Positions 1 through 64,000 of a stretch of DNA of 64,000 nucleotides are shown one piece after another. The stretch lies in contig JBBQNS010000005.1 of the NCBI GenBank assembly GCA_038330175.1, forward strand, positions 20 through 64,019. The letters run 5' to 3'. This DNA comes from Kiritimatiellia bacterium (GTDB lineage: Bacteria > Verrucomicrobiota > Kiritimatiellia > CAIKKV01 > CAITUY01). Below the pieces are notes generated by a model. That model was not told where the DNA came from. It ran no database searches and worked only from the letters and a program-made list of their open reading frames with translations. The position numbers were made by a program, and so were the translations under genes. Position 1 is the first letter of the stretch; each line of letters opens with the position of its first letter.

Positions 1-133
1 AACAGGCAAGGTCTGCCCCACAAGCCGTTTTGACGAACCACCCCTTGAAATTAAAGGGTGAAACAGAGGTCACCATCATGAAAAAAGACGATTTCACCCC
101 CGAACGGGTAAAGACGGGTTAGAGAGATTAGGC

Positions 134-1576
134 TCAGATTTCGTGATGTCTTGACTCAAGATAGGCGACGATCCCGGCTGCGGCTTGCTGGCCATCGCGC
201 ATCGCTCGGATCACCAGCGAGGCGCCTTGCGTCATATCGCCTGCAACAAAAATCCCGGGAATATTGGTCATGTTCTGCTGATCACGCCAGATCGCCCCAT
301 TAGGCTCTGTCTTGATGGCAAGTCCTTCGACAATCTTATTGCGGCCAGGCCCTGAAAAGCCCATGGCCAAAAGAATCAGATCCGCCTCAATGACAAATTC
401 GGCACCGGGTTTTTCGACCAAATTCAGGCGGACACCCCCGACCGGGGTTACCCAGTCCACCTCGATGGCGCGCACGGACTGCACGGCGCCAGCCTTACCC
501 ATAAACTCTTTGGTTGCCACGCTCCAGCGCCGGGTACAGCCTTCCTTATGACTGCTCGACGTTCGCAACTGTAGCGGCCACAGCGGCCACGGAGTGCTCG
601 TTGACCGGGTCGGCGGTGGCTGCGGTAAAATTTCAATCTGGGTAACCGATTTGGCATGCTGCCGAATCGAGGTCCCTACACAGTCGGCCCCGGTATCCCC
701 GCCCCCAATGACCAGCACGTTACGACCGGTTGCCAGAATGTCCGTGCCGGGCTCAACCTCTTCTCCACCCAGCCTCTTATTTTGTTGCACCAGGAAGTCC
801 ATGGCAAAGTGAATCCCTTTAAGCTCACGCCCTGGCGCCTTGATGTCACGGGCTCCATGGGCCCCACCGGAAAGACAGATGGCATCAAACCGATGTTTCA
901 GATAGCGATAAGAGACATCATCCCCCACCAACACATTGTTTTCAAAGACGACGCCTTCGTCTTCCATCAACTTGACCCGACGATCGACAACCCACTTCGG
1001 CAACTTGAATTCCGGAATGCCATAGCGCAGAATCCCGCCCGGCTTAGCATCTGAATCGTAGACCACCACACCATACCCGGCATGATTCAGCGTATCAGCA
1101 ATCGTCAGTCCCGCAGGGCCAGAGCCCAAAACCGCGATCCGTTCTTTTTTGCGGACCGCCGGGGGGGTGGGCTTCATATAGCCCAGCTCAAAGCCTTTTT
1201 CGATGATGTTAAGCTCAATCTGGCGGATGGCCACCGGTTCCTTATTAATCCCCAGAACGCAGGCCCCTTCGCAGGGCGCCGGGCAAATACGCCCGGTGAA
1301 TTCAGGAAAATTGTCCTTCGACAAAAGAATATCCAAGGCCTCTTTCCATCGGCCTTGATACGCCAGGTCGTTGAATTCCGGGATCACATTCTCAACGGGA
1401 CACCCACACCCATGACAGAAGGGCGTGCCGCAGTCCATGCACCGTGCAGCCTGCTCTTTGATCTCCGCATCTGAAAGCCGGAGTTCCACCGGATTGAAAT
1501 CCTTGACCCGCTCGTCAATCGGACGATAGCCAGGATCGTGACGCTCAAATTCCATAAATCCAGTTAGTTTACCCAT
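134..1576 (-). CDS. gltD: glutamate synthase (NADPH) small (beta) subunit
   Basis: 480-aa ORF; N-terminal Cys-rich Fe-S motifs (CMDCGTPFCHxGCP), two Rossmann GxGxxG motifs (VLGSGPAG, VIGGGDTGAD); stop overlaps gltB start region by 8 bp. Confidence 0.92.
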   Translation of the reverse strand: MGKLTGFMEFERHDPGYRPIDERVKDFNPVELRLSDAEIKEQAARCMDCGTPFCHGCGCPVENVIPEFNDLAYQGRWKEALDILLSKDNFPEFTGRICPAPCEGACVLGINKEPVAIRQIELNIIEKGFELGYMKPTPPAVRKKERIAVLGSGPAGLTIADTLNHAGYGVVVYDSDAKPGGILRYGIPEFKLPKWVVDRRVKLMEDEGVVFENNVLVGDDVSYRYLKHRFDAICLSGGAHGARDIKAPGRELKGIHFAMDFLVQQNKRLGGEEVEPGTDILATGRNVLVIGGGDTGADCVGTSIRQHAKSVTQIEILPQPPPTRSTSTPWPLWPLQLRTSSSHKEGCTRRWSVATKEFMGKAGAVQSVRAIEVDWVTPVGGVRLNLVEKPGAEFVIEADLILLAMGFSGPGRNKIVEGLAIKTEPNGAIWRDQQNMTNIPGIFVAGDMTQGASLVIRAMRDGQQAAAGIVAYLESRHHEI

Positions 1577-4500
1577 GGATCACCTCAGCTCTTTCGGTAG
1601 CTTCGTCTTCTTTCATCATCTGGCCCATCACACGGCGATATTCCATCGGAAAAACCTTGATGAAATAAGACAGCTGATCGTCCCAATTATCCAAAATGTA
1701 CTTTGCCTTACGGCTCCCTGTATAGCGCACATGCTTCTCAAGCAAGCCTTTCAGTTCCACTTGATCCGCCACATTCAACACCAGCTCCAAATCGACCATA
1801 TCCAGATTGCACCGCGCATCAAAATTTCGGTTTTCATCATAAACATAAGCTAGGCCGCCACTCATGCCGGCGCCGAAATTAACTCCCGTCGGGCCCAGCA
1901 CCACCACGCGGCCGCCGGTCATATATTCACAGCCATGGTCGCCTATGCCTTCCACCACGGCGGTGGCACCACTGTTACGAATGGCAAAACGCTCACCCAC
2001 GGTTCCGTTGAGATAGACCTCACCGCAAGTCGCCCCATATAGCAACACATTCCCCGCAATGATGTTAGACTCCGGTGCGTAGGTCGCCCCCGTGAATGGT
2101 TTGACAATGATTTTGCCGCCAGACAATCCTTTACCTAGGAAGTCATTGGACTCCCCTTCCAGCACCAGGGTCATTCCCTTAGCGCACCAAGCGCCAAAAC
2201 TCTGGCCTGCGGATCCCTTGAATGTCATGGTAATAGTGTCATCTGGCAACCCAGCATGCCCGTATTTCTTGGCCACGAGGCCCGCAATCATCGTCCCCAC
2301 CGTCCGATTCACATTCCGAATAGGCGCCTCGAGCGACACCGGCTTACCGGTCTCGATGGTGGCCTTGACCTTGGGAATCAATTTGAGATCCAGCGCACTG
2401 GCCAACTCGTGGTCTTGTTTGCTGACACAACGAACCGGCGTGTTCGAGGGCGGGCGATACAAAATTTTTGAGAAATCAAGCCCCTTCGCCTTCCAGAAGG
2501 TAATAGCCTGGTTCATTTCCAGACAATCCGAGCGACCGATCATTTCGTCGATCGTGCGGAAGCCCAGTTGCGCCATGATTTCGCGTACCTCACCGGCGAT
2601 AAAGGTAAAGAAGTTGACCAGATGATCGGGACTACCGGTGAACAGCTTCCGCAAAACCGGATCCTGGGTTGCGACCCCCACCGGGCAGGTATTGCTGTGG
2701 CATTTCCGCATCATCACGCACCCGAGTACGACCAAGGCGGTGGTGGCAAACCCATATTCTTCCGCGCCCAACAAGGCGGCCACGACAACATCGCGGCCGG
2801 TCTTGATCTGGCCATCGGTCTGCAAGCGAACCTGACCGCGCAGATTATTCAACACGAGGGTCTGTTGGGTCTCGGCTAGCCCTAATTCCCAAGGCGCGCC
2901 CGCGTGTTTGATTGAAGACAACGGAGAGGCGCCAGTTCCTCCATCATGACCACTGATCAACACGACGTCGGCATGGGCTTTCACCGCGCCGGCGGCAATC
3001 GTTCCCACACCGAGTTCCGAGACCAGCTTGACTGATATCCGCGCTTCCGGATTGATATTCTTCAGGTCATAGATCAACTGCTTGATATCTTCGATCGAAT
3101 AAATGTCGTGATGCGGAGGCGGGGAGATCAAGGTAACGCCGGGAGTCGAGTGACGCACCTTGGCAATTTCCTCATTCACCTTATAACCGGGCAACTGCCC
3201 TCCCTCCCCTGGTTTGGCGCCCTGGGCGATTTTGATCTGGAGCTCACGGCAGTTCACGCAAAATTCAGCCGTCACCCCGAAACGCCCGCTCGCGATCTGC
3301 TTGATCGCACTGCACCGGCTATCGCCATTGGGCAACGGTTTATAGCGTGCGGGATCTTCGCCGCCCTCACCGCTATTACTCATGCCGCCCAAGCGGTTCA
3401 TCGCAATGGCCATTGACTCATGCGCTTCGCGGCTGATGGAGCCAAACGACATGGCGCCGGTCATAAACCGTTTAATGATCCCACCTATCGGCTCCACTTC
3501 ATCCAAAGGCACCGGAGCACCGGGCTTGAACGTGAACATGCCTCGCAACGTAAACTGCTTCTCTGCTTGGTCATTAATCAGCCGGGCATAGTCCCGATAC
3601 TTCTTCACATCATTAGTACGCGTGGCGTGCTGGAGATTCGCAATCGCCTCGGGGGACCAGAGATGCCGTTCGCCATCCTTCCGGAAGCGATACTGTCCCC
3701 CTGCTGTCAGGAACGAGGACTCCGACGCCGTATCGGAAAAAGCCTCCTGATAACGCGCATTGGCCTCGAGCGCGATTTCAGGCAAACCGATGCCGCCCAC
3801 CCGAGAGGCCGTTCCCGTGAAGAAGCGCTCAATAACATCCTGATTGATGCCGACGGCTTCAAAGACCTGCGCACTCCGATAGCTCCGCAAGGTTGAAATA
3901 CCCATCTTCGACATGGTTTTGCGAAGGCCCTCACACAGCGAAGCGACATAATTCTCCATCGCCTTGGCGGGCCCGATGTCCGCGCTCAGCTCCTTCTTGA
4001 TCGCCAAATCGGCAATCATCTCAAAAGCCAGATAAGGATTGATGGTGGTGGCGCCATAACCGAGCAGCAACGCCATGTGCATGACTTCACGGGCTTCACC
4101 GGTCTCCACAATCAGGCCCACCCCGGTCCGGCTTCCTCGCCGCACCAGATGCCGGTTGACCGCCGCCACCGCCATTAAAACGGGAATCGGCGTCAGCTCG
4201 GCAGCCAGATCTCGATCGCTTAAAATCAGAAGGTTTTTACCTTCGTTAATGGAGGCATCCGCTGCCGCACACAATTGCTCCAAGGCCGAGTTCAGATCCT
4301 GCCCGGAGCCACCCGCCCGGAACCCGATGGGCAGCGTGGATGCACTGAAATCCTTGAGCCCGAGGCCTCTGATTTGCTCCAGATCTTCATTGGACAAGAA
4401 GGGATGCCGTAGTTTCAAGAGCCGCGCATACTGAGGGGTTTCCAAGAGGATGTTGGACGGGTTCCCGATAAACGTCATCAACGACATCACCAGTTCTTCA

Positions 4501-6158
4501 CGGATCGGATCAATCGGCGGATTGGTGATCTGTGCAAATAACTGTTTGAAATAAGAGAACAAAAGTTGGGGCTTCTCGGAAAAGACGGCCAGTGGCGTAT
4601 CCGTTCCCATGGACCCCACGGCCTCATGTGCCTTGGACGCCATGGCCTCCAGCAAAATCTGGACATCTTCACGAGTATAGCCGAACAGACGCTGTCGCTG
4701 GAGCAAGGTCTCCGTTTTGGGAGTGATGGGCGCCATGGCCTCAAACAAGCCCTGTACTGAGATCTTATTTTCCTCCACCCAACGCCGATAGGGCTGACGG
4801 CGGGACATCTGGCTCTTAAGTTCCTTATCCTTGATAACCCGCTTATGCTCCAGATCAACCATCAGGATCTGGCCAGGGCGCAAGGCCCCCTTCTCCAGCA
4901 CGCGCTCCGCCGGGATATCAAGCACCCCAGCCTCTGAGGCCATCACAATAAACTTATCTTTCGTGATCGTATATCGGGCGGGGCGCAGGCCGTTACGGTC
5001 GAGCAACGTCCCCACCACGGACCCATTCGTGAACGCCACCGTAGCCGGTCCATCCCACGGCTCCATCAAGCCGGCATGGTATTCGAAAAAGCCTTTTTGA
5101 TCAGGGCCAATCGGGTACTTCGCCCCCCACGCTTCAGGGATAAGCATCATCATCGAATGCGGGAGCGAGCGCCCCCCCGCCACCAGAAGTTCCAAGGCAT
5201 TATCTAAACAAGCAGAATCACTGCCACCGGGATCAATAATAGGGAGCAGTTTGCGGATATCCTCACCGAACAGAGGTGAAGCCAAGCCATTCTCACGAGA
5301 CGCCATCTGATTGATGTTCCCGCGTAACGTATTGATTTCGCCATTGTGCGCCAGAAAGCGGAATGGCTGGGACAACTCCCATGACGGAAATGTATTCGTG
5401 CTATACCGCTGGTGGATCACCGCCACAGCGCTCTCCATATCCGGATCGTTTAAATCCTTATAGAACCCGGAGACTTGGCCCCCCATTAATAAGCCTTTGT
5501 AAACAATCGTTCGGGAGGAAAAGCTCGGGACATAAAACCGCTCATCGGGTCCGATGACTTCCGCTACACGGCGCTGGCACTGTTTGCGCACGATATAAAG
5601 TTTGCGATCAAGCGACGGGCCTGACCCTTTTGCCCCACCGACAAAAACCTGCATGACAAAAGGCTGGGCGGCACGAGCCTGATCACCGAGGATGCTGCCA
5701 TCCGTCGGGACCTCACGCCAGCCAATGAATTCCAAGCCCTCTTCCTGAATCACCTTTTTGATTACCGCGAGACATTCGGCACGGCCTTTCGCTTGGGGCA
5801 CAAACAGCATGCCTACCCCATAGGCGCCCGCAGGGGGTAATGTGAATTTAAGGCGAGTGGCCTCCTTGCGAAAAAACTTATCGGAGATCTGCAACAACAC
5901 GCCAGCCCCATCACCGGTGCTCAAGTCGCCACCGACGGCGCCGCGATGCAAAAGATTTTTCAAGACCTCAATGCTATCGGACACAATACGATGCGATTGA
6001 ACGCCGTCAATATTGGCTAAAAAACCTACGCCGCAATTATCATGTTCATTTTCAGGGTCATACAACCCCTGTGGTGCGGGCATTCCATTCATCGCGTGCT
6101 CCTCATTTTTCTCGGAAATGTGACCAAAACCCCGCCCGGGTGTAACCCGGAGGGACAT
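1569..6158 (-). CDS. gltB: glutamate synthase large (alpha) subunit
   Basis: 1529-aa ORF with amidotransferase Cys1 motif (DNCGVGF), FMN/TIM-barrel and C-terminal GXGXG domain signatures; alternative start at ~6092 (MNGMPAP) possible. Confidence 0.93.
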   Translation of the reverse strand: MSLRVTPGRGFGHISEKNEEHAMNGMPAPQGLYDPENEHDNCGVGFLANIDGVQSHRIVSDSIEVLKNLLHRGAVGGDLSTGDGAGVLLQISDKFFRKEATRLKFTLPPAGAYGVGMLFVPQAKGRAECLAVIKKVIQEEGLEFIGWREVPTDGSILGDQARAAQPFVMQVFVGGAKGSGPSLDRKLYIVRKQCQRRVAEVIGPDERFYVPSFSSRTIVYKGLLMGGQVSGFYKDLNDPDMESAVAVIHQRYSTNTFPSWELSQPFRFLAHNGEINTLRGNINQMASRENGLASPLFGEDIRKLLPIIDPGGSDSACLDNALELLVAGGRSLPHSMMMLIPEAWGAKYPIGPDQKGFFEYHAGLMEPWDGPATVAFTNGSVVGTLLDRNGLRPARYTITKDKFIVMASEAGVLDIPAERVLEKGALRPGQILMVDLEHKRVIKDKELKSQMSRRQPYRRWVEENKISVQGLFEAMAPITPKTETLLQRQRLFGYTREDVQILLEAMASKAHEAVGSMGTDTPLAVFSEKPQLLFSYFKQLFAQITNPPIDPIREELVMSLMTFIGNPSNILLETPQYARLLKLRHPFLSNEDLEQIRGLGLKDFSASTLPIGFRAGGSGQDLNSALEQLCAAADASINEGKNLLILSDRDLAAELTPIPVLMAVAAVNRHLVRRGSRTGVGLIVETGEAREVMHMALLLGYGATTINPYLAFEMIADLAIKKELSADIGPAKAMENYVASLCEGLRKTMSKMGISTLRSYRSAQVFEAVGINQDVIERFFTGTASRVGGIGLPEIALEANARYQEAFSDTASESSFLTAGGQYRFRKDGERHLWSPEAIANLQHATRTNDVKKYRDYARLINDQAEKQFTLRGMFTFKPGAPVPLDEVEPIGGIIKRFMTGAMSFGSISREAHESMAIAMNRLGGMSNSGEGGEDPARYKPLPNGDSRCSAIKQIASGRFGVTAEFCVNCRELQIKIAQGAKPGEGGQLPGYKVNEEIAKVRHSTPGVTLISPPPHHDIYSIEDIKQLIYDLKNINPEARISVKLVSELGVGTIAAGAVKAHADVVLISGHDGGTGASPLSSIKHAGAPWELGLAETQQTLVLNNLRGQVRLQTDGQIKTGRDVVVAALLGAEEYGFATTALVVLGCVMMRKCHSNTCPVGVATQDPVLRKLFTGSPDHLVNFFTFIAGEVREIMAQLGFRTIDEMIGRSDCLEMNQAITFWKAKGLDFSKILYRPPSNTPVRCVSKQDHELASALDLKLIPKVKATIETGKPVSLEAPIRNVNRTVGTMIAGLVAKKYGHAGLPDDTITMTFKGSAGQSFGAWCAKGMTLVLEGESNDFLGKGLSGGKIIVKPFTGATYAPESNIIAGNVLLYGATCGEVYLNGTVGERFAIRNSGATAVVEGIGDHGCEYMTGGRVVVLGPTGVNFGAGMSGGLAYVYDENRNFDARCNLDMVDLELVLNVADQVELKGLLEKHVRYTGSRKAKYILDNWDDQLSYFIKVFPMEYRRVMGQMMKEDEATERAEVIHG

Positions 6159-6185
6159 TGCTTACACCGATCTTCAAAAATCAAA

Positions 6186-8333
6186 TCAACGGTAGAATAA
6201 CATGTCAGCATAAGTCGGCAGCGGCCAGTATTCCGCATCAACCACCGGCTCAATGCCATCCGACACCTTACGCAAGGCGACCATGGCAGGAACAACGAGA
6301 TCCCGAAAAGCCACCGCTTCCTTACCTACCGACGGCTCATTTGAAGCTATGGCCGTAACCTCCGCCAATACCTCAATCGCGAGGCTCATATCCGAAGCGG
6401 CATCGTTAACCTGCTGCAACAGTTTTGACTGAGCCACTGCGCCGACGCCGGCCGCTTCCACCGCGTTGACCCCATGCGCCAGATCCGTTGCATAACTGAT
6501 CAACGATGGCAGAATCTCGCGCCGTGCCATGTACAGCATGGTCTTGGACTCAATATTGATGGTCTTGATGTAGTGCTCCAAAAGGATTTCATGACGTGCA
6601 TAAATTTCCTCTTTGGGAAGCGTGCCGTGCTTCATGAGCACCTTGGCATTATCCTTATCCATCATGGTGTTAATGCCGTCTACACAGTTGGAGATATTGT
6701 GCAGCCCCCGCTTTTTGGCTTCGGCCACCCACTCTTGCGTGTAATTGTCGCCATTGAAAATAATCGCCTCATGTTCCTTGGCGATTTTCTGCAACAATTT
6801 CTGAACGCTCACATTGAGGTTCTTAGCGCCCTGTAACTCATCGGCTATCTCCGACAAAATTTCCGCGACAATCGTGTTCAACACGAAATTCGGACCGCTC
6901 AAGGACTGAGAAGAACCCGGCATGCGAAACTCGAACTTATTACCCGTGAAGGCAAACGGTGATGTCCGGTTACGATCAGTCGTGTCCATCGGAATGGTCG
7001 GCAGCGTCGTCACCCCCAACTGCAGACGGCCCGCTTGCTTTGAGCTGCTGGCGCCCCCCTTCTTAATCTGCTGGAAGACGTCCGTCAACTGGTCACCCAG
7101 GAAAATCGAGACAATCGCTGGCGGCGCCTCGTTGGCACCCAGCCGATGGTCGTTGCCGGGCGTAGCCACCGTGGCGCGCAGCAAGTCGGCATACTTATGC
7201 ACCGCGCGGATCACGGCGAACAGAAATACCAAGAATTGCATATTATCATGCGGCGTGTTCCCGGGGTTCAGCAAATTAATCCCGTCATCCGTGCAAAGCG
7301 CCCAGTTGTTGTGCTTACCGGACCCATTGACGCCGGCAAAGGGTTTTTCGTGCAAGATGCATACAAAATTATGTTTACGTGCAATCCGTTGCATCATTTC
7401 CATCGCCAACTGGTTGTGATCAACCCCGATGTTCACCGTGGCATAGACGGGAGCCAACTCGTGCTGGGCGGGCGCCACTTCGTTGTGCTGGGTCTTGGCC
7501 GAAACGCCCAACTTCCAAAGTTCTTCATTGAGGTCCGACATGAAAGACGCCACGCGCTCATGGATCGAACCAAAATACTGGTCTTCCATTTCCTGCCCTT
7601 TGGGCGGTGGAGCTCCGAACAAGGTTCGGCCTGCATATCGCAGATCCGCCCTTTTTTCGACAAATTGACGATCAATCAGGAAATATTCCTGTTCTCCGCC
7701 AAGTGTGGTGATGACGCGTTTGCTGGTCTCATTCCCCAAAGCCTTCAATACCCGCATGCCTTGCTTATTTATCGCCTGCATCGAACGCAAAAGCGGGGTC
7801 TTCTTATCCAATGCCTCGCCGGTATAAGCCGCAAAAGAGGTAGGGATGAACAATGTGGTATTCGAGCCATCGGTCTTGAGGAAGACCGGCGAAGTGCAAT
7901 CCCAAACAGTATAACCGCGCGCTTCAAAGGTTGCACGAATGCCGCCCGAGGGAAACGAGGACGCGTCCGGCTCCCCCTGCGTCAATTCCTTGCCACTAAA
8001 TTCCATCATGATCCGGCCATCCGCCGTCGGCGAAATAAAAGCGTCATGTTTTTCTGCCGTGATACCCGTCATGGGCTGAAACCAATGGCAATAATGCGTG
8101 GCTCCGTTCTCGATAGCCCAGTCTTTCATCGCATTTGCGACGATATCGGCAATCGAGGCATCCAGCTCCTTGCCCTCATCAATCGTAGCGCGCAATTTTT
8201 TGTAAATATTCTTCGGAAGACGCGCACGCATGACCACATCACTAAAGACATTCGATCCGAACATTTCCGGCAAAGATTGTTTTTTACCCGCTTCTGAACA
8301 ACCATTCATGATAGGCTCCTTTTTAAGAATCAC
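6186..8333 (-). CDS. glnN: glutamine synthetase type III
   Basis: 715-aa ORF, length and sequence typical of GSIII (GlnN); 27 bp upstream of gltB, same strand. Confidence 0.88.
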
Positions 8334-8362
8334 ATACAGACCAAAACATTCATGACTTATTT

Positions 8363-8378
8363 AGCAGATACTATGCCA
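8363..8378 (-). promoter_or_regulatory. candidate sigma-54 (-24/-12) promoter for glnN: TGGCAT-N5-CTGCT
   Basis: minus-strand reading TGGCATAGTATCTGCT has GG and GC at canonical 10-bp spacing of TGGCAC-N5-TTGCW; ~45 bp upstream of glnN ATG. Confidence 0.4.
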
Positions 8379-8649
8379 AAAATAGCGAATAGAATCACAA
8401 CTACTTAAAATCCAAGCACTAGCAACACAAAATAATTTACCGTTACCCCACTAATCCCTGCTAAAAATACAAGTTTGTAACAACCCGCCCTAAGTTAATG
8501 CAAATTTGTAGCATTCGCAGTAATTGATTTACCTTAATCGGGCACATGAAGCTCGCCTTAACCACTGATAAACAGACAAGTATTTAACAGAAGTCCGCCA
8601 GAGCCGCAAAGGTTTTGGGGGAGAGGCTTTCTTAAAAAGCACATTTTTC

Positions 8650-8890
8650 GCCAATCTAGCCGTACCCCAAACGCACCGAATCCTCGCCTAAGTAATCTAA
8701 GATCTCCAAAACACACTGTATCCACGTGGCTCAGCAAGCTTCGCCCTCCAGAAGAATCATCACCTCATTGTAGATCATGTCTTCTGGAGGGCGAAGCTTG
8801 CTGAGCCGCGTGAATACAGGGTGTATTGGGGATCTCAGCGGGATATTCAGATTGCTTAGGCGAGGATTGGGAAAACGCTTGAATCCATTG
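8650..8890. repeat. large imperfect palindrome / MITE-like element (arms ~105 bp, central perfect 26-bp stem 8729-8754 / 8781-8806)
   Basis: reverse complement of 8781-8890 aligns base-for-base with 8650-8754 (perfect core GCTCAGCAAGCTTCGCCCTCCAGAAG; flanks match incl. CTTAGGCGAGGATT); lies in divergent glnN/SDR intergenic region. Confidence 0.6.
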
Positions 8891-8963
8891 CATTGCTCCG
8901 CCTGTTTGTGTTAGGTTCCGCCACCATGAATTCCACTCCTATTCTAAAAGAACAGGTTCTTTA

Positions 8964-10490
8964 ATGTCTGATCCCTCGATGGAAGAACTGAAAGCAGCAA
9001 CGGAGCTTCTGAAGCAGGTCGCCGGAAACAGGGCTTTATTGGCCGGACTTTCCTGCGAAGAGCGCAAGCATCTAATTTCTGCCGCTGGTGATGTTTATTG
9101 CCCGGATATGTTCGAACGCAGGCGTCTGGTGCGCGCCACCGAGCGGCGCCGTAAAGCGGAAATGATTGCTCGTGACCAAGCCAAGCTGAGCTCTACCGGT
9201 ATTCGCAAACTGCGCGAAAAACCTGTCTTCACCACGCCGAACATTCTGCCTCCGTCTAATTTTGAGCAAAAAGACGTGGTTGACGATCCAGATTTCCGCG
9301 AAGTAGTGGAGCCGCGTAACTGCTATACCTGCAAACAGAACTACACGACCATTCACCATTTTTACGACCATCTTTGCCCCGCCTGCGCTACCTTGAATTT
9401 CCACAAGCGCACCGAATCGGCCAACTTGACCGGACGGGTAGCACTCCTGACCGGTGGTCGCGTTAAAATCGGCTATCAGGCCGGCATCAAATTATTACGA
9501 GCTGGCGCTCATTTGATCGTCTGCACCCGTTTCCCCCGCGATTCCGCCACCCGTTATGCGGCTGAACCCGATTTTGGTGACTGGGGCCATCGGCTGGAAA
9601 TCTTTGGCTTGGATTTTCGCCACACGCCCAGCGTCGAAGCGTTTTGCCGCCACTTGTTGGCCACTCGCGAGCGACTGGACTTCATTATCAATAATGCCTG
9701 TCAGACCGTACGGCGTCCCCCCGATTTCTATCAACACATGATGGCCGGTGAAACCGCCTCAATCCATGATATGCCTGAGGCAACACGTCGTCTGCTGGGC
9801 GCCTATGAAGGCCTGCGCGGCTACCACCTGTTGCCCGAAGGAGATGCCGTGGTGGCCCAGAAGCGGATGTCAGAAGTCGTCGGAATAACCCATGCCGCCA
9901 CCTTGTCGCAAATTCCCATGCTACCGGATGAGTTGGCGGCGCAAAAGTCACTCTTCCCGGAAGGTCGTCTGGATCAGGATCTTCAACAGGTCGATCTGCG
10001 TACCACCAATTCCTGGCGCATGCTCATGGCGGACGTTCCCGCTGTGGAATTATTGGAAGTACACCTCGTCAATGCCGTTGCACCCTTTCTACTGAATGCG
10101 CGACTCAAGCCGTTGATGCTTCGCACCCCCGAACGAGACAAACACATCGTCAACGTTTCGGCTATGGAGGGCCAATTCTACCGGAAACTCAAAACGACGC
10201 GTCATCCCCACACGAATATGGCCAAAGCGGCGTTAAACATGATGACCCGCACCTCCGCTACAGACTATTTCAATGATGGTATCCATATGAACTGCGTGGA
10301 CACCGGCTGGGTGACTGACGAGGATCCCATTGAACTCGCTGAAATGAAAACCAAGATGCACCGCTTCCACCCTCCATTGGATATCGTCGATGGAGCCGCC
10401 CGGATTGTGGATCCTATTATTGACGGCTTTAACACCGGCACGCATGTCTGGGGTAAATTTCTCAAGGATTACAAGCCGACGGACTGGTGA
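8964..10490 (+). CDS. SDR-family NAD(P)-dependent oxidoreductase with N-terminal extension containing CxxC..CxxC zinc-ribbon-like motif
   Basis: 508-aa ORF; Rossmann TGGxxxIG motif ([14 protein letters not shown]) and SDR-like core; CYTCK...CPAC upstream. Confidence 0.6.
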
Positions 10491-10521
10491 GAGGGCCTAG
10501 CTGATAGGCTGTAGATCATCC

Positions 10522-10625
10522 CCGGCGGAGACCGCCGGCTCCAAAGATTGAACGCGGGGGCTATCCTCACGTAACGCTTGATTGCTAACGCAAATTTTAT
10601 TCTGGAGCCGGCGGTCTCCGCCGGT
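10522..10625. terminator. pair of GC-rich hairpins forming 22-bp long-range inverted repeat (bidirectional terminator-like) between convergent genes
   Basis: CCGGCGGAGACCGCCGGCTCCA at 10522-10545 and its reverse complement at ~10602-10625; each arm itself a 7-bp-stem hairpin; located between convergent SDR and Gfo genes. Confidence 0.45.
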
Positions 10626-10890
10626 AAGCCCCCACACAGGCGCTGTTTCGAGCTGAATTTTATTTACCCAGATTCCTGGAATACCGTTGCGGGATTTTCA
10701 GCTGAGGTACTCCGCAGATGAGAATCCCGCAACATGAATTGATTCCTTTAAGTCTGAATTTCTTTCATTTCTTTAATCAGTGGTGAACTCCCTCTTGATT
10801 TTAGTTTTACCCTTTCCCGGTCAAAAAAAGGCAGCGGGGAGAAGGCCGAAGCCAACTCCCCACTGCCTCAGGGTTCAAGCCAAAGTCAAA

Positions 10891-12000
10891 TCAAACGATT
10901 TTAACTTCCTTACCAGCGGCGGCTGAACGATATATGCCATCGAGGATTTTTTGTATGGCCAGACCGTCTTCACCCGGGGCTTCGAGCGCTGAGCCTTTGA
11001 GACAGCCATCCACAAAGTTCTGCAACTTGCTGGCGAACATAGAATCAAAGTCACCCGAGGGGAGCCAATGCGGGGTCATATTGACCATTGTACCAGCCTT
11101 GTCAGTGAACACCGCAGCAGGGTCCCAGTTACAACTGCCCTTATCCCCGATCATATTGAAATTCCAGACATCCTTTTCAATATGCCCGCAGAAGCTCGAC
11201 TCGATGTGGAGAACGGCACCATTCTCGAAGCGGATATGACCAATGGCCAGATCTTCGACCGTATAGGTTTTGTAATCCCAGTTCGGCCAACTGCAAACGG
11301 TATTGCTCTTCTTATTCCCCATATAGGTCCAGACGTTGCCGGTGGCCGCGACCGGACGCGGCCGCCCCATGGCGTAATGCGCCATCTCGATAATGTGCAC
11401 ACCGATGTCGATCATCGGCCCGCCGCCCTGCAGGGCTTTTTGGCCAAACACTCCCCAGTTGGGGATACCGCGACGCCGCAATGCCTGGCACTTCACGAAC
11501 ATAATATTACCGAATTGCCCTTCTTCGCGGAACCGCTTGATCATCTGGGTAACAGGGTGATAGCGATATTGGAATCCGATCACTAGCACCTTGTGGGCCT
11601 TCTTGGCGGCCGCAATCATCGCCGTACATTCCGCTGGGGTCATGGCCATGGGCTTTTCGGTGATGACGTGGCAGCCCGCCTTGGAGGCATCTATCGCCGC
11701 CGCCGCGTGCACGCCATTGGGCGTACAGACGTCCACGGCATCGGGCTTGATTTCCTTTAGCATAACCTTCCAGTCTTTGTAGACTTTCTTGATGCCATAC
11801 TTTTCCTGCATCAAAGCCAAACGCTCGGGCTTGATATCCACGCCGGCCACAACTTCGACTTCCGGCATTTTTGCGAATGTCCTCAGATGGAGTTCGGAAA
11901 TACCGCCACAGCCGATGAGGGCCACTTTTAACTTCTTGCCTTTGTACTCAACCTTCTGTTCCCCGCCCAACGATTCATTCGAGACTGCACTGTTTGCCAT
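10891..12000 (-). CDS. Gfo/Idh/MocA family oxidoreductase
   Basis: 369-aa ORF; N-terminal Rossmann (VALIGCGGISELH), EKP motif (ITEKPMA) typical of family. Confidence 0.8.
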   Translation of the reverse strand: MANSAVSNESLGGEQKVEYKGKKLKVALIGCGGISELHLRTFAKMPEVEVVAGVDIKPERLALMQEKYGIKKVYKDWKVMLKEIKPDAVDVCTPNGVHAAAAIDASKAGCHVITEKPMAMTPAECTAMIAAAKKAHKVLVIGFQYRYHPVTQMIKRFREEGQFGNIMFVKCQALRRRGIPNWGVFGQKALQGGGPMIDIGVHIIEMAHYAMGRPRPVAATGNVWTYMGNKKSNTVCSWPNWDYKTYTVEDLAIGHIRFENGAVLHIESSFCGHIEKDVWNFNMIGDKGSCNWDPAAVFTDKAGTMVNMTPHWLPSGDFDSMFASKLQNFVDGCLKGSALEAPGEDGLAIQKILDGIYRSAAAGKEVKIV

Positions 12001-12075
12001 AAGAAAAACTCCTTTAGTTTAAATTTTAAAGTATCAAATATCAGGTCATTTAACAGATATTGTCAATACAAGGTT

Positions 12076-15000
12076 TTATTTGAGTTCCGCATGATAGGCC
12101 TGGATAGACTTCACCATGCCAACGTCCTTGCGGGCGGCCGCAATACCCAGCGCCGAGGCGTGAGCCGCCGCGAGGGTGGTCATATAGGGAATCTTATACT
12201 TGAGCGCGGCCTTACGAATGGAAGCATCATCCGTAATCGCGTCGCGCCGCGCGCTAGGGGTATTGATCACGATTTGAACCTGCTTGTTCACAATGTGATC
12301 GAGCACATTGGGGCGGGTTTCACCAATCTTGCCGACGACTTCGGCCTTTACCCCGTGCTTGGCAAGGTGCTCAGCCGTTCCGCGGGTCGCGTAGAGCTTG
12401 AAGCCAAGGTCTGCAAATTCCTTACAGGCCTTGGCGGCCTGCTCGGGCTTGTCAGAGAGGCTAACCAGCGCGGCACCTTCGCAGGGAAGCTTTGCGTTGG
12501 CCGCCTCCTGGGCCTTGTAGAATGCCGTTCCAAAGCTCTTGCCCATACCGAGCACTTCGCCCGTCGAACGCATTTCAGGGCCGAGGACCGGATCTACGTT
12601 TGGAAACTTGTCGAAGGGGAAGACGGCTTCTTTGGCCCCATAATAGGGAATCTTTTTATGAACGAGTCCACAGTCGCTCATCTTCTGCCCCATCATAAGG
12701 CGCGTCGCCGCATTGGCCATGGAGATGGCACAGACCTTCGAGACGAGCGGAACCGTACGTGAGGCACGCGGATTGGCTTCGAGCACATAGACCTTGTCAT
12801 CTTCAATAGCGTACTGCATGTTCATCAAGCCGCAGACCTTGAGTTCCTTGGCGATCTTCTGCGTGTACTCTTCGATCGTCGCCAGATTCTTCTTCGAGAT
12901 GTTAACCGGAGGTAGGACGCAAGCGGAGTCGCCGGAGTGGACCCCCGCGAGCTCGATATGCTCCATCACCGCAGGAATGAAGACCTCCTTGCCATCAGAA
13001 ACAGCATCCGCCTCGCATTCGAGCGCCTCGCGCAGGAACCGGTCGAGGAGCAAGGGACGATCGGGCGTGACGCCGACGGCCCTTGCCACATATTCGCAGA
13101 GTTGTTTCTCGTCATAGATGACCTCCATGCCGCGCCCGCCGAGCACGAAGGAGGGGCGGATCATCAGCGGGTATTTGATGCGGTTGGCAATCTCGACGGC
13201 CTGTTCAAGAGTGGTGGCCATGCCGGATTCCGGCATCGGGATATTCAAGCGCTCCATCATGTGACGAAAGAGGTCGCGATCTTCCGCGATATCAATGGAG
13301 TCAATGGAGGTGCCAAGGATGTTCACGCCCGCTTCAGCGAGTTCACGTGCGATATTGAGAGGGGTCTGTCCACCAAATTGAACGATGACTCCCAGCGGCT
13401 TTTCCTTGCGATAGATCTGGAGCACATCTTCAACAGTAAGCGGCTCGAAGTAGAGACGATCCGACGTGTCATAGTCCGTGGAGACGGTTTCCGGGTTGCA
13501 ATTGATCATCACGGTCTCGTAACCCATTTCGCGTAGGGCAAAAGTCGCATGGACGCAACAGTAGTCAAATTCAATGCCCTGGCCAATGCGGTTTGGCCCG
13601 CCGCCCAGGATCAACACCTTCTTGGGGTTCTGCGTGATCTTAAGTGAATCCGGGGCGTTGTATGACGAATAATAGTAGGCCTTGTTTTCGACGCCGCTGA
13701 CCGGCACGGCATGCCAGCCTTCGACCACGCCCAATTTCTCGCGCTGTTCGCGTACCGTCTTTTCCTTGACGCATAGGAGCTTGGCAAGATACTTGTCCGA
13801 GAAACCATCCTTTTTGGCCTCGACCAGCAGGTCGTCCGGCGGCAGCCTTCCTTTGAAGGTGAGGAGCTTCTCTTCGAGTTCGACCAGCTCGCGCATTTGC
13901 TGCACAAAGTAGGCTTTTACATAGCTGGCACTGAAGACTTGCTCATCCGTTGCGCCCTTGCGCAACGCTTCGTACATGATGAAGTGCGTCTCGCTGCAGG
14001 GAGTGCGCAACATTTCGAGCAATTCCGCCAGACTTTTGCTGTTGAAATCCTTTGCAAAGCCAAGGCCGTGACGGCCGCATTCAAGCCCACGAATCGCCTT
14101 CTGGAAAGTTTCTTTATAGGTCTTGCCAATCGACATGACTTCGCCGACGGCCTTCATCTGCGTGCCGATTTTGTCTTCGACACCGCGAAACTTTTCAAAG
14201 GCCCAGCGGGCGAATTTCAGTACGACATAATCACCAGACGGCGTGTACTTCTCAAGTGTTCCATCGCGCCAGTAGGGAATTTCATCCATGGTGATACCAC
14301 TGGCGAGCTGGGCGGAGACGAGGGCGATCGGAAAGCCGGTCGCCTTGGAGGCCAAAGCCGAAGAACGCGAGGTACGCGGATTGATCTCGATAATAACGAC
14401 GCGGCCGGTCTCGGGGTTGTGCGCGAACTGGACGTTCGTGCCACCGATGACGCCAATGGTTTCGATGATTTTGAATGCCATCTTTTCCATGCGCTTCATC
14501 AGCTCTTTATCAATGGTCAGCATGGGAGCCGAGCAGAAGGAATCGCCCGTATGAACCCCGACGGGGTCGATGTTTTCGATGGTGCACACGCATATGAGCT
14601 GGTTCTTGCTATCGCGTACCACCTCGTATTCGAGCTCTTCCCAACCGAGGATAGACTCTTCGACTAAAATCTGATGGGTCGGCGAAAGGTCAAGCCCGCC
14701 CGCAGCGATGGCGCGAAGCTCTTCCATGTTATACGCAAAACCACCGCCAGCGCCGCCCATGGTGTAGGCCGGGCGAATGACCAGCGGAAAACCGACTTCG
14801 ACCGCGATGGCTTCAGATTGCTCCAACGTATTAGCAATGCCCGACTTGGGGGTATCGATGCCGATATCCTGCATCATCTGCTTAAAGATCTGGCGGTCTT
14901 CACCACGTTCGATAGCGCCGAGATTCACGCCAATAACCTGCACGCCGTATTTCTCCAGGATACCGGCCTTGCTCAGGGCAATGGCCATGTTGAGGCCGGT

Positions 15001-15276
15001 CTGTCCGCCAAGGTTAGGGAGAAGCGCATCCGGCCGCTCTGCGGCGATGATCTGCTCAAGGCGTTCAATGTTCAGCGGTTCAATATAGGTGGCGTCGGCC
15101 ATGACAGGGTCGGTCATGATGGTCGCTGGGTTTGAATTGACGAGGACAATTTTGTATCCCAGTTTTCGCAGGGCTTTACACGCCTGTGTACCGGAATAGT
15201 CAAACTCACATGCCTGGCCGATCACAATAGGACCTGACCCGATGATTAACACTTTCTGAATATCTGTACGTTGCAT
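12076..15276 (-). CDS. carB: carbamoyl-phosphate synthase large subunit
   Basis: 1066-aa ORF with two ATP-grasp halves and C-terminal MGS-like domain; highly conserved CarB sequence (IIGSGPIVIGQACEFDYSG...). Confidence 0.95.
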   Translation of the reverse strand: MQRTDIQKVLIIGSGPIVIGQACEFDYSGTQACKALRKLGYKIVLVNSNPATIMTDPVMADATYIEPLNIERLEQIIAAERPDALLPNLGGQTGLNMAIALSKAGILEKYGVQVIGVNLGAIERGEDRQIFKQMMQDIGIDTPKSGIANTLEQSEAIAVEVGFPLVIRPAYTMGGAGGGFAYNMEELRAIAAGGLDLSPTHQILVEESILGWEELEYEVVRDSKNQLICVCTIENIDPVGVHTGDSFCSAPMLTIDKELMKRMEKMAFKIIETIGVIGGTNVQFAHNPETGRVVIIEINPRTSRSSALASKATGFPIALVSAQLASGITMDEIPYWRDGTLEKYTPSGDYVVLKFARWAFEKFRGVEDKIGTQMKAVGEVMSIGKTYKETFQKAIRGLECGRHGLGFAKDFNSKSLAELLEMLRTPCSETHFIMYEALRKGATDEQVFSASYVKAYFVQQMRELVELEEKLLTFKGRLPPDDLLVEAKKDGFSDKYLAKLLCVKEKTVREQREKLGVVEGWHAVPVSGVENKAYYYSSYNAPDSLKITQNPKKVLILGGGPNRIGQGIEFDYCCVHATFALREMGYETVMINCNPETVSTDYDTSDRLYFEPLTVEDVLQIYRKEKPLGVIVQFGGQTPLNIARELAEAGVNILGTSIDSIDIAEDRDLFRHMMERLNIPMPESGMATTLEQAVEIANRIKYPLMIRPSFVLGGRGMEVIYDEKQLCEYVARAVGVTPDRPLLLDRFLREALECEADAVSDGKEVFIPAVMEHIELAGVHSGDSACVLPPVNISKKNLATIEEYTQKIAKELKVCGLMNMQYAIEDDKVYVLEANPRASRTVPLVSKVCAISMANAATRLMMGQKMSDCGLVHKKIPYYGAKEAVFPFDKFPNVDPVLGPEMRSTGEVLGMGKSFGTAFYKAQEAANAKLPCEGAALVSLSDKPEQAAKACKEFADLGFKLYATRGTAEHLAKHGVKAEVVGKIGETRPNVLDHIVNKQVQIVINTPSARRDAITDDASIRKAALKYKIPYMTTLAAAHASALGIAAARKDVGMVKSIQAYHAELK

Positions 15277-15331
15277 TTTTTTCTGATCTTTCGCTTGATA
15301 CTTACTTAAAAATTGAAACTAATTGAGCGTT

Positions 15332-15533
15332 AACAAATAACATTAGCGTCCCACAGGACGCAGGTTAATAGGCTGCAGGTAGACTATTAGGAAATGCGAG
15401 AAGTCTCATCTGCTTGATGTCTAGGTCGTTTACGGTTTTTCCAATCATCGTTTCTTGACTTTCGCCTAAGAGCCTACAGCCTAAAATGCTAGCCGCCTTG
15501 GCGTCCTGTGGGACGCCAGTGAACAAATAACAT
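15332..15533. mobile_element. putative MITE (~170 bp) with 16-bp terminal inverted repeats GCGTCCCACAGGACGC and 12-bp flanking direct repeats AACAAATAACAT
   Basis: DR at 15332-15343 and 15522-15533; TIR-L 15346-15361, TIR-R 15501-15516 (exact reverse complement); internal sub-terminal inverted similarity (GGCTGCAGG.../...CCTACAGCC); no ORF. Confidence 0.45.
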
Positions 15534-15548
15534 AAACAAGCCCATAGT

Positions 15549-15625
15549 CACCCACCCCTAACCCCTCCAAGGAGGGGATCTCAATCGGGCTCCCCTCCTT
15601 GGAGGGGCAGGGGTGGGGTCTTGTG
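15549..15625. repeat. REP-like palindromic element, family A (CACCCCTAACCCCTCCAAGGAGGGG...CCCCTCCTTGGAGGGGCAGGGGTGG)
   Basis: ~75-bp near-perfect palindrome; second full copy at 58604-58674 and half copy at 47761-47790. Confidence 0.7.
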
Positions 15626-15885
15626 CACGGTGAAAGATAATTCCATAGGGCGGATTTGAAGGCAAGGCTGAAGGCAAACGATCCAGCAATTGTCATTATG
15701 GCCTTGTCCGGTCAATTTTTCTCGGCGCGGATCGTGTAAACGTTCCGGAAATGCCCGGAATCGTCACCGATTCCGCTCCAAAAAAGTCATACTGACAATT
15801 GCTGCATACGATCTCTACAGGGGGGAGTGCATATCACCCGAGAAAACCTTTTCTTTTCATCGATTATATTTCGCACAGGCCTCTT

Positions 15886-16668
15886 CTATAACGCATGAAT
15901 AAAATCCTTGAACTGCAAAATGCGGTCGCTGTTGCTCCGATTAAATAGCAAATGCTCAAAATCTTTTTTCTTTTTCGGGAGGTTGACGGATTCTAGTTTC
16001 GTGTTGATCGCTGCTTTCAGTACCCGCAGATTGCTGATTCCGCATTTTGTAGTGAGGAATCCATAATCTGGCTTTGCCTGTCCCAGTAGAAAAAGAGCAT
16101 CGTAAAAATCGCGCCCTTTCGCCCTGCTCAAAAGTGCGGAAAGCTTCATCGCGCACAGCACGGCGTCCGTCGGCACGGGGAAGGAGAAGACAAGACCGCA
16201 TCCCTTGATCAATGCCAGATCCTTGGCATACGCCATTCCCTGATCCTGCGCCTCAAGCTTGACCATGAACCGCTCGTCCTTGTGGCCTGACAAACCAAGC
16301 TCAAATAAAAGCTCGGGGAAAATGAGGCTCTTGCGGAAGGCTGTCAGTCGGCTGCTCTCCTGCGCCTTCAGAACGGCGTTGAAGCCGCTACGGACAAGAA
16401 AAGACGACACCTCCTGTGACATCTGATCAAAGTCTTCAGTGGAAAAATCTTTGCAGTCAAAATCCAAGTCCTCGGAAAATCGGTCAATACCCTTGACTAA
16501 CCGCAGGTTCGTTCCACCGATAAACACAAGGCGCCGGATATAAGAAGTCGTGGACAAGAAATCAAGAATCAGCAACTGAATATATTCCTTCAGGATATAC
16601 TTTTGAAAACGTGCATCACCCGAAAGGGCTTGCGGATAGAACGATGTGATTGCAGAGAGTGGCATCAT
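15886..16668 (-). CDS. abiEii: nucleotidyltransferase toxin, AbiEii/AbiGii family (type IV TA / abortive infection)
   Basis: 260-aa ORF with AbiEii-like N-terminal NTase region (RLVFIGGTNLRL...DLDFD); 4-bp overlap with upstream antitoxin gene. Confidence 0.7.
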   Translation of the reverse strand: MMPLSAITSFYPQALSGDARFQKYILKEYIQLLILDFLSTTSYIRRLVFIGGTNLRLVKGIDRFSEDLDFDCKDFSTEDFDQMSQEVSSFLVRSGFNAVLKAQESSRLTAFRKSLIFPELLFELGLSGHKDERFMVKLEAQDQGMAYAKDLALIKGCGLVFSFPVPTDAVLCAMKLSALLSRAKGRDFYDALFLLGQAKPDYGFLTTKCGISNLRVLKAAINTKLESVNLPKKKKDFEHLLFNRSNSDRILQFKDFIHAL

Positions 16669-17300
16669 AACCGATAGACCTTTTTCAGCAGACGAACCCT
16701 TTGTTCAAGGGCATGCGAGTTAAACTTTTCAAGAAACGCCTCCAGGCGGTCAAGGCGGAGGTCGCTATGCAGGAGCTCGTCGTCTAGTCGCAACTGTTCA
16801 ATCTCCGCCTCTGTATCATAGAAAGGATAGAGGTAAAGGAGATCCAGAACAGCCTTCTCGCGCGTTGCGAAAGAGAGCGAACGCCCGTCCATGACCTGGC
16901 GCGGCTCATACCCGAACATTAGCCCGGGCTTCACGCTCTTGTACGAGAAATCCCCAAAGGCGTTTGTGAAGCTCGCCGTCTTGAGCGACGTCACGCTCGT
17001 GATCTGCACGACGGCTTCAGGGATGAGCCCGTAAAACGACAGCGCGGTATGCAAGCTGATATAGGACGGACTGTACATCTTTCCTGCGAAATAAGAGGCT
17101 GCGTCTGGCACCGCCTTGTACTCCGGAAACGTGTAAACTCCCTGACGTAGCCGAATAAGATAGCCCTTCCGTGTCCAGCGAACCATATTGTTGCGGTCAA
17201 ACTCGGGCTGCCATGCATACACCTGATGGATGTTGAAGCAGGCAAGGTTAAACATCTTCGCTCTAAAGGTCGTCCAGTTCATAATATTTCTAAAACGCAT
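16665..17300 (-). CDS. abiEi: AbiEi-family antitoxin / transcriptional regulator
   Basis: 211-aa ORF immediately upstream of and overlapping abiEii; AbiEi-like N-terminal wHTH region; probable true start MNWTTF at 17282. Confidence 0.65.
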   Translation of the reverse strand: MRFRNIMNWTTFRAKMFNLACFNIHQVYAWQPEFDRNNMVRWTRKGYLIRLRQGVYTFPEYKAVPDAASYFAGKMYSPSYISLHTALSFYGLIPEAVVQITSVTSLKTASFTNAFGDFSYKSVKPGLMFGYEPRQVMDGRSLSFATREKAVLDLLYLYPFYDTEAEIEQLRLDDELLHSDLRLDRLEAFLEKFNSHALEQRVRLLKKVYRL

Positions 17301-17377
17301 TAAATATGATGCATCTCAGAAATAAAAACAATCTTTGTTTTTTAGCTTTGCCGCTTATTGAAGCAGGACAACGCGCC

Positions 17378-17818
17378 TCACTGGGCCGACAAGGCGCTAT
17401 TCACGGCGGAAACCAAGGTGGCGGCATCCGTCACCCCGGAAAACTTCCTTAAAGGCTTTCCATTCTTGAAGATAATCAGTGCGGGAATGCTTTGGATGTT
17501 CAATTCACTCGCCACGTCACGGGCGGTCGCCACATTCAGCCTCGCCACGATCGCCTGAGTGTGGAGTTGATTCGCCACTGCCTCAACGATCGGTTCCTGG
17601 ATCTTGCAATCTCCGCACCAGGGAGCCCAGAAATCCACCAGAATCACTCCTTGCGCAATCTGCGAGTTGAACCCGGCGTCGTCCATAATCAGGACTCTTG
17701 AAGGCATAGCGTCATTTTCATCGGACACGATTTCCTTTTTTCCGCATCCTGTCAAAAGGGAGACGCAAAATAACACGATTACCCCCTTTGCAAAGGGTCG
17801 CTTGATGCCCTTATACAT
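17378..17818 (-). CDS. thioredoxin-family lipoprotein
   Basis: lipobox LLTGC; thioredoxin active-site variant WAPWCGDCK; start MYKGIKR at 17818 (longer ORF to 17938 lacks support). Confidence 0.75.
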   Translation of the reverse strand: MYKGIKRPFAKGVIVLFCVSLLTGCGKKEIVSDENDAMPSRVLIMDDAGFNSQIAQGVILVDFWAPWCGDCKIQEPIVEAVANQLHTQAIVARLNVATARDVASELNIQSIPALIIFKNGKPLRKFSGVTDAATLVSAVNSALSAQ

Positions 17819-18359
17819 GGGAAGCCTCCTGCGCAGGGTTGCGTAGCTGCGCCGCGAATGTATCGAACTCGGCGGCAATGTCATGGGAGAGAATCGTCGC
17901 AACCTTCGAGGCCGATATCTCCTTGCCTTGAACATCAACCCGAACCTGAAGCGACCGGTTGAGCGCCTCGATCTCTGATTGCATCCGGCGGATTTTCAAG
18001 TGCGTGGCAACACGCGCCTCAACCTCTTCAAACTGAAACGGCTTGGTCACATAGTCTACCCCGCCCGCTGAAAACGCTCTGACTTTGTCCGAAACCTCGA
18101 TATTGGCGCTGATAAAAATCACGGGGATTTCCGCGAGCAGAGGGTCCGCCTTAAGTTCCGCACACACCGCATAGCCGTCCATCTCCGGCATGTTGGTATC
18201 CAGCAGAATAAGATCCGGCAGTTCACAGCGAGCCGCAGCAAGGGCCGTCTTCCCATCCGCCACGGGGCGGACTCGATGTCCCCTTTTATTGAGCATCTCG
18301 GCGAGCAGGTGGAGGTTGGCAGGATTATCATCGACAATCATAATGTCCGCATTTATCAT
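17811..18359 (-). CDS. response-regulator receiver domain protein, truncated paralogue of REC-HD-GYP gene (no output domain)
   Basis: 182 aa; REC domain ~80% identical to 53091-54173 and 54170-55288 products; C-terminal tail aligns with REC/HD-GYP linker then stops; 3' end overlaps thioredoxin start by 8 bp. Confidence 0.8.
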   Translation of the reverse strand: MINADIMIVDDNPANLHLLAEMLNKRGHRVRPVADGKTALAAARCELPDLILLDTNMPEMDGYAVCAELKADPLLAEIPVIFISANIEVSDKVRAFSAGGVDYVTKPFQFEEVEARVATHLKIRRMQSEIEALNRSLQVRVDVQGKEISASKVATILSHDIAAEFDTFAAQLRNPAQEASHV

Positions 18360-18510
18360 GACTCATGATCGCTCATTCTAGGGCATCTGCCAATCGGGGG
18401 AAGGAGCATAAATGCCTGCGAAGTACCTTAGAAGCCTGCCGAACACAGGCTGTCCGGCAAGGTCATTTACCGGGTAAAACAGGAGTTTACCTTATAGTCG
18501 CTTGAGATTT
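18340..18510. repeat. duplicated junction segment (kinase 3' end - conserved leader - RR 5' end); second copy at 27200-27620
   Basis: near-identical blocks: CTGCCAATCGGGGGA(A/T)GGAGCATAAATGCCTGCGAA (18389-18420 vs 27293-27324), AGGAGTTTACC..ATAG.CG.TTGAG (18481-18506 vs 27591-27616), GGTGGAGGTTGGCAG (18309-18322 vs 27209-27223). Confidence 0.75.
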
Positions 18511-19733
18511 ATGATTTCGTTGATCAGTTTCAGCAGATGCCCTCCCGCCTGGAGAATCTGGCCGATACTTTCCTTCTGCTCAGGTGTCGGCGCCGGAGAA
18601 ACGGTCTCCAACAACTGAGCGAAACCAAGGATGGCATCGAGCGGGGAACGAAGCTCATGGCTTATTTTGGACAGAAAATCCGAGGTGGCCCGATTGGCGC
18701 TCTCCGCCTCTTCCTTGGCGTTTTCCAACTCGACATTCTTCTCTTGCAGTACCTGGTCCAGGCGTTTGGACTCCGTGATGTCACGCGCGGCGGCAAACAC
18801 ACCCTGTAATCTTCGATCCCGATCATAGAAGGTCGTCGCATTGTAGGACACCACGGTCTCCTTACCGTCCCTGTTTCGCGCGGTGAGTTCGTAATTGGTG
18901 AGTTTCCCTCCGGCCAGAACCTGCTTGATACTCGCCTCGGCGCGTTCCGGATCGGTAAAATAGTTCTTGAACGGCGCGCCGATCAACTCGTCACGCGTAC
19001 ATCCGGTAAGCGCCTCCATCTGCTTGTTGATATCGGTGATGATGCCCCTCGGATCGGTGGTCATAATCGCGTCAATATTGGATTCAAAAAGGGAGCGCGT
19101 ATAGAATTGCTGGTCGCGGAGACGCTGATCGAGCCTCATCTTCTCCTCTTCGACCAACTTGCGTGCGGCAAGAACGTGAGCGAGCTCCACGTTCTGACTG
19201 ACGGCATTCTCGTAGGTCGAGAGGAGCAGATCGAGGATATGGAGCCGGTCGGCGGTAACCAAGAACTGTTTTCCGGCGAAACAGATGTTGATTCCCATTT
19301 CGCTGGCGGGATCCTTGCGCATCTCCTGGTTTGCGATCACGTTCTGCACCCGCGCCAGAAGGGCATGGCCTTCGTAAGGCTTGCAGATGAAGTTGTTCGC
19401 CCCTGATTCGAGCCCGCGGATCACATCCTGCGGGTCGGAGAGCGAGGTGAGTAGAATCACCGGCAGGTGGCAAAACTGCGGGTCGGCGCGTAACGCCTTG
19501 CAGAGCGCATAGCCGTCCATCTCGGGCATTACGATGTCCGAAATGACCACATCGACTGCGCTCGCCTTGGCGGCCGCGAGCCCCTCCTTGCCGTTGGTCG
19601 CGGTGACGACCGAGTAGCCCGCCTCCTCGAGGAGAAACCGTAACTGCTCGCGTTGCGTTGGGCTGTCCTCGACGATCATGATCCTCACCGGTTGCGGTGT
19701 CGGGTTCGGGTTCGTATTCATGTGATTTTCCAT
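18492..19733 (-). CDS. REC-PAS-HisKA protein lacking HATPase_c domain (truncated kinase paralogue)
   Basis: 413 aa; N-terminal REC (VRIMIVEDS...D), PAS and H-box ISHELRSPL; residues ~200-413 are ~88% identical to residues ~475-690 of hybrid kinase 55285-58467; ORF stops (LKLINEIINLKRL*) exactly where paralogue continues into ATPase domain (LKLINEILDLAKIESGKL). Confidence 0.85.
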   Translation of the reverse strand: MENHMNTNPNPTPQPVRIMIVEDSPTQREQLRFLLEEAGYSVVTATNGKEGLAAAKASAVDVVISDIVMPEMDGYALCKALRADPQFCHLPVILLTSLSDPQDVIRGLESGANNFICKPYEGHALLARVQNVIANQEMRKDPASEMGINICFAGKQFLVTADRLHILDLLLSTYENAVSQNVELAHVLAARKLVEEEKMRLDQRLRDQQFYTRSLFESNIDAIMTTDPRGIITDINKQMEALTGCTRDELIGAPFKNYFTDPERAEASIKQVLAGGKLTNYELTARNRDGKETVVSYNATTFYDRDRRLQGVFAAARDITESKRLDQVLQEKNVELENAKEEAESANRATSDFLSKISHELRSPLDAILGFAQLLETVSPAPTPEQKESIGQILQAGGHLLKLINEIINLKRL

Positions 19734-19745
19734 ATCCTTTCGCTA

Positions 19746-20792
19746 CTAACGTTCATGCTGCACCGCAGCAATCAGAAGGTCGGTTATTTTCTGCGGCGGT
19801 AACACGAAACGGGCTGCACCCAGCCGGATCGCTTCGGCCGGCATGCCGAAAACCACGCAGCTTGCTTCGTCCTGGGCGACGGTGAGCGCACCCTGGTCGG
19901 CCAAGAGTTTGAGTTCCTCGGCGCCGTCCCGCCCCATGCCGGTCAGCAGCACACCGATTGCCCGGCGGCCAAACCGTTCTGCCACCGACCGGAACAAGAC
20001 TGCGACGGATGGCCGCAACCCGTATAGTGGCGCGTCCCAGGTCGCTTGCAGCTCGCCCGCCAGGCCGACCCGCAAGTGGTGGTCGTCGGGAGCAACGTAG
20101 ACGTGACCGGGAAGCGGCATCTCCCCACCACGCGCAACATGCACCGGCAAACTGGAGGCGGTGGCGAGCCATGCAGCAAAACCGCCTGTGAAACCCGGGG
20201 AAATGTGCTGGACGACAAGAATCGGAGCCGGGAAGGTGCACGGCAGGCCGGACAATATCTGAAAGATAACCGGCGGGCCACCCGTGGAGGCGCCGATGGC
20301 AACAACGGCGGTATCATGGCGAATGAAGTCGGGTAACAAGGGCGCGACAACAACCGGTGCCGCACCGGGGGTTCGATTCCAGCGCCGCACCACCTTGACC
20401 TCGGACATCAACTTGACCGTTTTAATCAACTCGGCGGTTTGAACTTCGGCAGCAGGATCGCCAAAACCCATGGGCTTCTTCAGCACGGCGAGAGCGCCGG
20501 CCTCCAGAGTGCGCATGGCCGTATGACTGTCGCCAAAACTCGGGCTACCCGTGCAGATGACGATGGGCACCGGATGGGTCGCCATGATCTGACGCGTCGC
20601 CTCGAAGCCGTCCATCTTCGGCATGTGGATGTCCATGAGGATGAGGTTGGGCTGGCACTGTTGCAGGTACGCCACAGCCTCCTCGCCGGTCGAAGCGGTG
20701 GCCATGACCCGTATATCTGGATCGCAGCTGAGGACATAAACCAAGTAATCCAACACCACGCGGGAATCCTCAACTATCAGCACGTCAATCAT
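19746..20792 (-). CDS. cheB: chemotaxis response regulator protein-glutamate methylesterase
   Basis: 348 aa; N-terminal REC, C-terminal CheB methylesterase (GASTGGP, catalytic region); 4-bp overlap with cheA. Confidence 0.9.
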   Translation of the reverse strand: MIDVLIVEDSRVVLDYLVYVLSCDPDIRVMATASTGEEAVAYLQQCQPNLILMDIHMPKMDGFEATRQIMATHPVPIVICTGSPSFGDSHTAMRTLEAGALAVLKKPMGFGDPAAEVQTAELIKTVKLMSEVKVVRRWNRTPGAAPVVVAPLLPDFIRHDTAVVAIGASTGGPPVIFQILSGLPCTFPAPILVVQHISPGFTGGFAAWLATASSLPVHVARGGEMPLPGHVYVAPDDHHLRVGLAGELQATWDAPLYGLRPSVAVLFRSVAERFGRRAIGVLLTGMGRDGAEELKLLADQGALTVAQDEASCVVFGMPAEAIRLGAARFVLPPQKITDLLIAAVQHER

Positions 20793-23014
20793 AGCAGCCT
20801 CCGGATGATTTCAATGAGGTTGCTCTGGTCAAAATCGCTTTTGACAATATAGGCGTTGGCTCCGACCTCGATGCCATATTCGCGGTCTTTCTGTGAGCCG
20901 AGCGCCGTTACCAGCAACACTGGCAACTCGCTAAGTTTTTTGTCGGCGCGGATCCTGGCGGTAAGCTCGAACCCGTTCAGGCGCGGCATGTCCACATCCG
21001 AGACCAGAAGGTCGAACGGCTCGGTCTTGAGTCTGGTCAGGGCGTCCATCCCATCCACGGTGGCCACCACCTCGTACCCGGCACCCTCGAGAATGGTCTT
21101 AACCAAGGTCCGGGCGGTGATGGAGTCCTCGGCGATCAGCAGCCGCCCTTTGCGTTTCTCCGCAGAACCATTTACCGAGCCCACCGGCCCCGGAACACCG
21201 GCCGTGGTGGCCGATTCCACCAGATCAAGGGCATCGAGGATGGGAATGACGGCGCCACTGCCCGTGATGGCGGCGGCGGCGACGTTGCGAACCTGCGCGA
21301 GTTGCCGACCGAGGCTTTTGACCATCACCTCCTGCTCTCCCAGCACGTCGTCAACGAGAAAGGCAACCTGTCGGTCTGCAGCGCGGATCACCACCACCGG
21401 ACGGGCCGCTCCGTTGGAACGTCCGTCCGGCCCGGAGAGCGCAAGAATGTCCCTTAGGCATACGAGCGACACGGCGACACCACCTAACGCGATGGTCTGG
21501 CGGCTCTCGACCGTCTTGATTTCGTCGGCTTTGACGCGCGCCACGCGAACCACGCTGGCGGTCGGAATGGCAAAACGTTTGCCCGCCACGGCCACAAACA
21601 CTCCACGGAAGGTCGCCAGCGACAACGGCACGAGAAGCCGAAATACCGTTCCGGCGCCGGGTGTCGAGGTTACCGAAACCGTACCACCGAGTTTCTCGAC
21701 CTTCTCGCGCACGATGGCCAGGCCCAATCCCCGACCGGAGAGATCAGTGATGATCGGGCTCGTAGAAAGGCCGGAGTTAAACACGAGTCCGGTTACCTCG
21801 GCATCGGTCAGGTGGACGGCTTCATCGGTCGAGACAAACCCGAGTCGAACGGCGGCCTTCCTGACCCTCGCGGACTCGATCCCGACACCGTCGTCACCTA
21901 CCGTGATCTCGACCCGGTTCCCGGGGACTGTCGTCACCGTGAACGTGACCACCCCGCGACTGGGCTTGCCATGCACCTGGCGTCCTTCCGGCTTTTCGAG
22001 GCCGTGATCGACCGCGTTGCGCAGCAGGTGGATGAGTGGATCCTTGAGTTCATCGAGGACACGCCGGTCGATCTCGATGTCTTCCCCGTGAATGATGAGG
22101 TCGGCCTCTTTGTTTTGCTCCCGCGCCAGATCGCGCACCAGCTTGGGAAAGGCAGAGAGAAGGTATGAGCAGGGAAGGAGCAACACCTTCTTCATATCCT
22201 CAAGAAGGCTGTCCGCGATGGCACCAAGCGCGCGGGCATCCTGATGCGCGGACCGGGCCAGGGTGCGGAGCGAGTTCTCGAGTGCCCTCGTGTAGAGCAA
22301 CTCGGACTCGATCAGTTCGCTTCCGGTGGGCGCGCCTTTCTGGATGCGGCGCTGCCTTGCGGCCAACCGAACGCGACCCTGGTTCCAGTGGCTGACACTG
22401 GCCGCGAGGTCGCGAATCTCGGTGGCGTGTCCACTCGCAGTAATCCTGGCGCCCACCAGTTCTTCGGCTTCGCGCAGAATGGCGCCGAGTTTCTGGGTGG
22501 AGACACGGACGGTCTCCAGCGTAGCCGCAGGCGTCGCCGCTTCACTGGCGACACGGAATTGAGGCACACTTGTTTCCGCCGGAGATTCCGGTTTCTTGGC
22601 TGGGGTGATCCGAACGATTCTACGGAGCGACTGAAGCGTCTGGTTTTCCTTCCCTTGGGCTTCCGGAGATGACGTTTCACCTGGCTTCGCACACAGCACT
22701 GCCAGCACATCGAGCGCAGGATGGATGACGTCGAGTAGCGTCGTGGATAGCGCGAGTTCTTCACGCTTCATGGCCGCAAAGATGCTCTCGAGTTCCATGC
22801 AGAACGCCTCCACGCCGGGGAGACTCACTGAGCGCGCCGCGCCCTTAAGCGAATGGGCCTCCCGGAAGATGCGCTCGACGATGGGCACGCGCTCTACGTC
22901 GCTGGCACGTTCGACAGCCACGAGCCCCGCAGCGATGGCCGCGATGTGTTCAGCCGCTTCGCCTTGGAAGATCTCACGCAATCGCGCCAGGAATTGTTCT
23001 TTCTTTAGGTCCAT
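20789..23014 (-). CDS. cheA: hybrid CheA histidine kinase with C-terminal receiver domain (WspE-like)
   Basis: 741 aa; N-terminal HPt (HSLKGAARS), HATPase_c, CheW-like domain, C-terminal REC (LLIAEDS...D). Confidence 0.9.
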   Translation of the reverse strand: MDLKKEQFLARLREIFQGEAAEHIAAIAAGLVAVERASDVERVPIVERIFREAHSLKGAARSVSLPGVEAFCMELESIFAAMKREELALSTTLLDVIHPALDVLAVLCAKPGETSSPEAQGKENQTLQSLRRIVRITPAKKPESPAETSVPQFRVASEAATPAATLETVRVSTQKLGAILREAEELVGARITASGHATEIRDLAASVSHWNQGRVRLAARQRRIQKGAPTGSELIESELLYTRALENSLRTLARSAHQDARALGAIADSLLEDMKKVLLLPCSYLLSAFPKLVRDLAREQNKEADLIIHGEDIEIDRRVLDELKDPLIHLLRNAVDHGLEKPEGRQVHGKPSRGVVTFTVTTVPGNRVEITVGDDGVGIESARVRKAAVRLGFVSTDEAVHLTDAEVTGLVFNSGLSTSPIITDLSGRGLGLAIVREKVEKLGGTVSVTSTPGAGTVFRLLVPLSLATFRGVFVAVAGKRFAIPTASVVRVARVKADEIKTVESRQTIALGGVAVSLVCLRDILALSGPDGRSNGAARPVVVIRAADRQVAFLVDDVLGEQEVMVKSLGRQLAQVRNVAAAAITGSGAVIPILDALDLVESATTAGVPGPVGSVNGSAEKRKGRLLIAEDSITARTLVKTILEGAGYEVVATVDGMDALTRLKTEPFDLLVSDVDMPRLNGFELTARIRADKKLSELPVLLVTALGSQKDREYGIEVGANAYIVKSDFDQSNLIEIIRRLL

Positions 23015-23039
23015 GTGACTCTCCGGTGCGCTCCGTGCG

Positions 23040-24656
23040 TCACCCCTCCACCTTCTGCCGCTCGACTAACACCTTCAGCTTCCCGCCTAGCTCTTTGAGG
23101 TTCCGCGCCGACGTTTCGAGTTGCTGGGTTCCTGCCATATTCTGGGTGGTCGCTTGCCGGATGTTGGCTATGGCCGAGGCGATCTGATCCATGCCGACGA
23201 GTTGCTGCTGACTGGACGCGGCGATCTGGATGGCGGCCTGCGCGGCCTCGCCGACGCTGCCCGTGAGCACGCGGATCGACTCGCCCGCTTCGGTGGCCTG
23301 TTTAACCCCGGCCGCCACCGCCTTGGTCCCTTGTTCGGTGGCCATGACTGCGGCGCTGGTGGCCTTCTGCACCTCCATCAGGATGGTGCGTACTTGGGTT
23401 GTAGCCTGCCGCGATTGCTCAGCCAGACTCTTGACTTCCTGCGCCACCACTGCGAAACCCTTGCCAAACTCGCCCGCGCGGGTCGCCTCAATGGCCGCGT
23501 TGACCGCCAGCAGGTTCGACTGCTCGGCGAGGTCGTTGACCGTCGCGATGATCTCGCCGATGGTCTGGCCCTGCTCACTCAGCCGCACGACGCTTTCGGC
23601 GATTTCCTCCATCTGCTCACGAATGAGGTTCATGCCTTCGAGCGTCTCGGTAACGGCTTTGCGGCCGGTTTCGGACACAGCCGCGACCTTCTGAGCACTC
23701 TCCTGAACATTCTTTGCCTTCTGGTTGGACAAATGGGCGGTCTGCTTCACCTCTTCGGCGGTGGTACTGGTCTCGCTAACGGCGGTGGCAGTCTCGGCCG
23801 CACCTGCGGCAACTTGGGAAACGGTAGCGAGAATCTCCGCCGAGGACGAGGCGAGAACACCGGCTCCTTGGCGAAGTTCAAGATTCATATCGCGCAGGTT
23901 CTCGATCATGATCCGCAGCGCCCGCTGCAGCGCGCCGACTTCGTCCGACCGGTCGTCGGATTCAACCCGAACGGTCAGGTCGCCTGCGGCGACCCGCTCA
24001 GCCACACCGGTGATCGCGCCGATAGGCTTTGCAATGGAGCGCGTCAGTACCACCCCCCCACCCACCAATGTTACGATCGAAAGCAAGGTTCCCAGCACGA
24101 TGAGCAGTTTCAAATACTTCACACTGGATGCGGACTCGTTTTGGCGCTTGTCCAGGAGCTTCTGCTCGTCGACCTGCATCTGACTGACCGCAGCACGGAT
24201 CTCGCCCATAACGCTCTTTCCCCTGCCGGAACGAATGATCTCCAAAGCGGCCTGGAGGTCTTTTGTTCGCCTGATCTCGATCCCCTCGTCGAGAATCTTG
24301 AACCTGGCTGCCACCAACGGCTCGATGGAATTAAGGCGATTTTGCTGCACAGGGTTGTCGGCGGTCAAGTCCCTGACGCTGACAAAGGATTTTCTGAAAT
24401 CCTCCTTCCCCTTGAGATACGGCTCGAGATACAAGTCGTCACCGGTGATGATGAATCCACGGTTACCTGTCTCGGCGTTCAGGAGATCGATAATGACACC
24501 GTCGAGCGCGTGGATCACCGCGTGCGTACGCATCCCCCAATTATTATCTTCGGTATTGGTTTGAAACCCCTTGTACGTGCAGACAGCCACAATGGCGAAT
24601 GTCACAACGGCGACCGCAAGTGCGGTAACGATCTTGGTTCCGATTTTCCAGCGCAT
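23040..24656 (-). CDS. methyl-accepting chemotaxis protein (two TM, periplasmic sensor, HAMP)
   Basis: 538 aa; TM1 near N-terminus, TM2 ~res 185-205, HAMP then MCP signalling domain with conserved hairpin region ([38 protein letters not shown]). Confidence 0.9.
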
Positions 24657-24684
24657 GAGCCTTCTCCTTTTTGATTTTATCCGT

Positions 24685-25290
24685 TCACTGAGTTACCTGT
24701 TTGTTGCCCTTGAGGCCGGTGTCGTTGAGCAAGCGACCCCCGTCGAGTATGGCCAGCCTCTGGCCGGTGATACCCTTAAGAAACTTTTCGCGAATTCCGG
24801 TGAGCGTGGGCAATCCCACCTGCAACGTCGCCGCCGTCACTGAACGCACGCCTTCAATGGAGTCCGCGAGCAGACCCAGTTCGTCTTCGCCACGGCTGAG
24901 AACAATAACCCGGTTGAGTTCGGTGAGGCCTCTGACCGGCAGTTCGAAAAACTGGCGTAGGTCGACAATCGCCAGGATCTGGCCGTGTAGGTTCATGACA
25001 CCGGCGATAAAGGGCGGGGTGCAGGGCACGGCCGTAAGGTCTCGTAGCTGGCAGACTTCGCGGACATACCGGCTCTCGACGCCGTAGGTTTCGTCGGCCA
25101 GCGAAAAGGCCAGGATATCCAAACGCGCGGTGTCGTCCGGCTTCGACGGCGGCTTGGCCGCCGCTCGCGCCCGGGCCTCGAGAATGCGTTTCGCTGCCTC
25201 CGGACCGCAGCCGATGTTCCCCGCCATCGCGCTCGTGGCGGACGCCAATCGGCGATGGATGGCGTCCCAGTCTATGACGCGTGGCTGCAT
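24685..25290 (-). CDS. cheW: CheW-like coupling protein
   Basis: 201 aa with CheW domain; within che operon. Confidence 0.75.
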
Positions 25291-26699
25291 TATTGTACTC
25301 CTATGTAATCACTCATTGCGCGGACAGACTCTAAGAGCCGGCCACAGGTCATGCCGTCGGATTCGGGCAGAACCTCGTTCTGGCTCCGGGCCGCGAGGAG
25401 TTGAAGGGCAACGGCGAGGTGGCGCTTGGATTCTTTTTGTTTGCCGAGCCGATGGTAGAGCGCGCCCAACGCATGGTGGGCAAGGATAAAGTCCTGGTCG
25501 AGGTAGAGGACTTTGCCGAATGCTTCAACGGCGTCCTGAAGCCGACCGAGTTCGTGGAAGATTGTCGCGCGCAGGAAGTGGGCGGCGGGTTTGGTAGGCT
25601 CGGCCTTGGCGGCCCGCTCACACCACGTGAGCGCCTCGTCGAGTCTGCCCTGATTGGCGCAGAGGCGTGCCAGCACCAGAGGGTCTTCACGGGTTGACCC
25701 GGTGCCTGGCATGATCAGCGCGATGGGCGGAGTCGGCGTGATCGGCACAACCGGCACAGGCATCGCTGGCGCGACGAAATCGGCGGGCGCGGGCTCCGGG
25801 AAAGCGGGTGCGGGGGAGGCAAGTCCCGGCCAGGATTCGCCTCGGCTCGGTCGTGTTCCCTTGCGGCAGACAATGACGCCATCGATATTCTCCACGGCAA
25901 ACATCGGGAACAGAGAAGCACTGGCTTCGGCGGGATTGACAATCAGACAGCCACCGTCAACGAGAGAACGGTGCAGCGCCGCCACGACTCGCCGCTGGTG
26001 GTCGGGAGTGAAGTACATGATGACGTTTCGGCAGAAGATCACGTCCATGGCATTGGTATGGTTGTGGAGCGACGGGTAAGCGTCTTCGGCCAGGTTGAGG
26101 AAGGTGAAGTGGATTAGCTTTTTGAGGCCCGGCTCGATCATGTACTTCTTGTCCGGTGCGGGAGAGAAGAACCTGTCGCGCAGTCCTGCTTCGGTGCCTC
26201 GGAACGACCATTCGGAGTAGACGCCCGCCTCGGCCTTGGCGAGGAACTTGGGATTGATGTCAGTTGCCAGGATCGAAACGTTCCAATCGCGCAGGTTGGG
26301 AATGATGCGCGTACAGCTCATCGCGAGTGAGTACGCCTCCTCTCCGGTGCAGCACCCGGCGCTCCACAAACGCAGGGTCCGGCCCATGTCGGTGCGTTTC
26401 GCCACGAGCGGGGGCAGGATCTCCCGCTCAAGCAGCTCGAAGCTCTCCGGGTTCCGGAAGAAGTAGGTCTCGCCGATGGTCAGGTGACTGGCGAGCGTCT
26501 CAATTTGCCGGACGGTGAGTTCTCGGGTCGTGAGCCAGCGTGCGCAGTCGTCGAAAGACTCGAAGCCGAGTTCCGGGCCGGCCGTCTTGATGCCGCACGC
26601 CAAGTCGGGCCAGCGCTCTTCGGGGAAATGCAAGCCCATCCGCTCGGCGATGAAGCCGCTCACCTTGCTGAGGACCGCTCTTTCGCTTACGGGTGGCAT
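25290..26699 (-). CDS. cheR: chemotaxis protein methyltransferase CheR with C-terminal TPR repeats (WspC-like)
   Basis: 469 aa; CheR SAM-binding motifs (LRLWSAGCCTGEEAYSLAM), Pro-rich linker, C-terminal TPR. Confidence 0.88.
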   Translation of the reverse strand: MPPVSERAVLSKVSGFIAERMGLHFPEERWPDLACGIKTAGPELGFESFDDCARWLTTRELTVRQIETLASHLTIGETYFFRNPESFELLEREILPPLVAKRTDMGRTLRLWSAGCCTGEEAYSLAMSCTRIIPNLRDWNVSILATDINPKFLAKAEAGVYSEWSFRGTEAGLRDRFFSPAPDKKYMIEPGLKKLIHFTFLNLAEDAYPSLHNHTNAMDVIFCRNVIMYFTPDHQRRVVAALHRSLVDGGCLIVNPAEASASLFPMFAVENIDGVIVCRKGTRPSRGESWPGLASPAPAFPEPAPADFVAPAMPVPVVPITPTPPIALIMPGTGSTREDPLVLARLCANQGRLDEALTWCERAAKAEPTKPAAHFLRATIFHELGRLQDAVEAFGKVLYLDQDFILAHHALGALYHRLGKQKESKRHLAVALQLLAARSQNEVLPESDGMTCGRLLESVRAMSDYIGVQ

Positions 26700-26702
26700 G
26701 GG

Positions 26703-27170
26703 TCAGCCGACTCCTTTCTCGGGTTCGCCGGCAGGGGAGCTCAAGGCGCGATCAATCGCCGTCTCCTCTTCGACGGAGAGCAGGCGATTGAGGTCGTGGA
26801 TCAGAACAAGTCCATCTTCGAGCTTGATCGCACCGGCAACGAACTCAAGCCGTGGCAGGATCTCACCCGCAGGAATGGTGTTCTCGTCCGTGGTCTCGAC
26901 CACCCCTTTCGTTTCATCAACCAACAGAGAGACGGTTCGCTTCCCGGTCGTGGCAACCATAAGATGATCGGACAAACGAATATCACGCGGCGGGTGGTTG
27001 AACCGTCCCCGCAGGTTGATGACGGGAATGACCTCGCCGCCGAGATCGATGATGCCCATGACGAGCGGGGGCGCCTTGGGAAGCGGCGTAATGGCAACGA
27101 CCCGAATGACGCGCCGCACGCAGGCGAGATCCAGCGCGTAACGCTGGTCGTCCAGAGAGAAGACCGCCAT
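26703..27170 (-). CDS. cheW: CheW-like coupling protein (first gene of che operon)
   Basis: CheW domain begins MAVFSLDDQRYALDL; the longer ORF to 27206 (MAEMISMKTKRHM...) is encoded by a remnant of a response-regulator 5' end. Confidence 0.75.
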   Translation of the reverse strand: MAVFSLDDQRYALDLACVRRVIRVVAITPLPKAPPLVMGIIDLGGEVIPVINLRGRFNHPPRDIRLSDHLMVATTGKRTVSLLVDETKGVVETTDENTIPAGEILPRLEFVAGAIKLEDGLVLIHDLNRLLSVEEETAIDRALSSPAGEPEKGVG

Positions 27171-27199
27171 ATGTCGTTTTGTTTTCATTGAGATCATCT

Positions 27200-27620
27200 C
27201 GGCCAACAGGTGGAGGTTGGCAGTGCAGGGTTATCAGTAATTATCAGGATATCCGCATCTATTCTTGTTTAGTCTTCCTCTTTCCAGAGCCTCTGCCAAT
27301 CGGGGGATGGAGCATAAATGCCTGCGAATTTCCTTAGTCCCTTACGACCTGAATCAATCGAATTATGGTCATGATTTGGGCAAGAAGAGAATTTGAACAG
27401 CCTCCTTCGCCAGTAGGTTACGGCGAGCCGAGGAAGCTCAGTAGAGTAGAGAAGGGGAAATAATTGCGCCTGCGGTGTACTCGCCGCTGGCGCCTTTGCG
27501 TGCTTCGTGTGCTTCTGTTAAATTTCTTCTTCTTAGTTCCGGCTACGCTGGATTAGGAATGCCGCGTAAGGTTATTCGACGTTGAAAATAGGAGTTTACC
27601 CCATAGCCGTTTGAGTTCCT
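27200..27620. repeat. second copy of kinase-3'/leader/RR-5' junction, interrupted by a partial family-B MITE (27440-27525)
   Basis: see 18340-18510; RR start remnant DNPA-LPTSTCWPR (frameshifted) at 27207-27262; kinase C-terminus remnant ...LKRLW with stop codon mutated (TAA->TGG). Confidence 0.7.
27440..27525. repeat. partial, inverted copy of MITE-like repeat family B
   Basis: reverse complement (GAAGCACGCAAAGGCGCCAGCGGCGAGTACACCGCAGGCGCAATTATTT) matches 51711-51770 almost exactly; one terminus only, with 7-bp internal duplication. Confidence 0.6.
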
Positions 27621-27661
27621 TCGTGCAACACTGTACCCAGGAACAATAAGGAGATCTTGAT

Positions 27662-28000
27662 ATGAACATGAATGGTATGAAGGTTTTAGGTGTGGTTGTA
27701 GTCGTTGGTGCTGTGATGGCCGTAGGATGTGGTAAGCGTTCAGAGTCCACGCCGGGAACGGCTGAAAAAGCCGCGGCTGCCGCTCAGAGCGCCGCCGAAA
27801 AGGCCAGGGAAGCCATGAATAACGCGGCGGAGCGAACTGGTGAAGCGGCGAAAACCGCTATCGAAAAATCCGATGAAGCGCTGAAGAGTGCTGCGGATGC
27901 AACGCAAAGCGTGACCAGTCAGGCAGTCATCAGGACGGGCGAAGCCATGGAAAAGGCGGGCGAGGCCATGGAAGATACCGGCAAGAAAATGCAGGAATAG
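27662..28000 (+). CDS. hypothetical alpha-helical lipoprotein (Ala/Glu/Lys-rich repeats)
   Basis: signal peptide + lipobox MAVGCG; low-complexity helical repeats. Confidence 0.55.
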   Translation: MNMNGMKVLGVVVVVGAVMAVGCGKRSESTPGTAEKAAAAAQSAAEKAREAMNNAAERTGEAAKTAIEKSDEALKSAADATQSVTSQAVIRTGEAMEKAGEAMEDTGKKMQE

Positions 28001-28922
28001 GCCCGTTCACATTTGCTCCTCCCCTATCCTTTTGTGGGAGGGGCGCCTGCTCTTGCATGCATCTCTGCGCGGATGCAAGTGTCTTCCGCTCACACAAAAC
28101 GTGCGTAAACTCTGCGCCGAAGAGCACAAGAAGCATTGAGTAGTAGACCCATACTAGGAAGACCACCAGTGATGCCGCTGCCCCATAGGCTGAACCCACT
28201 GCACTGTTGCCCAGATAAATGCCGATACCCCACTTGCCAACTGTAAGGAGCGCAACGGTGGCAAACCCGCCGATCCAGGCGCAGTTCGCATCGACCTTCG
28301 TATCAGGCAGATACCGAAAAATCAGCGAAAAAAGCAAACCGAGCAAGGCAGTACTGAACACCATGTTCGCCAAAGAGGAGATAATCCCGAGTCCCGGCCA
28401 GATTTCTGCCAAGTAGTGTTGGAACCCCGCAAGTAAAGCGCTGGCGATGAGGGAGACCACCAGAAGAAACCCCAGAATCAGAATCAGTGCCAAAGACAAA
28501 CCCCGAGAAATCAGGAGATTTTTCAAGGTGCCTCCCTTGCGGGAGGCTGAGGTAACCCCCCATATTTTATCGAGGGCTGACTGGAGCTCAACAAAAACAG
28601 CGGTTGCACCCACGAGCAACATTACTAAGGATATAATCACGGCCCACACCGATTTTCCGGTGGTAAATTGGGTGCTCTCAAGGGCCTGCTGGACCACTTG
28701 AGCACCGTCTCCCCCAGTCAAACCCCGCACCTGCGCAACGAGCTGATTACGAGCGAGTGAGTCTTCATAAAACAGCCCAGCCACCGAAGTGGCGATCAGA
28801 AGCAAGGGCGAGAGAGAGAGCATGGCGAAAAAAGCCAAGGCCGCGCTTAATCGTGGCGCCTTGTTCTCCAACCAATTGCTACCTGTCTGCTTAAGAATAA
28901 GCCAGGCCGTCTTTAGGCTCAT
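27930..28922 (-). CDS. YihY/BrkB family inner membrane protein
   Basis: 330 aa from MSLKTAW; multi-TM YihY-like sequence (formerly ribonuclease BN annotation family); ORF extends further 5' to 28982 without support; 3' end overlaps convergent lipoprotein gene. Confidence 0.7.
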   Translation of the reverse strand: MSLKTAWLILKQTGSNWLENKAPRLSAALAFFAMLSLSPLLLIATSVAGLFYEDSLARNQLVAQVRGLTGGDGAQVVQQALESTQFTTGKSVWAVIISLVMLLVGATAVFVELQSALDKIWGVTSASRKGGTLKNLLISRGLSLALILILGFLLVVSLIASALLAGFQHYLAEIWPGLGIISSLANMVFSTALLGLLFSLIFRYLPDTKVDANCAWIGGFATVALLTVGKWGIGIYLGNSAVGSAYGAAASLVVFLVWVYYSMLLVLFGAEFTHVLCERKTLASAQRCMQEQAPLPQKDRGGANVNGPIPAFSCRYLPWPRPPFPWLRPS

Positions 28923-29087
28923 GTGCCGCCTTTCAGGAAGAAAAGAATCAGCAATACCGGAATCGGTAGGCCTGACAGCCATACCAACCTCCAGCCAACT
29001 TTCCCTGGTGCTTTTGTACTCATAGAGCTGATTCTTTCACAAGCAAACCCTTGTTTTAGTTTATCGTTATAGAATACCGCAACCCCT

Positions 29088-31130
29088 TCAAGGCAGAATA
29101 CGCACTTTTGCTTCACGATCCCACTGGCGCGTCTTGGCCGCGGCGATAAAGCCACGCGTATCCTCAACATCGACGACGCCACCATCGGATTCGACGCCGG
29201 CGGCACTCAGCAGCATCCGACCACCGTTATCGACGGCCATGGCCTTTAAGTGCGCAAAAGCATCGCTGACAAAATCCAGCGCCGCGCTTTCGCCTGTCAG
29301 TAGCGTGGCCGTTTCGTCCGACAAAACAACCGCTACCGCGTCAAACAACAGGGAAGGCAATCCGGAGATGATACCATCCGCAGCCAGCTTGGAGCCGTCG
29401 CTGAGTGTCGCACCGCCAACCTTGGGAGCCACGATCTTGAAAGCCGCGCCAGCGCCTTTAATCGCTTTTTGAATTTTTTTAATAGCCACCGCATCGGAGC
29501 CGTCACCAATGAGGATCGCCAACGTACGCCCTTCCAAAGTATCCTTCATCTTTCCAATTAATTGCAAAGCGGGCGACAGCTCCATATTGGTCACAGGTGC
29601 CGCTGTCTGAGGTGCCTCTGGCAAAGTTTCCATGCCTAATTGATTAGCCACGCGCTGCGCCAGATCCGCATCGATATGCCGCAGGTGTCCGACCATCGCC
29701 TCACGAACGTGCGGGTGATCGCACTTGGAGAACTCAAACACCATTGCCGCAGCGATATGCGTCTGTTCGTGCGGAGTTTGGCTGCGATAAAACTGACGAG
29801 CTTGGCTATAGTGATCGGCAAAACTTTCTGGCCGTGGGCGCCCCTTCGTTCCGCTCTCCGGGACAGTTGCACTGCGAAAACCACCTTTACCCACCTCACG
29901 TGGCGAAACAGCCGACAGCGAATTAGGTTCATAGGCGACTCGCCCCGTCTGTGGGGACATCTGCATATGGCCGTCGCGTTGATGGCTGCTAAACGGACAC
30001 TTGGGGGCGTTGATGGGAAGCTGGTGGAAATTTGGCGACCCCAGCCGCGACAATTGGGTATCCAGATATGAGAACAGACGCCCTTGCAATAGCGGGTCAT
30101 TTGAAAAATCAATCCCTGGAATAATATTGCCTGGGCAGAAGGCCACTTGTTCCGTGTCGGCAAAGAAGTTCTCCGGCCAGCGATTCAGCACCATCCGGCC
30201 TATTACCTTGAGGGGGACCAGTTCTTCAGGAATAAGCTTCGTCGGATCCAGATGGTCGATGGGGAACGCTTCGGCTTCTTTTTCGGTAAATAACTGTACT
30301 GCCAGCTCCCACTCAGGAAAATTCCCGGTCTTAATCGCCTCAAACATATCACGACGGTGGTAATCCGGATCGGCTCCCGATATTTTTACGGTCTCGTCCC
30401 AGATGGTAGACTGCAAGCCCAACTTGGGCCGCCAGTGGAACTTAACAAAGGTCGCATCACCGTCGGCGTTGATCAGTCGAAAGCTATGAATACCAAAGCC
30501 TTCAACCATCCGCAGCGATCGGGGCAGGGTCCGATCCGACATAATCCACATGACCATATGCATGGATTCGGGCGTCAGCGAGATATAGTCCCAGAAGGTA
30601 TCGTGGGCGGTAGCGGATTGGGGGAACGCCCGATCGGGCTCCATCTTGACGGCATGGACTAGGTCAGGGAATTTCATCGCATCCTGAATAAAGAACACCG
30701 GGATATTGTTGCCGACTAAATCCCAGTTGCCTTCTTTCGTGTAAAATTTAATGGCAAACCCACGGACATCCCGTGGCGTATCAATTGAACCAGCCCCGCC
30801 GGCGACGGTCGATATCCGTATAAAAATGGGCGTTTCTTCACCCACTTCAGTCAGAATTTTTGCGGTGGTATATCTTTTCAGCGAACTAGTGAGTTCAAAA
30901 AAACCATGTGCCCCTGTGCCGCGGGCGTGGACGACGCGTTCTGGAATGCGCTCATGGTCAAAGTGCATAATCTTTTCGCGCATAATGAAATCTTCGAGTA
31001 AGGCCGACCCGCGAGGATGGGCTTTGAGTGTGTTTTGGTCGTCAGCCAATTGCACGCCTTGATTGGTGGTCATCGGCGGGTGCTTGCCACCAGCGACTTG
31101 GTGGGTTTCACCCGTCGCAGACAAGGGCAT
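29088..31130 (-). CDS. katE: large-subunit (HPII-type) catalase, paralogue 1
   Basis: 680 aa; catalase core ([15 protein letters not shown], heme-binding region) plus C-terminal flavodoxin/DJ-1-like domain; ~80% identical to 41665-43821 product. Confidence 0.93.
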   Translation of the reverse strand: MPLSATGETHQVAGGKHPPMTTNQGVQLADDQNTLKAHPRGSALLEDFIMREKIMHFDHERIPERVVHARGTGAHGFFELTSSLKRYTTAKILTEVGEETPIFIRISTVAGGAGSIDTPRDVRGFAIKFYTKEGNWDLVGNNIPVFFIQDAMKFPDLVHAVKMEPDRAFPQSATAHDTFWDYISLTPESMHMVMWIMSDRTLPRSLRMVEGFGIHSFRLINADGDATFVKFHWRPKLGLQSTIWDETVKISGADPDYHRRDMFEAIKTGNFPEWELAVQLFTEKEAEAFPIDHLDPTKLIPEELVPLKVIGRMVLNRWPENFFADTEQVAFCPGNIIPGIDFSNDPLLQGRLFSYLDTQLSRLGSPNFHQLPINAPKCPFSSHQRDGHMQMSPQTGRVAYEPNSLSAVSPREVGKGGFRSATVPESGTKGRPRPESFADHYSQARQFYRSQTPHEQTHIAAAMVFEFSKCDHPHVREAMVGHLRHIDADLAQRVANQLGMETLPEAPQTAAPVTNMELSPALQLIGKMKDTLEGRTLAILIGDGSDAVAIKKIQKAIKGAGAAFKIVAPKVGGATLSDGSKLAADGIISGLPSLLFDAVAVVLSDETATLLTGESAALDFVSDAFAHLKAMAVDNGGRMLLSAAGVESDGGVVDVEDTRGFIAAAKTRQWDREAKVRILP

Positions 31131-31359
31131 GTCAGAAAAGGTATTCGGTTCCGCACTCGGTTTGGTCGTAGTATTTTTTACGTGTGTTTTTCTTCGAGGC
31201 CATTTTTAATCTCCTTATTTTAGTATACAAAGTTTTTTAGAAATGGCTTTTCGGGCCCGGTCGCTGGCTTTCATACATGAATGCCAACAACCGGGTATAG
31301 TCATCTGTGTCCCAAAAAAGCACTGTTTAAAGTCGCACCTAACAGAATCCCTCTCCCTA

Positions 31360-31854
31360 TTACCGGAAGTAGTACCGTACACCTACCGCCGCATTCATAT
31401 CAAAATCCGTATCAGGCGCAACATCAAGCACCGGTACGATCTCCAGAAAGACATCCATCGGCGTATGCGCAAATATATACGAGATGCCTAGAGGTATCCG
31501 TATCCCAACAAGCGCATCATCATTGTTCCGACCGTGCCCATCGTTTTCGTCCTTTAACTTTACTCGCGCTCCAATACCTGCATACAGGGGGAAGCGACCC
31601 TCGAAGTCCGGGGTACGTAAGATCTGGTCATTGTGCACCAGGTAGTCCACATGAAACTGCACTGAGTCGTTCTCGGAAAACGACCATCCTATACCGACAT
31701 CGATCGCATCACGTGCTGATATCCATTTCTTGATGCTAACACCGGTGGGTTCTCCCACCATGACACCTACACCCAGCCCGGGGTCCGCAGCGTTACTTGC
31801 CGTGGCGACACCTACAACCAATACGCTCATCACTAATAACCACTTCTTCATCAT
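31360..31854 (-). CDS. small outer-membrane beta-barrel protein (hypothetical)
   Basis: signal peptide; alternating amphipathic strands; C-terminal aromatic YYFR-type terminus typical of OMPs. Confidence 0.5.
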   Translation of the reverse strand: MMKKWLLVMSVLVVGVATASNAADPGLGVGVMVGEPTGVSIKKWISARDAIDVGIGWSFSENDSVQFHVDYLVHNDQILRTPDFEGRFPLYAGIGARVKLKDENDGHGRNNDDALVGIRIPLGISYIFAHTPMDVFLEIVPVLDVAPDTDFDMNAAVGVRYYFR

Positions 31855-32208
31855 TATTCTCCTTTGTTTTTTTCTCTATTGCGGTCCCAGAGTCGCATAC
31901 GTGAATCGACACGACTATCGGGAAAAGGCAAATAGATTAGTTCGAAAAACCTTAAAATAAATTCAGTTTTAAAAAGCATTTTCAAGAATGAGCCCACACG
32001 AGATCGTACTCTATGCGCACTAAATCCGAACGTTGAATTGAGTTCTTGCTACAACCCGTTCGGACATGAAACTCAGGCAAGTCGATTTTCGGGAGCAGTC
32101 AAGTGGAGTCCCCTAAAACACCAATGGAGGGCCGATGCACGACCCTCCATTGGCACATTGCGTATTGCAATGATCGATTTTCAGGCTCGATACCACCAGC
32201 TCGAAAAA

Positions 32209-32739
32209 CTATTTATCTTCCGGTGGAGTCGTTTCACCTGTGCTGGAAATATCTTCAGCACCCGCCGCCTTAAAGATTTCTTTCGCCCGCTTGATCTCGT
32301 TTGAGTCCTCGGTATGAACAGAAATCAGAACGTTGCCGCTCTTGACTTTTCCTTCGTAACGCTTGGCTTCGTACTCGGGAATACCGAGTCCAATCAGCGC
32401 GCCGGTAATGCCCCCAACAGCACCGCCCAAGGCGGCACCACCGAGCGCGGCCATGATCGGACCAGCTGCAATAAAGGGACCTACTCCAGGGATAGCCAGC
32501 GCGCCGATCCCGGCGAGCCACCCAAGTGCGCCACCGAGCACGCCACCCGTGACACCACCCGTGGTTGCGCCTTCCGGAGCCTTCGTGTGTTGTTCATGAG
32601 CGAAGTCCTTAGTACCACTCTTGTCCGCCAATAACACGGAGATGTCATTATTGGAAAAATTGGCGGCCTTCAGTTGATCCACAATACGGATAGCTTGGGG
32701 CTGACTTTTTGCGATACAGAGTACAGATGTTTTTGACAT
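32209..32739 (-). CDS. general-stress-type protein with glycine-zipper membrane segment (YflT/DUF1269-like)
   Basis: 176 aa; Gly-zipper (GGVTGGVLGGALGWLAGIGALAIPGVGPF...) between soluble domains. Confidence 0.45.
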   Translation of the reverse strand: MSKTSVLCIAKSQPQAIRIVDQLKAANFSNNDISVLLADKSGTKDFAHEQHTKAPEGATTGGVTGGVLGGALGWLAGIGALAIPGVGPFIAAGPIMAALGGAALGGAVGGITGALIGLGIPEYEAKRYEGKVKSGNVLISVHTEDSNEIKRAKEIFKAAGAEDISSTGETTPPEDK

Positions 32740-32768
32740 GATGATTTGTTCCTTTTTTGTTTTTTTGT

Positions 32769-33230
32769 TTACTGGTTAGCTTTTACTTCGAGCTGGTCGT
32801 CCACGTTGCCGTCACCGGCAACGCTGTTGGCAAGTGCCGCGATGCTGGTTTTTTCCTCAACCGTGTTGACAGGTCCACGTAACGTGACCTTACCGTCGAC
32901 CGTGATGATTTTGATGTTCTTCGCAGTGATCGAGTAATCGGTCGGCCCACTCACGAGCGATTTTCGTACTCTCTGAGTGATGTCCCGATCCACCTCGGAA
33001 TTGCCCTGGTCGCCGGGAGTAAGAGTCGCGTCGTTACGATCGCGTACGTTCACCCGACTGTTGTTTGCGTCTACCGGCGCTGTGGTAGTAACCCGATCGG
33101 AATCCGGTACACCATTCACGGAAGATTTGTTCTTCTCGTTGCAGCCTACCAATAACACGAACATAGGCATCGCTAAACCTAATGTCATTGCGACGCGTTG
33201 TTGTTTAAATTTACGTGTAATGTTTTTCAA
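32769..33230 (-). CDS. BON-domain lipoprotein (OsmY-like)
   Basis: lipobox LLVGC; C-terminal BON domain (ITAKNIKIITVDGKVTLRGPVNTVEEK). Confidence 0.65.
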   Translation of the reverse strand: MKNITRKFKQQRVAMTLGLAMPMFVLLVGCNEKNKSSVNGVPDSDRVTTTAPVDANNSRVNVRDRNDATLTPGDQGNSEVDRDITQRVRKSLVSGPTDYSITAKNIKIITVDGKVTLRGPVNTVEEKTSIAALANSVAGDGNVDDQLEVKANQ

Positions 33231-33454
33231 AGCAATTTTCCTCGTGTGGGTTTTTATGCATATGGATTTTAGGGTTCAGCCGTGCTGCACACTCGTGCAA
33301 CCCTGCTTAGAGCCCAGTGTCGTAATGTGTAGTGGTCTCGTCGCGGCGGCCAACGCCGCGTTTTTTCGTTTACGCCTCCTTTGTTTATCAGCTACTAAAG
33401 TGACCCGCCTGAACAAAGTCATTAAATCCAAGCGGGTCTCGATGTGACACTTGT

Positions 33455-33530
33455 TTAACGCACAAAAAGTGCGATCAAGATAACGATCGGAATCGGTATG
33501 CCGAGCAAAAGGAGTAAAATTGAACGCATG
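33455..33530 (-). CDS. unannotated 24-aa hydrophobic peptide (MRSILLLLLGIPIPIVILIALFVR)
   Basis: below ORF-track cutoff; GGAGG Shine-Dalgarno 6 nt upstream of ATG; single TM helix. Confidence 0.35.
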
Positions 33531-33547
33531 GTAAGCCTCCGTAATCG

Positions 33548-34435
33548 CTATATAAGTTTCACATGATCCCGTTGCCTGCCCCCGATGATCGCGGCGTAAC
33601 TCGCGCTAAAGGCGCCGCACAAAAGAGCCACGAAAATCCACAATAGTGAATGTGCCGTGGCCTTCCGGGCGGTGTCAGCCGCTTGTCTGGCAGCGTCAAT
33701 GACGTCGGAAACCCGTTTCTCGGCGTCGAGAGTGTTGATCCCCGTTCTCGTCGCCACTAGCTGGGACAGATACTTTTCGTCCGCTACCGAAACCCCTTCC
33801 GCTCGAAGCGTATGGGTGAAAATGCGATCGAACTCGGTACGTTCCGAAGCAGCGATCCTATTCGAACTTGGCTGCTCCGAACGTAACAGCGTGTCGACAA
33901 AATACCCGATGTTACCAGCGGATCCTCCCTCTTGAGCGGCGGTATTCATCGCCACCGTAGCCGCACTAGCCACTCCACCCACCATCGAGGTGGCTGCAGA
34001 CGCCAGAAAATAAACGGTGATGACGAGTCCTACCGACCAAACCAAAAGCCCGTGTGCGGTATCCCGGAAATAAACCTCATCCGTGTGAATACCGGCCCAT
34101 TTCACGCGCAATCGGCCCGCCATATACCCACCCATCGCCGATGCAATAATTTGCATGGCGATCAGCCAGATGATGGCTCCCTTGCCAATCGTCGAAGCGG
34201 AAGCACCCACATTCGACCACGGCGAAACGGAGGATAGACCTAGTCCGGCACCGAGTGCCAAAAGGATCAGTGACAACGCAGCGGCTACAAACGCGCCACC
34301 CATCACCGCACTCCAAGAGACACCCGATGAACAACTTTCGTTTTTTACCGAAGTATCACCCAAACTGCGATGAGGCTCATGGGCCAAAGAGATATTATTT
34401 TCCATAATGTTACTCCTTAAACGCGTTTGCAACAC
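33548..34435 (-). CDS. hypothetical integral membrane protein
   Basis: 295 aa; several TM helices; no recognisable motif. Confidence 0.5.
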   Translation of the reverse strand: MLQTRLRSNIMENNISLAHEPHRSLGDTSVKNESCSSGVSWSAVMGGAFVAAALSLILLALGAGLGLSSVSPWSNVGASASTIGKGAIIWLIAMQIIASAMGGYMAGRLRVKWAGIHTDEVYFRDTAHGLLVWSVGLVITVYFLASAATSMVGGVASAATVAMNTAAQEGGSAGNIGYFVDTLLRSEQPSSNRIAASERTEFDRIFTHTLRAEGVSVADEKYLSQLVATRTGINTLDAEKRVSDVIDAARQAADTARKATAHSLLWIFVALLCGAFSASYAAIIGGRQRDHVKLI

Positions 34436-34440
34436 CTACG

Positions 34441-34590
34441 TTATTTCGCTGCGTCTTGGACTTTTTCTCCCACGACCTGGACGTCCTTGCCCGCGCCCTT
34501 CATCGTGTTACATCCCGTGATGGAGAACAGAGTCCCAATAACGACCACTGCGACCGACACTGATTTCATCATTGTAATAACCTTTTTCAT
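34441..34590 (-). CDS. entericidin (EcnA/EcnB) family small lipoprotein
   Basis: 49 aa, below ORF-track cutoff; signal peptide + lipobox ITGCNTMKGAGKDVQVVGEKVQDAAK matching entericidin pattern. Confidence 0.6.
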   Translation of the reverse strand: MKKVITMMKSVSVAVVVIGTLFSITGCNTMKGAGKDVQVVGEKVQDAAK

Positions 34591-34656
34591 ACCAACCCTC
34601 TTTTCTTTTTTGTTTTTTCGTTTCCTGTTTTTACCCTGTTATCGCCGTGCCACGTC

Positions 34657-34764
34657 TTAACGACGCAACAATAGAACGATAACGACTATAAGAATCACGA
34701 GACCAAGCGAACCGCCACCTATCCACATAACATTGCCTAATATAGGCGAAAATAAAGTTGTCAT
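34657..34764 (-). CDS. unannotated 35-aa small membrane protein (MTTLFSPILGNVMWIGGGSLGLVILIVVIVLLLRR; YtjA/DUF1328-like?)
   Basis: AAGGAGG Shine-Dalgarno 8 nt upstream; single TM. Confidence 0.4.
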   Translation of the reverse strand: MTTLFSPILGNVMWIGGGSLGLVILIVVIVLLLRR

Positions 34765-34953
34765 TTCTTCTCCTCCTTCTTTTAATAATCAAATTACAGC
34801 GAAAGCGATACAACCGCTATCGGGCATCTTCTTACTTAACACTTCTAATTTCCTTATCACTGACAGGCGAAACACTGCCTGGATTTATCCTTAGCGCAGG
34901 TACGCTGATAGCGCGGTCATATAGGAGCGAGCGCGGATTCAGCCATCAGTGCG

Positions 34954-35292
34954 TTACTTGCGACGCAATGCCAGTTGGCGGATGAGAGCACCTACACCGA
35001 GCGCGATGGCGATGGCGTGGTAGGGGTGCTCGTGCACGATTTTGTTGGTCAACTTCGCCCCCTCTCCCGCCTTGTCTTCGACGCGGCCGAGCAGTGACTT
35101 GCCGCTATCGAGCGCTTTCGAAAGCCGCGTTCGGGCTTCCTTGGCGGTTGACTTGGTTGCGTGGGCGGTTGCGTCGAGCAGGGCGCGGCCCGCCTCAGCA
35201 AGCTTCTCATTCACATTGGATTCCGGTTTTCGTTTGGGCGTATTCGCCGCATTGACTCTTTTGTCTGTGCTTTGCTTGACTGTTGTTTTCAT
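34954..35292 (-). CDS. DUF883 (ElaB/YqjD) family membrane-anchored stress protein
   Basis: 112 aa; C-terminal HEHPYHAIAIALGVGALIRQLALRRK signature. Confidence 0.7.
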   Translation of the reverse strand: MKTTVKQSTDKRVNAANTPKRKPESNVNEKLAEAGRALLDATAHATKSTAKEARTRLSKALDSGKSLLGRVEDKAGEGAKLTNKIVHEHPYHAIAIALGVGALIRQLALRRK

Positions 35293-35470
35293 GATTTCAA
35301 TTCTCCATTTCCATTATTTGAAACATCTCATTTGAGTCTCTTGCAAAACCTCAAGAGAAGATGGTCGTGACGGAGCACGACCCTCCAAAAGATGCAGAAA
35401 ACGACCTGTCTTGCAATATGGAGGGACGACCTCCGTGTCGTCCACAGGGTTTTGCAAGAGCCTCTGATGC

Positions 35471-35659
35471 TTACGTATTGATACTTTCATGCCTGCACAC
35501 CAGCCCCTTCGCGGCCAGGCACCGCTTCTCCTGCTCGAGGAAAAGCTCGAACATACGCTTGGCGGCATCGGAACGTGCAGTTGCGGCCATGTGCTGCGCA
35601 TACGCAAGAAAGGGAAAATCGCTCATCGTCAGTTCTTTGCTCTGAGGCATCATGGACAT
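35471..35659 (-). CDS. hypothetical 62-aa protein
   Basis: ORF only; no motif. Confidence 0.25.
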   Translation of the reverse strand: MSMMPQSKELTMSDFPFLAYAQHMAATARSDAAKRMFELFLEQEKRCLAAKGLVCRHESINT

Positions 35660-36012
35660 CTTCGTCTCCTAGTTGATGAAACACCTGACACTCAGATTCG
35701 ATGCCGACTCACATTGATGAATGTCAGGAATAACCTACAAAAACGAGTGACTCTTTCCTATCGGGCTAAGGATCACTCTGCGGTTCGAAAAACCTTAGAG
35801 TTCCATGCAAGTTGGTGTCGCCTAATGTATATGTTCAGGTATACCCGCATGGAAACAACAAAATCAGAGCTGCCAGCGCAGACCACCGCTCCAATTGAAT
35901 TGGGAATGACATTGGTCGATCAGGGAAAAATCCTTGCGGCAGCAGGTAGCGAAGGCCGAAAACACCCTGGTTCCTGGGTGTCAGGCTGCGAACGCCAAGT
36001 AACCCTCTGGTT

Positions 36013-37086
36013 TTAGATCGGCTCGTAAAAATCAATTAGAGCGGCGAACGCGGAAAAACCAGCACCAAAGGCGAGGAGCATGCCGGTCTGGCCCGGTTGG
36101 GGTCGGCCCTTGTCCAGAATGTCCCGCAATACGAATAAGACCGAGGGAGATGACATGTTGCCAAAATTTTCGAACACACCGTAAGAAAACCGCAGTTTCG
36201 GCTTATCAAGATCCAATTGCTTGCCGACTTGTTCCAGCACGGCAGTGCCCCCTGGATGGACCGCCCACCAGTCGATGTCCTTCCGGGTTAGGCCATGCCG
36301 GGCCAGAAGCCGGGAGCCGACCTCGGCCGCAGTGCGCGCGCCGATGACGGGCACCCGCTTGTTCAAACAATTCCGCAGGCGCCCGCCTTCCGTGTGGTAA
36401 CGCAGGTCTTCCCGATACTGAGGATAGAGGCCGGACTCGAAGTCCACGATCCGCGCCAAGCCTTTTTGTGGGCGGTCTTCCTTGTACAGATCGAGAACGG
36501 CTGCCGCGGCGCCATCGCCGAAAATGGAATTACTCACCACCAGCCCGGGATCCGAACCGTGGAAAATGGTGGCCGAACAGATTTCCACCGCAAGGCTCAG
36601 CACCGGACCCTCTCCGCGCCGGGCCAGCATGCTGGCGGCGGCTTCGAGATTTGGAATGGCCGCCCCGCATCCCATCCCCATCAAGTCCAGGAAACGGATC
36701 GATGGGTTCAAGTGCAGGTCTTCGGCAACATACGAGGACAGGCCCGGGCACAAATAGCCGGTGCAGGTGTTGACGACCAGCCCCCGGATGTCTTCTGCGC
36801 GCACATGGGCATCCGCCATCGCCCGGCGCGCGGCCTCGACCGCCGTCGCACGCCCGAATTTCACAAAGCGCGCCAGCAGCCGGTCGGGATTGGTTTCGAG
36901 GGCATCCGTTTTGGCATCCATTCCCAGATAGCGGCCCTTGATCTTCCCGTCCAGAAGGATCCGGCGATACAATTCCTCTTCGGCCGCCGTCAAGGGCAGG
37001 TTTGCGGAAAGGAATTCGAAGGCTTCCTTCTGGGTGACATAGAACGGGGGTGTAGCGGTGCCTAGTCCTTTAATGATGATCGTCAT
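36013..37086 (-). CDS. type III polyketide synthase (chalcone/stilbene synthase family)
   Basis: 357 aa from MTIIIKG; catalytic Cys (MGMGCGAA), His (VHPGG) and Asn (FGNMSS) all present; start ATGA-overlaps methyltransferase stop. Confidence 0.85.
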   Translation of the reverse strand: MTIIIKGLGTATPPFYVTQKEAFEFLSANLPLTAAEEELYRRILLDGKIKGRYLGMDAKTDALETNPDRLLARFVKFGRATAVEAARRAMADAHVRAEDIRGLVVNTCTGYLCPGLSSYVAEDLHLNPSIRFLDLMGMGCGAAIPNLEAAASMLARRGEGPVLSLAVEICSATIFHGSDPGLVVSNSIFGDGAAAAVLDLYKEDRPQKGLARIVDFESGLYPQYREDLRYHTEGGRLRNCLNKRVPVIGARTAAEVGSRLLARHGLTRKDIDWWAVHPGGTAVLEQVGKQLDLDKPKLRFSYGVFENFGNMSSPSVLFVLRDILDKGRPQPGQTGMLLAFGAGFSAFAALIDFYEPI

Positions 37087-37799
37087 GAGTGACCTCCATG
37101 GATGTAGCGGACAACAACGGAAATTCGGAACCACCGGGCGGGCTCGACGGAAACGGAGACGTTGTCGAGCCGACCCAGTCCGGCGCGCAGTTCATGGACC
37201 TTGAAGCCGCGCCGGATCGAGAGCAGGGCATCGTGGCGCAGGCCGGAAGGGGTGCCCGCCAGCAACAGCCGGACGCCCAGACTCGCCAGTGCCGAGCGCC
37301 GTAGGTCGTTGATCAAGACGGCTTCGCGCACGAAGCCGCGTAGCTTTTGCACCAGATCGAGGATCTGCTCCTGAGTGAAATGGTGGAAGCACATCGACGC
37401 AATGGCGTAGTCATACGGTTCGGCCGGCTGGTGGGCGAAGACATCCTCGTGCAGCAGGCGCACTGCGGGATCGCCCGCCTGTTCCAGCTTCGCCCGCGCA
37501 ATGCGGGCCGCAGGGCCGGCCATTTCCAGGCAGGTGAAGTCCAGCGGCAGGGCGTGCGCCTGTCCCCAGAGGCTGAGCGCCAGCGGGATGTCGCAACTTC
37601 CGGATCCGATGTCGAGGATGCGGAGCGGCGAACCGGGCGTGCGCCTTGCAGCTTCGGCGGCCAGAAACCGGCGAACCACCCGGATGCCGCCGAAGTTCCG
37701 GTTGATCGTTTCCATGAATCGATAGCTCATGGCGGCCAGTTCCGGATCGCAATCCGGCCGGTCCAGAAATTCCTCTCCCTTGGCGCGTTCGTTAAACAT
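37083..37799 (-). CDS. class I SAM-dependent methyltransferase
   Basis: 238 aa; motif I ILDIGSGSCDIP; overlaps U32 gene by 8 bp and PKS by 4 bp. Confidence 0.75.
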   Translation of the reverse strand: MFNERAKGEEFLDRPDCDPELAAMSYRFMETINRNFGGIRVVRRFLAAEAARRTPGSPLRILDIGSGSCDIPLALSLWGQAHALPLDFTCLEMAGPAARIARAKLEQAGDPAVRLLHEDVFAHQPAEPYDYAIASMCFHHFTQEQILDLVQKLRGFVREAVLINDLRRSALASLGVRLLLAGTPSGLRHDALLSIRRGFKVHELRAGLGRLDNVSVSVEPARWFRISVVVRYIHGGHS

Positions 37800-39003
37800 T
37801 CCAGAGTGCTCCCGTGGCCATGCCGCTTTCCACCTCGGCGTATTGTTGCAGCAGCGCGTCGCGATAATCCGGTGCCACCGAGACGGCCTGCGCCGCGATC
37901 CGTTCGCAATAGCCGCAGTCCTTGCAGGCCAGGGTGGAGCAATCGCGGTCGCGAAAACCCTCCAGGAACCCTGCGGGGATTTTTCGCGAATCCACGCGGA
38001 TCGGACATTCCGCTTGCGAGGAGAGCATGCCCTGCCGTGACGCCAGATCGAAGATCGGCTTCAATTTGAGGGGACTGACCTGCCACGGCTTCAGGAAATG
38101 GCGCGCCAGCCAGAACCGCTCCTTCCGGGCCGGTTCCTTGAAGCCGTACGAGAGGAACAGTTCGGCGAGATTCCCGTCGAACTGCCGCTCGCTATACGCC
38201 TTGACCCGCCGCAGCAGTTCCGCCGAGGGAATGCCGCGCTCCAGCAGTTTGAAGGTCGTGTATCCCATGGCTTCATAGAACCCCAGATCCTCCGGCCGGA
38301 TCCAGGCGGCCTTGATGAACAGCGACGGATCCGCCAGGCGCTTACGCGAACAATGCAGAAAGCAATAGTCGATGAACAGGGCACCGGAGCCGCCCGATGC
38401 ATGGGCGAAGCCGTTCTGATGGTACACTTGGATCGGACAGTTCGGCAGGCAGACGTGGTTCGCAATTAACTGCAATTCGCAATGGACCGCTTGACGGATG
38501 GCGGCCAACCGGCGGAAATCCCGGTTGATGGAGAAACTCTCCAAAGTGATGGCGTCCGCCCCGAGGTCCTCCCAGAATCGGGCGCGCCGAGGGGTGTCGA
38601 CTTGCGCATAGATGCCGACCTTCACCTTGAATCCGGGAAAGCGGCGCTTGACCATTTCCAGCAGAAAAGGCGTGGAAACGGTGATGCGCCGCACACCCAG
38701 GTCGCCCAGTTTTGCCAGCAGGGAGGTCGCCTTCTTCTGCCAGGCCCGTGTCCATTCACGATTGTCGAAGCAGGAGCCGTTCAGCAGATAATTGAAGGCG
38801 ATGCCGTGGCGGTCGAGCGTTTGGATATAGTTCCGCAGTTCATGTTTGGAGAGGGGCGTAGCCAGGTAACGGGGCCGCCCGCCGCTGATGCCATCGGCGG
38901 GGAACTTGCCATACACCTCGTCGACCGGATAGACGCCAATCTGCGGAATCAAATCCGCGTCATAATTTGCTGCCAGCGAAAATTTGGTGCTTGGGGTGCT
39001 CAT
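37792..39003 (-). CDS. peptidase-U32-family protein (UbiU/UbiV/RlhA-like putative O2-independent hydroxylase)
   Basis: 403 aa; matches U32 core pattern: E-x-E/Q..C..C (CELQLIANHVCLPNC), second Cys pair (IDYCFLHC) and following ...DL...EAMGYTTFKL barrel strand; no N-terminal CxxxCxxC radical-SAM motif. Confidence 0.55.
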   Translation of the reverse strand: MSTPSTKFSLAANYDADLIPQIGVYPVDEVYGKFPADGISGGRPRYLATPLSKHELRNYIQTLDRHGIAFNYLLNGSCFDNREWTRAWQKKATSLLAKLGDLGVRRITVSTPFLLEMVKRRFPGFKVKVGIYAQVDTPRRARFWEDLGADAITLESFSINRDFRRLAAIRQAVHCELQLIANHVCLPNCPIQVYHQNGFAHASGGSGALFIDYCFLHCSRKRLADPSLFIKAAWIRPEDLGFYEAMGYTTFKLLERGIPSAELLRRVKAYSERQFDGNLAELFLSYGFKEPARKERFWLARHFLKPWQVSPLKLKPIFDLASRQGMLSSQAECPIRVDSRKIPAGFLEGFRDRDCSTLACKDCGYCERIAAQAVSVAPDYRDALLQQYAEVESGMATGALWNV

Positions 39004-39046
39004 TCTGAATTCTGACTTCTGGATTCTGGATTTATATCCAGTGCAT

Positions 39047-39685
39047 TCAAGGCGCCAAGCGTTCGATGGCGAGTAAGATGAAGCCCAGCAGGGGCACGAA
39101 TATTAGTAAAAAAACGGTGAGCCGCATGCCGAGCAGATCCGGCAGCATGATTTTGCCTCGATTGCCGATTTTCTGTAGGGTCGCGCCCAGATAGTCCGAC
39201 GTCTCGGCGAAGAGATAACTTCCTGCCATCAGGCCCACGATGCCGAAGATCGCATCGTAATTACCCTGACCCAGCGCCGCTGCACCCGTGCCGGGGCAAT
39301 ACCCCAGTAGGCCAAGTCCGACGCCAAAAATCAGTCCCCCCACGATATTGGAGACATAGCAGGTCGGCTTTACATGAAGTTTAACAAGCCCCATCGCGCG
39401 CATAGAGAAAATGCCAAACATCCCCACCGCAATCGCGGTAAGCATGACCTTGATCACCGTGAAGTCAGTCAGTAAGAACTGGCCCATCAACACTTCGTAC
39501 TTGCCCACGCCACCTTTCTGCAACAGGAAGCCAAACACGATACCGAACGTGAGGCCGAGAACGAGCTGGCGTGCGGAATCCGGCTTGTCCGGAGTGTCTT
39601 TTTCATCTTTCCCGTTATCCCGCGCCGGTAAGACGAGAACCGGCGGAACCGGGCTGTCGATTGGCTTGCCTGAATTAATGTTCAT
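39047..39685 (-). CDS. YeeE/YedE-family sulfur-compound transporter, half-protein B
   Basis: 212 aa multi-TM; conserved LGYCPGTGAAALGQG motif. Confidence 0.7.
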   Translation of the reverse strand: MNINSGKPIDSPVPPVLVLPARDNGKDEKDTPDKPDSARQLVLGLTFGIVFGFLLQKGGVGKYEVLMGQFLLTDFTVIKVMLTAIAVGMFGIFSMRAMGLVKLHVKPTCYVSNIVGGLIFGVGLGLLGYCPGTGAAALGQGNYDAIFGIVGLMAGSYLFAETSDYLGATLQKIGNRGKIMLPDLLGMRLTVFLLIFVPLLGFILLAIERLAP

Positions 39686-39694
39686 CGTGTGTCC

Positions 39695-40210
39695 TTAGAG
39701 GCGAAACAACAACATTGACGTGGAGACGGCGCCGATAAAAAAGCAGGCCAGCGCGATCCACGAGCTCACCGAAAGCTGAAGCGCGCCGCTGATTCCGTGG
39801 CCGCTGGTGCAACCGCCCGCGAGCCGGGCGCCATAGGCCATGATGGCGCCGCCGCCGAGCGCGACTCCCGCGCGCAACACAACAGCCGAGCCGAACCGCT
39901 CCTGCCAGAGGGCGGGAACCCACGTGGCGGTGATCTCCCCCCCGGTATAAGCCGCAATGAAGGCTCCCAGCATAATGCCGAACATTAGCATCACCTCCCA
40001 TTCGATCTTCGGCTTCTTCTCCTGATAGTACTTCAGCGTCTCGGTATGACCCTTGGAGAATAGGTTGCCGACGAGGCCCGCAAGGCGCGCGTAAGCCGTT
40101 GATACACCGAGCGGCTTATCCGAAAAGTAAAACGTCGCCATCGAAAGCACGCCGATCAGTGCCCCCACCAGATACGGCGACCATGCACCGCCTTCGTAGT
40201 CCATATTCAC
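39695..40210 (-). CDS. YeeE/YedE-family sulfur-compound transporter, half-protein A
   Basis: 171 aa multi-TM; conserved LAGGCTSGHGISG motif. Confidence 0.75.
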   Translation of the reverse strand: MNMDYEGGAWSPYLVGALIGVLSMATFYFSDKPLGVSTAYARLAGLVGNLFSKGHTETLKYYQEKKPKIEWEVMLMFGIMLGAFIAAYTGGEITATWVPALWQERFGSAVVLRAGVALGGGAIMAYGARLAGGCTSGHGISGALQLSVSSWIALACFFIGAVSTSMLLFRL

Positions 40211-40211
40211 C

Positions 40212-41624
40212 TCACTCCTTTTTTTTCGCTACAGCAGATTTCTCAAGCGGCAGCCCCAATTGTTCCCAGGCAGTGATGCCACCGAGCATGTTGTGAAGGC
40301 GTGAAAAACCGTGGCGCCTGAGAATGCTCACGGCGAGCCCTGAGCGGTGACCGACACTGCAGTGCACCACGATTTCGCTGTCCTTCGGCAACTGGGGTAA
40401 GTTCTCCTCCAAGTAGCCCACGAACTGGTGGATCGCTCCCGGAATATGCTTTTCGTTCCACTCATATTCGTCCCGCACGTCGAGCACGTGCACACGTCCC
40501 TCCTGCATCCAGTTTGCCGTCTCGAGAGCGCTCGTCGTCGTTATCGTTTCGATCGGCAACCCCTGCTCGTACCAGGTTTCGATGCCGCTGGTGAGCACCC
40601 CTTCCACCGAATCGATGCCGATACGCGCGAGCGACTTGAGGGCTTTCTCCGTATGCTCAGGGCTGTCGACGACGAGAAAGATCCGAGACTTCTCGGTGGC
40701 AACCCATCCGCCAAACGCAGGCATGCCAGCGAGCCAAATGTTGTAGGAAGCGGGGATATGCGCCCCAGCAAATGCCTCCGGATCCCGGGTGTCGATCACC
40801 ACCCCCTCTTTCATGCGCTTCTGAAACTCCTTGGGCTGAAGTACGTGAAAGGTCGGAGGCCACTTGAGCGGCCTGCCAGAGAGCAGGTTGACTTTTTCCA
40901 TATCGGAGAAGTATGGGGGGCGCGCCATTTTTTCTGCGAGCTTGTGCTTAACGAATCCATGGCGGCTTTTCTTGAAGACGGGATTGGTTCCCTTTTCGAT
41001 CCCCAGTGTCGAATCATCGCGGTCCGAAATGTTGCCGCCGCACGCCGAGCCCGCACCGTGAGCTGGGAAGAGTAGCGTCTGGTCGCCGAGCGGTCCGATC
41101 TGGCGATGAACTGCGTCATATAGGATGCCGGCGTTCTCGCCGGTCTTTTCCGGGTCAGTAAGATCCGTGCGGCCGGTATCTCCTACGAACAGCGTATCGC
41201 CGGTCAAGGCGCCCCAGCACTTTTCTCCGGCATCCTTTACGTAAACGGCATAAGTCACGCCTTCTGGCGTGTGCCCGGGTGTCTCGAGCGCTACGAAACG
41301 AGTCGTTCCCACTTTAAGTTCTTCACCGTCTTTGAGCTTCACGTCCGTCTTGCCGAACAGTTCGTGGCAACCGCTGACGATCTGCGCGCCCGTCATCTGC
41401 GCGATCGAGCTTGAGCCGAACTCGAAATCCTCCTGTCGATGGGTCTCAAGGACGTAGATGATGGATAAATCGTTCTCGCGTGCAAGGCGTAAATAGTCGT
41501 CGACGTCACGCCGCGGATCGACGACCACCGCGAGCCCTTCGCCGCAACCGATGACGTATGAGTTGTGTGCGAGCCCCAACGTTTTCAAACGCTGAAAAAA
41601 CATAATGCGTTCTTCTCCAAACAA
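40212..41624 (-). CDS. MBL-fold protein fused to tandem rhodanese domains (CstB/persulfide-dioxygenase-sulfurtransferase-like)
   Basis: 470 aa; MBL motifs (GHTPEG, FPAHG, GDTLFVGD) but motif 2 reads THRQEDF rather than HxHxDH; C-terminal rhodanese with active-site CSVGHRSG preceded by Cys-less rhodanese. Confidence 0.65.
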   Translation of the reverse strand: MFGEERIMFFQRLKTLGLAHNSYVIGCGEGLAVVVDPRRDVDDYLRLARENDLSIIYVLETHRQEDFEFGSSSIAQMTGAQIVSGCHELFGKTDVKLKDGEELKVGTTRFVALETPGHTPEGVTYAVYVKDAGEKCWGALTGDTLFVGDTGRTDLTDPEKTGENAGILYDAVHRQIGPLGDQTLLFPAHGAGSACGGNISDRDDSTLGIEKGTNPVFKKSRHGFVKHKLAEKMARPPYFSDMEKVNLLSGRPLKWPPTFHVLQPKEFQKRMKEGVVIDTRDPEAFAGAHIPASYNIWLAGMPAFGGWVATEKSRIFLVVDSPEHTEKALKSLARIGIDSVEGVLTSGIETWYEQGLPIETITTTSALETANWMQEGRVHVLDVRDEYEWNEKHIPGAIHQFVGYLEENLPQLPKDSEIVVHCSVGHRSGLAVSILRRHGFSRLHNMLGGITAWEQLGLPLEKSAVAKKKE

Positions 41625-41664
41625 ATAAGTGTTAAGCCATCAGAATATTCATTACCGCTCTCCT

Positions 41665-43821
41665 TTAGGCGAGTGTTCGTACGGACTTCTCGCGATCCCA
41701 TTGCCGCGTCGTTGCAGCAGCGATAAATGCGACTTTGTTATTGGCATCTATGACGCCCGCGTCCTGTTCAACATTTGCTATTTTCAAAAGCGCGTGGCCG
41801 CCTTTGTCGACGGCGATTGCCTTAAGATGGCCGAAGGCATCGCGCACGAAATCGATTGCGGCGCTTTCCACCGATAGGGCCTTGGCACCCTCTTCAGAGA
41901 GAATAACGGCCACTGCGTCGAACAGGACCGAAGGCGTTCCCGCCAATTGTCCATCCGCCGGCAGCATCGAGCCATCGGCGAGTTTCGCGCCGCCGACCTT
42001 GGGCGCGACGATCTTCACGGCCGCCCCCGCGTCGGTCGCAGCCTTCTTGATCTTCTTGATGACCGTGCCATCTGAACCATCTGCGATTAGGATGGCGATG
42101 GCGCGCCCCTCAAGGGTGTTCTTCATTTTGCCGATGATCTGCAATGCAGGTGATGGCGCCATTTTCTTCACAGGCGCAGCGGCCGCCGGGGCATCGGGCA
42201 TCTTGTCGAACGTAAGGCCCGCCGCAACCCGCTTCGCCAAGTCCTCCTCTATGTGTCGCAGGTGTCCCACCATCGCCTCACGCACGTGGATGTGCTCAAC
42301 CTTGGAAAGCTCAAACACCAACGCCGAGGCGATGTGCGCCTGCTCATACGCAGTTTGGCTGAGATAAAACTGCCGCGCCTGACTGTAGTGGTCGGCGAAG
42401 CTGTCGGCACGGATGCGGCCCTTCTCGCCGGTGTCCACTACGGAAGCGCTATGGAAACTCTTCACCGGCGTTTCGCGCGGTGAGTTGCCGGATAAGGAGT
42501 TAGGCTCATAGGCAACACGGCCCGTCGGCTGTCCCATCTGCATGTGTCCGTCACGTTGCTGGTTACCGAACGGGCACTTGGGTGCGTTGATCGGGATCTG
42601 ATGGAAGTTGGCTGAACCCAGGCGCGACAACTGCGTGTCGAGGTAGGAGAACAATCGACCCTGTAATAGTGGATCATTTGAGAAATCGATGCCTGGCACC
42701 ACGTTGGCAGGGCAAAAGGCAACCTGTTCGGTTTCGGCGAAGAAATTGGCCGGCCAGCGATCCAGCACCATGCGGCCGATCACTTTTAATGGCACCAACT
42801 CTTCGGGAATCAGCTTGGTAGCGTCCAGATGATCGAAGGGGAATCTGTCGGCCTCCTCCTGCGTGAAGAGCTGAACCGCGAATTCCCACTCGGGAAATTT
42901 GCCCGCCGCGATGGACTCGAACATGTCGCGGCGGTGGTAGTCCGGGTCCGCGCCGGCAATCTTGACGGTCTCATCCCAGATGGTGGACTGCAAGCCGAGC
43001 TTGGGACGCCAATGAAATTTGACGAAAGTGGACTTACCTGCCGCATTGATCAGCCGAAAACTATGCACGCCAAAGCCTTCGATCATCCGCAACGAACGCG
43101 GCAGTGTGCGATCAGACATGATCCACATCACCATGTGCATAGCTTCAGGCGTAAGCGAAATGAAATCCCAGAACGTGGAGTGCGCGGTTGCCGATTGCGG
43201 AAAACCGCGGTCGGGTTCCATCTTGACGGCATGGATGAGGTCGGGAAACTTGATGGCATCCTGGATGAAGAATACCGGGATGTTGTTGCCGACCAGGTCC
43301 CAGTTGCCTTCCTTGGTGTAGAACTTGATGGCAAAACCGCGTACGTCACGAGGGGTATCCACCGAACCGGCGCCGCCTGCGACGGTCGATATGCGAGTAA
43401 ACACGGGGGTCTTCTCACCGACCTCGGTGAGTATCCTGGCGGTAGTGTATTGTTGCAACGAGGAAGTCAGCTCGAAGAAGCCATGCACGCCTGTCGCGCG
43501 CGCATGGACAATACGCTCCGGAATGCGTTCGTGATCGAAATGGGTGATCTTTTCGCGAAGGACGAAGTCCTCCAAGAGGGTCGGGCCGCGCGTATTGGCC
43601 CGTAGCGAGTTTTGATTGTCGGAAACGGGGAGGCCTTGATTGGTTGTCAGCACAGGGTGATCCGCGCCGGCGACCTGGTGCCGTTCCCCTCCACTTCCCA
43701 AGTGGCCTTCTTCGAGCGCAGCGGCAAAACCAACTTTCTTCTTATTGGTCTCTGTGCTGTTGCGGGCTTTTTTTTTCGTTTTCATGATACTACTTCCCTC
43801 CTGAAGTCGATCATCTCTCAT
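41665..43821 (-). CDS. katE: large-subunit (HPII-type) catalase, paralogue 2
   Basis: 718 aa; K-rich N-terminal extension; ~80% identical to katE paralogue 1. Confidence 0.93.
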
Positions 43822-43841
43822 AGGGTATAACCGCTTATCGA

Positions 43842-44402
43842 TTAGAACCGCCAGTTGACCAGAACCATAGCAGGAGCCAGTTCATTTGGCAGACCAGTGA
43901 ACCAACTTGTGTTCTCACGGATAACATTAACGAGCCCGATCTGTCCGCCGCCAGGCACTGAATCTGCGATGTTCACTAGACCAAACTGCAAGCCTGTCAG
44001 GCGACCCGCGTAGTTCACGGCACCGAGTTGCAACCCCTCCATGGAGCCGCCGGTGTAGTTTACGGCGCTGAGAAGGACTCCGACGAGGGGACCGCCCTGC
44101 CAGCCCACGAAGTCGCCCTTCGTGTAGTTGACGAACGACCACTGCAGGCCCTTGTAGTTTTCGGCATAATTCAGTAGTCCGATGCTCAGTCCGGCGCTCT
44201 GTCCCGTAGATCCATTGACCAAGCCCACAGCCAACGCTGTTTGCGGATTTTCACCCCAGATGCTGAGACTCACCCCGTTGATCCTCTCGGTTCTGTCAAA
44301 TACAGCGATATCCGGAGTCAAACTGAGTTGCACCGGCTTGGGACCGGCCATGACTTCAGTCGCTGCCACAATCATCGCTATCCATACGAATGTTGTTTTC
44401 AT
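43842..44402 (-). CDS. secreted repeat protein (GLQxGxVNYA repeats), hypothetical
   Basis: signal peptide; 5-6 degenerate ~20-aa repeats. Confidence 0.45.
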
Positions 44403-44522
44403 GACTTCAACTCTCCTTTTCTATTAGTTACGGTTTTATCACTCACTACCCGGCACTGTAGAGTAGACCGGACATGGGTGGCCATCAGGCACCGGATGAT
44501 ATATGTATTCGAATTACCTTAC

Positions 44523-44684
44523 TCAAGATCGCTCTTTCTTTCCCGGCTTTCTGGGCTGTGCTGTTTTTTTCTTTTTGAACGTCTCAGAGTCTCGGCCCTG
44601 TTTGTTTGCTGTTGCATAGAACACCTGCTTCCCTTTCTTGGCCCCGTACTCTTTCTGGAATTTTTTGATAATCGCTTCCGGCAT
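44523..44684 (-). CDS. small basic hypothetical protein
   Basis: 53 aa from MPEAIIKKFQKEYG; Lys-rich. Confidence 0.35.
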   Translation of the reverse strand: MPEAIIKKFQKEYGAKKGKQVFYATANKQGRDSETFKKKKTAQPRKPGKKERS

Positions 44685-44881
44685 GTCACCCTCCTTCTTG
44701 ATCGAATTAATCCTCACCACCATCTTGCCCGCGGGCTTCCCGACAGTCTATTCCTAATGACCGTTGAAATCACCTAGGGTTTATAGACCTCTAATGTAAG
44801 TGGTTTGCCTATTCCGCTCATGGGTCATAGCGTCTATTATGGTGATGACTGGAAGTATACAGAGCAGCAATACGAAAGGTT

Positions 44882-45199
44882 ATGAAGATGGCTATAAAAA
44901 CGTATTTGGCCGTTGGGCTCGGAGTAGTAGTGGGATCCATAGGTACGATCTACGCAGATGAAAATAAGGCGGTTACGAACCTCGTCATTCGTCCTGCGGT
45001 TACAAATCTCATCATCCTTCACGAGGGCACGAACTCCGCCACGTTGACCGAGAAAGAAAAAAAGCGGTTGTCGAAAGACCCAGACGTCGATGCAGATAGG
45101 CAACAGTACAACGATAAAGGTCGGCAGAGGAAGATAATCAAAGAAGAGGCGGAACGAAGAGAACGCGACAAGGCTCCGTTAAGGAGTCCTTCGCCGTAA
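44882..45199 (+). CDS. hypothetical secreted protein
   Basis: signal peptide; charged C-terminus. Confidence 0.4.
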   Translation: MKMAIKTYLAVGLGVVVGSIGTIYADENKAVTNLVIRPAVTNLIILHEGTNSATLTEKEKKRLSKDPDVDADRQQYNDKGRQRKIIKEEAERRERDKAPLRSPSP

Positions 45200-45240
45200 A
45201 CGAATCGCTGAACCCCGAACAAGACTGCCATGGGGCGAAA

Positions 45241-45753
45241 ATGGAGAAAATGATGAAAATAACGGCCATAGTGATTTTAGGTGCACTGTTCGTAAGCAAC
45301 GCCTTGGCAAGAATCGGCGAAACATCGAATGAGGCTACGGAGCGGTACGGCCACTCTAACGAATCCTTCGCTGGCACCTATTCGAATACAATTGTCCGAC
45401 TCTACAATAAGGCAGGAATCAAGGTTGAGGCCCTATTCTTCATGGACCATGCGGGGAAGAGCGTCATCGGACAGATTAAATACTCGCTTCCCGAGGAGTT
45501 GAGCCAGAGCAACCTCGTTGCCAAGGCGGTGTTCCTGCAATTGCTTGAAGACAATGCAGGGGGGCAGCATTGGGAAATGCAAAACAACTTGCCAACAACG
45601 CAAAATTTCCAACGGGAAGGTGCGTTCGCAACCATGACGGCAACCCTGTTGACGGTAACCCTCGGCGAATATGGAGTCTTCCTTGATGCCGAAAAGGCTC
45701 ATCTTGCAGGGAAGCAGTCTGGCCGAATAGATAAGCAGTTGAAGGACTTCTGA
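45241..45753 (+). CDS. hypothetical secreted protein
   Basis: signal peptide (ITAIVILGALFVSNALA). Confidence 0.45.
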   Translation: MEKMMKITAIVILGALFVSNALARIGETSNEATERYGHSNESFAGTYSNTIVRLYNKAGIKVEALFFMDHAGKSVIGQIKYSLPEELSQSNLVAKAVFLQLLEDNAGGQHWEMQNNLPTTQNFQREGAFATMTATLLTVTLGEYGVFLDAEKAHLAGKQSGRIDKQLKDF

Positions 45754-45772
45754 CAAATTCCAGGGAGCAATC

Positions 45773-46177
45773 ATGAGAATATTACTTGTGGAAAACTATC
45801 TCCCCATACGCGAACATGTGAAGATCATGATCAATGAAACGAAGGATCTGCACGTTATCGCGGAGGTCGGATCGGGAGAGGAAGCCATCGAAATGGTAAA
45901 GCGACTCAAACCCGACGTTGTGATCATGGACATCATGTTATCTGGAATGACCGGCATTCTCACCATTCGTCGCATTCTATCAGAACACCCGTCGACCAGG
46001 ATTCTCGCCCTGTCCGGCTTTTCAGCCTCCACCCTCGCCCAATCGGTTTTCGATGCCGGAGGACATGGCTATGTATGCAAGAACCGCGCTTCTGAGGAAC
46101 TGATCGCAGCCATACGGAAGGTGGGCAACGGAGAGTCTTACATTAGCAATACGGCGCATGAAACCAGAAGCGGCTAG
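45773..46177 (+). CDS. NarL/FixJ-type receiver domain without DNA-binding domain (likely 3'-truncated response regulator)
   Basis: 134 aa REC (D-box LLVENY, DIMLSGM); stops where LuxR-type HTH would begin; followed 48 bp later by a dehydrogenase gene fragment. Confidence 0.6.
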
Positions 46178-46224
46178 CGGTAAATGAACGCGATGAACTG
46201 GGCAGCGATCTGGTACCCGATTAC

Positions 46225-46671
46225 ATGACGGCAGTTCGCGACGGCGCTTTCTACGGTTGGCCTTACAGTTACTTCGGGGCTCACATCGACACACGCATCA
46301 AACCGCAGAACCCCGAACTGGTGGCAAAGGACATTGTGCCAGATTACGCATTGGGGTCGCATACCGCCTCACTGGGACTCGCCTCCTCGCAAGGCACGAC
46401 CTTGCCTGCCCGTTTCGAGCGCGGAATGTTTGTCGGACAGCACGGCTCTTGGAATCGCAAGCCGCGCAGCGGCTATCGAGTGGTGTTTGTGCCGTTCACG
46501 GACGGCGTTCCGTCAGGCAGCTCGGTTGACGTCCTGACAGGTTTCGTCAAGGAGAATGGCCACGCGATGGGACGGCCTGTGGGTGTTGCCATCGACAAAC
46601 GGGGTGCACTGCTGGTGGCTGACGATGTTGGCAACACCATTTGGCGGGTCACGGCGAAACTTTCGTTATGA
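46225..46671 (+). pseudogene. C-terminal fragment (~150 aa) of PQQ-dependent soluble sugar (glucose/sorbosone) dehydrogenase
   Basis: C-terminal beta-propeller blades with [27 protein letters not shown] signature; N-terminal ~250 aa absent. Confidence 0.6.
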
Positions 46672-46791
46672 GGTGCAGCGATAGACGCCATAAAACTTAA
46701 GGCTTTTAGATCTGAAAAATAAGGGTGTTCCCGATACCACGGATCCAGCACATCGCCTATCGTGTCGTCATTATAAAGAAGGAGATAAACG

Positions 46792-47385
46792 ATGAAAACA
46801 TATCTAGGCGAACTACCCTATGCGCAGGCTGCTCTAGAACCCTATATCACCTCTAAGACGATGAGCTTCCACTACGGAAAACATCACCAAGCTTATGTGG
46901 ACAACCTGAACAAGCTCGTCGCCAATACGCCTTTGGCGGATCAATCGCTTGAAAAGATCATTTCCGATACAGCGGGCGCGGCGGACAAGGCGGCGGTTTT
47001 CAACAACGCGGCCCAAGTGTGGAACCACACCTTCTTCTGGCAAAGCATGAAGGCGGGAGGAGGAGTCGAGCCGACGGGAAAATTGATGGAGCGGATCAAG
47101 AAATCCTTCGGTAGTTACGCGGAGTTCAAGAGCGCCTTCGTGGCAGCAGGGCTCGCGCAATTCGGTAGTGGCTGGGTGTGGTTGGTACAGGAAGGTGAGA
47201 CCGTGAAGATCATCAAGACGGCGAACGCGGACACGCCCGTGGCACACGGGCAAACCGCACTCCTGACGTGCGACGTATGGGAACACGCCTACTATCTTGA
47301 CTACCAGAACCGGCGGAAGGATTTCCTAGAAACGTTCCTTGAGCATCTGGCGAACTGGGATTTTGCAGTATCGCAGATGAAGTGA
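46792..47385 (+). CDS. sod: Fe/Mn-family superoxide dismutase
   Basis: 197 aa; HYGKHH, DVWEHAYYLDYQN metal-ligand motifs. Confidence 0.92.
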   Translation: MKTYLGELPYAQAALEPYITSKTMSFHYGKHHQAYVDNLNKLVANTPLADQSLEKIISDTAGAADKAAVFNNAAQVWNHTFFWQSMKAGGGVEPTGKLMERIKKSFGSYAEFKSAFVAAGLAQFGSGWVWLVQEGETVKIIKTANADTPVAHGQTALLTCDVWEHAYYLDYQNRRKDFLETFLEHLANWDFAVSQMK

Positions 47386-47453
47386 ATAGCGGCTGAAGTC
47401 TCGAAAACTGGCATTAACTCTGATAAGAAACACTAAACTGAAAGGCGATGCGG

Positions 47454-47591
47454 ATGAAAAGCAGTAAAGAAATGATCGATGCGTTAAATGGATTGCTCGC
47501 GGATGAACTGACGGCAATCAACCAGTATGTTGTGCACGGCGAGATGGCGGAGAACTGGGGTTACAGCAAGCTCAAGAAGACCGTGGTGTAG
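47454..47591 (+). pseudogene. bfr: N-terminal 45-aa fragment of bacterioferritin
   Basis: MKSSKEMIDALNGLLADELTAINQYVVHGEMAENWGYSKL matches Bfr helix A then terminates; not in ORF track. Confidence 0.55.
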
Positions 47592-47760
47592 AGTCCTTAT
47601 GCGCAAGGAGCGTCCGCCCGTCATTCTGGTGGTCCACGCACTGTCGGCGGCGACGGCCTTGGTGGTGCTCATCGTTCCTGCAGTCACGGGCACGGGTATA
47701 TAAGGAGATGGCGTGTTCCGAGCGGAGCGGGCTGTCTCCAGAACCACCTCTATGAATTGA

Positions 47761-47790
47761 TCCCCTCCTCGGAGGGGTTAGGGGTGGGTT
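47761..47790. repeat. half copy of REP-like palindrome family A
   Basis: TCCCCTCCTCGGAGGGGTTAGGGGTGGGTT. Confidence 0.55.
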
Positions 47791-47994
47791 CTACCTCTAC
47801 ATTGGCCGAGACTTGTGCGCTATAATCATCCATGTTGACAAGGTTTAGCAACGATTCTGCAACACGAGTGTAGTCGCTGATTGAGCGTAGCTAAGGTCTT
47901 TCTTTCCAACGGCGAGACGCCGTTGCCACTTTCCTCAGACTTCCTGATCCCGGTGGGACTGGCATTAACCCAGCACCTATAAATGGCCTAGTCT

Positions 47995-48068
47995 TGTTAT
48001 AACAGTATTTATGAGGCTTTATCTCATGCTGATGCGCGTAATGGATGGTTTATCATCTTATAACAGTA
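47995..48068. promoter_or_regulatory. two palindromic TTATAACAGTA sites (TGTTATAACA / CTTATAACAG) 62 bp apart in AT-rich region upstream of hipB - candidate HipB operators/promoter
   Basis: perfect 10-bp palindrome TGTTATAACA at 47995-48004; second site 48057-48068; ~100-165 bp upstream of hipB ATG. Confidence 0.4.
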
Positions 48069-48160
48069 ATATACTTACTTTTCTCTTGTTGAAAAGAAGA
48101 TGTTGCACCATATTAGTGCCATAAAAGTACAAATTATCATTTTAAAGTGGGGAAATCTGA

Positions 48161-48424
48161 ATGAATACGGTCCTAAAAATGGGTGCGAGTGTTCGGTTTC
48201 ACCGCCGAAAGGCGGGACTATCGCAGGCTCAACTGGCCCGACTGGCAGGGGTGGGGAAGGCCTCTGTTTTTGATGTTGAAAAAGGCAAGGAAACCGTTCA
48301 GATGGATACTATTCTGAAAATATTTTCCGTTTTGAATATGGAACTGGTGGTGAAAAGTCCTCTCGTAGTTGAGATGCTGAAAGCGAGTAGCGCACAGGCT
48401 TCAGGCGAAGAGGGGTCGAAATGA
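48161..48424 (+). CDS. hipB: XRE-family HTH transcriptional regulator HipB
   Basis: 87 aa; HTH LSQAQLARLAGVGKASVFDVEKG; 4-bp overlap with hipS. Confidence 0.8.
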   Translation: MNTVLKMGASVRFHRRKAGLSQAQLARLAGVGKASVFDVEKGKETVQMDTILKIFSVLNMELVVKSPLVVEMLKASSAQASGEEGSK

Positions 48425-48735
48425 AGAAAGCGAACGTTTTTGTAAACGGTCATTTGGCGGGTTGCCTTGAAGAATGGGAGCCGGGTCACCACTACAAATT
48501 CCGCTACCAAACCGACTATGAGGGCCCCCCCGTTTCCCTTACGATGCCCACTTCGGAATCTGAATATACCTACAACCGTTTCCCGCCTTTTTTCGACGGC
48601 GTACTTCCTGAAGGCATCATGCTGGAGGGGTTGCTCAAGCAGAATAAAATAGACCGGTTGGATTACTTCAGCCAACTGATGACGGTGGGGAACGATCTGG
48701 TTGGGTCGGTCACCGTGAAAGCGGTGGAATCATGA
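48421..48735 (+). CDS. hipS: HipS (HipA N-terminal subdomain-like antitoxin of tripartite HipBST)
   Basis: 104 aa resembling HipA_N coupling domain; stand-alone ORF overlapping hipT. Confidence 0.7.
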   Translation: MKKANVFVNGHLAGCLEEWEPGHHYKFRYQTDYEGPPVSLTMPTSESEYTYNRFPPFFDGVLPEGIMLEGLLKQNKIDRLDYFSQLMTVGNDLVGSVTVKAVES

Positions 48736-49679
48736 ACCGCTGCCCGATCACTTATGAAACCTGCGGAACCGATCGCTACTCACTGGCCGGTCTGCGCCGG
48801 CTGGCGCCGGGCCTGACCCGACTCCATGACTTCCCTTACAGCGCGGAAACCCAGCGGCGTGAAGCCACCCTCCGCGCCTCCAAGATGTCAATCCAGGGCA
48901 TACAGCCGAAGTTGAGCGTGACCCTGCGTATCAAGGCGGGCACATTCGAAATCGTGGATCGTGGCGGACGTTATATTATTAAGCCCCAACACGAACTTTA
49001 TCCTGAATTACCTGAAAACGAGGCTGTCACCCTGGGCATGGCAGGCCTGGTTGGTATCGAGGTTCCCGTGCAAGGCTTACTTTACTGTCAGGATGGATCC
49101 CGCTCATTTTTCATTCGGCGGTTTGACCGAACGGGACACGGCCAGAAGCTGGCCACTGAGGATTTCGCCCAATTGAGTGGGTTTAGCCGGGATACGAAAT
49201 ACAACTCCAGCATGGAACAGGTAGTGGAGGTCATCAACCGGTATTGTACGTTTCCCCTGCTTGAAAAGGTGAAGCTCCTGAAGCGGTGCCTTTTCAACTT
49301 TCTGGTTGGCAACGAGGATATGCACCTGAAGAATTTTTCCCTCATCACACGGGATGGCAAAGTTGAACTCTCGCCTGCCTATGATTTCCTAAGCACCACT
49401 GTGGCCTTCATGGCCATCGGTAAGAAAGCGGGAGATATGGAAGAGATCGCCCTGTCGATCAAGGGCCGGAAGAAAAAAATGAGTCAAACCCTGTGGCTTG
49501 ATTACTTCGCTGGAGAGCGCTTGGGCCTCAATCAAAATAGTGTGGTGGATTGCCTCCATGAATTGGCTACGGCCTTGCCGGGCTGCCGACAACTGCTGGA
49601 CATATGCTTCCTGTCGGACGCCCAGAAGCGACTCTACCATGACCTATTGGCTCAACGCGGCCAATTACTAGGTCTGTGA
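48732..49679 (+). CDS. hipT: HipT (HipA-like Ser/Thr kinase toxin lacking N-subdomain)
   Basis: 315 aa; HipA_C kinase core (catalytic ...VGNEDMHLKNFSL...). Confidence 0.8.
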   Translation: MNRCPITYETCGTDRYSLAGLRRLAPGLTRLHDFPYSAETQRREATLRASKMSIQGIQPKLSVTLRIKAGTFEIVDRGGRYIIKPQHELYPELPENEAVTLGMAGLVGIEVPVQGLLYCQDGSRSFFIRRFDRTGHGQKLATEDFAQLSGFSRDTKYNSSMEQVVEVINRYCTFPLLEKVKLLKRCLFNFLVGNEDMHLKNFSLITRDGKVELSPAYDFLSTTVAFMAIGKKAGDMEEIALSIKGRKKKMSQTLWLDYFAGERLGLNQNSVVDCLHELATALPGCRQLLDICFLSDAQKRLYHDLLAQRGQLLGL

Positions 49680-50057
49680 TCAGTGAAAGGCCCGCGTATA
49701 CGTACACGTACGGGCCTTCCTTAGGAGGTCGCGCGCCTGCCATGAGCTCTGTCGAATGGCTATGAGCGCGACATTCACTTCGCCTGCATGGCGCCAATGG
49801 CGGGTTCAACAGGCTCACCGCAGGCGGGCTCGTAGCGCCCGCCCTCCTACAACGCATCGCGTTGTCATATATAGCCTGGTTCCCTACAGCCCCTCCCACA
49901 AAACACCATTTCTGGGCGAAGCGGGGTATGGCGTTATTTTGGCCAATTACAGAATGATGACATTGTCATCCCATAGACAGCGTTTGATGCTTGTAAAAGC
50001 CTGTATTTGCTGATGTTTTAAACTCGTTTGCGAGATTGTGATTGCTGGAATTTACTT

Positions 50058-50083
50058 CGTAATCATAATCATAATCGTAATCC
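50058..50083. repeat. hexanucleotide microsatellite (A/G)TAATC x4
   Basis: GTAATCATAATCATAATCGTAATC in 630-bp non-coding stretch. Confidence 0.5.
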
Positions 50084-50309
50084 ATTCTGGGGCAGTAGAT
50101 TACGATTAGACTGCAAGCTACCGTCAACGCACTGGATTGGCGGCAAGCGCGTGACGACGTCCGTCGTTTCATCAAGCCGGCGGAATTGCCGTCTCTTGAC
50201 CTCTGGTCGCAAGACTATTTCCTGGCTCAATGCCGAAAGATAATCCCATAGAGGGGTGGCAGGAAAGAGATGCTCCCTAAAAGTGTCTTTAATAGTCGCC
50301 CCTACGCTA

Positions 50310-51665
50310 CTAGGATCCAAATAGGGCGGCGACGGCCTCTGGCGCATGAGTCTCAACCATTTTCCGCGTGATGGCATTTTTTTGGGCAATTTCAGAATAG
50401 AGTAGCGCGCTCGGCCGCGGAACGCGTTCCAGCGCCGGGTCGTCGTGCCGAACCGCAATCAGCCCGAACCGCTTGGAAAAGCCTTCGCGCCATTCAAAAT
50501 TATCGACGAACGACCAGTGATAATATCCGACGACCGGTATGCCTTCACGAATCGCCCGGTGCACTTGTACCAGATGCTCGATGATATATCGTGGCCGCTG
50601 CGAATCAGTGTCGTCTGCGATCCCATTTTCTGTGATGAGGATGGGCTTACCAAAGCGCTCCCATACGGCGCGAATAGTGCGGTAGAGACCCTCAGGGTAA
50701 ATCTGCCAGCCCATCTGCGTCATTTCAACTCCTGGGGGTGCTTTCATATCATCGATGCGGTATTGGTCGCGATAGGTTCGATCATACTTCAGCGACACTC
50801 GCATGTAGTAATTGATGCCGCAATAATCATAGGAACCTCGAATGCCGTCAATGGCCGGCCCGCCATGGATCCAGTGCGGCCGACCGGTCTGAATCGTGTG
50901 GTCCCATCCCAGTGTCGAGGCGCGGCGAGACATGAATGCAGCGAAACGCTCATACCAGCCGGCAAGGCCAGGTGAACGCCAGGGTTCAATCAGCGGGTAG
51001 GCCATGGCGACGCCGACTTTGGTGGACGTGCCATCAGGGGCGAATGGACAACCCTGATGGATGAGACGGTAGGCTCCTGCGTGCGCCCGAAGGTAGGCGC
51101 GCGTCACGGCGCGGTAGGCCCTGAACGAATGGCGCTGCGGAGGAAACCGACCCAGGAAATTGCCCAATATAGCGGGCGCCATGGGTTCATTAAGCGTCAC
51201 CCAGTAATCGGGAAAAGCGCCCAGTTCATCTACCACAAACTTCACGTACCGGAGGAAGCGCTCTACGGTGTCGGGATTCAGCCAGTCATCCCGGTCGGCG
51301 ACCCATTGCGGAAGGACCCAGTGGTGCAGGGTGAGGCAGATCTTGAGGCCATGATTGCGCTGCGATTGGAGAATGCGTCGATATTGCTCAATCGCATCGC
51401 GAGAGAAACAATCCTTTTGCGGTTCGACGCGGGCCCACTCGATGCCGAGGCGAAATCCCTTGTAGCCCAGTTTCGCCATGAGCGCGTGATCCTCCTCGTG
51501 GCGATTCCAGTAATCCATCGCACGCCCGGATACCGTGCCGTCTGCAACAAAGCCCTTCTTCTCCCACGACCACCAATCGGAGTACTCATTGCCCCCCTCC
51601 ACCTGGTGCCCAGAGGACGAGGTTCCCCAAATAAAACTGTCCGGAAATATTAGCTTGTCTGTCAT
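50310..51665 (-). CDS. GH1 beta-glucosidase
   Basis: 451 aa; N-terminal FIWGTSSSGHQVEG, catalytic nucleophile motif ITENG, acid/base TLNEP. Confidence 0.92.
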   Translation of the reverse strand: MTDKLIFPDSFIWGTSSSGHQVEGGNEYSDWWSWEKKGFVADGTVSGRAMDYWNRHEEDHALMAKLGYKGFRLGIEWARVEPQKDCFSRDAIEQYRRILQSQRNHGLKICLTLHHWVLPQWVADRDDWLNPDTVERFLRYVKFVVDELGAFPDYWVTLNEPMAPAILGNFLGRFPPQRHSFRAYRAVTRAYLRAHAGAYRLIHQGCPFAPDGTSTKVGVAMAYPLIEPWRSPGLAGWYERFAAFMSRRASTLGWDHTIQTGRPHWIHGGPAIDGIRGSYDYCGINYYMRVSLKYDRTYRDQYRIDDMKAPPGVEMTQMGWQIYPEGLYRTIRAVWERFGKPILITENGIADDTDSQRPRYIIEHLVQVHRAIREGIPVVGYYHWSFVDNFEWREGFSKRFGLIAVRHDDPALERVPRPSALLYSEIAQKNAITRKMVETHAPEAVAALFGS

Positions 51666-51683
51666 AATGGCTCAATCCGGCAT

Positions 51684-51843
51684 AGCCGAAACCAAAACGA
51701 AGATTTTTGAACAGAAGCACGCAAAGGCCCCAGCGGCGAGTACGCCGTAGCCGTAATTATTTTTGGAATTCAAACACCTGGCATTTTTGCCGAAGGCGTA
51801 AACACTCCATCCTTAGCGGCCTTCGCGTGCTTCTGTTCAAAAC
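51684..51843. repeat. MITE-like repeat family B, full copy (terminal inverted repeats TTTTGAACAGAAGCACGCAAAGG / CCTTCGCGTGCTTCTGTTCAAAA)
   Basis: TIRs at 51705-51727 and 51819-51841; additional copies at 62435-62573 and partial at 27440-27525; all in 5' leaders of minus-strand genes. Confidence 0.65.
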
Positions 51844-51876
51844 TCTTTTCTTGTCCTAATCATGAACATATTTCGA

Positions 51877-53088
51877 TTAATTCAATTCTTTCTCGTCTCG
51901 CACTAACCCTTCGGCGCTGATCTGGTCTTGAGCGGGGTCATGAGCTTTCTGGTCAAATATCGGGCTGGCTTTGAGCAGGGTCTCCAAAATCGTATAGGCC
52001 GCCCGTGGTCGCGCCAGTTGCCGCATACGTTCCTTCATCGTTGCGAGACGCTGCGGCTCGCGCAACAGCACGTCCACCTTGTAGGGCAGTGTGATGACAT
52101 CCGTCGGAGTCACAGCCACGCCCTGCTCAAGGAGGCTGGACGCGTTAATCGCCTCCTGCCCGGGTATGGGATCCAGAAGAACCATCGGCAGGGCACTCGC
52201 CAGGGCTTCTGACAGCGTAAGCCCCCCGGGTTTACCGATCAATATGTCCGAAAGCGCCATCCACTCGTGCATGTTTTCCACATAACCCAAAGCCCGGAAT
52301 TTCAGATGCGATGGCGCCGTTTCCGTAACGCGTTTGACCTCGCGCAGGAGATCGTCGTTCCTTCCACATATCGTGAAGATTTGCGCCGGGGACTGAAGAT
52401 GCATGAGCGCCCGAACGCCTTCAAGACTTGATTCCATGCCGAAGGTTCCCGCGGAAAGCAGAACAACGGGTAAGGCGGGGTCCACCTCGAGTTTCAGCCG
52501 CAGGGCATCCAGATCCATGGGCTGCGAAAACACAGGGTGAATGGGAATTCCTGAAAGCGTGATCCGGTCCTCAGGAAGGCCAAGCTGGTTCAAATAGTAA
52601 GCCGCTTCCTCTGTAGCGACAAAATAGCGCTCAAAATGATGGCACAACCAAAGTGCGTGAACGTGCATATCGGTCACGACAACAGCATGCTTCGTGGAAA
52701 GAAGCTTTTTCCCCAGCATGTAGGAAACCATGTCGGAGGGCAGGAAGTGCGTGCAAATAGTGATGTCTGGTTTTTCGGCACGCAGGAAGTCCAGGAGCGG
52801 TCGCATCTGCAAGCGCTCTGCGGCAACACGAAACTTTTCGCCCTTCCAGGGTGTATCGCTCTTCTCGTACCACCACCCCCATAGCGAGGGCGTCTTGCTG
52901 ACCATTTGCTCGTAGAGCTCCGCATACAAGGCCCTAAATACGGACGTCGTGAATTTCAACACGTCAATATGTTTCACCGAGGCAACGCCGGGCAGTCCCG
53001 CGCAGGCGGCCTCCAGCGCTGCCGCCGCTCGCGTATGTCCGCTGCCGGAACTCGCTGACAAGATCACGATCCTGGAATCTGTATGCAT
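51877..53088 (-). CDS. GT28-family glycosyltransferase (MGDG-synthase/UgtP-like diacylglycerol glycosyltransferase)
   Basis: 403 aa; N-terminal ILSASSGSGHTRAA and C-terminal GKPGGLTLSEA motifs of MGDG synthase family; start overlaps REC-HD-GYP stop. Confidence 0.75.
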   Translation of the reverse strand: MHTDSRIVILSASSGSGHTRAAAALEAACAGLPGVASVKHIDVLKFTTSVFRALYAELYEQMVSKTPSLWGWWYEKSDTPWKGEKFRVAAERLQMRPLLDFLRAEKPDITICTHFLPSDMVSYMLGKKLLSTKHAVVVTDMHVHALWLCHHFERYFVATEEAAYYLNQLGLPEDRITLSGIPIHPVFSQPMDLDALRLKLEVDPALPVVLLSAGTFGMESSLEGVRALMHLQSPAQIFTICGRNDDLLREVKRVTETAPSHLKFRALGYVENMHEWMALSDILIGKPGGLTLSEALASALPMVLLDPIPGQEAINASSLLEQGVAVTPTDVITLPYKVDVLLREPQRLATMKERMRQLARPRAAYTILETLLKASPIFDQKAHDPAQDQISAEGLVRDEKELN

Positions 53089-53090
53089 AT

Positions 53091-54173
53091 CTACTGAAGG
53101 TCCGTGAAGATTGCCTCAAACTCAGTAGCCATATTTTTGAAAGCGGCAAGCACCCGCGCGTCGAAATGGTTGGGGTTGCTCCGCCCGTCCCCGCCGACGA
53201 GAATCGCGTAGGTCTTTGCGGCATCAAATGCCGGCTTGTAAGGGCGCTTGTTCCGCAGGGCATCATACTGGTCGGCCAAAGTCATGATCCGCGCGGTTAA
53301 CGGAATGGACTCTCCTGAAAGTCCCCCGGGATAACCACTTCCATCCCAGCGCTCGTGGTGAGATTGGGCAACTTCCATACCCATTCGAACGAAGCCATTG
53401 TTCGGATAGCTCGCCAGAACCGCCGCGAGGGTCTTGGCTCCCAGTGTCGTATGGGTTTTCATAATGTCCAATTCCTCGGCTGTGAGCGCCCCAGGCTTTA
53501 GTAAAATCCTGTCGGGAATACCCACCTTGCCGATATCGTGCAGGGCACTGGCCTGGTAGATGTTCTCGATAAAAGTATCGTTTATAAGCGTGCCGAACAC
53601 GCCATCTTCAGCCAGACGGGTTGCTAGGGCCCGGCAGTACCGCTGAACCCGGAGAATGTGGTTGCCGGTATCTTCGTCGCGGGATTCTGCCAACTTGGCA
53701 AAGGCGACGATCGTTGCAATTTGCGAGTCCGAGATCTCCTTAACTTGCGCTTGAACCCGATCCTTAAGAGAGAGGTTGAGCGCCCCGATCTCAACCTGCA
53801 GCCGCCTTATTTTAAGGTGAGTCTCAACTCGCGCCTCCACCTCTTCAAACTGAAATGGTTTGGTTACATAATCCACGCCGCCCATGGAAAAGGCCTTAAC
53901 TTTGTCCAATACCTCTGTATTGGCACTGATAAAAATCACGGGAATTTCAGCAAGCCGGGGATCCGCCTTGAGCTCCGTACAGACGGCATAGCCATCCATC
54001 ACCGGCATGTTGATGTCGAGAAGAATGAGGTCAGGCGGCGCGAGTCGCGCCGCCTGCAGGGCCAGCTTACCGCTGGGGACCGGACGTACTTTGTGCCCAT
54101 GTTTCTTGAGCAACCCAGCCAACAGTTGAAGGTTGGCAGGCGTATCATCAACGATGAGGATGTCAGCATTCAT
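53091..54173 (-). CDS. response regulator with HD-GYP c-di-GMP phosphodiesterase domain
   Basis: 360 aa; REC + HD (HDIGK) + HHERWDGSGYP. Confidence 0.88.
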   Translation of the reverse strand: MNADILIVDDTPANLQLLAGLLKKHGHKVRPVPSGKLALQAARLAPPDLILLDINMPVMDGYAVCTELKADPRLAEIPVIFISANTEVLDKVKAFSMGGVDYVTKPFQFEEVEARVETHLKIRRLQVEIGALNLSLKDRVQAQVKEISDSQIATIVAFAKLAESRDEDTGNHILRVQRYCRALATRLAEDGVFGTLINDTFIENIYQASALHDIGKVGIPDRILLKPGALTAEELDIMKTHTTLGAKTLAAVLASYPNNGFVRMGMEVAQSHHERWDGSGYPGGLSGESIPLTARIMTLADQYDALRNKRPYKPAFDAAKTYAILVGGDGRSNPNHFDARVLAAFKNMATEFEAIFTDLQ

Positions 54174-55288
54174 CTGAGGGGTAATGTGAACCAGAAGGTG
54201 CTCCCTTTGCCAACTTCACTGTTGACGCCGATCTGCCCGGAGTGGGCCTCAACGGCCAGTTTGCAAAAGGTCAGGCCGAGCCCACAGGAGTGCTTGGCCC
54301 CGCCCTGGTCTCCCGCAACCTGGCCAAACTTCTCAAATATTTTCTGATGGTCTTCAGGAGCAATACCGCGTCCGGTGTCCGTTACCTCCACCCGCACCGC
54401 TTCTCCCGACCCGGTAACGCTCACGACGACCTCGGATCCTCCGGGCGCATACTTGACTGCGTTATTGATTAAATTCACCAGGACACGGTGAAGCAGTCCC
54501 TTATCCGCCGTAACAGAAACGGGTGCGCCTTGCACCTGAATGAGAATTTTCCGGAAGTCGGCCAGCGGCGCAATATCCGCCGCCGCTTCTCCCGCCATGG
54601 CGAGCAGATCGCAGGGCTCGCAAGTGACCGGCATCTGCCCGGCTTCGAGGCGACTGACATCAAGTAAGGCGTTGCACATATCGGTCAATTCCTTCGCCGA
54701 CACCTGCCCTAGCTTCCAAAATCGGACCGTATCCTCATCTTTCCCTTCCAGTAAGGGCCGCAGCAGATCCAAACAGCAGGCAACCGCCATCAACGGAGAG
54801 CGCATGTCGTGGACAATCATATGGGTGAGATTATCGCGCAGTATCGCCAGTTTACTCAAGCTTTCGAGGTTCTCCTTCAATAGCCGTTTCTGGCGACACA
54901 GCTCCAGATGGGTACACACGCGCGCTTCAACCTCCTCAAACTGAAACGGCTTGGTCACATAGTCAACTCCGCCGGCGGAAAAGGCCTTAACTTTGTCCAA
55001 TACCTCCGTATTGGCGCTGATGAAGATGACGGGGATTTCAGCAAGCCGTGGGTCGGCTTTAAGCTCTGCACACACCGCATACCCATCCATCTCCGGCATG
55101 TTGATGTCGAGCAGGATAAGATCCGGCGGTTGGCGCCGTGCCGCCTGCAGGGCCAGTTTACCACTCGGAACCGGTCTCACTTTGTGTCCCCGCTTCTTGA
55201 GAAGCCCGGCCAACAACTGGAGATTAGCTGGCGTATCATCGACTACGAGAATATCCGCCGTTTCAGAATGCTCTGTGTTGTCACTCAT
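54170..55288 (-). CDS. REC-HisKA-HATPase_c hybrid histidine kinase (receiver N-terminal)
   Basis: 372 aa; REC ~93% identical to REC of 53091-54173; H-box HDMRSPL; N/G1/G2 boxes. Confidence 0.88.
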   Translation of the reverse strand: MSDNTEHSETADILVVDDTPANLQLLAGLLKKRGHKVRPVPSGKLALQAARRQPPDLILLDINMPEMDGYAVCAELKADPRLAEIPVIFISANTEVLDKVKAFSAGGVDYVTKPFQFEEVEARVCTHLELCRQKRLLKENLESLSKLAILRDNLTHMIVHDMRSPLMAVACCLDLLRPLLEGKDEDTVRFWKLGQVSAKELTDMCNALLDVSRLEAGQMPVTCEPCDLLAMAGEAAADIAPLADFRKILIQVQGAPVSVTADKGLLHRVLVNLINNAVKYAPGGSEVVVSVTGSGEAVRVEVTDTGRGIAPEDHQKIFEKFGQVAGDQGGAKHSCGLGLTFCKLAVEAHSGQIGVNSEVGKGSTFWFTLPLR

Positions 55289-58200
55289 GGCACATTTCCT
55301 GACTGACCCAGTAAATCAAGCAATTTCTGATAGTCAAAGTTTGAGGCCAATACACGCAATCCATTCGCAACTTCATGATCGCCGTGATCCACCTGGTTCA
55401 GCAACTCCATGATCCTGTCCAGGTCCGCGGCCAGGGTCGCCTCGCGAAGTTTTTCAACTAAAGCCCCAGGAAGAACTGCCAGAGCCTCCTGATTCAGGTG
55501 GCCATTGTCGAGAGACAGCTCCAGCGCCATGTTCAGTGTGTCCATAAACTCATCGACCTTGATGGGCTTGGTCAGATAACCGAAGAACCCTGCACTCAGG
55601 CCTTTCTGGATGTCGTGCGGCATGGCATTAGCGCTTAGGGCGATGACGGGAATATTCGCCGTGGCCGGATCCGTTAGAAGGATTTTCAGGGCCTCGATGC
55701 CACTGATGTCGGGTAGATTGATGTCCATCAGGATCACATCCGGCAGGTTCTTTTGCGCCAGCTTGACCCCGAGAATCCCGTTCACGGCCGTGAGCATTTT
55801 TATATCAGGTCGGCGTTCAATGAGCTGCTCGACCAGCTTCATATTGGCCGGATTATCCTCCACATAAAGCAGGCTGCGTATTTTTGTGCCCTTAGGGACT
55901 CGCGTCGGCACCGGGGCACTGGGTTTGCCGCTTGCAACCGCAAATTGTGATCGAGCAGCGACCATCAATTCACACCAGAATTCGCTCCCCTTGCCTACCG
56001 TGCTTTCCACGCCGACAACGCCCCCCATCAACTCGATCAGTTGCTTCGCCACCACCAGGCCAATACCGGTCCCTTCCTCGCCGCTGGACTCCTGGCCCAG
56101 TCGGTTGAACGGCTGGAACAAGAGCGCCAGCTTTTCCGGAGGCAATCCGAGACCCGTATCCTTGATGCTAATGCGGATACGCCCCGGGCTGTTCGCCACA
56201 CACATCACCTCGACGCTCCCATGGGGACGATTGTATTTGATCGCGTTGGACAGAAAGTTGATCAAAATCTGTTTCAGGCGGGTTCGGTCTGCATGAACAT
56301 AGAAGGGAACGTCAAACTGAGGAAAGATCATTTGGAGGCCTCGTTTTTGCGCCTGCCCTTCGACCATATTTTTACATTCGCTCATGATTTCCTCTAACGA
56401 AACCGACTCCAACGACATGGAGAGCTTTCCAGATTCAATCTTCGCGAGATCCAGAATCTCGTTGATCAGTTTCAATAGATGCCATCCAGCCTGGAGGATC
56501 TGATCGATACTTTCCTTCTGGTTCGGCGTCGGTGCCTGGGAGGCGGTCCCCATCAACTGCGCGAAACCGAGGATTGCATTCAGTGGGGAGCGAAGCTCAT
56601 GGCTCATGCTCGACAGGAAATCCGACTTCGCCCGGTTGGCGCGCTCCGCCTCGACCATAGCGGCCTGCAATTGGACATTCCTCTCCTGCAGCACCTGATC
56701 CAGCCGCTTGCGCTCCGTGACGTCGCGCGCCGCCGCGAAGACCCCCTGGAGTCTCCGGTCCCGGTCATAGAAGGTCGTTGCGTTGTAGGAGACCACGGTC
56801 TCCTTGCCATCGCGGCTTCGCGCCGTCAGCTCGTAGTTGGTGAGCTTTCCTTCGGCCAACACCTGCTTGATGCTCGCCTCCGCCTGTTCCGGATCGGTAA
56901 ACGTATTCTTGAAAGGTGCGCCAATCAGTTCATCGCGTGTGCACCCGGAGAGCGCCTCCATCTGCTTGTTGACGTCCGTAATGATGCCCTGAGGATCGGT
57001 GGTCATGATGGCGTCGATATTGGACTCAAAAAGAGAGCGGGTATAGAACTGTTGCTCCCGCAGCCGCTGATCGAGTTTCATCCGCTCTTCCTCGATTTGT
57101 TTACGCGCCGTGTTATCGGTACCAATCAGCAGATAACCAATGATCAGGCTCTGCGCATCGCGCAACGCCGTGACGGACACCACAGCGGGAAACCGGCTCC
57201 CGTCCTTGCGGATATAGGTCAGCTCGTAGATGTCCTCGATCCCGCGTGAGGCCTTAAACACGAGGGCTTCAAAACCGGGTGTAATCGGCGTTCCGAGCTC
57301 GACGCTCAATGTCTTGGCGCGCGCAATCACTTCCTTTGGATCGGAAATGTCGGCGGGTGTGATCTTATTCATCACCTCGGCCGCCGTGTAGCCCAGCATG
57401 CGCTCGGCGCCAACGTTAAAGATCTGGATTACGCCCTTCGCGTCCGTCGCAATACTCGAGAAGTTCGCGCTGTTGAAAATCGCGCTTTGCAACGCCCCGG
57501 CTCTCAAAAGCGCCTCCTCCGCCTGCTTGCGTGCGGTGTTGTCGGTACCGATCAGCAGATAGCCGATGATGACCTCCTTCGCGTCGCGCAGGGCTGTGAC
57601 GGACACCACCGCCGGGAAGCGGCTACCGTCCTTGCGGATGTAGGTCAGCTCGTAGATATCCTCGATGCCGCGCGAGGCCTTGAACACCAGGGCCTCGAAG
57701 CCGGGCGTAATCGGGGTGGCGAGTTCGACGGAAAGGGCCTTGGCGCGTGCAATTACTTCCTGCGGATCGGAAATGTCGGCCGGCGTGATCTTGTTCATCA
57801 CTTCGGCGGCGGTGTAGCCGAGCATGCGCTCGGCGCCAACGTTGAAGATCTGGATGACGCCCTTCGCGTCCGTGGCGATGCTCGAGAAGTTGGTGCTATT
57901 GAAAATAGCGCTCTGCAGGGCGCCTGCCCTACGCAGAGCCTCTTCCGCCTGCTTGCGCGCGGTGTTGTCGGTACCGATTAGCAGATAGCCGATGATGACG
58001 TTCTGCTCGTCGCGCAGCGCCGTAACCGACACTACCGCCGGCAAGCGGAGGCCATCCTTGCGGATGTAGGTCAGCTCGTAAATGTCCTCGATCCCGCGCG
58101 AGGCCTTGTAGACCAGAGACTCGAACCCCGGCGCAATCGGGGTCGCGAACTCGATACTCAATGTCTTACCGCGCGCGATCACTTCCAGCGGATCAGAAGC

Positions 58201-58467
58201 GTCGGCCGGAGTCATTTTGCCAAGTACGTCGGAGACCGCGTAGCCCAGCATGCGTTCGGCACCGACATTGAAGAGTTGAATGATCCCCTTCGCATCCGTG
58301 GCGATGCTCGAGAAAGTGGCGCTGTTGACAATCGCGCGTTGCAGATCCTTCGATGTAATCAAGGCCTCTTGTCGGAGGCCTTCCGTGACGACATCCGTTT
58401 TTACTGCATTCCTTGCGGAATCGACTGATTTGTGTGTGATCTTCGGCATGCTTTTATTTTCCAGCAT
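55285..58467 (-). CDS. cytoplasmic multi-PAS hybrid sensor histidine kinase (4xPAS-HisKA-HATPase_c-REC-C-terminal extension)
   Basis: 1060 aa; three near-identical tandem ~141-aa PAS repeats, fourth PAS, H-box SHELRSPL, ATPase, REC, ~90-aa C-terminal tail without HPt HxxKG motif. Confidence 0.9.
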   Translation of the reverse strand: MLENKSMPKITHKSVDSARNAVKTDVVTEGLRQEALITSKDLQRAIVNSATFSSIATDAKGIIQLFNVGAERMLGYAVSDVLGKMTPADASDPLEVIARGKTLSIEFATPIAPGFESLVYKASRGIEDIYELTYIRKDGLRLPAVVSVTALRDEQNVIIGYLLIGTDNTARKQAEEALRRAGALQSAIFNSTNFSSIATDAKGVIQIFNVGAERMLGYTAAEVMNKITPADISDPQEVIARAKALSVELATPITPGFEALVFKASRGIEDIYELTYIRKDGSRFPAVVSVTALRDAKEVIIGYLLIGTDNTARKQAEEALLRAGALQSAIFNSANFSSIATDAKGVIQIFNVGAERMLGYTAAEVMNKITPADISDPKEVIARAKTLSVELGTPITPGFEALVFKASRGIEDIYELTYIRKDGSRFPAVVSVTALRDAQSLIIGYLLIGTDNTARKQIEEERMKLDQRLREQQFYTRSLFESNIDAIMTTDPQGIITDVNKQMEALSGCTRDELIGAPFKNTFTDPEQAEASIKQVLAEGKLTNYELTARSRDGKETVVSYNATTFYDRDRRLQGVFAAARDVTERKRLDQVLQERNVQLQAAMVEAERANRAKSDFLSSMSHELRSPLNAILGFAQLMGTASQAPTPNQKESIDQILQAGWHLLKLINEILDLAKIESGKLSMSLESVSLEEIMSECKNMVEGQAQKRGLQMIFPQFDVPFYVHADRTRLKQILINFLSNAIKYNRPHGSVEVMCVANSPGRIRISIKDTGLGLPPEKLALLFQPFNRLGQESSGEEGTGIGLVVAKQLIELMGGVVGVESTVGKGSEFWCELMVAARSQFAVASGKPSAPVPTRVPKGTKIRSLLYVEDNPANMKLVEQLIERRPDIKMLTAVNGILGVKLAQKNLPDVILMDINLPDISGIEALKILLTDPATANIPVIALSANAMPHDIQKGLSAGFFGYLTKPIKVDEFMDTLNMALELSLDNGHLNQEALAVLPGALVEKLREATLAADLDRIMELLNQVDHGDHEVANGLRVLASNFDYQKLLDLLGQSGNVP
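57105..58370. repeat. 3 x 423-bp tandem direct repeat inside hybrid kinase gene (PAS-domain triplication)
   Basis: unit starts GCGYGYGGTGTTRTCGGTACCRATYAGCAGATARCC at ~57106, 57529, 57952; units 2 and 3 nearly identical at DNA level. Confidence 0.8.
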
Positions 58468-58603
58468 CTGGTCTTGTCCGCCTATCAGGGCAAAGCTGAT
58501 AAAGCCCAGCGAAATACCTTACGGGCGCTACTGCGAGAGGGAATCCAGAATTCAGAATCCAGGAGTCAGAATATTGGATTTTACTGTCATGCGGTAAACA
58601 AGA

Positions 58604-58674
58604 ACCCACCCCTAACCCCTCCAGGGAGGGGATCTTCATCTGGCTCCCCTCCCTGGAGGGGTTAGGGGTGGGTG
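58604..58674. repeat. REP-like palindromic element family A, full copy
   Basis: ACCCACCCCTAACCCCTCCAGGGAGGGGATCTTCATCTGGCTCCCCTCCCTGGAGGGGTTAGGGGTGGGTG. Confidence 0.7.
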
Positions 58675-58731
58675 ATCTATAGGTTTGTTCGAAAACGCGC
58701 ATTAAGAACTAAACCATGCGCCCCTAGCCCG

Positions 58732-61700
58732 TCAGGGTTTTGCGATTGGCAGCGTAATCACGGCCGTTGTCCCCTTGCCAGGTGCTGATTCAATCGACAG
58801 GCGTCCGCCCAGGCTTTCGAGTCGCTGGCGGATGGCGAACAAACCAAAACCGCCCTGACGCACTTCGTGCCGCGCCAATTGCCCGGTTTCAATTCCTCGG
58901 CCATCATCCTGCACCCTTATCTGAACCCCTGTTTCCGTGTTGGAAACGACCACGCTAATGACACACGGCCCGGCATGTTTCAGAGCGTTCATAATCAGCT
59001 CCCGGGCTGACTGGAAAAGCAAGCCGCGGATCGTTTCATCCAGAACCGCAGTTAGTCCGCCATCTTCGACATTGACCCTGATGCCATGCTTCTGCTGGAT
59101 GGTGTCCGCCAGGTCCTTGAACGCCGGAATGAGGCCCACTTCGTAAAGCAGAGGCGGGGTGAGTTCGGACATCACGTTCCGGCATTCGCTGATGGCATCG
59201 TCTACCAGCTTCTTAGTCTCCTTCAGATTGTCCGCTTCCTGATTAGTCCTGCCTTCCGCCATAGCCTTCTGTGTGGCCGCCAGTCTCATGCTGGAAAGAG
59301 ACAGGTTCTGGATGATGGTGTCATGAATGTAGCGGGAGATCTGCCAGCGCGCTTTTTCTTCGGACACTGCCAATCGCTCGGCAAGGGCACGCAGGCGTAC
59401 CTGATACTGAACGGCTTCATCTTCCATCTCCTTGCGCTGGGTAATATCGGTACCCACGCAAAATATCTCCCTAACCTTGCCGTGCTGATCACGCACCGCG
59501 CGATTGGACCAATGCACCCAGACCCGCTTCCCGCTCTTGCCGACATTCTCATTTTCGTTGACCGCATGCCGGTCGGGATCCTCTGTGATCGACAGTATCA
59601 TGGCCCGCTGATCACGCCCGGCCGAATCTTTTTCCGGGACAATCGTGCCCACTACATTCCGGCCCAGCACTTCCTCCTGCGTATACCCAAAGAGTTTCTG
59701 TGCGTACTCATTAAAAAACAGGATGGTATGTTCAGGCGTAACCCGCATGATGATGCTGTTTGCATTCTCCACCAGTTCACGGTATTTGCGCGCGCTTTCT
59801 ATAAGGGCTTGCTGGTTCGATTTCAGCTGGGTCACATCCGTAAACGTCACCACGATGCCATCCGCCTGCTGGGCCTGGGTTCGATGCGGCACCAGACGGA
59901 CCAGATAGGACGAGCCGTCCGCATGCCGTACTTCACGCTCCACTGCGGAAGCCGTTTTGGCGACCGCCCGGACATCCGCCATCAGGTCATAGCCAACCAA
60001 CTGCATTGAAAAGTCAGTGAGCGGCCGCCCCACATCAGAAGACAGAATCTTGAAAATCCGGTTCGCGGCGGGTGTAAACAGCCTGATCCCCAGCTCATTG
60101 TCCAAGAAAATGGTCGCCACCTCGGTGGACTCGAGGAACTTGGCGATATCACTATTGGCCACTACCAATTGCTCAACCTTTGCCTGCAACTGGCTGTTGA
60201 CGGTGGTTAACTCCTCGTTCACGGATTGCAGTTCTTCCTTCGACGTCTCCAGTTCCTCGTTGGACGATTGGAGTTCCTCGTTCGTCGAAATCACTTCCTC
60301 ATTCGAAATCCGGAGATCCTCATTGGAAGCCTGCAGATCCTGGATGGTCGATTGTAGGTCCTGTTCGGTGACCCGTAACGCCTCCTCGAGCTGGCGGATG
60401 ATCGTTTCATTCCCGGCCGCCGCCGGCGGACCGGGTTCCGCCGCTGCGAGATGGGCGACATCCTCAAAAATAACCGCCAGGATCGGCTCCTTTTCCGGTC
60501 GCAGCATCAGCGGGGCGATCGTGATGCGGGCCAGCGGCGAGCCTTCCTCGCGAGTGATGGGCACAGAACTCAGGATGGCTGACCGACCGGTTGAGAGCGC
60601 CTCGTGCATCGCCGTCCGCAGTCGCGCTGAAAGCCCCTGCTTGGCGATATCGAGCAGGTTCAGATTGGGCTCGGCCACCGGCATATCCAGGTACTTGCCA
60701 GTCTGACCATGAAACTGGAGCACCTGCCCTTTCCGGTCAACGAGCACGACGCTGGCGGCAAAGTGCTGCAAGACCACTTGCCTGATCACATCCCCAAGAT
60801 TGGCCGCCGCGGGTTTCTTGGGAGGATCCACGGGGCGAGGCGGCATCATTCTCCTGCCCGGCAGAACGGCACCAGAAACAATCGGGCGGGCCGGTGTGAG
60901 ACGGCGGAATAGCCGCGCTTTCTTGGAGACCAGGGTGAAAAGATCCTCACGGTCGGCCGCCGACTCCGCCTTGCCCAGAAAAAGATAACCACTGGGATTC
61001 AGGGCGAAATTGAACAAGGGAATCACCTTCGCCTGCGCCTCGGTGTCCAGATAGATCAACAGGTTACGGCAACAGATGATATCCATTTTGGAAAACGGGG
61101 GATCGGAGATCAGGTTATGTGAGGCAAAAACCACGGCACCGCGGAGCGGCTCACGAATCTGAAACCCCTGTACCTTCGCGAGGAAGAACTTCGCCAGTCG
61201 CCCGGGCTCCACGTCGGCAGCAATGCTCGCCGGGTAGAGTCCCTGACGCGCCAGTTGCAACGCATCCTCATCAATATCGGTGGCAAAGACATTCACGATA
61301 CGGTTGACATGCGCCGCCTCCATCTCCTCCATAAGCAACATCGCCACGGAATAGGCTTCTTCACCTGACGCACAACCCGCCACCCAGACCCGTAGCAAAT
61401 CCCCCTCCTTGCTCGCCTGAATCAACGGGACAATAGCCTTTTGACGGAACTCCTCGAAGGCTTCCGTATCCCGGAAGAAGGCGGTGACATTAATGAGCAG
61501 GTCCTTCTGCAACTGGTTGACCTCATCAGGCTCCTGGTTAAGGAGTTGACTATACCCGGCCAACTCCGACAGGTGGTGCAAGCCCATCCGGCGCTGGATC
61601 CGCCTCAGAATGGTACTCTTTTTATAACATCGGAAATCACAACCCGTCCGGGTCGCCACAAGTGCCAGGATGTCTTGAATCCCGTCAGGGTTTCCCGGGT

Positions 61701-62358
61701 CATCGAGAACTTCGACAGGCTCGCTGCCCTGGAGGTAAGGCTGCTTCAAATACGTTAAAAGGGCTTCCGGCATCCGATCCGGCGGAAGAATATAATCGAC
61801 CTGGCCCGTGGACACGGCGTTACGCGGCATATCACCAAATTGCGCTGTCTCAGAATCCTGAGTTATGGTCAACCCGCCACCCCCCCGAACCGCGCGTACC
61901 CCGAGCGTTCCATCGGAACCCGTCCCCGAGAACAAAATGGCAATCGCGCACTCCTGCCGGTCCTCCGCCAGCGAGCGCAGGAAGAAATCAATGGGCATTC
62001 TGATACCGTGCTCAATGACGGGTTTGGCCAGAAACAGAATTCCGTTACTGATCCGCAGGTACTGGTTTGGCGGAATGACGTAAACATGGTTTGGCTCGAC
62101 CTGAGTGCCATCCGCGACCTGGACTACCTTCATACTGGTGCAACGGGCCAGAATATCCGCCAACAGACTCTCGTGGGCTGGCGCCAAGTGCTGGATAACC
62201 ACAAACGCCGCACCACTATCGGCAGGCATCGCTGAGAGAAAACTTCGAAACGGTTCAAGGGCGCCAGCGGATCCCCCAAGGCAGGCCACAGGTATTCCGG
62301 CGGAGGACTTGCAGGTTTTATCAGGGCGCTTTTTCTTCATAACTTGTTTATCCATCAT
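58732..62358 (-). CDS. CheB-CheR fusion protein with coiled-coil, PAS and HisKA_3/HATPase_c kinase domains
   Basis: 1208 aa; CheB methylesterase N-terminus, CheR SAM motif (LRVWVAGCASGEEAYSVAMLL), long coiled-coil, PAS, H-box region HDTIIQNLS, ATPase. Confidence 0.88.
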   Translation of the reverse strand: MMDKQVMKKKRPDKTCKSSAGIPVACLGGSAGALEPFRSFLSAMPADSGAAFVVIQHLAPAHESLLADILARCTSMKVVQVADGTQVEPNHVYVIPPNQYLRISNGILFLAKPVIEHGIRMPIDFFLRSLAEDRQECAIAILFSGTGSDGTLGVRAVRGGGGLTITQDSETAQFGDMPRNAVSTGQVDYILPPDRMPEALLTYLKQPYLQGSEPVEVLDDPGNPDGIQDILALVATRTGCDFRCYKKSTILRRIQRRMGLHHLSELAGYSQLLNQEPDEVNQLQKDLLINVTAFFRDTEAFEEFRQKAIVPLIQASKEGDLLRVWVAGCASGEEAYSVAMLLMEEMEAAHVNRIVNVFATDIDEDALQLARQGLYPASIAADVEPGRLAKFFLAKVQGFQIREPLRGAVVFASHNLISDPPFSKMDIICCRNLLIYLDTEAQAKVIPLFNFALNPSGYLFLGKAESAADREDLFTLVSKKARLFRRLTPARPIVSGAVLPGRRMMPPRPVDPPKKPAAANLGDVIRQVVLQHFAASVVLVDRKGQVLQFHGQTGKYLDMPVAEPNLNLLDIAKQGLSARLRTAMHEALSTGRSAILSSVPITREEGSPLARITIAPLMLRPEKEPILAVIFEDVAHLAAAEPGPPAAAGNETIIRQLEEALRVTEQDLQSTIQDLQASNEDLRISNEEVISTNEELQSSNEELETSKEELQSVNEELTTVNSQLQAKVEQLVVANSDIAKFLESTEVATIFLDNELGIRLFTPAANRIFKILSSDVGRPLTDFSMQLVGYDLMADVRAVAKTASAVEREVRHADGSSYLVRLVPHRTQAQQADGIVVTFTDVTQLKSNQQALIESARKYRELVENANSIIMRVTPEHTILFFNEYAQKLFGYTQEEVLGRNVVGTIVPEKDSAGRDQRAMILSITEDPDRHAVNENENVGKSGKRVWVHWSNRAVRDQHGKVREIFCVGTDITQRKEMEDEAVQYQVRLRALAERLAVSEEKARWQISRYIHDTIIQNLSLSSMRLAATQKAMAEGRTNQEADNLKETKKLVDDAISECRNVMSELTPPLLYEVGLIPAFKDLADTIQQKHGIRVNVEDGGLTAVLDETIRGLLFQSARELIMNALKHAGPCVISVVVSNTETGVQIRVQDDGRGIETGQLARHEVRQGGFGLFAIRQRLESLGGRLSIESAPGKGTTAVITLPIAKP

Positions 62359-62434
62359 GGGGATCCAGTTGCATGAGAGTTATACGCTTGGAAGGACAGA
62401 ACGACAAGCAGTCCCTATAGACCTAACCCGACTG

Positions 62435-62573
62435 AGCCGAAACTAAGATGAAGATTTTTGAACAACCATTAAGCCCCGGTCGGTTACAGAAGCACGCAAA
62501 GAATGCTGTGCTTACCGCCTTCGGCGGAAAAACAATTTCTCACCTTCGCGTCCTTTGCGTGCTTCTGTTCAAA
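62435..62573. repeat. MITE-like repeat family B, copy with 20-bp insertion in left terminus
   Basis: AGCCGAAACTAAGATGAAGATTTTTGAACAA[..20 bp..]ACAGAAGCACGCAAAG ... CCTTTGCGTGCTTCTGTTCAAA. Confidence 0.6.
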
Positions 62574-62686
62574 TTGCGTTTATTCGCGCAGTGGGATTAG
62601 TTAACCGTAAGCAAACGGCAACCGGAAATGAAACCCACCAAAAGCACGCCCAAAATGATGCGATAGATATTCATATTAGTTCTCCC

Positions 62687-62902
62687 TCAGTCTTGTTTTT
62701 TGCCTACCAATACCAAAACGATGCCGCCGACCAGCATGAGCGCTCCGGCAACAGGCGGGATAAAGTGACTCCTTGTCGTCTCGACATGGACTCCAAGAAG
62801 ATCTATCGGCTGTCCCGGAGTCTTGAAAGACAAACCCGAGTAGGCCAAAACCACAATACCCAGCGTTATCAGAATCACCGCCAACAGTTTATTTCCACTC
62901 AT
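62687..62902 (-). CDS. small two-TM membrane protein (hypothetical; DUF3185-like?)
   Basis: 71 aa, two hydrophobic helices. Confidence 0.45.
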   Translation of the reverse strand: MSGNKLLAVILITLGIVVLAYSGLSFKTPGQPIDLLGVHVETTRSHFIPPVAGALMLVGGIVLVLVGKKQD

Positions 62903-63155
62903 ATAACCTTCTTTATTAATGATTTTTTACGTTCTTACAAGGAAATTCTAGCCAGAACGGTGCCCTAATTGGAATCGGCAGAACCCTTATATTGCGGGTG
63001 GATAAACCTTAGAGGAGTCAGGTGTAGTCGCCTGTGTCCTCACAGGCGTGGCGGAAAGAGCGCGGCTGGGGACAGCCGCTACTACACAAAGAGGGCGCGA
63101 AACACGTGTAGGGCTAACGATCGCTGCTGCTGCGCACGTTATACCGAAGTTCGCC

Positions 63156-63539
63156 TTAGCTCCTGGGCCGCTTGTCAATTAGCGCCGTATAATGAGCCGC
63201 ACCGCTGGCCTGCATCCAGTTTTTCTCGGAGGTGAGAATGCGTATGATGCACAATCCGGCAATCATATAGAGCAATCCCAAGACCATCAGAACAATGGCG
63301 TTGGTGGGCGCAGGCAATAACGCATATAACCCGACATGAAATAGAACGAAGCCAACCCCTGCCAGGGTCAGGCTCACTGTCCGAGCGAGGCTCATCAGGT
63401 AGAGTTGACGTGCCGTTCGCACAGCCCGCAGATACCAGATGGCCCCTCGAATCTTGGCAAGGTCGAGCGCGCCTCCCTGCACATTTCTCAATAGTGAGGC
63501 CAAGGTGCCGCTAAGCACATTTCTGAAAAATGTCTTCAT
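63156..63539 (-). CDS. YqjE/DUF1469-like inner membrane protein (phage-holin-superfamily fold, not prophage)
   Basis: 127 aa, two TM; immediately downstream of DUF883 gene as in E. coli yqjD-yqjE. Confidence 0.4.
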   Translation of the reverse strand: MKTFFRNVLSGTLASLLRNVQGGALDLAKIRGAIWYLRAVRTARQLYLMSLARTVSLTLAGVGFVLFHVGLYALLPAPTNAIVLMVLGLLYMIAGLCIIRILTSEKNWMQASGAAHYTALIDKRPRS

Positions 63540-63551
63540 GAGGTGTTCGCT

Positions 63552-63899
63552 TTACTTTTTTCGGCCCAGGATATACCCGACGAGAAGCGCCGCCACTGCC
63601 GCGCCACCAATATAGGGCCACGGGTTGGTATGCACGTGCTCATCCACTGCCGTACCGGCTTTCTTCATTTTCGCCATCGTCACATCCTTGGCGTGCAAGA
63701 TCCCCTCGATAGCCCGCTTCTCGTTGGTGGCCAGCGACTCCATTACCGAACTTCCCGTTTCTTCGAGCGCGTCTTTTAGATGGACATACTTGTTCGATAT
63801 CAAATCCTTGATTCCGTCCTTCTTTTCCCGCGCTGCTTCTTCGAGCAACTTCAAGGCTTCTTCAATCTTCTCAGTACTAGTATGAGTTGAGTTCATCAT
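63552..63899 (-). CDS. DUF883 (ElaB/YqjD) family membrane-anchored stress protein
   Basis: 115 aa; C-terminal NPWPYIGGAAVAALLVGYILGRKK signature. Confidence 0.7.
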   Translation of the reverse strand: MMNSTHTSTEKIEEALKLLEEAAREKKDGIKDLISNKYVHLKDALEETGSSVMESLATNEKRAIEGILHAKDVTMAKMKKAGTAVDEHVHTNPWPYIGGAAVAALLVGYILGRKK

Positions 63900-64000
63900 G
63901 ACTCCTTTTTTTCGTTTACATCGTCCAGCACGTCACTTTGCCAGCCGCTTCTAATCGGACATTGTTTAGTTCAAAACGATGTATCCTCCACGTAATAAAC

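Follow-up and report, generated by a model that had tools for sequence, protein, structure and literature searches.

Type III polyketide synthases (T3PKSs) that are encoded together with a methyltransferase (MT) and an FAD-dependent hydroxylase give rise to alkylresorcinol-derived methoxy-quinones; the described systems are SrsABC from Streptomyces griseus, HidABC from cyanobacteria and Planctomycetota, and Pkq from Mycobacterium and Streptomyces. The aerobic operons comprise genes for an MT, an FAD oxidoreductase and a T3PKS (PMC10896814), and PKS-MT-hydroxylase operons make alkylquinones (PMC9927152). Hydroxylation without O2 is known from ubiquinone synthesis, where the U32 proteins UbiU and UbiV, together with UbiT, act as prephenate-dependent hydroxylases; RlhA and TrhP are their paralogues. 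Prephenate is the oxygen donor for UbiU/V and is required by RlhA (PMC10990095, PMC5727448). The U32 hydroxylases have a conserved four-cysteine [4Fe-4S] motif, CX6CX15CX3/4C, which provides the ligand residues in UbiV (PMC6747719). No paper was found that links a U32 protein to a type III PKS.

The DNA analyzed here, a stretch of 64,000 nucleotides from a Kiritimatiellia bacterium (the window), contains six ORFs on the minus strand at 36013-41624. All six had been proposed in an initial annotation of this DNA, and Pfam and NCBIfam agreed with each assignment. The three genes for the U32-like protein, the MT and the PKS are referred to as module A, the other three as module B.

36013..37086, minus strand: type III PKS, 357 aa, start at an internal ATG; Cys140/His277/Asn310 triad (PF02797, PF00195)
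37083..37799, minus strand: class I SAM-dependent MT, 238 aa (PF13649, 31 bits)
37792..39003, minus strand: putative U32-like Fe-S protein, predicted O2-independent hydroxylase, 403 aa (weak PF01136 match)
39004..39046, minus strand: junction between the modules, 43 nt, with the palindrome CTGGATATAAATCCAG at 39026-39041 and CAGAAT-like repeats
39047..39685, minus strand: YeeE/YedE half-transporter B, 212 aa (PF04143, 59 bits, N-terminal half of the profile)
39695..40210, minus strand: YeeE/YedE half-transporter A, 171 aa (PF04143, 93 bits, C-terminal half of the profile)
40212..41603, minus strand: CstB-like metallo-beta-lactamase (MBL)-fold protein (persulfide dioxygenase-type) with two rhodanese domains, 463 aa from ATG 41603
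41665..43821, minus strand: large-subunit catalase (KatE-type; PF00199, 591 bits, plus Catalase_C); context, in neither module
29088..31130, minus strand: second large-subunit catalase, a 76% identical paralogue; context
46792..47385, plus strand: Fe/Mn superoxide dismutase (SOD); context

As read from the sequence, the MBL gene is followed by that of YeeE half A after 1 nt (GTG start) or 7 nt (ATG start), half A by half B after 9 nt, and half B by the U32 gene after 43 nt; the U32 and MT genes overlap by 8 nt and the MT and PKS genes by 4 nt. The spacing figures given earlier were right to within one base, and the MBL gene itself is real. Its reading frame is also open from the TTG at 41624 that had been taken as the start, but the ATG at 41603, which is preceded by GGAG, is the more likely one. 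The same-strand gene string runs on upstream, the KatE gene ending 61 nt before this ATG and the gene of a 186-aa repeat protein 20 nt before KatE. The spacing would permit co-transcription of the six genes. In the 43-nt junction no Shine-Dalgarno sequence was visible before the U32 gene, each of the other five genes having one; a consensus scan revealed neither promoter nor terminator in this gap, and the junction had no motif in common with the upstream regions of close relatives.

The PKS matched PF02797 with 63.4 bits and PF00195 with 33.7 bits, both exceeding the cut-off of 27. Its best solved relatives were Pks11 and Pks18 from M. tuberculosis (E about 1e-38), with which it aligned end to end; the catalytic residues Cys140 (GMGCGAA), His277 (VHPGG) and Asn310 (FGNMSS) matched the Pks11 triad, in accordance with the intact Cys/His/Asn set noted before. 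The match is distant and uninformative on the starter or the cyclization mode. The products of Pks11 and Pks18 are long-chain alkylpyrones, i.e. not quinone precursors, which counts against a quinone as the product of module A. The MT matched PF13649 and, with 122 bits and thus under its cut-off, NF004851 (PRK06202); its SAM motif LDIGSGS was found at residue 62.

Among the genome loci with enough downstream sequence, U32, MT and PKS genes occurred together in 39 of 62. In 48 PKS-centred metagenome loci of close PKS relatives, the U32 gene was present upstream in 45, the MT gene in 45, and both in 43. The arrangement of the three genes was conserved in detail: the U32 stop and the MT start overlapped by 8 nt in 102 of 104 loci, and according to extrapolated coordinates the PKS start lay at or overlapped the MT stop in 90 of 103 loci and was at most 10 nt away in 93 of 103. 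In addition, a natural U32-MT fusion was found (P0073), and in a second fusion a U32-like protein of the wider family is joined to a different MT (P0235). The module A proteins, including the PKS, are ~75% identical across Desulfobacterota, Lentisphaerota, Verrucomicrobiota, Acidobacteriota and others. Since the identity within phyla (0.80) barely exceeded that between phyla (0.77), this wide spread may reflect horizontal transfer instead of an ancient core role. A second T3PKS clade with 35% identity likewise pairs with U32, with or without an MT, in Verrucomicrobia. In 16 of the 62 genome loci, including that of an 86% identical relative, neither MT nor PKS was near the U32 gene; the substrate of the U32-like protein may therefore be a non-polyketide, or its partners may be unlinked.

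No flavoprotein is encoded in the window's gene string; flavoproteins were seen only in sister loci that lack U32. One of these has the order PKS-MT-FAD_binding_3 (L150, PKS 68% identical), the other PKS-FAD_binding_3-UbiE/COQ5 MT-MT (L166, PKS 61% identical), so that the FAD-type arrangement of SrsABC, HidABC and Pkq also occurs with PKSs 61-68% identical to that of the window. The FAD monooxygenase in these U32-less relatives supports the view that the U32-like protein stands in for a flavin hydroxylase. Module A shares with the SrsABC, HidABC and Pkq systems the three-gene operon composed of a T3PKS, a class I MT and one tailoring enzyme (PMC10896814, PMC9927152). It differs from them in its third gene, which codes for a U32-like putative Fe-S protein instead of a flavoprotein, in the order U32-MT-PKS with its kept 8-nt overlap, and in its hosts, which belong mainly to anaerobic lineages. 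The earlier proposal that a U32-family protein replaces the usual flavin monooxygenase partner gained support from the synteny of the trio, the overlap, the fusions and the two FAD_binding_3 loci, and module A as a genuine functional unit that follows the srsABC/hidABC logic is supported. Module A is a widespread, undescribed polyketide module with a U32-like protein, probably of the Fe-S type, where an O2-dependent hydroxylase is usual.

The U32-like protein matched PF01136 weakly (27.2 bits, cut-off 22.4; residues 91-154 on profile positions 3-66 of 233), members of the wider family covered profile positions 2-191, and the fold was the TIM-barrel-like one of U32 proteins. By Pfam and fold the protein thus belongs to the superfamily of UbiU, UbiV, RlhA and TrhP, and to this extent the initial U32 assignment held; the canonical motif CX6CX15CX3/4C is absent from its family. 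Instead, the pattern is CX3CX24CX3C (Cys185-X3-Cys189-X24-Cys214-X3-Cys218), and a separate, invariant second motif, CX4CX2CX2C, is located in a C-terminal domain. Cys185, Cys214 and Cys218 aligned with UbiV Cys180, Cys193 and Cys197, a partial match to its [4Fe-4S] ligands, and binding of an Fe-S cluster via the variant motif appears plausible. In the 254-aa U32 'peptidase' MK0906 from Methanopyrus kandleri (PDB 5d88), the Cys185/189 pair is missing from the aligned stretch, and the alignment stops before the domain bearing the second motif. Comparison of the family with E. coli UbiU by hhalign gave a poor score (E=0.009), and that with E. coli UbiV was not significant. UbiU and UbiV form a heterodimer, whereas the window protein is a single chain with one U32 gene per locus, and no SCP2/UbiT or ubi gene was present in the window string or among the recurrent neighbors. 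On these grounds it is neither a UbiU nor a UbiV orthologue. Judging from the sequence comparisons, it represents a distant, distinct U32 subfamily with a non-canonical cysteine motif. The profile of this family recovered only 1910 clusters among 1.8 billion representatives, so the large canonical U32 families probably lie mostly beyond its reach.

Further likenesses to UbiU/UbiV are the phenolic, quinone-type substrate predicted for the window protein and the genomic links of its family to chorismate mutase and prephenate-type metabolism. One protein of the wider family (P0195) has a chorismate-binding domain and a chorismate mutase as fusion partners, and 32-34% identical homologues with the same cysteine motifs adjoin GATase and ADC-synthase-like/CM_2 genes in Paenibacillus and on a Pseudomonas corrugata-like contig. 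From these relationships we infer the following sequence of reactions for module A. The PKS would condense malonyl-CoA on an acyl starter to yield a phenolic polyketide of the resorcinol, phloroglucinol or pyrone type, which would be methylated by the MT. The U32-like protein, equipped with one or two Fe-S clusters, would add a ring hydroxyl group without O2, the likely oxygen donor being a prephenate-type molecule as in UbiU/UbiV. These reactions would lead to a methylated hydroxyquinol or quinone, an equivalent, formed anaerobically, of the alkylquinones from SrsABC, HidABC and Pkq. Anaerobes exposed to O2 would probably use it as a redox carrier in the membrane or as an antioxidant. Module A would be a translationally coupled unit among mostly anaerobic phyla, and module B a separate reactive-sulfur cassette composed of a CstB-like persulfide dioxygenase/sulfurtransferase and a split YeeE thiosulfate-type transporter. 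Taken as a whole, this explanation, with two modules head to tail in an oxidative and sulfide stress island and module A devoted to O2-free polyketide hydroxylation, is in our estimate reasonably probable.

It is unlikely that the U32-like protein catalyzes other prephenate-type chemistry, such as the aromatization or decarboxylation of a cyclohexadienyl acid that provides a starter or co-substrate, or the transfer of a group other than OH. In the Paenibacillus and Pseudomonas-like clusters the homologue is accompanied not only by GATase and ADC-synthase/chorismate-mutase fusions but also by a TPP decarboxylase-type enzyme and an aldehyde dehydrogenase, which resembles the processing of an amino-prephenate-derived aryl acid, and no U32 hydroxylase has been reconstituted in vitro to date (PMC10990095). 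However, the trio has no CoA ligase that could activate an aromatic acid as PKS starter, genetics tie UbiU/V, RlhA and TrhP to hydroxylation, and the FAD_binding_3 replacement in the sister loci argues for hydroxylation specifically.

The MBL-rhodanese protein of module B matched PF00581 (97 bits) and PF00753 (24.5 bits); an MBL domain is followed by two rhodanese-homology domains and a C-terminal HCSVGHRS loop with Cys415. The best PDB matches, both full length, were 3tp9 from Alicyclobacillus (E=9e-68) and 3r2u (E=1.6e-51), an entry titled only 'Metallo-beta-lactamase family protein' that we take to be S. aureus CstB. The window protein has the full-length architecture and the C-terminal rhodanese CxxxxR loop in common with both but deviates in the metal motif, where ETHRQEDF replaces ETHIHADF. 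In H55-R-Q-E-D59-F, as opposed to the CstB-type H-I-H-A-D-F, Gln takes the place of the second His; His111 and Asp136 are kept, and the variant is conserved through the clade (105 of 120 homologues). Persulfide dioxygenase activity is a prediction for this protein. The two YeeE proteins cover complementary parts of PF04143, half B positions 7-149 of 310 (GYCPG with Cys130; TsuA models weak) and half A positions 175-309 of 310 (GGCTSG with Cys134). PF04143 and a conserved cysteine, present in each half, are common to the YeeE/TsuA thiosulfate transporters, from which the window's YeeE differs in being split over two genes. In four other loci (L167-L170), the MBL gene is likewise followed by this split pair. 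Close homologues of module B (78-84% identical) occurred as MBLrhd-YeeE-YeeE alone in 4 of 4 contexts. Its nearest relatives are proteobacterial, are located among Sox, sulfite-oxidase, TsdA and thioredoxin genes or beside integrases, and were never found beside U32, MT or PKS genes. Module B is a self-contained, ordinary sulfur-detoxification cassette that was probably acquired horizontally.

The initial annotation had assigned all six genes to one pathway, with activated sulfur supplied by the MBL-rhodanese and YeeE proteins either for incorporation into a sulfur-substituted phenolic lipid or quinone or as a requirement for its synthesis. The genes are tightly packed on one strand, and two MAGs, one from Kiritimatiellae (L025) and one from Desulfosarcina (L032), show the order MBLrhd-YeeE-YeeE-U32-MT-PKS as well; in a further locus (L125) the sulfur genes are located 4 kb downstream of the trio. 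The sulfur genes of the recurring loci are non-orthologous and only 33-58% identical to those of the window, indicating that the association arose more than once. This recurrence is more than chance adjacency and may reflect some functional or regulatory tie of module A to sulfur metabolism. Nevertheless, a single six-gene pathway is very doubtful. Of the 58 genome loci for which upstream sequence was available, only 2 had the cassette upstream of the trio and 56 lacked it; in 31 metagenome loci the sequence extended at least 1.5 kb beyond the U32 gene on its upstream side, and none of them had the cassette there. It was likewise missing beside the trio in the closest relatives, L086 (91%), L084 (86%) and L085 (82%). 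Loci without the cassette conserve the trio just as well, proteobacteria have the cassette as a complete, autonomous unit, and the two parts meet at a junction devoid of a Shine-Dalgarno sequence. Thus, co-conservation of the sulfur genes largely failed, and, with the junction missing in the closest relatives and the recurring sulfur genes non-orthologous, a sulfur-substituted product is not supported. That the six genes are two independent three-gene units side by side is, jointly with the chemistry and role proposed for module A, the reading that we regard as rather probable. In this genome, module B may be co-transcribed with module A and yet stand outside its chemistry.

A role of the U32-like protein and the MT in RNA modification, on the model of TrhP and the methyl or carboxymethyl transferase that acts after it for ho5U and mo5U, with the PKS as a mere neighbor, is highly improbable: although RNA is what RlhA and TrhP, the characterized U32 proteins with a single chain, hydroxylate (PMC5727448, PMC6599085), U32 occurs without MT or PKS in some loci, and the cross-phylum identity resembles housekeeping-level constraint, this is opposed by the near-constant U32 gene upstream of close PKS relatives, the tight MT-PKS spacing, the aromatic-ring FAD monooxygenase in place of U32, the lack of the RlhA/TrhP C-terminal domains in the U32-like protein, and the small-molecule clusters in which wider-family members accompany TPP enzymes and aldehyde dehydrogenases.

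The position of the six genes in a stress island between two catalase paralogues was confirmed, and the setting recurs elsewhere. A Bryobacteraceae MAG (L017) encodes, immediately upstream of its U32 gene, a catalase 86% identical to the KatE at 41665..43821, and SOD adjoins the trio in eight loci (L004, L042, L060, L088, L104, L125, L128, L131). Catalase, SOD, a ferritin-like protein, an alpha/beta hydrolase and a UbiB-type kinase are recurrent neighbors of module A, and in Victivallales a divergent UbiA-type prenyltransferase-CydA-CydB (cytochrome bd) operon is located nearby. The catalase, SOD, ferritin-like, cytochrome bd and UbiA-type neighbors point to a polyketide quinol or antioxidant, made anaerobically, as the product of module A.

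Pfam and NCBIfam searches upheld the domain assignments made in the initial annotation for six minus-strand open reading frames, all of which were found as described there:

40212-41624, minus strand: protein with an MBL domain and two rhodanese domains
39695-40210 and 39047-39685, minus strand: two complementary YeeE/YedE halves (YeeE_A, YeeE_B)
37792-39003, minus strand: U32-like protein (PF01136, 27.2 bits, a weak match above threshold that covers residues 91-154 only)
37083-37799, minus strand: class I SAM methyltransferase (MT)
36013-37086, minus strand: type III polyketide synthase (PKS)

The PKS has an intact catalytic triad, as claimed before (Cys140/His277/Asn310 in the alignment to Pks11). 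The genes are spaced by 1 (or 7), 9, 43, -8 and -4 nt, within one base of the earlier figures, and the MBL gene probably starts at the ATG at 41603, which has GGAG upstream, rather than at 41624. Of the proposed six-gene operon the six packed genes stood, but the single pathway was not supported; two modules meet at the 43-nt junction: the U32-MT-PKS trio (36013-39003) and a sulfur cassette (39047-41603).

Neighborhood comparison revealed the trio to be a widely recurring, conserved module. The best 120 database matches to the U32-like protein were all at least 73% identical, with Desulfobacterales, Opitutaceae and Thermoanaerobaculia among the sources; the family is very large and tight. Eighty genome loci were fetched (Lentisphaerota, Verrucomicrobiota/Kiritimatiellia, Desulfobacterota, Acidobacteriota, Gemmatimonadota, Planctomycetota, BRC1, and others), and the trio was counted in the 62 with at least 2 kb of downstream sequence: both MT and PKS lay directly 3' of U32 in 39 of them, one of the two in 7, and neither in 16. 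In the reciprocal set of 48 PKS-centered metagenome loci (PKS 60-78% identical), U32 was present in 45, MT in 45, and both in 43. The 8-nt overlap between the U32 stop and the MT start recurred unchanged in 102 of 104 loci, and one homologous protein (P0073) is a natural U32-MT fusion; in the wider family, P0235 is a U32-like protein fused to a different methyltransferase. A second type III PKS clade (~35% identical) was likewise paired with U32 in Verrucomicrobia. Identities of 0.80 within phyla and 0.77 between phyla are nearly equal, which indicates strong constraint, and the trio has probably spread horizontally. In two metagenome loci (L098:4687-7047 and L103:1581-3941), the PKS gene directly followed U32 at a distance of ~100 nt with no methyltransferase gene, so loss of the MT can occur with the U32-PKS linkage intact.

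The central idea of the initial annotation, that U32 substitutes for a flavin monooxygenase, drew its strongest support from two close PKS relatives that belong to the small group lacking U32. One locus (L150, PKS 68% identical) has the order PKS-MT-FAD_binding_3, and the other (L166, PKS 61% identical) has PKS-FAD_binding_3-UbiE/COQ5-type MT-MT. Judged from these gene orders, the exchange of U32 and FAD monooxygenase is a non-orthologous displacement inside one PKS clade. Aerobic operons of cyanobacteria and Planctomycetota with MT, FAD oxidoreductase and type III PKS genes have been described (PMC10896814), and PKS-MT-hydroxylase operons of Streptomyces and Mycobacterium yield alkyl-benzoquinones that serve as alternative electron carriers (PMC9927152). 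Like the SrsABC, HidABC and Pkq systems, the trio combines a type III PKS, a methyltransferase and a tailoring enzyme, but the last is here a U32-like Fe-S protein, the predicted O2-independent hydroxylase; the trio is a variant of the same logic, and the interpretation given in the initial annotation is partly supported. No publication joining U32 proteins and type III PKSs was found in a literature search that covered few subscription journals, so a prior description is possible.

The profile of the U32-like family gave one convincing match to solved structures, the U32 protein MK0906 (5d88, E = 1.3e-11). Orthology to UbiU/UbiV did not hold, as the profile comparison with the Escherichia coli proteins was marginal for UbiU and null for UbiV (hhalign against single sequences, too weak for placement). 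Together with the only 1910 clusters matched among 1.8 billion representatives, this result identifies a distinct and distant U32 subfamily. The canonical four-Cys motif of U32 proteins, CX6CX15CX3/4C (PMC6747719), is absent from the family, whose motif is Cys185-X3-Cys189-X24-Cys214-X3-Cys218; Cys185, Cys214 and Cys218 aligned with Cys180, Cys193 and Cys197 of UbiV. With the additional invariant C-terminal CX4CX2CX2C motif, each chain would carry two Fe-S sites, the number of clusters in the UbiU-UbiV heterodimer. Several proteins of the wider family (P0142, P0207, and P0239) have a C-terminal DUF2621 extension on the U32-like protein.

Prephenate is the oxygen donor for UbiU/UbiV and is required by RlhA (PMC10990095, PMC5727448). 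In the wider family, P0195 carries its U32-like domain on one chain with a chorismate mutase and an ADC/anthranilate-synthase-like chorismate-binding domain; its gene is preceded by a GATase gene. Homologues from Paenibacillus sp. M1 and a Pseudomonas corrugata-like contig, 32-34% identical and with the same Cys motifs, adjoin genes for a GATase, a chorismate-binding/CM_2 protein, a TPP enzyme and an aldehyde dehydrogenase. The fusion and these clusters show the U32-like family repeatedly tied to makers of prephenate-like molecules, which is consistent with, though not proof of, a shared prephenate co-substrate logic. The cluster is conserved in three loci (Paenibacillus L172:6412-14116, Pseudomonas-like L173:6366-13442, and L171:2586-5953) in the order GATase, ADC-synthase-like chorismate-binding/chorismate-mutase fusion, U32-like protein (378-379 aa, Cys motifs as in the window's protein), TPP enzyme, and aldehyde dehydrogenase; in P0195 the first parts and the U32-like domain form a single protein. 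It looks like 4-amino-4-deoxyprephenate chemistry, and a U32-type enzyme with an amino-prephenate donor is a possibility.

The sulfur cassette had been proposed to be coupled to the same pathway, possibly yielding a sulfur-containing product; neither proposal was supported. The MBL-rhodanese protein aligned from end to end with 3tp9 and with 3r2u (Staphylococcus aureus CstB, listed as a metallo-beta-lactamase family protein), and the rhodanese Cys loop is present. Its clade has the metal motif H-R-Q-E-D-F, kept in 105 of 120 homologues (P0275-P0394), whereas the CstB-type motif is H-I-H-A-D-F. The nearest relatives are 74-93% identical, and the named sources are aerobic Beta- and Gammaproteobacteria (e.g. 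Rhodoferax, Haliea, and Thauera). In all four contexts examined, the MBL-rhodanese gene and two YeeE genes (169-171 and 211-214 aa) stood alone, never with U32, MT or PKS; neighbors were SoxYZ, sulfite-oxidase, TsdA-like or thioredoxin genes, or, in L168, three integrase genes that suggest mobility. The cassette was absent from the three loci with the closest U32 relatives: in L086 (U32 91% identical) a divergently oriented gene lies 500 nt upstream, L084 (86%) has U32 alone, and in L085 (82%) the trio lies 3' of Hyf-like hydrogenase genes. The six-gene order was repeated only in L025 and L032 (2 of 58 loci), and in L125 sulfur genes lie 4 kb downstream of the trio. The sulfur genes of these three loci are just 33-58% identical to those of the window, so the adjacency is facultative and had more than one origin. 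A stress context common to both modules, with O2, reactive oxygen species and reactive sulfur at oxic-anoxic interfaces, fits it better than shared chemistry. In L085 (556-7895), the trio begins 105 nt after a same-strand run of six genes for a Hyf/complex-I-like membrane hydrogenase; a respiratory link through this hydrogenase was dropped as a single occurrence.

The stress-island setting claimed for the six genes was confirmed by two catalases (76% identical), SOD, BON, YflT, DUF883 and BrkB proteins. Elsewhere, catalase, Fe/Mn SOD, ferritin/rubrerythrin-like proteins, cupin, aldo-keto reductase and a UbiB-type kinase were recurrent neighbors of the trio or U32, and an alpha/beta hydrolase was found beside either in 18 loci. 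In a Bryobacteraceae MAG (L017:5836-9191), a catalase 86% identical to KatE, the large-subunit catalase of the window, lies immediately 5' of a U32 gene without MT and PKS; catalase-U32 adjacency thus recurs independently of sulfur genes.

Victivallales loci (L061, L066-L068, and L162) have, divergent from the trio and next to it, an operon that encodes CydA, CydB and an orphan prenyltransferase of the UbiA family; the prenyltransferase matched no MenA, UbiA or CyoE equivalog. Cytochrome bd requires quinol, which, together with the UbiE-type methyltransferase in L166, favors a quinol or quinone as the putative product. The PKS starter would be either a long-chain acyl group or a small head group with later prenylation. 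We tentatively propose, as a possible but doubtful reading, that U32-MT-PKS is a widespread O2-independent route to a polyketide quinol/quinone, alkylated or, beside a UbiA-type prenyltransferase, prenylated, that serves anaerobes as electron donor for cytochrome bd and/or as membrane antioxidant during O2 exposure. If true, polyketide/natural-product tailoring would gain in the U32-like enzyme its first prephenate-dependent Fe-S hydroxylase. Confirmation would show how hydroxylated phenolic lipids/quinones are made without O2 in strict or facultative anaerobes, could account for the quinol supply to cytochrome bd, e.g. in Victivallales, and would add an unrecognized tailoring-enzyme class to the genome-mining rules for type III PKSs. 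In vitro reconstitution of U32 hydroxylases is still without example (PMC10990095); the trio, compact, highly conserved in >100 environmental loci and with an aerobic FAD-monooxygenase counterpart within the same PKS clade, offers a simple small-molecule read-out for U32 chemistry. Besides Victivallales, other Lentisphaerota also have the UbiA-CydA-CydB genes beside the trio (L061:4677-7877, L066:3120-6606, L067:4469-7750, L068:3-1578, and L162:3-2369 for the whole set), and a glyoxalase/VOC-family gene sometimes separates the two.

The locus also cautions that close gene spacing by itself can mislead. KatE (41665-43821, minus strand) ends just 61 nt upstream of the MBL gene, and 20 nt separate KatE from the end of yet another gene on that strand, which makes the string longer than six genes; this other gene (43842-44402) encodes a 186-aa protein with surface repeats of the LA_2272 family, named from Leptospira. 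GC3 is high in the trio (0.71-0.77) and in YeeE_A as well, and hence cannot tell the modules apart. A promoter/terminator consensus scan of 35.2-44.6 kb, uninformative for this organism, gave zero promoters anywhere and no terminator at the junction. Alone among the six genes, U32 has no visible Shine-Dalgarno sequence. The gap before its start holds a perfect palindrome (CTGGAT-ATAA-ATCCAG, 39026-39041), followed by CAGAAT-like repeats, that could be an operator or small hairpin; across the three closest relatives, the U32 upstream regions had no common motif and lacked the palindrome. The window had no matches to Rfam families or tRNAs, and the 720-nt gap 3' of the PKS gene showed no conservation in tblastx and blastn searches except an 85-nt stretch just past its stop (35866-35950), 75% identical to L025:151-234 in the Kiritimatiellae locus. 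The matching stretch, distant from L025's own trio, could reflect a repeated element, a small RNA or coincidence. Toxin-antitoxin-type genes flank the stress island at 15886-17300 and 48732-49679 (AbiEii nucleotidyltransferase toxin beside a 211-aa ORF; HipA-like kinase). The GSIII, GOGAT, CarB and chemotaxis genes mark the window as chromosomal, and the chemotaxis cluster (CheA, CheW, CheR, CheB, and MCP) is complete at 18.5-27 kb.

What the first reader, a model, noticed from the sequence alone, without database searches (positions are those of the whole stretch)
51684..51843. MITE-like repeat family B in the 5' leaders of three unrelated minus-strand operons
The ~160-bp element has 23-bp terminal inverted repeats, TTTTGAACAGAAGCACGCAAAGG and its complement. 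A second copy at 62435-62573 has a 20-bp insertion splitting its left terminus. A partial inverted copy at 27440-27525 lies inside the duplicated che leader. All three lie 40-250 bp upstream of start codons (bgl, the CheBR-kinase fusion, cheW). It is non-coding and palindromic, and it may carry promoter or operator activity as well as being mobile.
Basis: seen in the sequence. Interest (0 to 1): 0.55.

Follow-up and report, generated by a model that had tools for sequence, protein, structure and literature searches.

The report
Stop-codon-targeting mosaic mobile repeat family
The three repeats are copies of an abundant, non-coding jumping element of an uncultured lake bacterium (Kiritimatiellia); it inserts at the four bases CTAA, often a gene's stop codon, and it is a new member of a familiar class of selfish intergenic DNA, not a shared promoter.

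Summary
The inverted arms (TTGAACAGAAGC + 9-mers CGCRAAG) occur about 172 times in this 3.77-Mb draft genome. The family covers 176 loci, 0.65% of the assembly. The unit that moves is a 147-279-bp composite with three parts:
- a left module, CCTAA|CCCGGCATAGCCGGAACC;
- a fold-back with a modular core;
- an unrelated right module, ...ATTCGATTGATTCAAGTCGTAAGGAACTAA|.

There are 51 complete copies. Unlinked copies are up to 97.7% identical.

Two paralogous sites and four orthologous sites are empty. The best-conserved empty site has one TTAG where the filled site has TTAG-element-TTAG.

Copy number in the genus ranges from 1 to 172. Orientation relative to genes is random, so nothing supports a promoter or operator role.

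No transposase partner was found. The outer ends are not inverted repeats, and CTAA/CTAG variants at the two ends never agree. I therefore favour trans-mobilisation by a hairpin- and tetranucleotide-guided (HUH-type) enzyme over a classical DDE MITE, but with low confidence.

The arm motif also occurs, patchily, in Verrucomicrobiia, Akkermansiaceae and Pirellulales MAGs.

Verdict: a new member of a known kind, of moderate interest.

The parts
51671..51906 (+). Copy 1, complete composite element (left module, fold-back, right module), between the stop of the GT28 glycosyltransferase gene and the start of the GH1 beta-glucosidase gene
   Evidence: Folds: DNA z = -5.3, RNA z = -7.2.
51671..51704 (+). 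Copy 1 left module (LE). Degenerate junction CTCAA, hairpin CCGGCATAGCCG, purine-rich extension of the arm. It ends 6 nt from the bgl ATG (51663-51665, minus strand).
   Evidence: nhmmer LE hit at C5:51690-51745, which is window 51671-51726. ORF table.
51705..51727 (+). Copy 1 left internal arm, TTTTGAACAGAAGCACGCAAAGG
51728..51819 (+). Copy 1 modular core: GC hairpin (CCAGCGGCGAGTACGCCGTAGCCG) followed by a T-run, then the module TTTTTGGAATTCAAACACCTGGCATTTTTGCCGAAGGCGTAAAC
   Evidence: Module comparison across copies
51820..51842 (+). Copy 1 right internal arm, CCTTCGCGTGCTTCTGTTCAAAA
51843..51906 (+). Copy 1 right module (RE), divergent and ending in CTAA (51903-51906). Its reverse strand encodes the last 9 codons and the stop (51877-51879) of the GT28 gene.
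62423..62600 (+). Copy 2: CTAA + LE + fold-back + a non-RE right flank ending in TTAG. It lies 64 nt upstream of the CheB-CheR-kinase gene start (62358). The TTAG holds the stop of a 25-aa ORF.
62465..62487 (+). Unique 23-nt insertion splitting the left arm of copy 2
   Evidence: Single genome hit
27334..27556 (-). Copy 3, complete composite in inverted orientation, flanked by TTAG (27334-27337) and TTAG (27553-27556), upstream of the che operon
27401..27433 (+). 33-nt nested insertion (CCTCCTTCGCCAGTAGGTTACGGCGAGCCGAGG) in the RE-side arm of copy 3. The same insertion sits at the same arm position in two other copies (C25, C79).
18428..18431 (+). Paralogous empty site: a single TTAG in the 77%-identical duplicate of the segment that carries copy 3

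Best explanation
Family B is a non-autonomous mobile element of an uncultured Kiritimatiellia genus.

It is a 147-279-bp composite with asymmetric ends:
- A left module, CCCGGCATAGCCGGAACC, which is a hairpin. It follows a flanking CCTAA.
- A right module, ...ATCATGACCATAATTCGATTGATTCAAGTCGTAAGGAA-CTAA. It has a small hairpin 11 nt from an element-borne CTAA or CTAG end.
- A cargo between the two. The cargo is a fold-back with 30-45-nt arms (TTGAACAGAAGC + 9-mers) and a modular hairpin core that itself collects nested palindromes.

The composite inserts at the tetranucleotide CTAA/TTAG. This sequence holds a stop codon on either strand, so tolerated insertions pile up exactly at gene ends and in very short spacers.

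I infer that an enzyme encoded elsewhere moves it. That enzyme would read subterminal hairpins plus a tetranucleotide, following HUH single-strand transposase logic as in IS200/IS605-PATE or IS91/Helitron elements. A DDE transposase acting on terminal inverted repeats fits less well.

Effects on neighbouring genes are by-products:
- a long hairpin in read-through transcripts;
- a possible terminator;
- replacement of gene 3' ends;
- an AAGGA Shine-Dalgarno-like motif at the right end, in front of downstream start codons.

Shown: dispersal, the boundaries, the CTAA junctions, the empty sites, recent amplification, and the lack of orientation bias.
Inferred: the enzyme class and the effects on expression.
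For: Abundance and dispersal:
- 181 arm sites and 71 arm pairs.
- 92 LE ends, 64 RE ends and 51 complete composites.
- 176 loci on 96 contigs.
- Flanks are unrelated beyond the CCTAA and CTAA boundaries.

The composite moves as one unit:
- Arm polarity is fixed relative to the shell. The LE side reads GC-ACGCAAAG; the RE side reads GC-TCGCGAAG.
- Subfamilies share diagnostic indels, for example about 9 copies of a 172-nt-core class that all carry the same 39-nt nested palindrome.
- Unlinked copies are up to 97.7% identical over their full length.

Empty sites:
- Paralogous: window 18428-18431 against copy 3, and C1:47111-47197 against C72:6246-6455.
- Orthologous: 4 of 4 tested loci are empty in every same-genus genome that keeps the gene pair (14, 3, 5 and 5 genomes; one further genome, G015, carries a different TAATCG palindrome at the C11 site). 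G001/G007 read ccatATTAGgtatacc where G000 reads TTAG-[element]-TTAG.

Junctions:
- The left junction is CCTAA(C) in 43 of 49 copies. The right end is CTAA in 40 of 49 and CTAG in 5.
- Variants at the two ends are never concordant (0 of 7), and CTAG tracks the RE subtype. The right tetranucleotide is therefore inherited with the element and is not a duplicated target.

Distribution:
- Copy number is 172 in G000, 153 in G001 and 1-60 in other species of the genus.
- Complete composites also occur in other genera and in one other family of the order.
- The distribution is patchy: the exact arm occurs in 5 of 301 sampled genomes of the phylum.

Other points:
- No conserved ORF. The 12-codon ORF in RE is broken in relatives.
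- No Rfam family matches.
Against: - No autonomous copy or partner transposase was found. No protein family recurs next to the arms in 97 loci.
- The multi-copy HUH genes of this genome have their own, different flanking repeats. Their copy number does not track element number.
- The LE and RE hairpins are unlike each other, and the LE hairpin starts 2-3 nt after the CTAA. Neither matches IS608-type architecture.
- Element orientation shows no bias against local GC skew (odds ratio 1.06, p = 1). A lagging-strand single-strand mechanism would predict a bias, although skew on short MAG contigs is a weak proxy.
- CTAA at both junctions is also what a 4-bp target duplication would give.
- Many copies are mosaic or truncated. 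Recombination therefore also shapes the family.
Confidence: 0.6

Rival explanations
1. Classical MITE derived from a DDE insertion sequence (for example IS5-group, which targets YTAR). It would be cut and pasted by a transposase encoded elsewhere and would create a 4-bp CTAA target-site duplication.
For: - CTAA/TTAG sits at both junctions, and a single copy sits at the empty sites.
- Small size, no coding capacity, high copy number and bursts.
- From my own knowledge: IS5-group elements make 4-bp duplications at CTAG/CTAA-like targets.
Against: - The outer termini inside the CTAA (CCCGGCATAGCC... and ...GTCGTAAGGAA) are not inverted repeats. The only inverted repeats are internal.
- CTAA/CTAG variants at the two ends never match (0 of 7).
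- No IS with these ends occurs in the genome or in the fetched loci.
Confidence: 0.17
2. Insertion by a site-specific recombinase or an IS110-like (DEDD) enzyme that uses CTAA as a short crossover core. A circular intermediate would integrate at CTAA sites.
For: Asymmetric ends without inverted repeats, a short identical core at both junctions, and the absence of strand bias are all compatible.
Against: No linked recombinase gene was found. A 4-nt core is very short for known recombinases.
Confidence: 0.1
3. A functional regulatory module (promoter, operator, leader RNA or small RNA) selected in front of particular operons, as the first reader suggested in addition to mobility.
For: - All three window copies lie upstream of operon starts.
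- The RNA fold is strong.
- The right end carries AAGGA 5-13 nt before 7 downstream start codons.
Against: - Genome-wide the element shows no preference for gene starts or for one orientation.
- One weak promoter-like match was found against 0.4 expected, and no terminator-like match.
- Orthologous operons in relatives lack the element.
- No Rfam match.
Confidence: 0.08
4. Not mobile: copies spread only through segmental duplication and gene conversion.
For: Copy 3 lies in a duplicated leader. Many copies are mosaic.
Against: The duplicate of that leader lacks the element. Flanks of 51 complete copies are unrelated. Orthologous sites are empty.
Confidence: 0.03

Closest known systems
PATEs / IS200-IS605 family non-autonomous derivatives (HUH Y1 transposase TnpA; IS608, ISDra2)
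   Same: Asymmetric ends without terminal inverted repeats. Subterminal hairpins. Insertion next to a specific tetranucleotide. A right-end hairpin about 11 nt from the terminal tetranucleotide.
   Different: The LE and RE hairpins are unrelated in sequence. The LE hairpin begins 2-3 nt after the target. No tnpA/tnpB-bearing parent was found. No strand bias was detected.
IS91/ISCR and Helitron-type rolling-circle elements (HUH Y2)
   Same: A 3' end reading CTRR (CTAA/CTAG) preceded by a short hairpin about 11 nt upstream. Unlike ends. Tetranucleotide-specific insertion. Abundant non-autonomous derivatives.
   Different: No Rep/helicase or IS91-type gene is linked. The 5' end does not match known consensus ends. 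The resemblance is recalled from my own knowledge and was not tested.
Correia elements (CREE/NEMIS) of Neisseria and ERIC of enterobacteria
   Same: Intergenic palindromic repeats of 100-270 bp in about 100-200 copies. They are co-transcribed with neighbours as long hairpins, lie close to gene starts and ends, and show insertion polymorphism between species.
   Different: Correia elements have true terminal inverted repeats and a TA duplication. Family B has internal arms, an asymmetric shell and CTAA junctions.
Mosaic intergenic repeats: E. coli BIMEs, neisserial NIMEs, pneumococcal BOX
   Same: Built from a limited set of modules that recombine (LE, arms, several core modules, RE, alternative flanks). 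Other small palindromes nest inside.
   Different: No GTAG/CGTC-tagged REP unit. The RAYTs of this genome flank other repeats. Here the whole composite demonstrably inserts as a unit.

Membership tests
MITE (classical, DDE-derived) | Terminal inverted repeats at the very ends of the inserted unit | tested here: not met
   The ends defined by multi-copy conservation and by empty sites are CCCGGCATAGCC... and ...GTCGTAAGGAA. They are not complementary. The inverted repeats are internal.
MITE (classical, DDE-derived) | Target-site duplication of fixed length | tested here: inconclusive
   CTAA is at both junctions and occurs once at empty sites. However, CTAA/CTAG variants at the two ends are never concordant (0 of 7).
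MITE (classical, DDE-derived) | Small, non-coding, multi-copy, with insertion polymorphism | tested here: met
   147-279 bp, 51 complete copies and 176 loci. The mini-ORF is not conserved. 4 of 4 orthologous sites are empty.
MITE (classical, DDE-derived) | Autonomous parent IS with the same ends | tested here: not met
   None in the genome. LE-RE pairs about 1 kb apart enclose host genes or a group II intron fragment. None in 97 foreign loci.
IS200/IS605-derived PATE | Similar subterminal hairpins at both ends, recognised by one TnpA | tested here: not met
   LE hairpin is CCGGC-ATA-GCCGG. RE hairpin is (N)CGAT-TGATTCAA-GTCG(N). The sequences are unrelated.
IS200/IS605-derived PATE | Insertion 3' of a fixed tetra- or pentanucleotide, without duplication | tested here: inconclusive
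   The left flank is (C)CTAA in 43 of 49 copies, and the right CTAR is inherited with the RE subtype. This fits, but a duplication cannot be excluded.
IS200/IS605-derived PATE | Orientation bias relative to replication | tested here: inconclusive
   No association with local GC skew (odds ratio 1.06, p = 1). Skew on short MAG contigs is a weak proxy for replication direction.
IS200/IS605-derived PATE | Cognate tnpA/tnpB element with the same ends | tested here: not met
   The Y1 genes of the genus are flanked by other repeats.
REP/REPIN-RAYT | 20-40-nt palindromic unit with a conserved 5' tetranucleotide (GTAG/CGTC), paired in REPINs, and a flanked RAYT gene | tested here: not met
   The arms are not palindromic themselves. 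The RAYT at C125 is flanked by GTAG REPs. The long HUH genes are flanked by GGGACAGGCTAATAG units, not by family B.
Rfam structured RNA family | Match to a curated covariance model | tested here: not met
   No hit at gathering score in the window. The only hit in E-value mode is a spurious plant miRNA-precursor hairpin at 23 bits against a gathering score of 95.

The most novel reading that the evidence does not exclude
Family B and its relatives may represent an undescribed type of hairpin-guided, tetranucleotide-specific (HUH- or Helitron-like) non-autonomous element.

It would be adapted to land in stop codons (CTAA/TTAG). It would restore the stop for the upstream gene and bring a Shine-Dalgarno motif (AAGGA) for the downstream gene, so that it can colonise tightly packed operons almost harmlessly.

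Its fold-back cargo (TTGAACAGAAGC + CGCRAAG 9-mers) is shared by distant PVC lineages (Kiritimatiellia, Verrucomicrobiia, Akkermansiaceae, Pirellulales). That sharing would then mark horizontal spread by a still unidentified enzyme common to these bacteria.
Probability: 0.15. Interest if true: 0.6.

Novelty: new member of a known kind. Interest (0 to 1): 0.36.

Why it matters
**Annotation.** The family accounts for 0.65% of this assembly and, through fragments that end in the element, for some of its contig breaks. It creates spurious small ORFs, rewrites the 3' ends of real genes (GT28 here) and sits within a few bases of many start codons. It should therefore be masked and taken into account when operons and leaders of these lake Kiritimatiellia are interpreted.

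**Biology.** It is a clean example of how a tetranucleotide target that doubles as a stop codon channels insertions to gene boundaries. Its asymmetric ends point to a mobilising enzyme that has not been identified. The patchy presence of the same 20-nt arm in several PVC classes is a usable marker for horizontal DNA flow among co-occurring freshwater bacteria.

Tried and rejected
- **Mini-ORF in the right module (MTIIRLIQVVRN).** Rejected. It is interrupted or lacks an ATG in relatives.
- **Shared promoter.** Rejected. There is no orientation or position bias, and the single weak match is no more than shuffles give.
- **Autonomous parent among LE-RE pairs about 1 kb apart.** These enclose host genes or a group II intron fragment.
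- **Long repeats in the genome as candidate IS.** The multi-copy 345-aa HUH gene (C74, C119, C71) is flanked by GGGACAGGCTAATAG units, not by family B. RAYT C125 is flanked by GTAG REPs and C138 by neither. The small Y1 genes of relatives are flanked by other REPs. HUH copy number does not follow element number.
- **Protein family recurrently next to the arms in 97 foreign loci.** None.
- **Viral contigs as a vector.** Only single arm-like matches inside coding sequence.
- **Population-level empty allele via an identical bgl protein.** The one Logan contig breaks inside the element.
- **bgl orthologues.** No synteny, so no exact empty site, but no element either.
- **GC-skew strand bias.** None.
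- **Literature.** No paper contains the arm sequence, and no description of such repeats in these taxa was found.
- **Technical.** A fuzzy-regex census timed out and was replaced by BLAST and nhmmer.

Full report
**Observation**

In copy 1, the repeat finder reports arms at 51700-51729 and 51818-51847, 30 nt long and 93% complementary. The 23-mer TTTTGAACAGAAGCACGCAAAGG is at 51705-51727, and its partner at 51820-51842 has one mismatch.

Copy 2 carries a 23-nt insertion in its left arm at 62465-62487. That insertion occurs nowhere else in the genome.

The "partial" copy 3 is in fact a complete inverted copy at 27334-27556. One of its arms is split by a 33-nt nested insertion at 27401-27433.

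The element folds much better than shuffled sequence. Copy 1 gives z = -5.3 as DNA and z = -7.2 as RNA on the strand of the surrounding minus-strand genes. No Rfam family matches.

**Census**

The whole assembly is 3.77 Mb in 205 contigs, 53% G+C, and the window is C5:20-64019.
- The arm 20-mer with up to 3 mismatches occurs 181 times and forms 71 inward-facing pairs 86-223 bp long.
- With at most 1 mismatch the pattern hits 172 sites, and the reversed control pattern hits none.
- BLAST with all complete copies merges into 176 loci covering 24.7 kb. This is 0.65% of the assembly, on 96 contigs.
- Several contigs begin or end inside the element.

**True anatomy**

When all arm pairs are oriented and their flanks aligned, conservation continues outside the arms and is asymmetric.
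- On one side it reads (C)CTAA-CCCGGCWTAGCCGGAACCAAGAGGAAGATT. I call this LE. It contains the hairpin CCGGC-ATA-GCCGG.
- On the other side it reads ACTCTTTTCTTGTCCAAATCATGACCATAATTCGATTGATTCAAGTCGTAAGGRA-CTAA. I call this RE. It has a small hairpin 11 nt from the end.
- Beyond these points the flanks are unrelated.

Profile searches find 92 LE ends, 64 RE ends and 51 complete LE-fold-back-RE composites of 147-279 bp.

The arms extend outwards into a purine-rich stretch, giving about 40-nt imperfect inverted repeats. These repeats are internal. The outer termini are not complementary to each other.

The core is modular:
- a GC hairpin with a T-run;
- a 49-nt module;
- a 53-nt alternative module;
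- a 25-nt module;
- nested small palindromes.

One nested element is a 39-nt palindrome found at 10 sites, always in a CGCCG^AAGGCG hairpin loop of this family. Another is a 33-nt insert found at the same arm position in three copies.

Many loci are truncated or mosaic. LE also borders a different repeat (the TAATCGTAATC family). One copy (C119:1061-1208) has LE and RE around that other cargo. Some fold-backs have other flank types, as copy 2 does.

**The composite is what multiplies**

- Arm polarity is fixed relative to LE and RE. The LE-side arm continues ACGCAAAG in 22 copies (A at its first position in most copies), and the RE-side arm continues TCGCGAAG or TCACGAAG in 32 copies.
- Size classes share diagnostic indels. 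For example, about nine copies with a 172-nt inner part all carry the same nested palindrome.
- Unlinked copies reach 97.7% identity over their full length.

**Insertion and target**

Two paralogous comparisons give empty sites.
- The 77%-identical duplicate of the che leader has a single TTAG at 18428-18431, where copy 3 is bracketed by TTAG...TTAG.
- C1:47111-47197 has one TTAG where C72:6246-6455 has TTAG-element-TTAG.

I then joined the flanks of four complete copies and searched the 16 other species of the genus. Every genome that keeps the gene pair lacks the element: 14 genomes for C108:3232, three for C11:24298, five for C3:5091 and five for C31:26593. One further genome, G015, carries a different palindromic repeat at the C11:24298 spot.

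At the best-conserved site, G001 and G007 read ccatATTAGgtatacc. G000 reads ccatATTAG-[element]-TTAGgtatacc.

The bgl orthologues of three species also lack any family B sequence upstream.

Across 49 scorable composites the left junction is CCTAA(C) in 43. The right end is CTAA in 40 and CTAG in 5.

CTAA contains TAA, and its complement TTAG contains TAG. In line with this, the element ends frequently overlap or abut stop codons, at distances of -18 to +8 nt in many copies. In the window, two examples are clear:
- The RE of copy 1 supplies the last nine codons and the stop of the GT28 gene.
- The TTAG of copy 2 holds the stop of a 25-aa ORF.

**No evidence for a regulatory role**

- Among the 51 composites, LE faces a gene end 28 times and a gene start 21 times.
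- RE faces an end 26 times and a start 23 times.
- In spacers between tandem genes the element is co-oriented 17 times and anti-oriented 15 times.
- The consensus scan finds one weak promoter-like site (0.4 expected from shuffles) and no terminator-like site in copy 1.
- The 12-codon ORF in RE is not conserved in relatives.

One possible side effect deserves a test. RE ends in GTAAGGAACTAA, which places AAGGA 5-13 nt before the start codon of seven downstream genes. At the C108 site the ancestral arrangement was a stop and a start 1 nt apart.

**Distribution**

- Arm counts are 172 in G000, 153 in G001, 1-60 in the other 15 species of the genus, 0-17 in other genera of the family and 0-3 in other families of the order.
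- Complete LE-fold-back-RE composites occur in other species, other genera and one other family of the order.
- In an even sample of 301 genomes of the phylum, exact arms occur only in the three sampled genomes of the genus, once in G030 and eight times in G075.
- The public-genome scan names the hosts. They are mostly lake MAGs labelled Kiritimatiellia/Kiritimatiellae, "Lentisphaerae" or PVC group.
- The same scan also shows genuine arm pairs, without the LE/RE shell, in several other MAGs. These are a Verrucomicrobiia MAG (on a 1.7-Mb contig), an Akkermansiaceae MAG (tandem 131-nt units), Pirellulales and Planctomycetaceae MAGs, and a bin labelled Acidobacteriota.
- Single hits in archaea, Firmicutes and similar groups are at the level expected by chance for this pattern in 596 Gb.
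- This patchiness fits horizontal spread better than ancient conservation.
- Viral contigs hold only chance matches inside genes.

**Mechanism**

No partner enzyme was found.
- LE-RE pairs about 1 kb apart enclose host genes or a group II intron reverse-transcriptase fragment.
- No protein family recurs beside the arms in 97 loci.
- The genome has several HUH (Y1) genes. One is a multi-copy 345-aa type bracketed by GGGACAGGCTAATAG units, in this genome and in three other species. Another is a classic RAYT flanked by GTAG REPs, and a third is a 371-aa type.
- None of these is flanked by family B. The only link is that the 345-aa type's own repeats also contain CTAA.

Three features favour a hairpin- and tetranucleotide-guided enzyme (IS200/IS605-PATE or IS91/Helitron logic) over a classical DDE MITE:
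- the unlike ends;
- the subterminal hairpins;
- a right-hand CTAR that is inherited with the RE subtype and never matches variants on the left (0 of 7).

Three features count against that view:
- The two hairpins are dissimilar.
- The LE hairpin starts only 2-3 nt after the CTAA.
- Orientation is independent of local GC skew (odds ratio 1.06, p = 1).

My estimates are as follows.

| Claim | Probability |
|---|---|
| It is a mobile, non-autonomous element | about 0.8 |
| It is moved by an HUH-type enzyme | about 0.35 |
| It is a DDE element with a 4-bp duplication | about 0.17 |
| It is moved by a recombinase or IS110-like enzyme | about 0.1 |

**Comparison with known elements, and novelty**

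In behaviour it resembles Correia and ERIC elements: intergenic, co-transcribed hairpins at gene boundaries. In construction it resembles mosaic repeats such as BIME, NIME and BOX.

It fails the strict definitions of MITE (no terminal inverted repeats, no parent IS), of REP/REPIN (no tagged palindromic unit, no flanked RAYT) and of IS200/IS605 PATEs (unlike hairpins, no parent).

No paper in the library contains the arm sequence.

My independent census agrees with it.

I rate the finding a new member of a known kind, with moderate interest. The stop-codon target and the unidentified enzyme are the parts worth following.

**Limits**

Transcription, circular intermediates and within-population polymorphism are therefore untested.
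- Gene calls for the context statistics are simple ORF calls.
- The assembly is a fragmented MAG, in which insertion sequences are often missing.

Noticed in passing
genome contigs C74:312-1325, C119:3-836, C71:16111-16644 (not in the window); relatives L121-L123: A multi-copy 345-aa HUH (Y1, RAYT-like) gene, 90-93% identical between copies. It is bracketed by inverted GGGACAGGCTAATAG units and, upstream in C74, by a tandem array of about 7 such units. The same bracket is present in three other species. It looks like an IS-like unit with its own CTAA-containing repeats.
   Followed up: partly
flanks of many family B copies, e.g. C72:6180-6245, C39:18590-18620, C114, C24:25440-25500: Arrays of 9-mers of the type TAGGCTGTTAG / ACTATTAGG (complement CCTAATAGT / CTAACAGCC). 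Each unit contains TTAG/CTAA, the insertion target. Several elements sit directly against such arrays.
   Followed up: no
window 51877-51906 (minus strand): The last nine codons (LVRDEKELN) and the stop of the GT28 (MGDG-synthase-like) gene are encoded by the right module of copy 1. The insertion has therefore replaced the native C-terminus.
   Followed up: partly
genome contig C79:284-1280: A family B copy is interrupted by about 800 bp that encode a fragment of a group II intron-type reverse transcriptase (VDRVTFEQIEQ... motif region) on the opposite strand. This fits intron homing into a terminator-like hairpin.
   Followed up: no
L067 5190-5810 and L029 1-330 (Akkermansiaceae MAG CAISTY010000081.1); L043 (Lac Pavin Verrucomicrobia MAG): The same arm motif occurs as head-to-tail tandem arrays of a 131-nt unit (fold-back plus a 66-nt spacer), at least four units long. 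This organisation was not seen in the window's genome.
   Followed up: no
L138 (G015:C21:9360-9500), C119:1087-1160, C6:36330-36417, C139, C176: A second palindromic repeat built from TAATCG/TAATCT hexamers (arms ...ATCATAATCGTAATCTTAATC / GATTAAGATTACGATTA). It sits in G015 at the very intergenic spot that holds family B in G000. In G000 it can replace the fold-back between LE and RE.
   Followed up: no
genome contig C125:393-899 and flanks: A classic 168-aa RAYT flanked on both sides by arrays of GTAG-tagged REPs (GTGTAGCTGCGCGTGTCCCCACGCGCAGG). This is a separate REP-RAYT system in the same genome.
   Followed up: no
window 62423-62445 versus 62578-62600: In copy 2 the sequence next to the right-hand TTAG, read in reverse complement (CTAATCCCACTGCGCGAA), resembles this copy's own left module (CTAACCCGACTGAGCCGAA) at 14 of 18 positions. 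This copy may therefore have LE-like ends on both sides.
   Followed up: no
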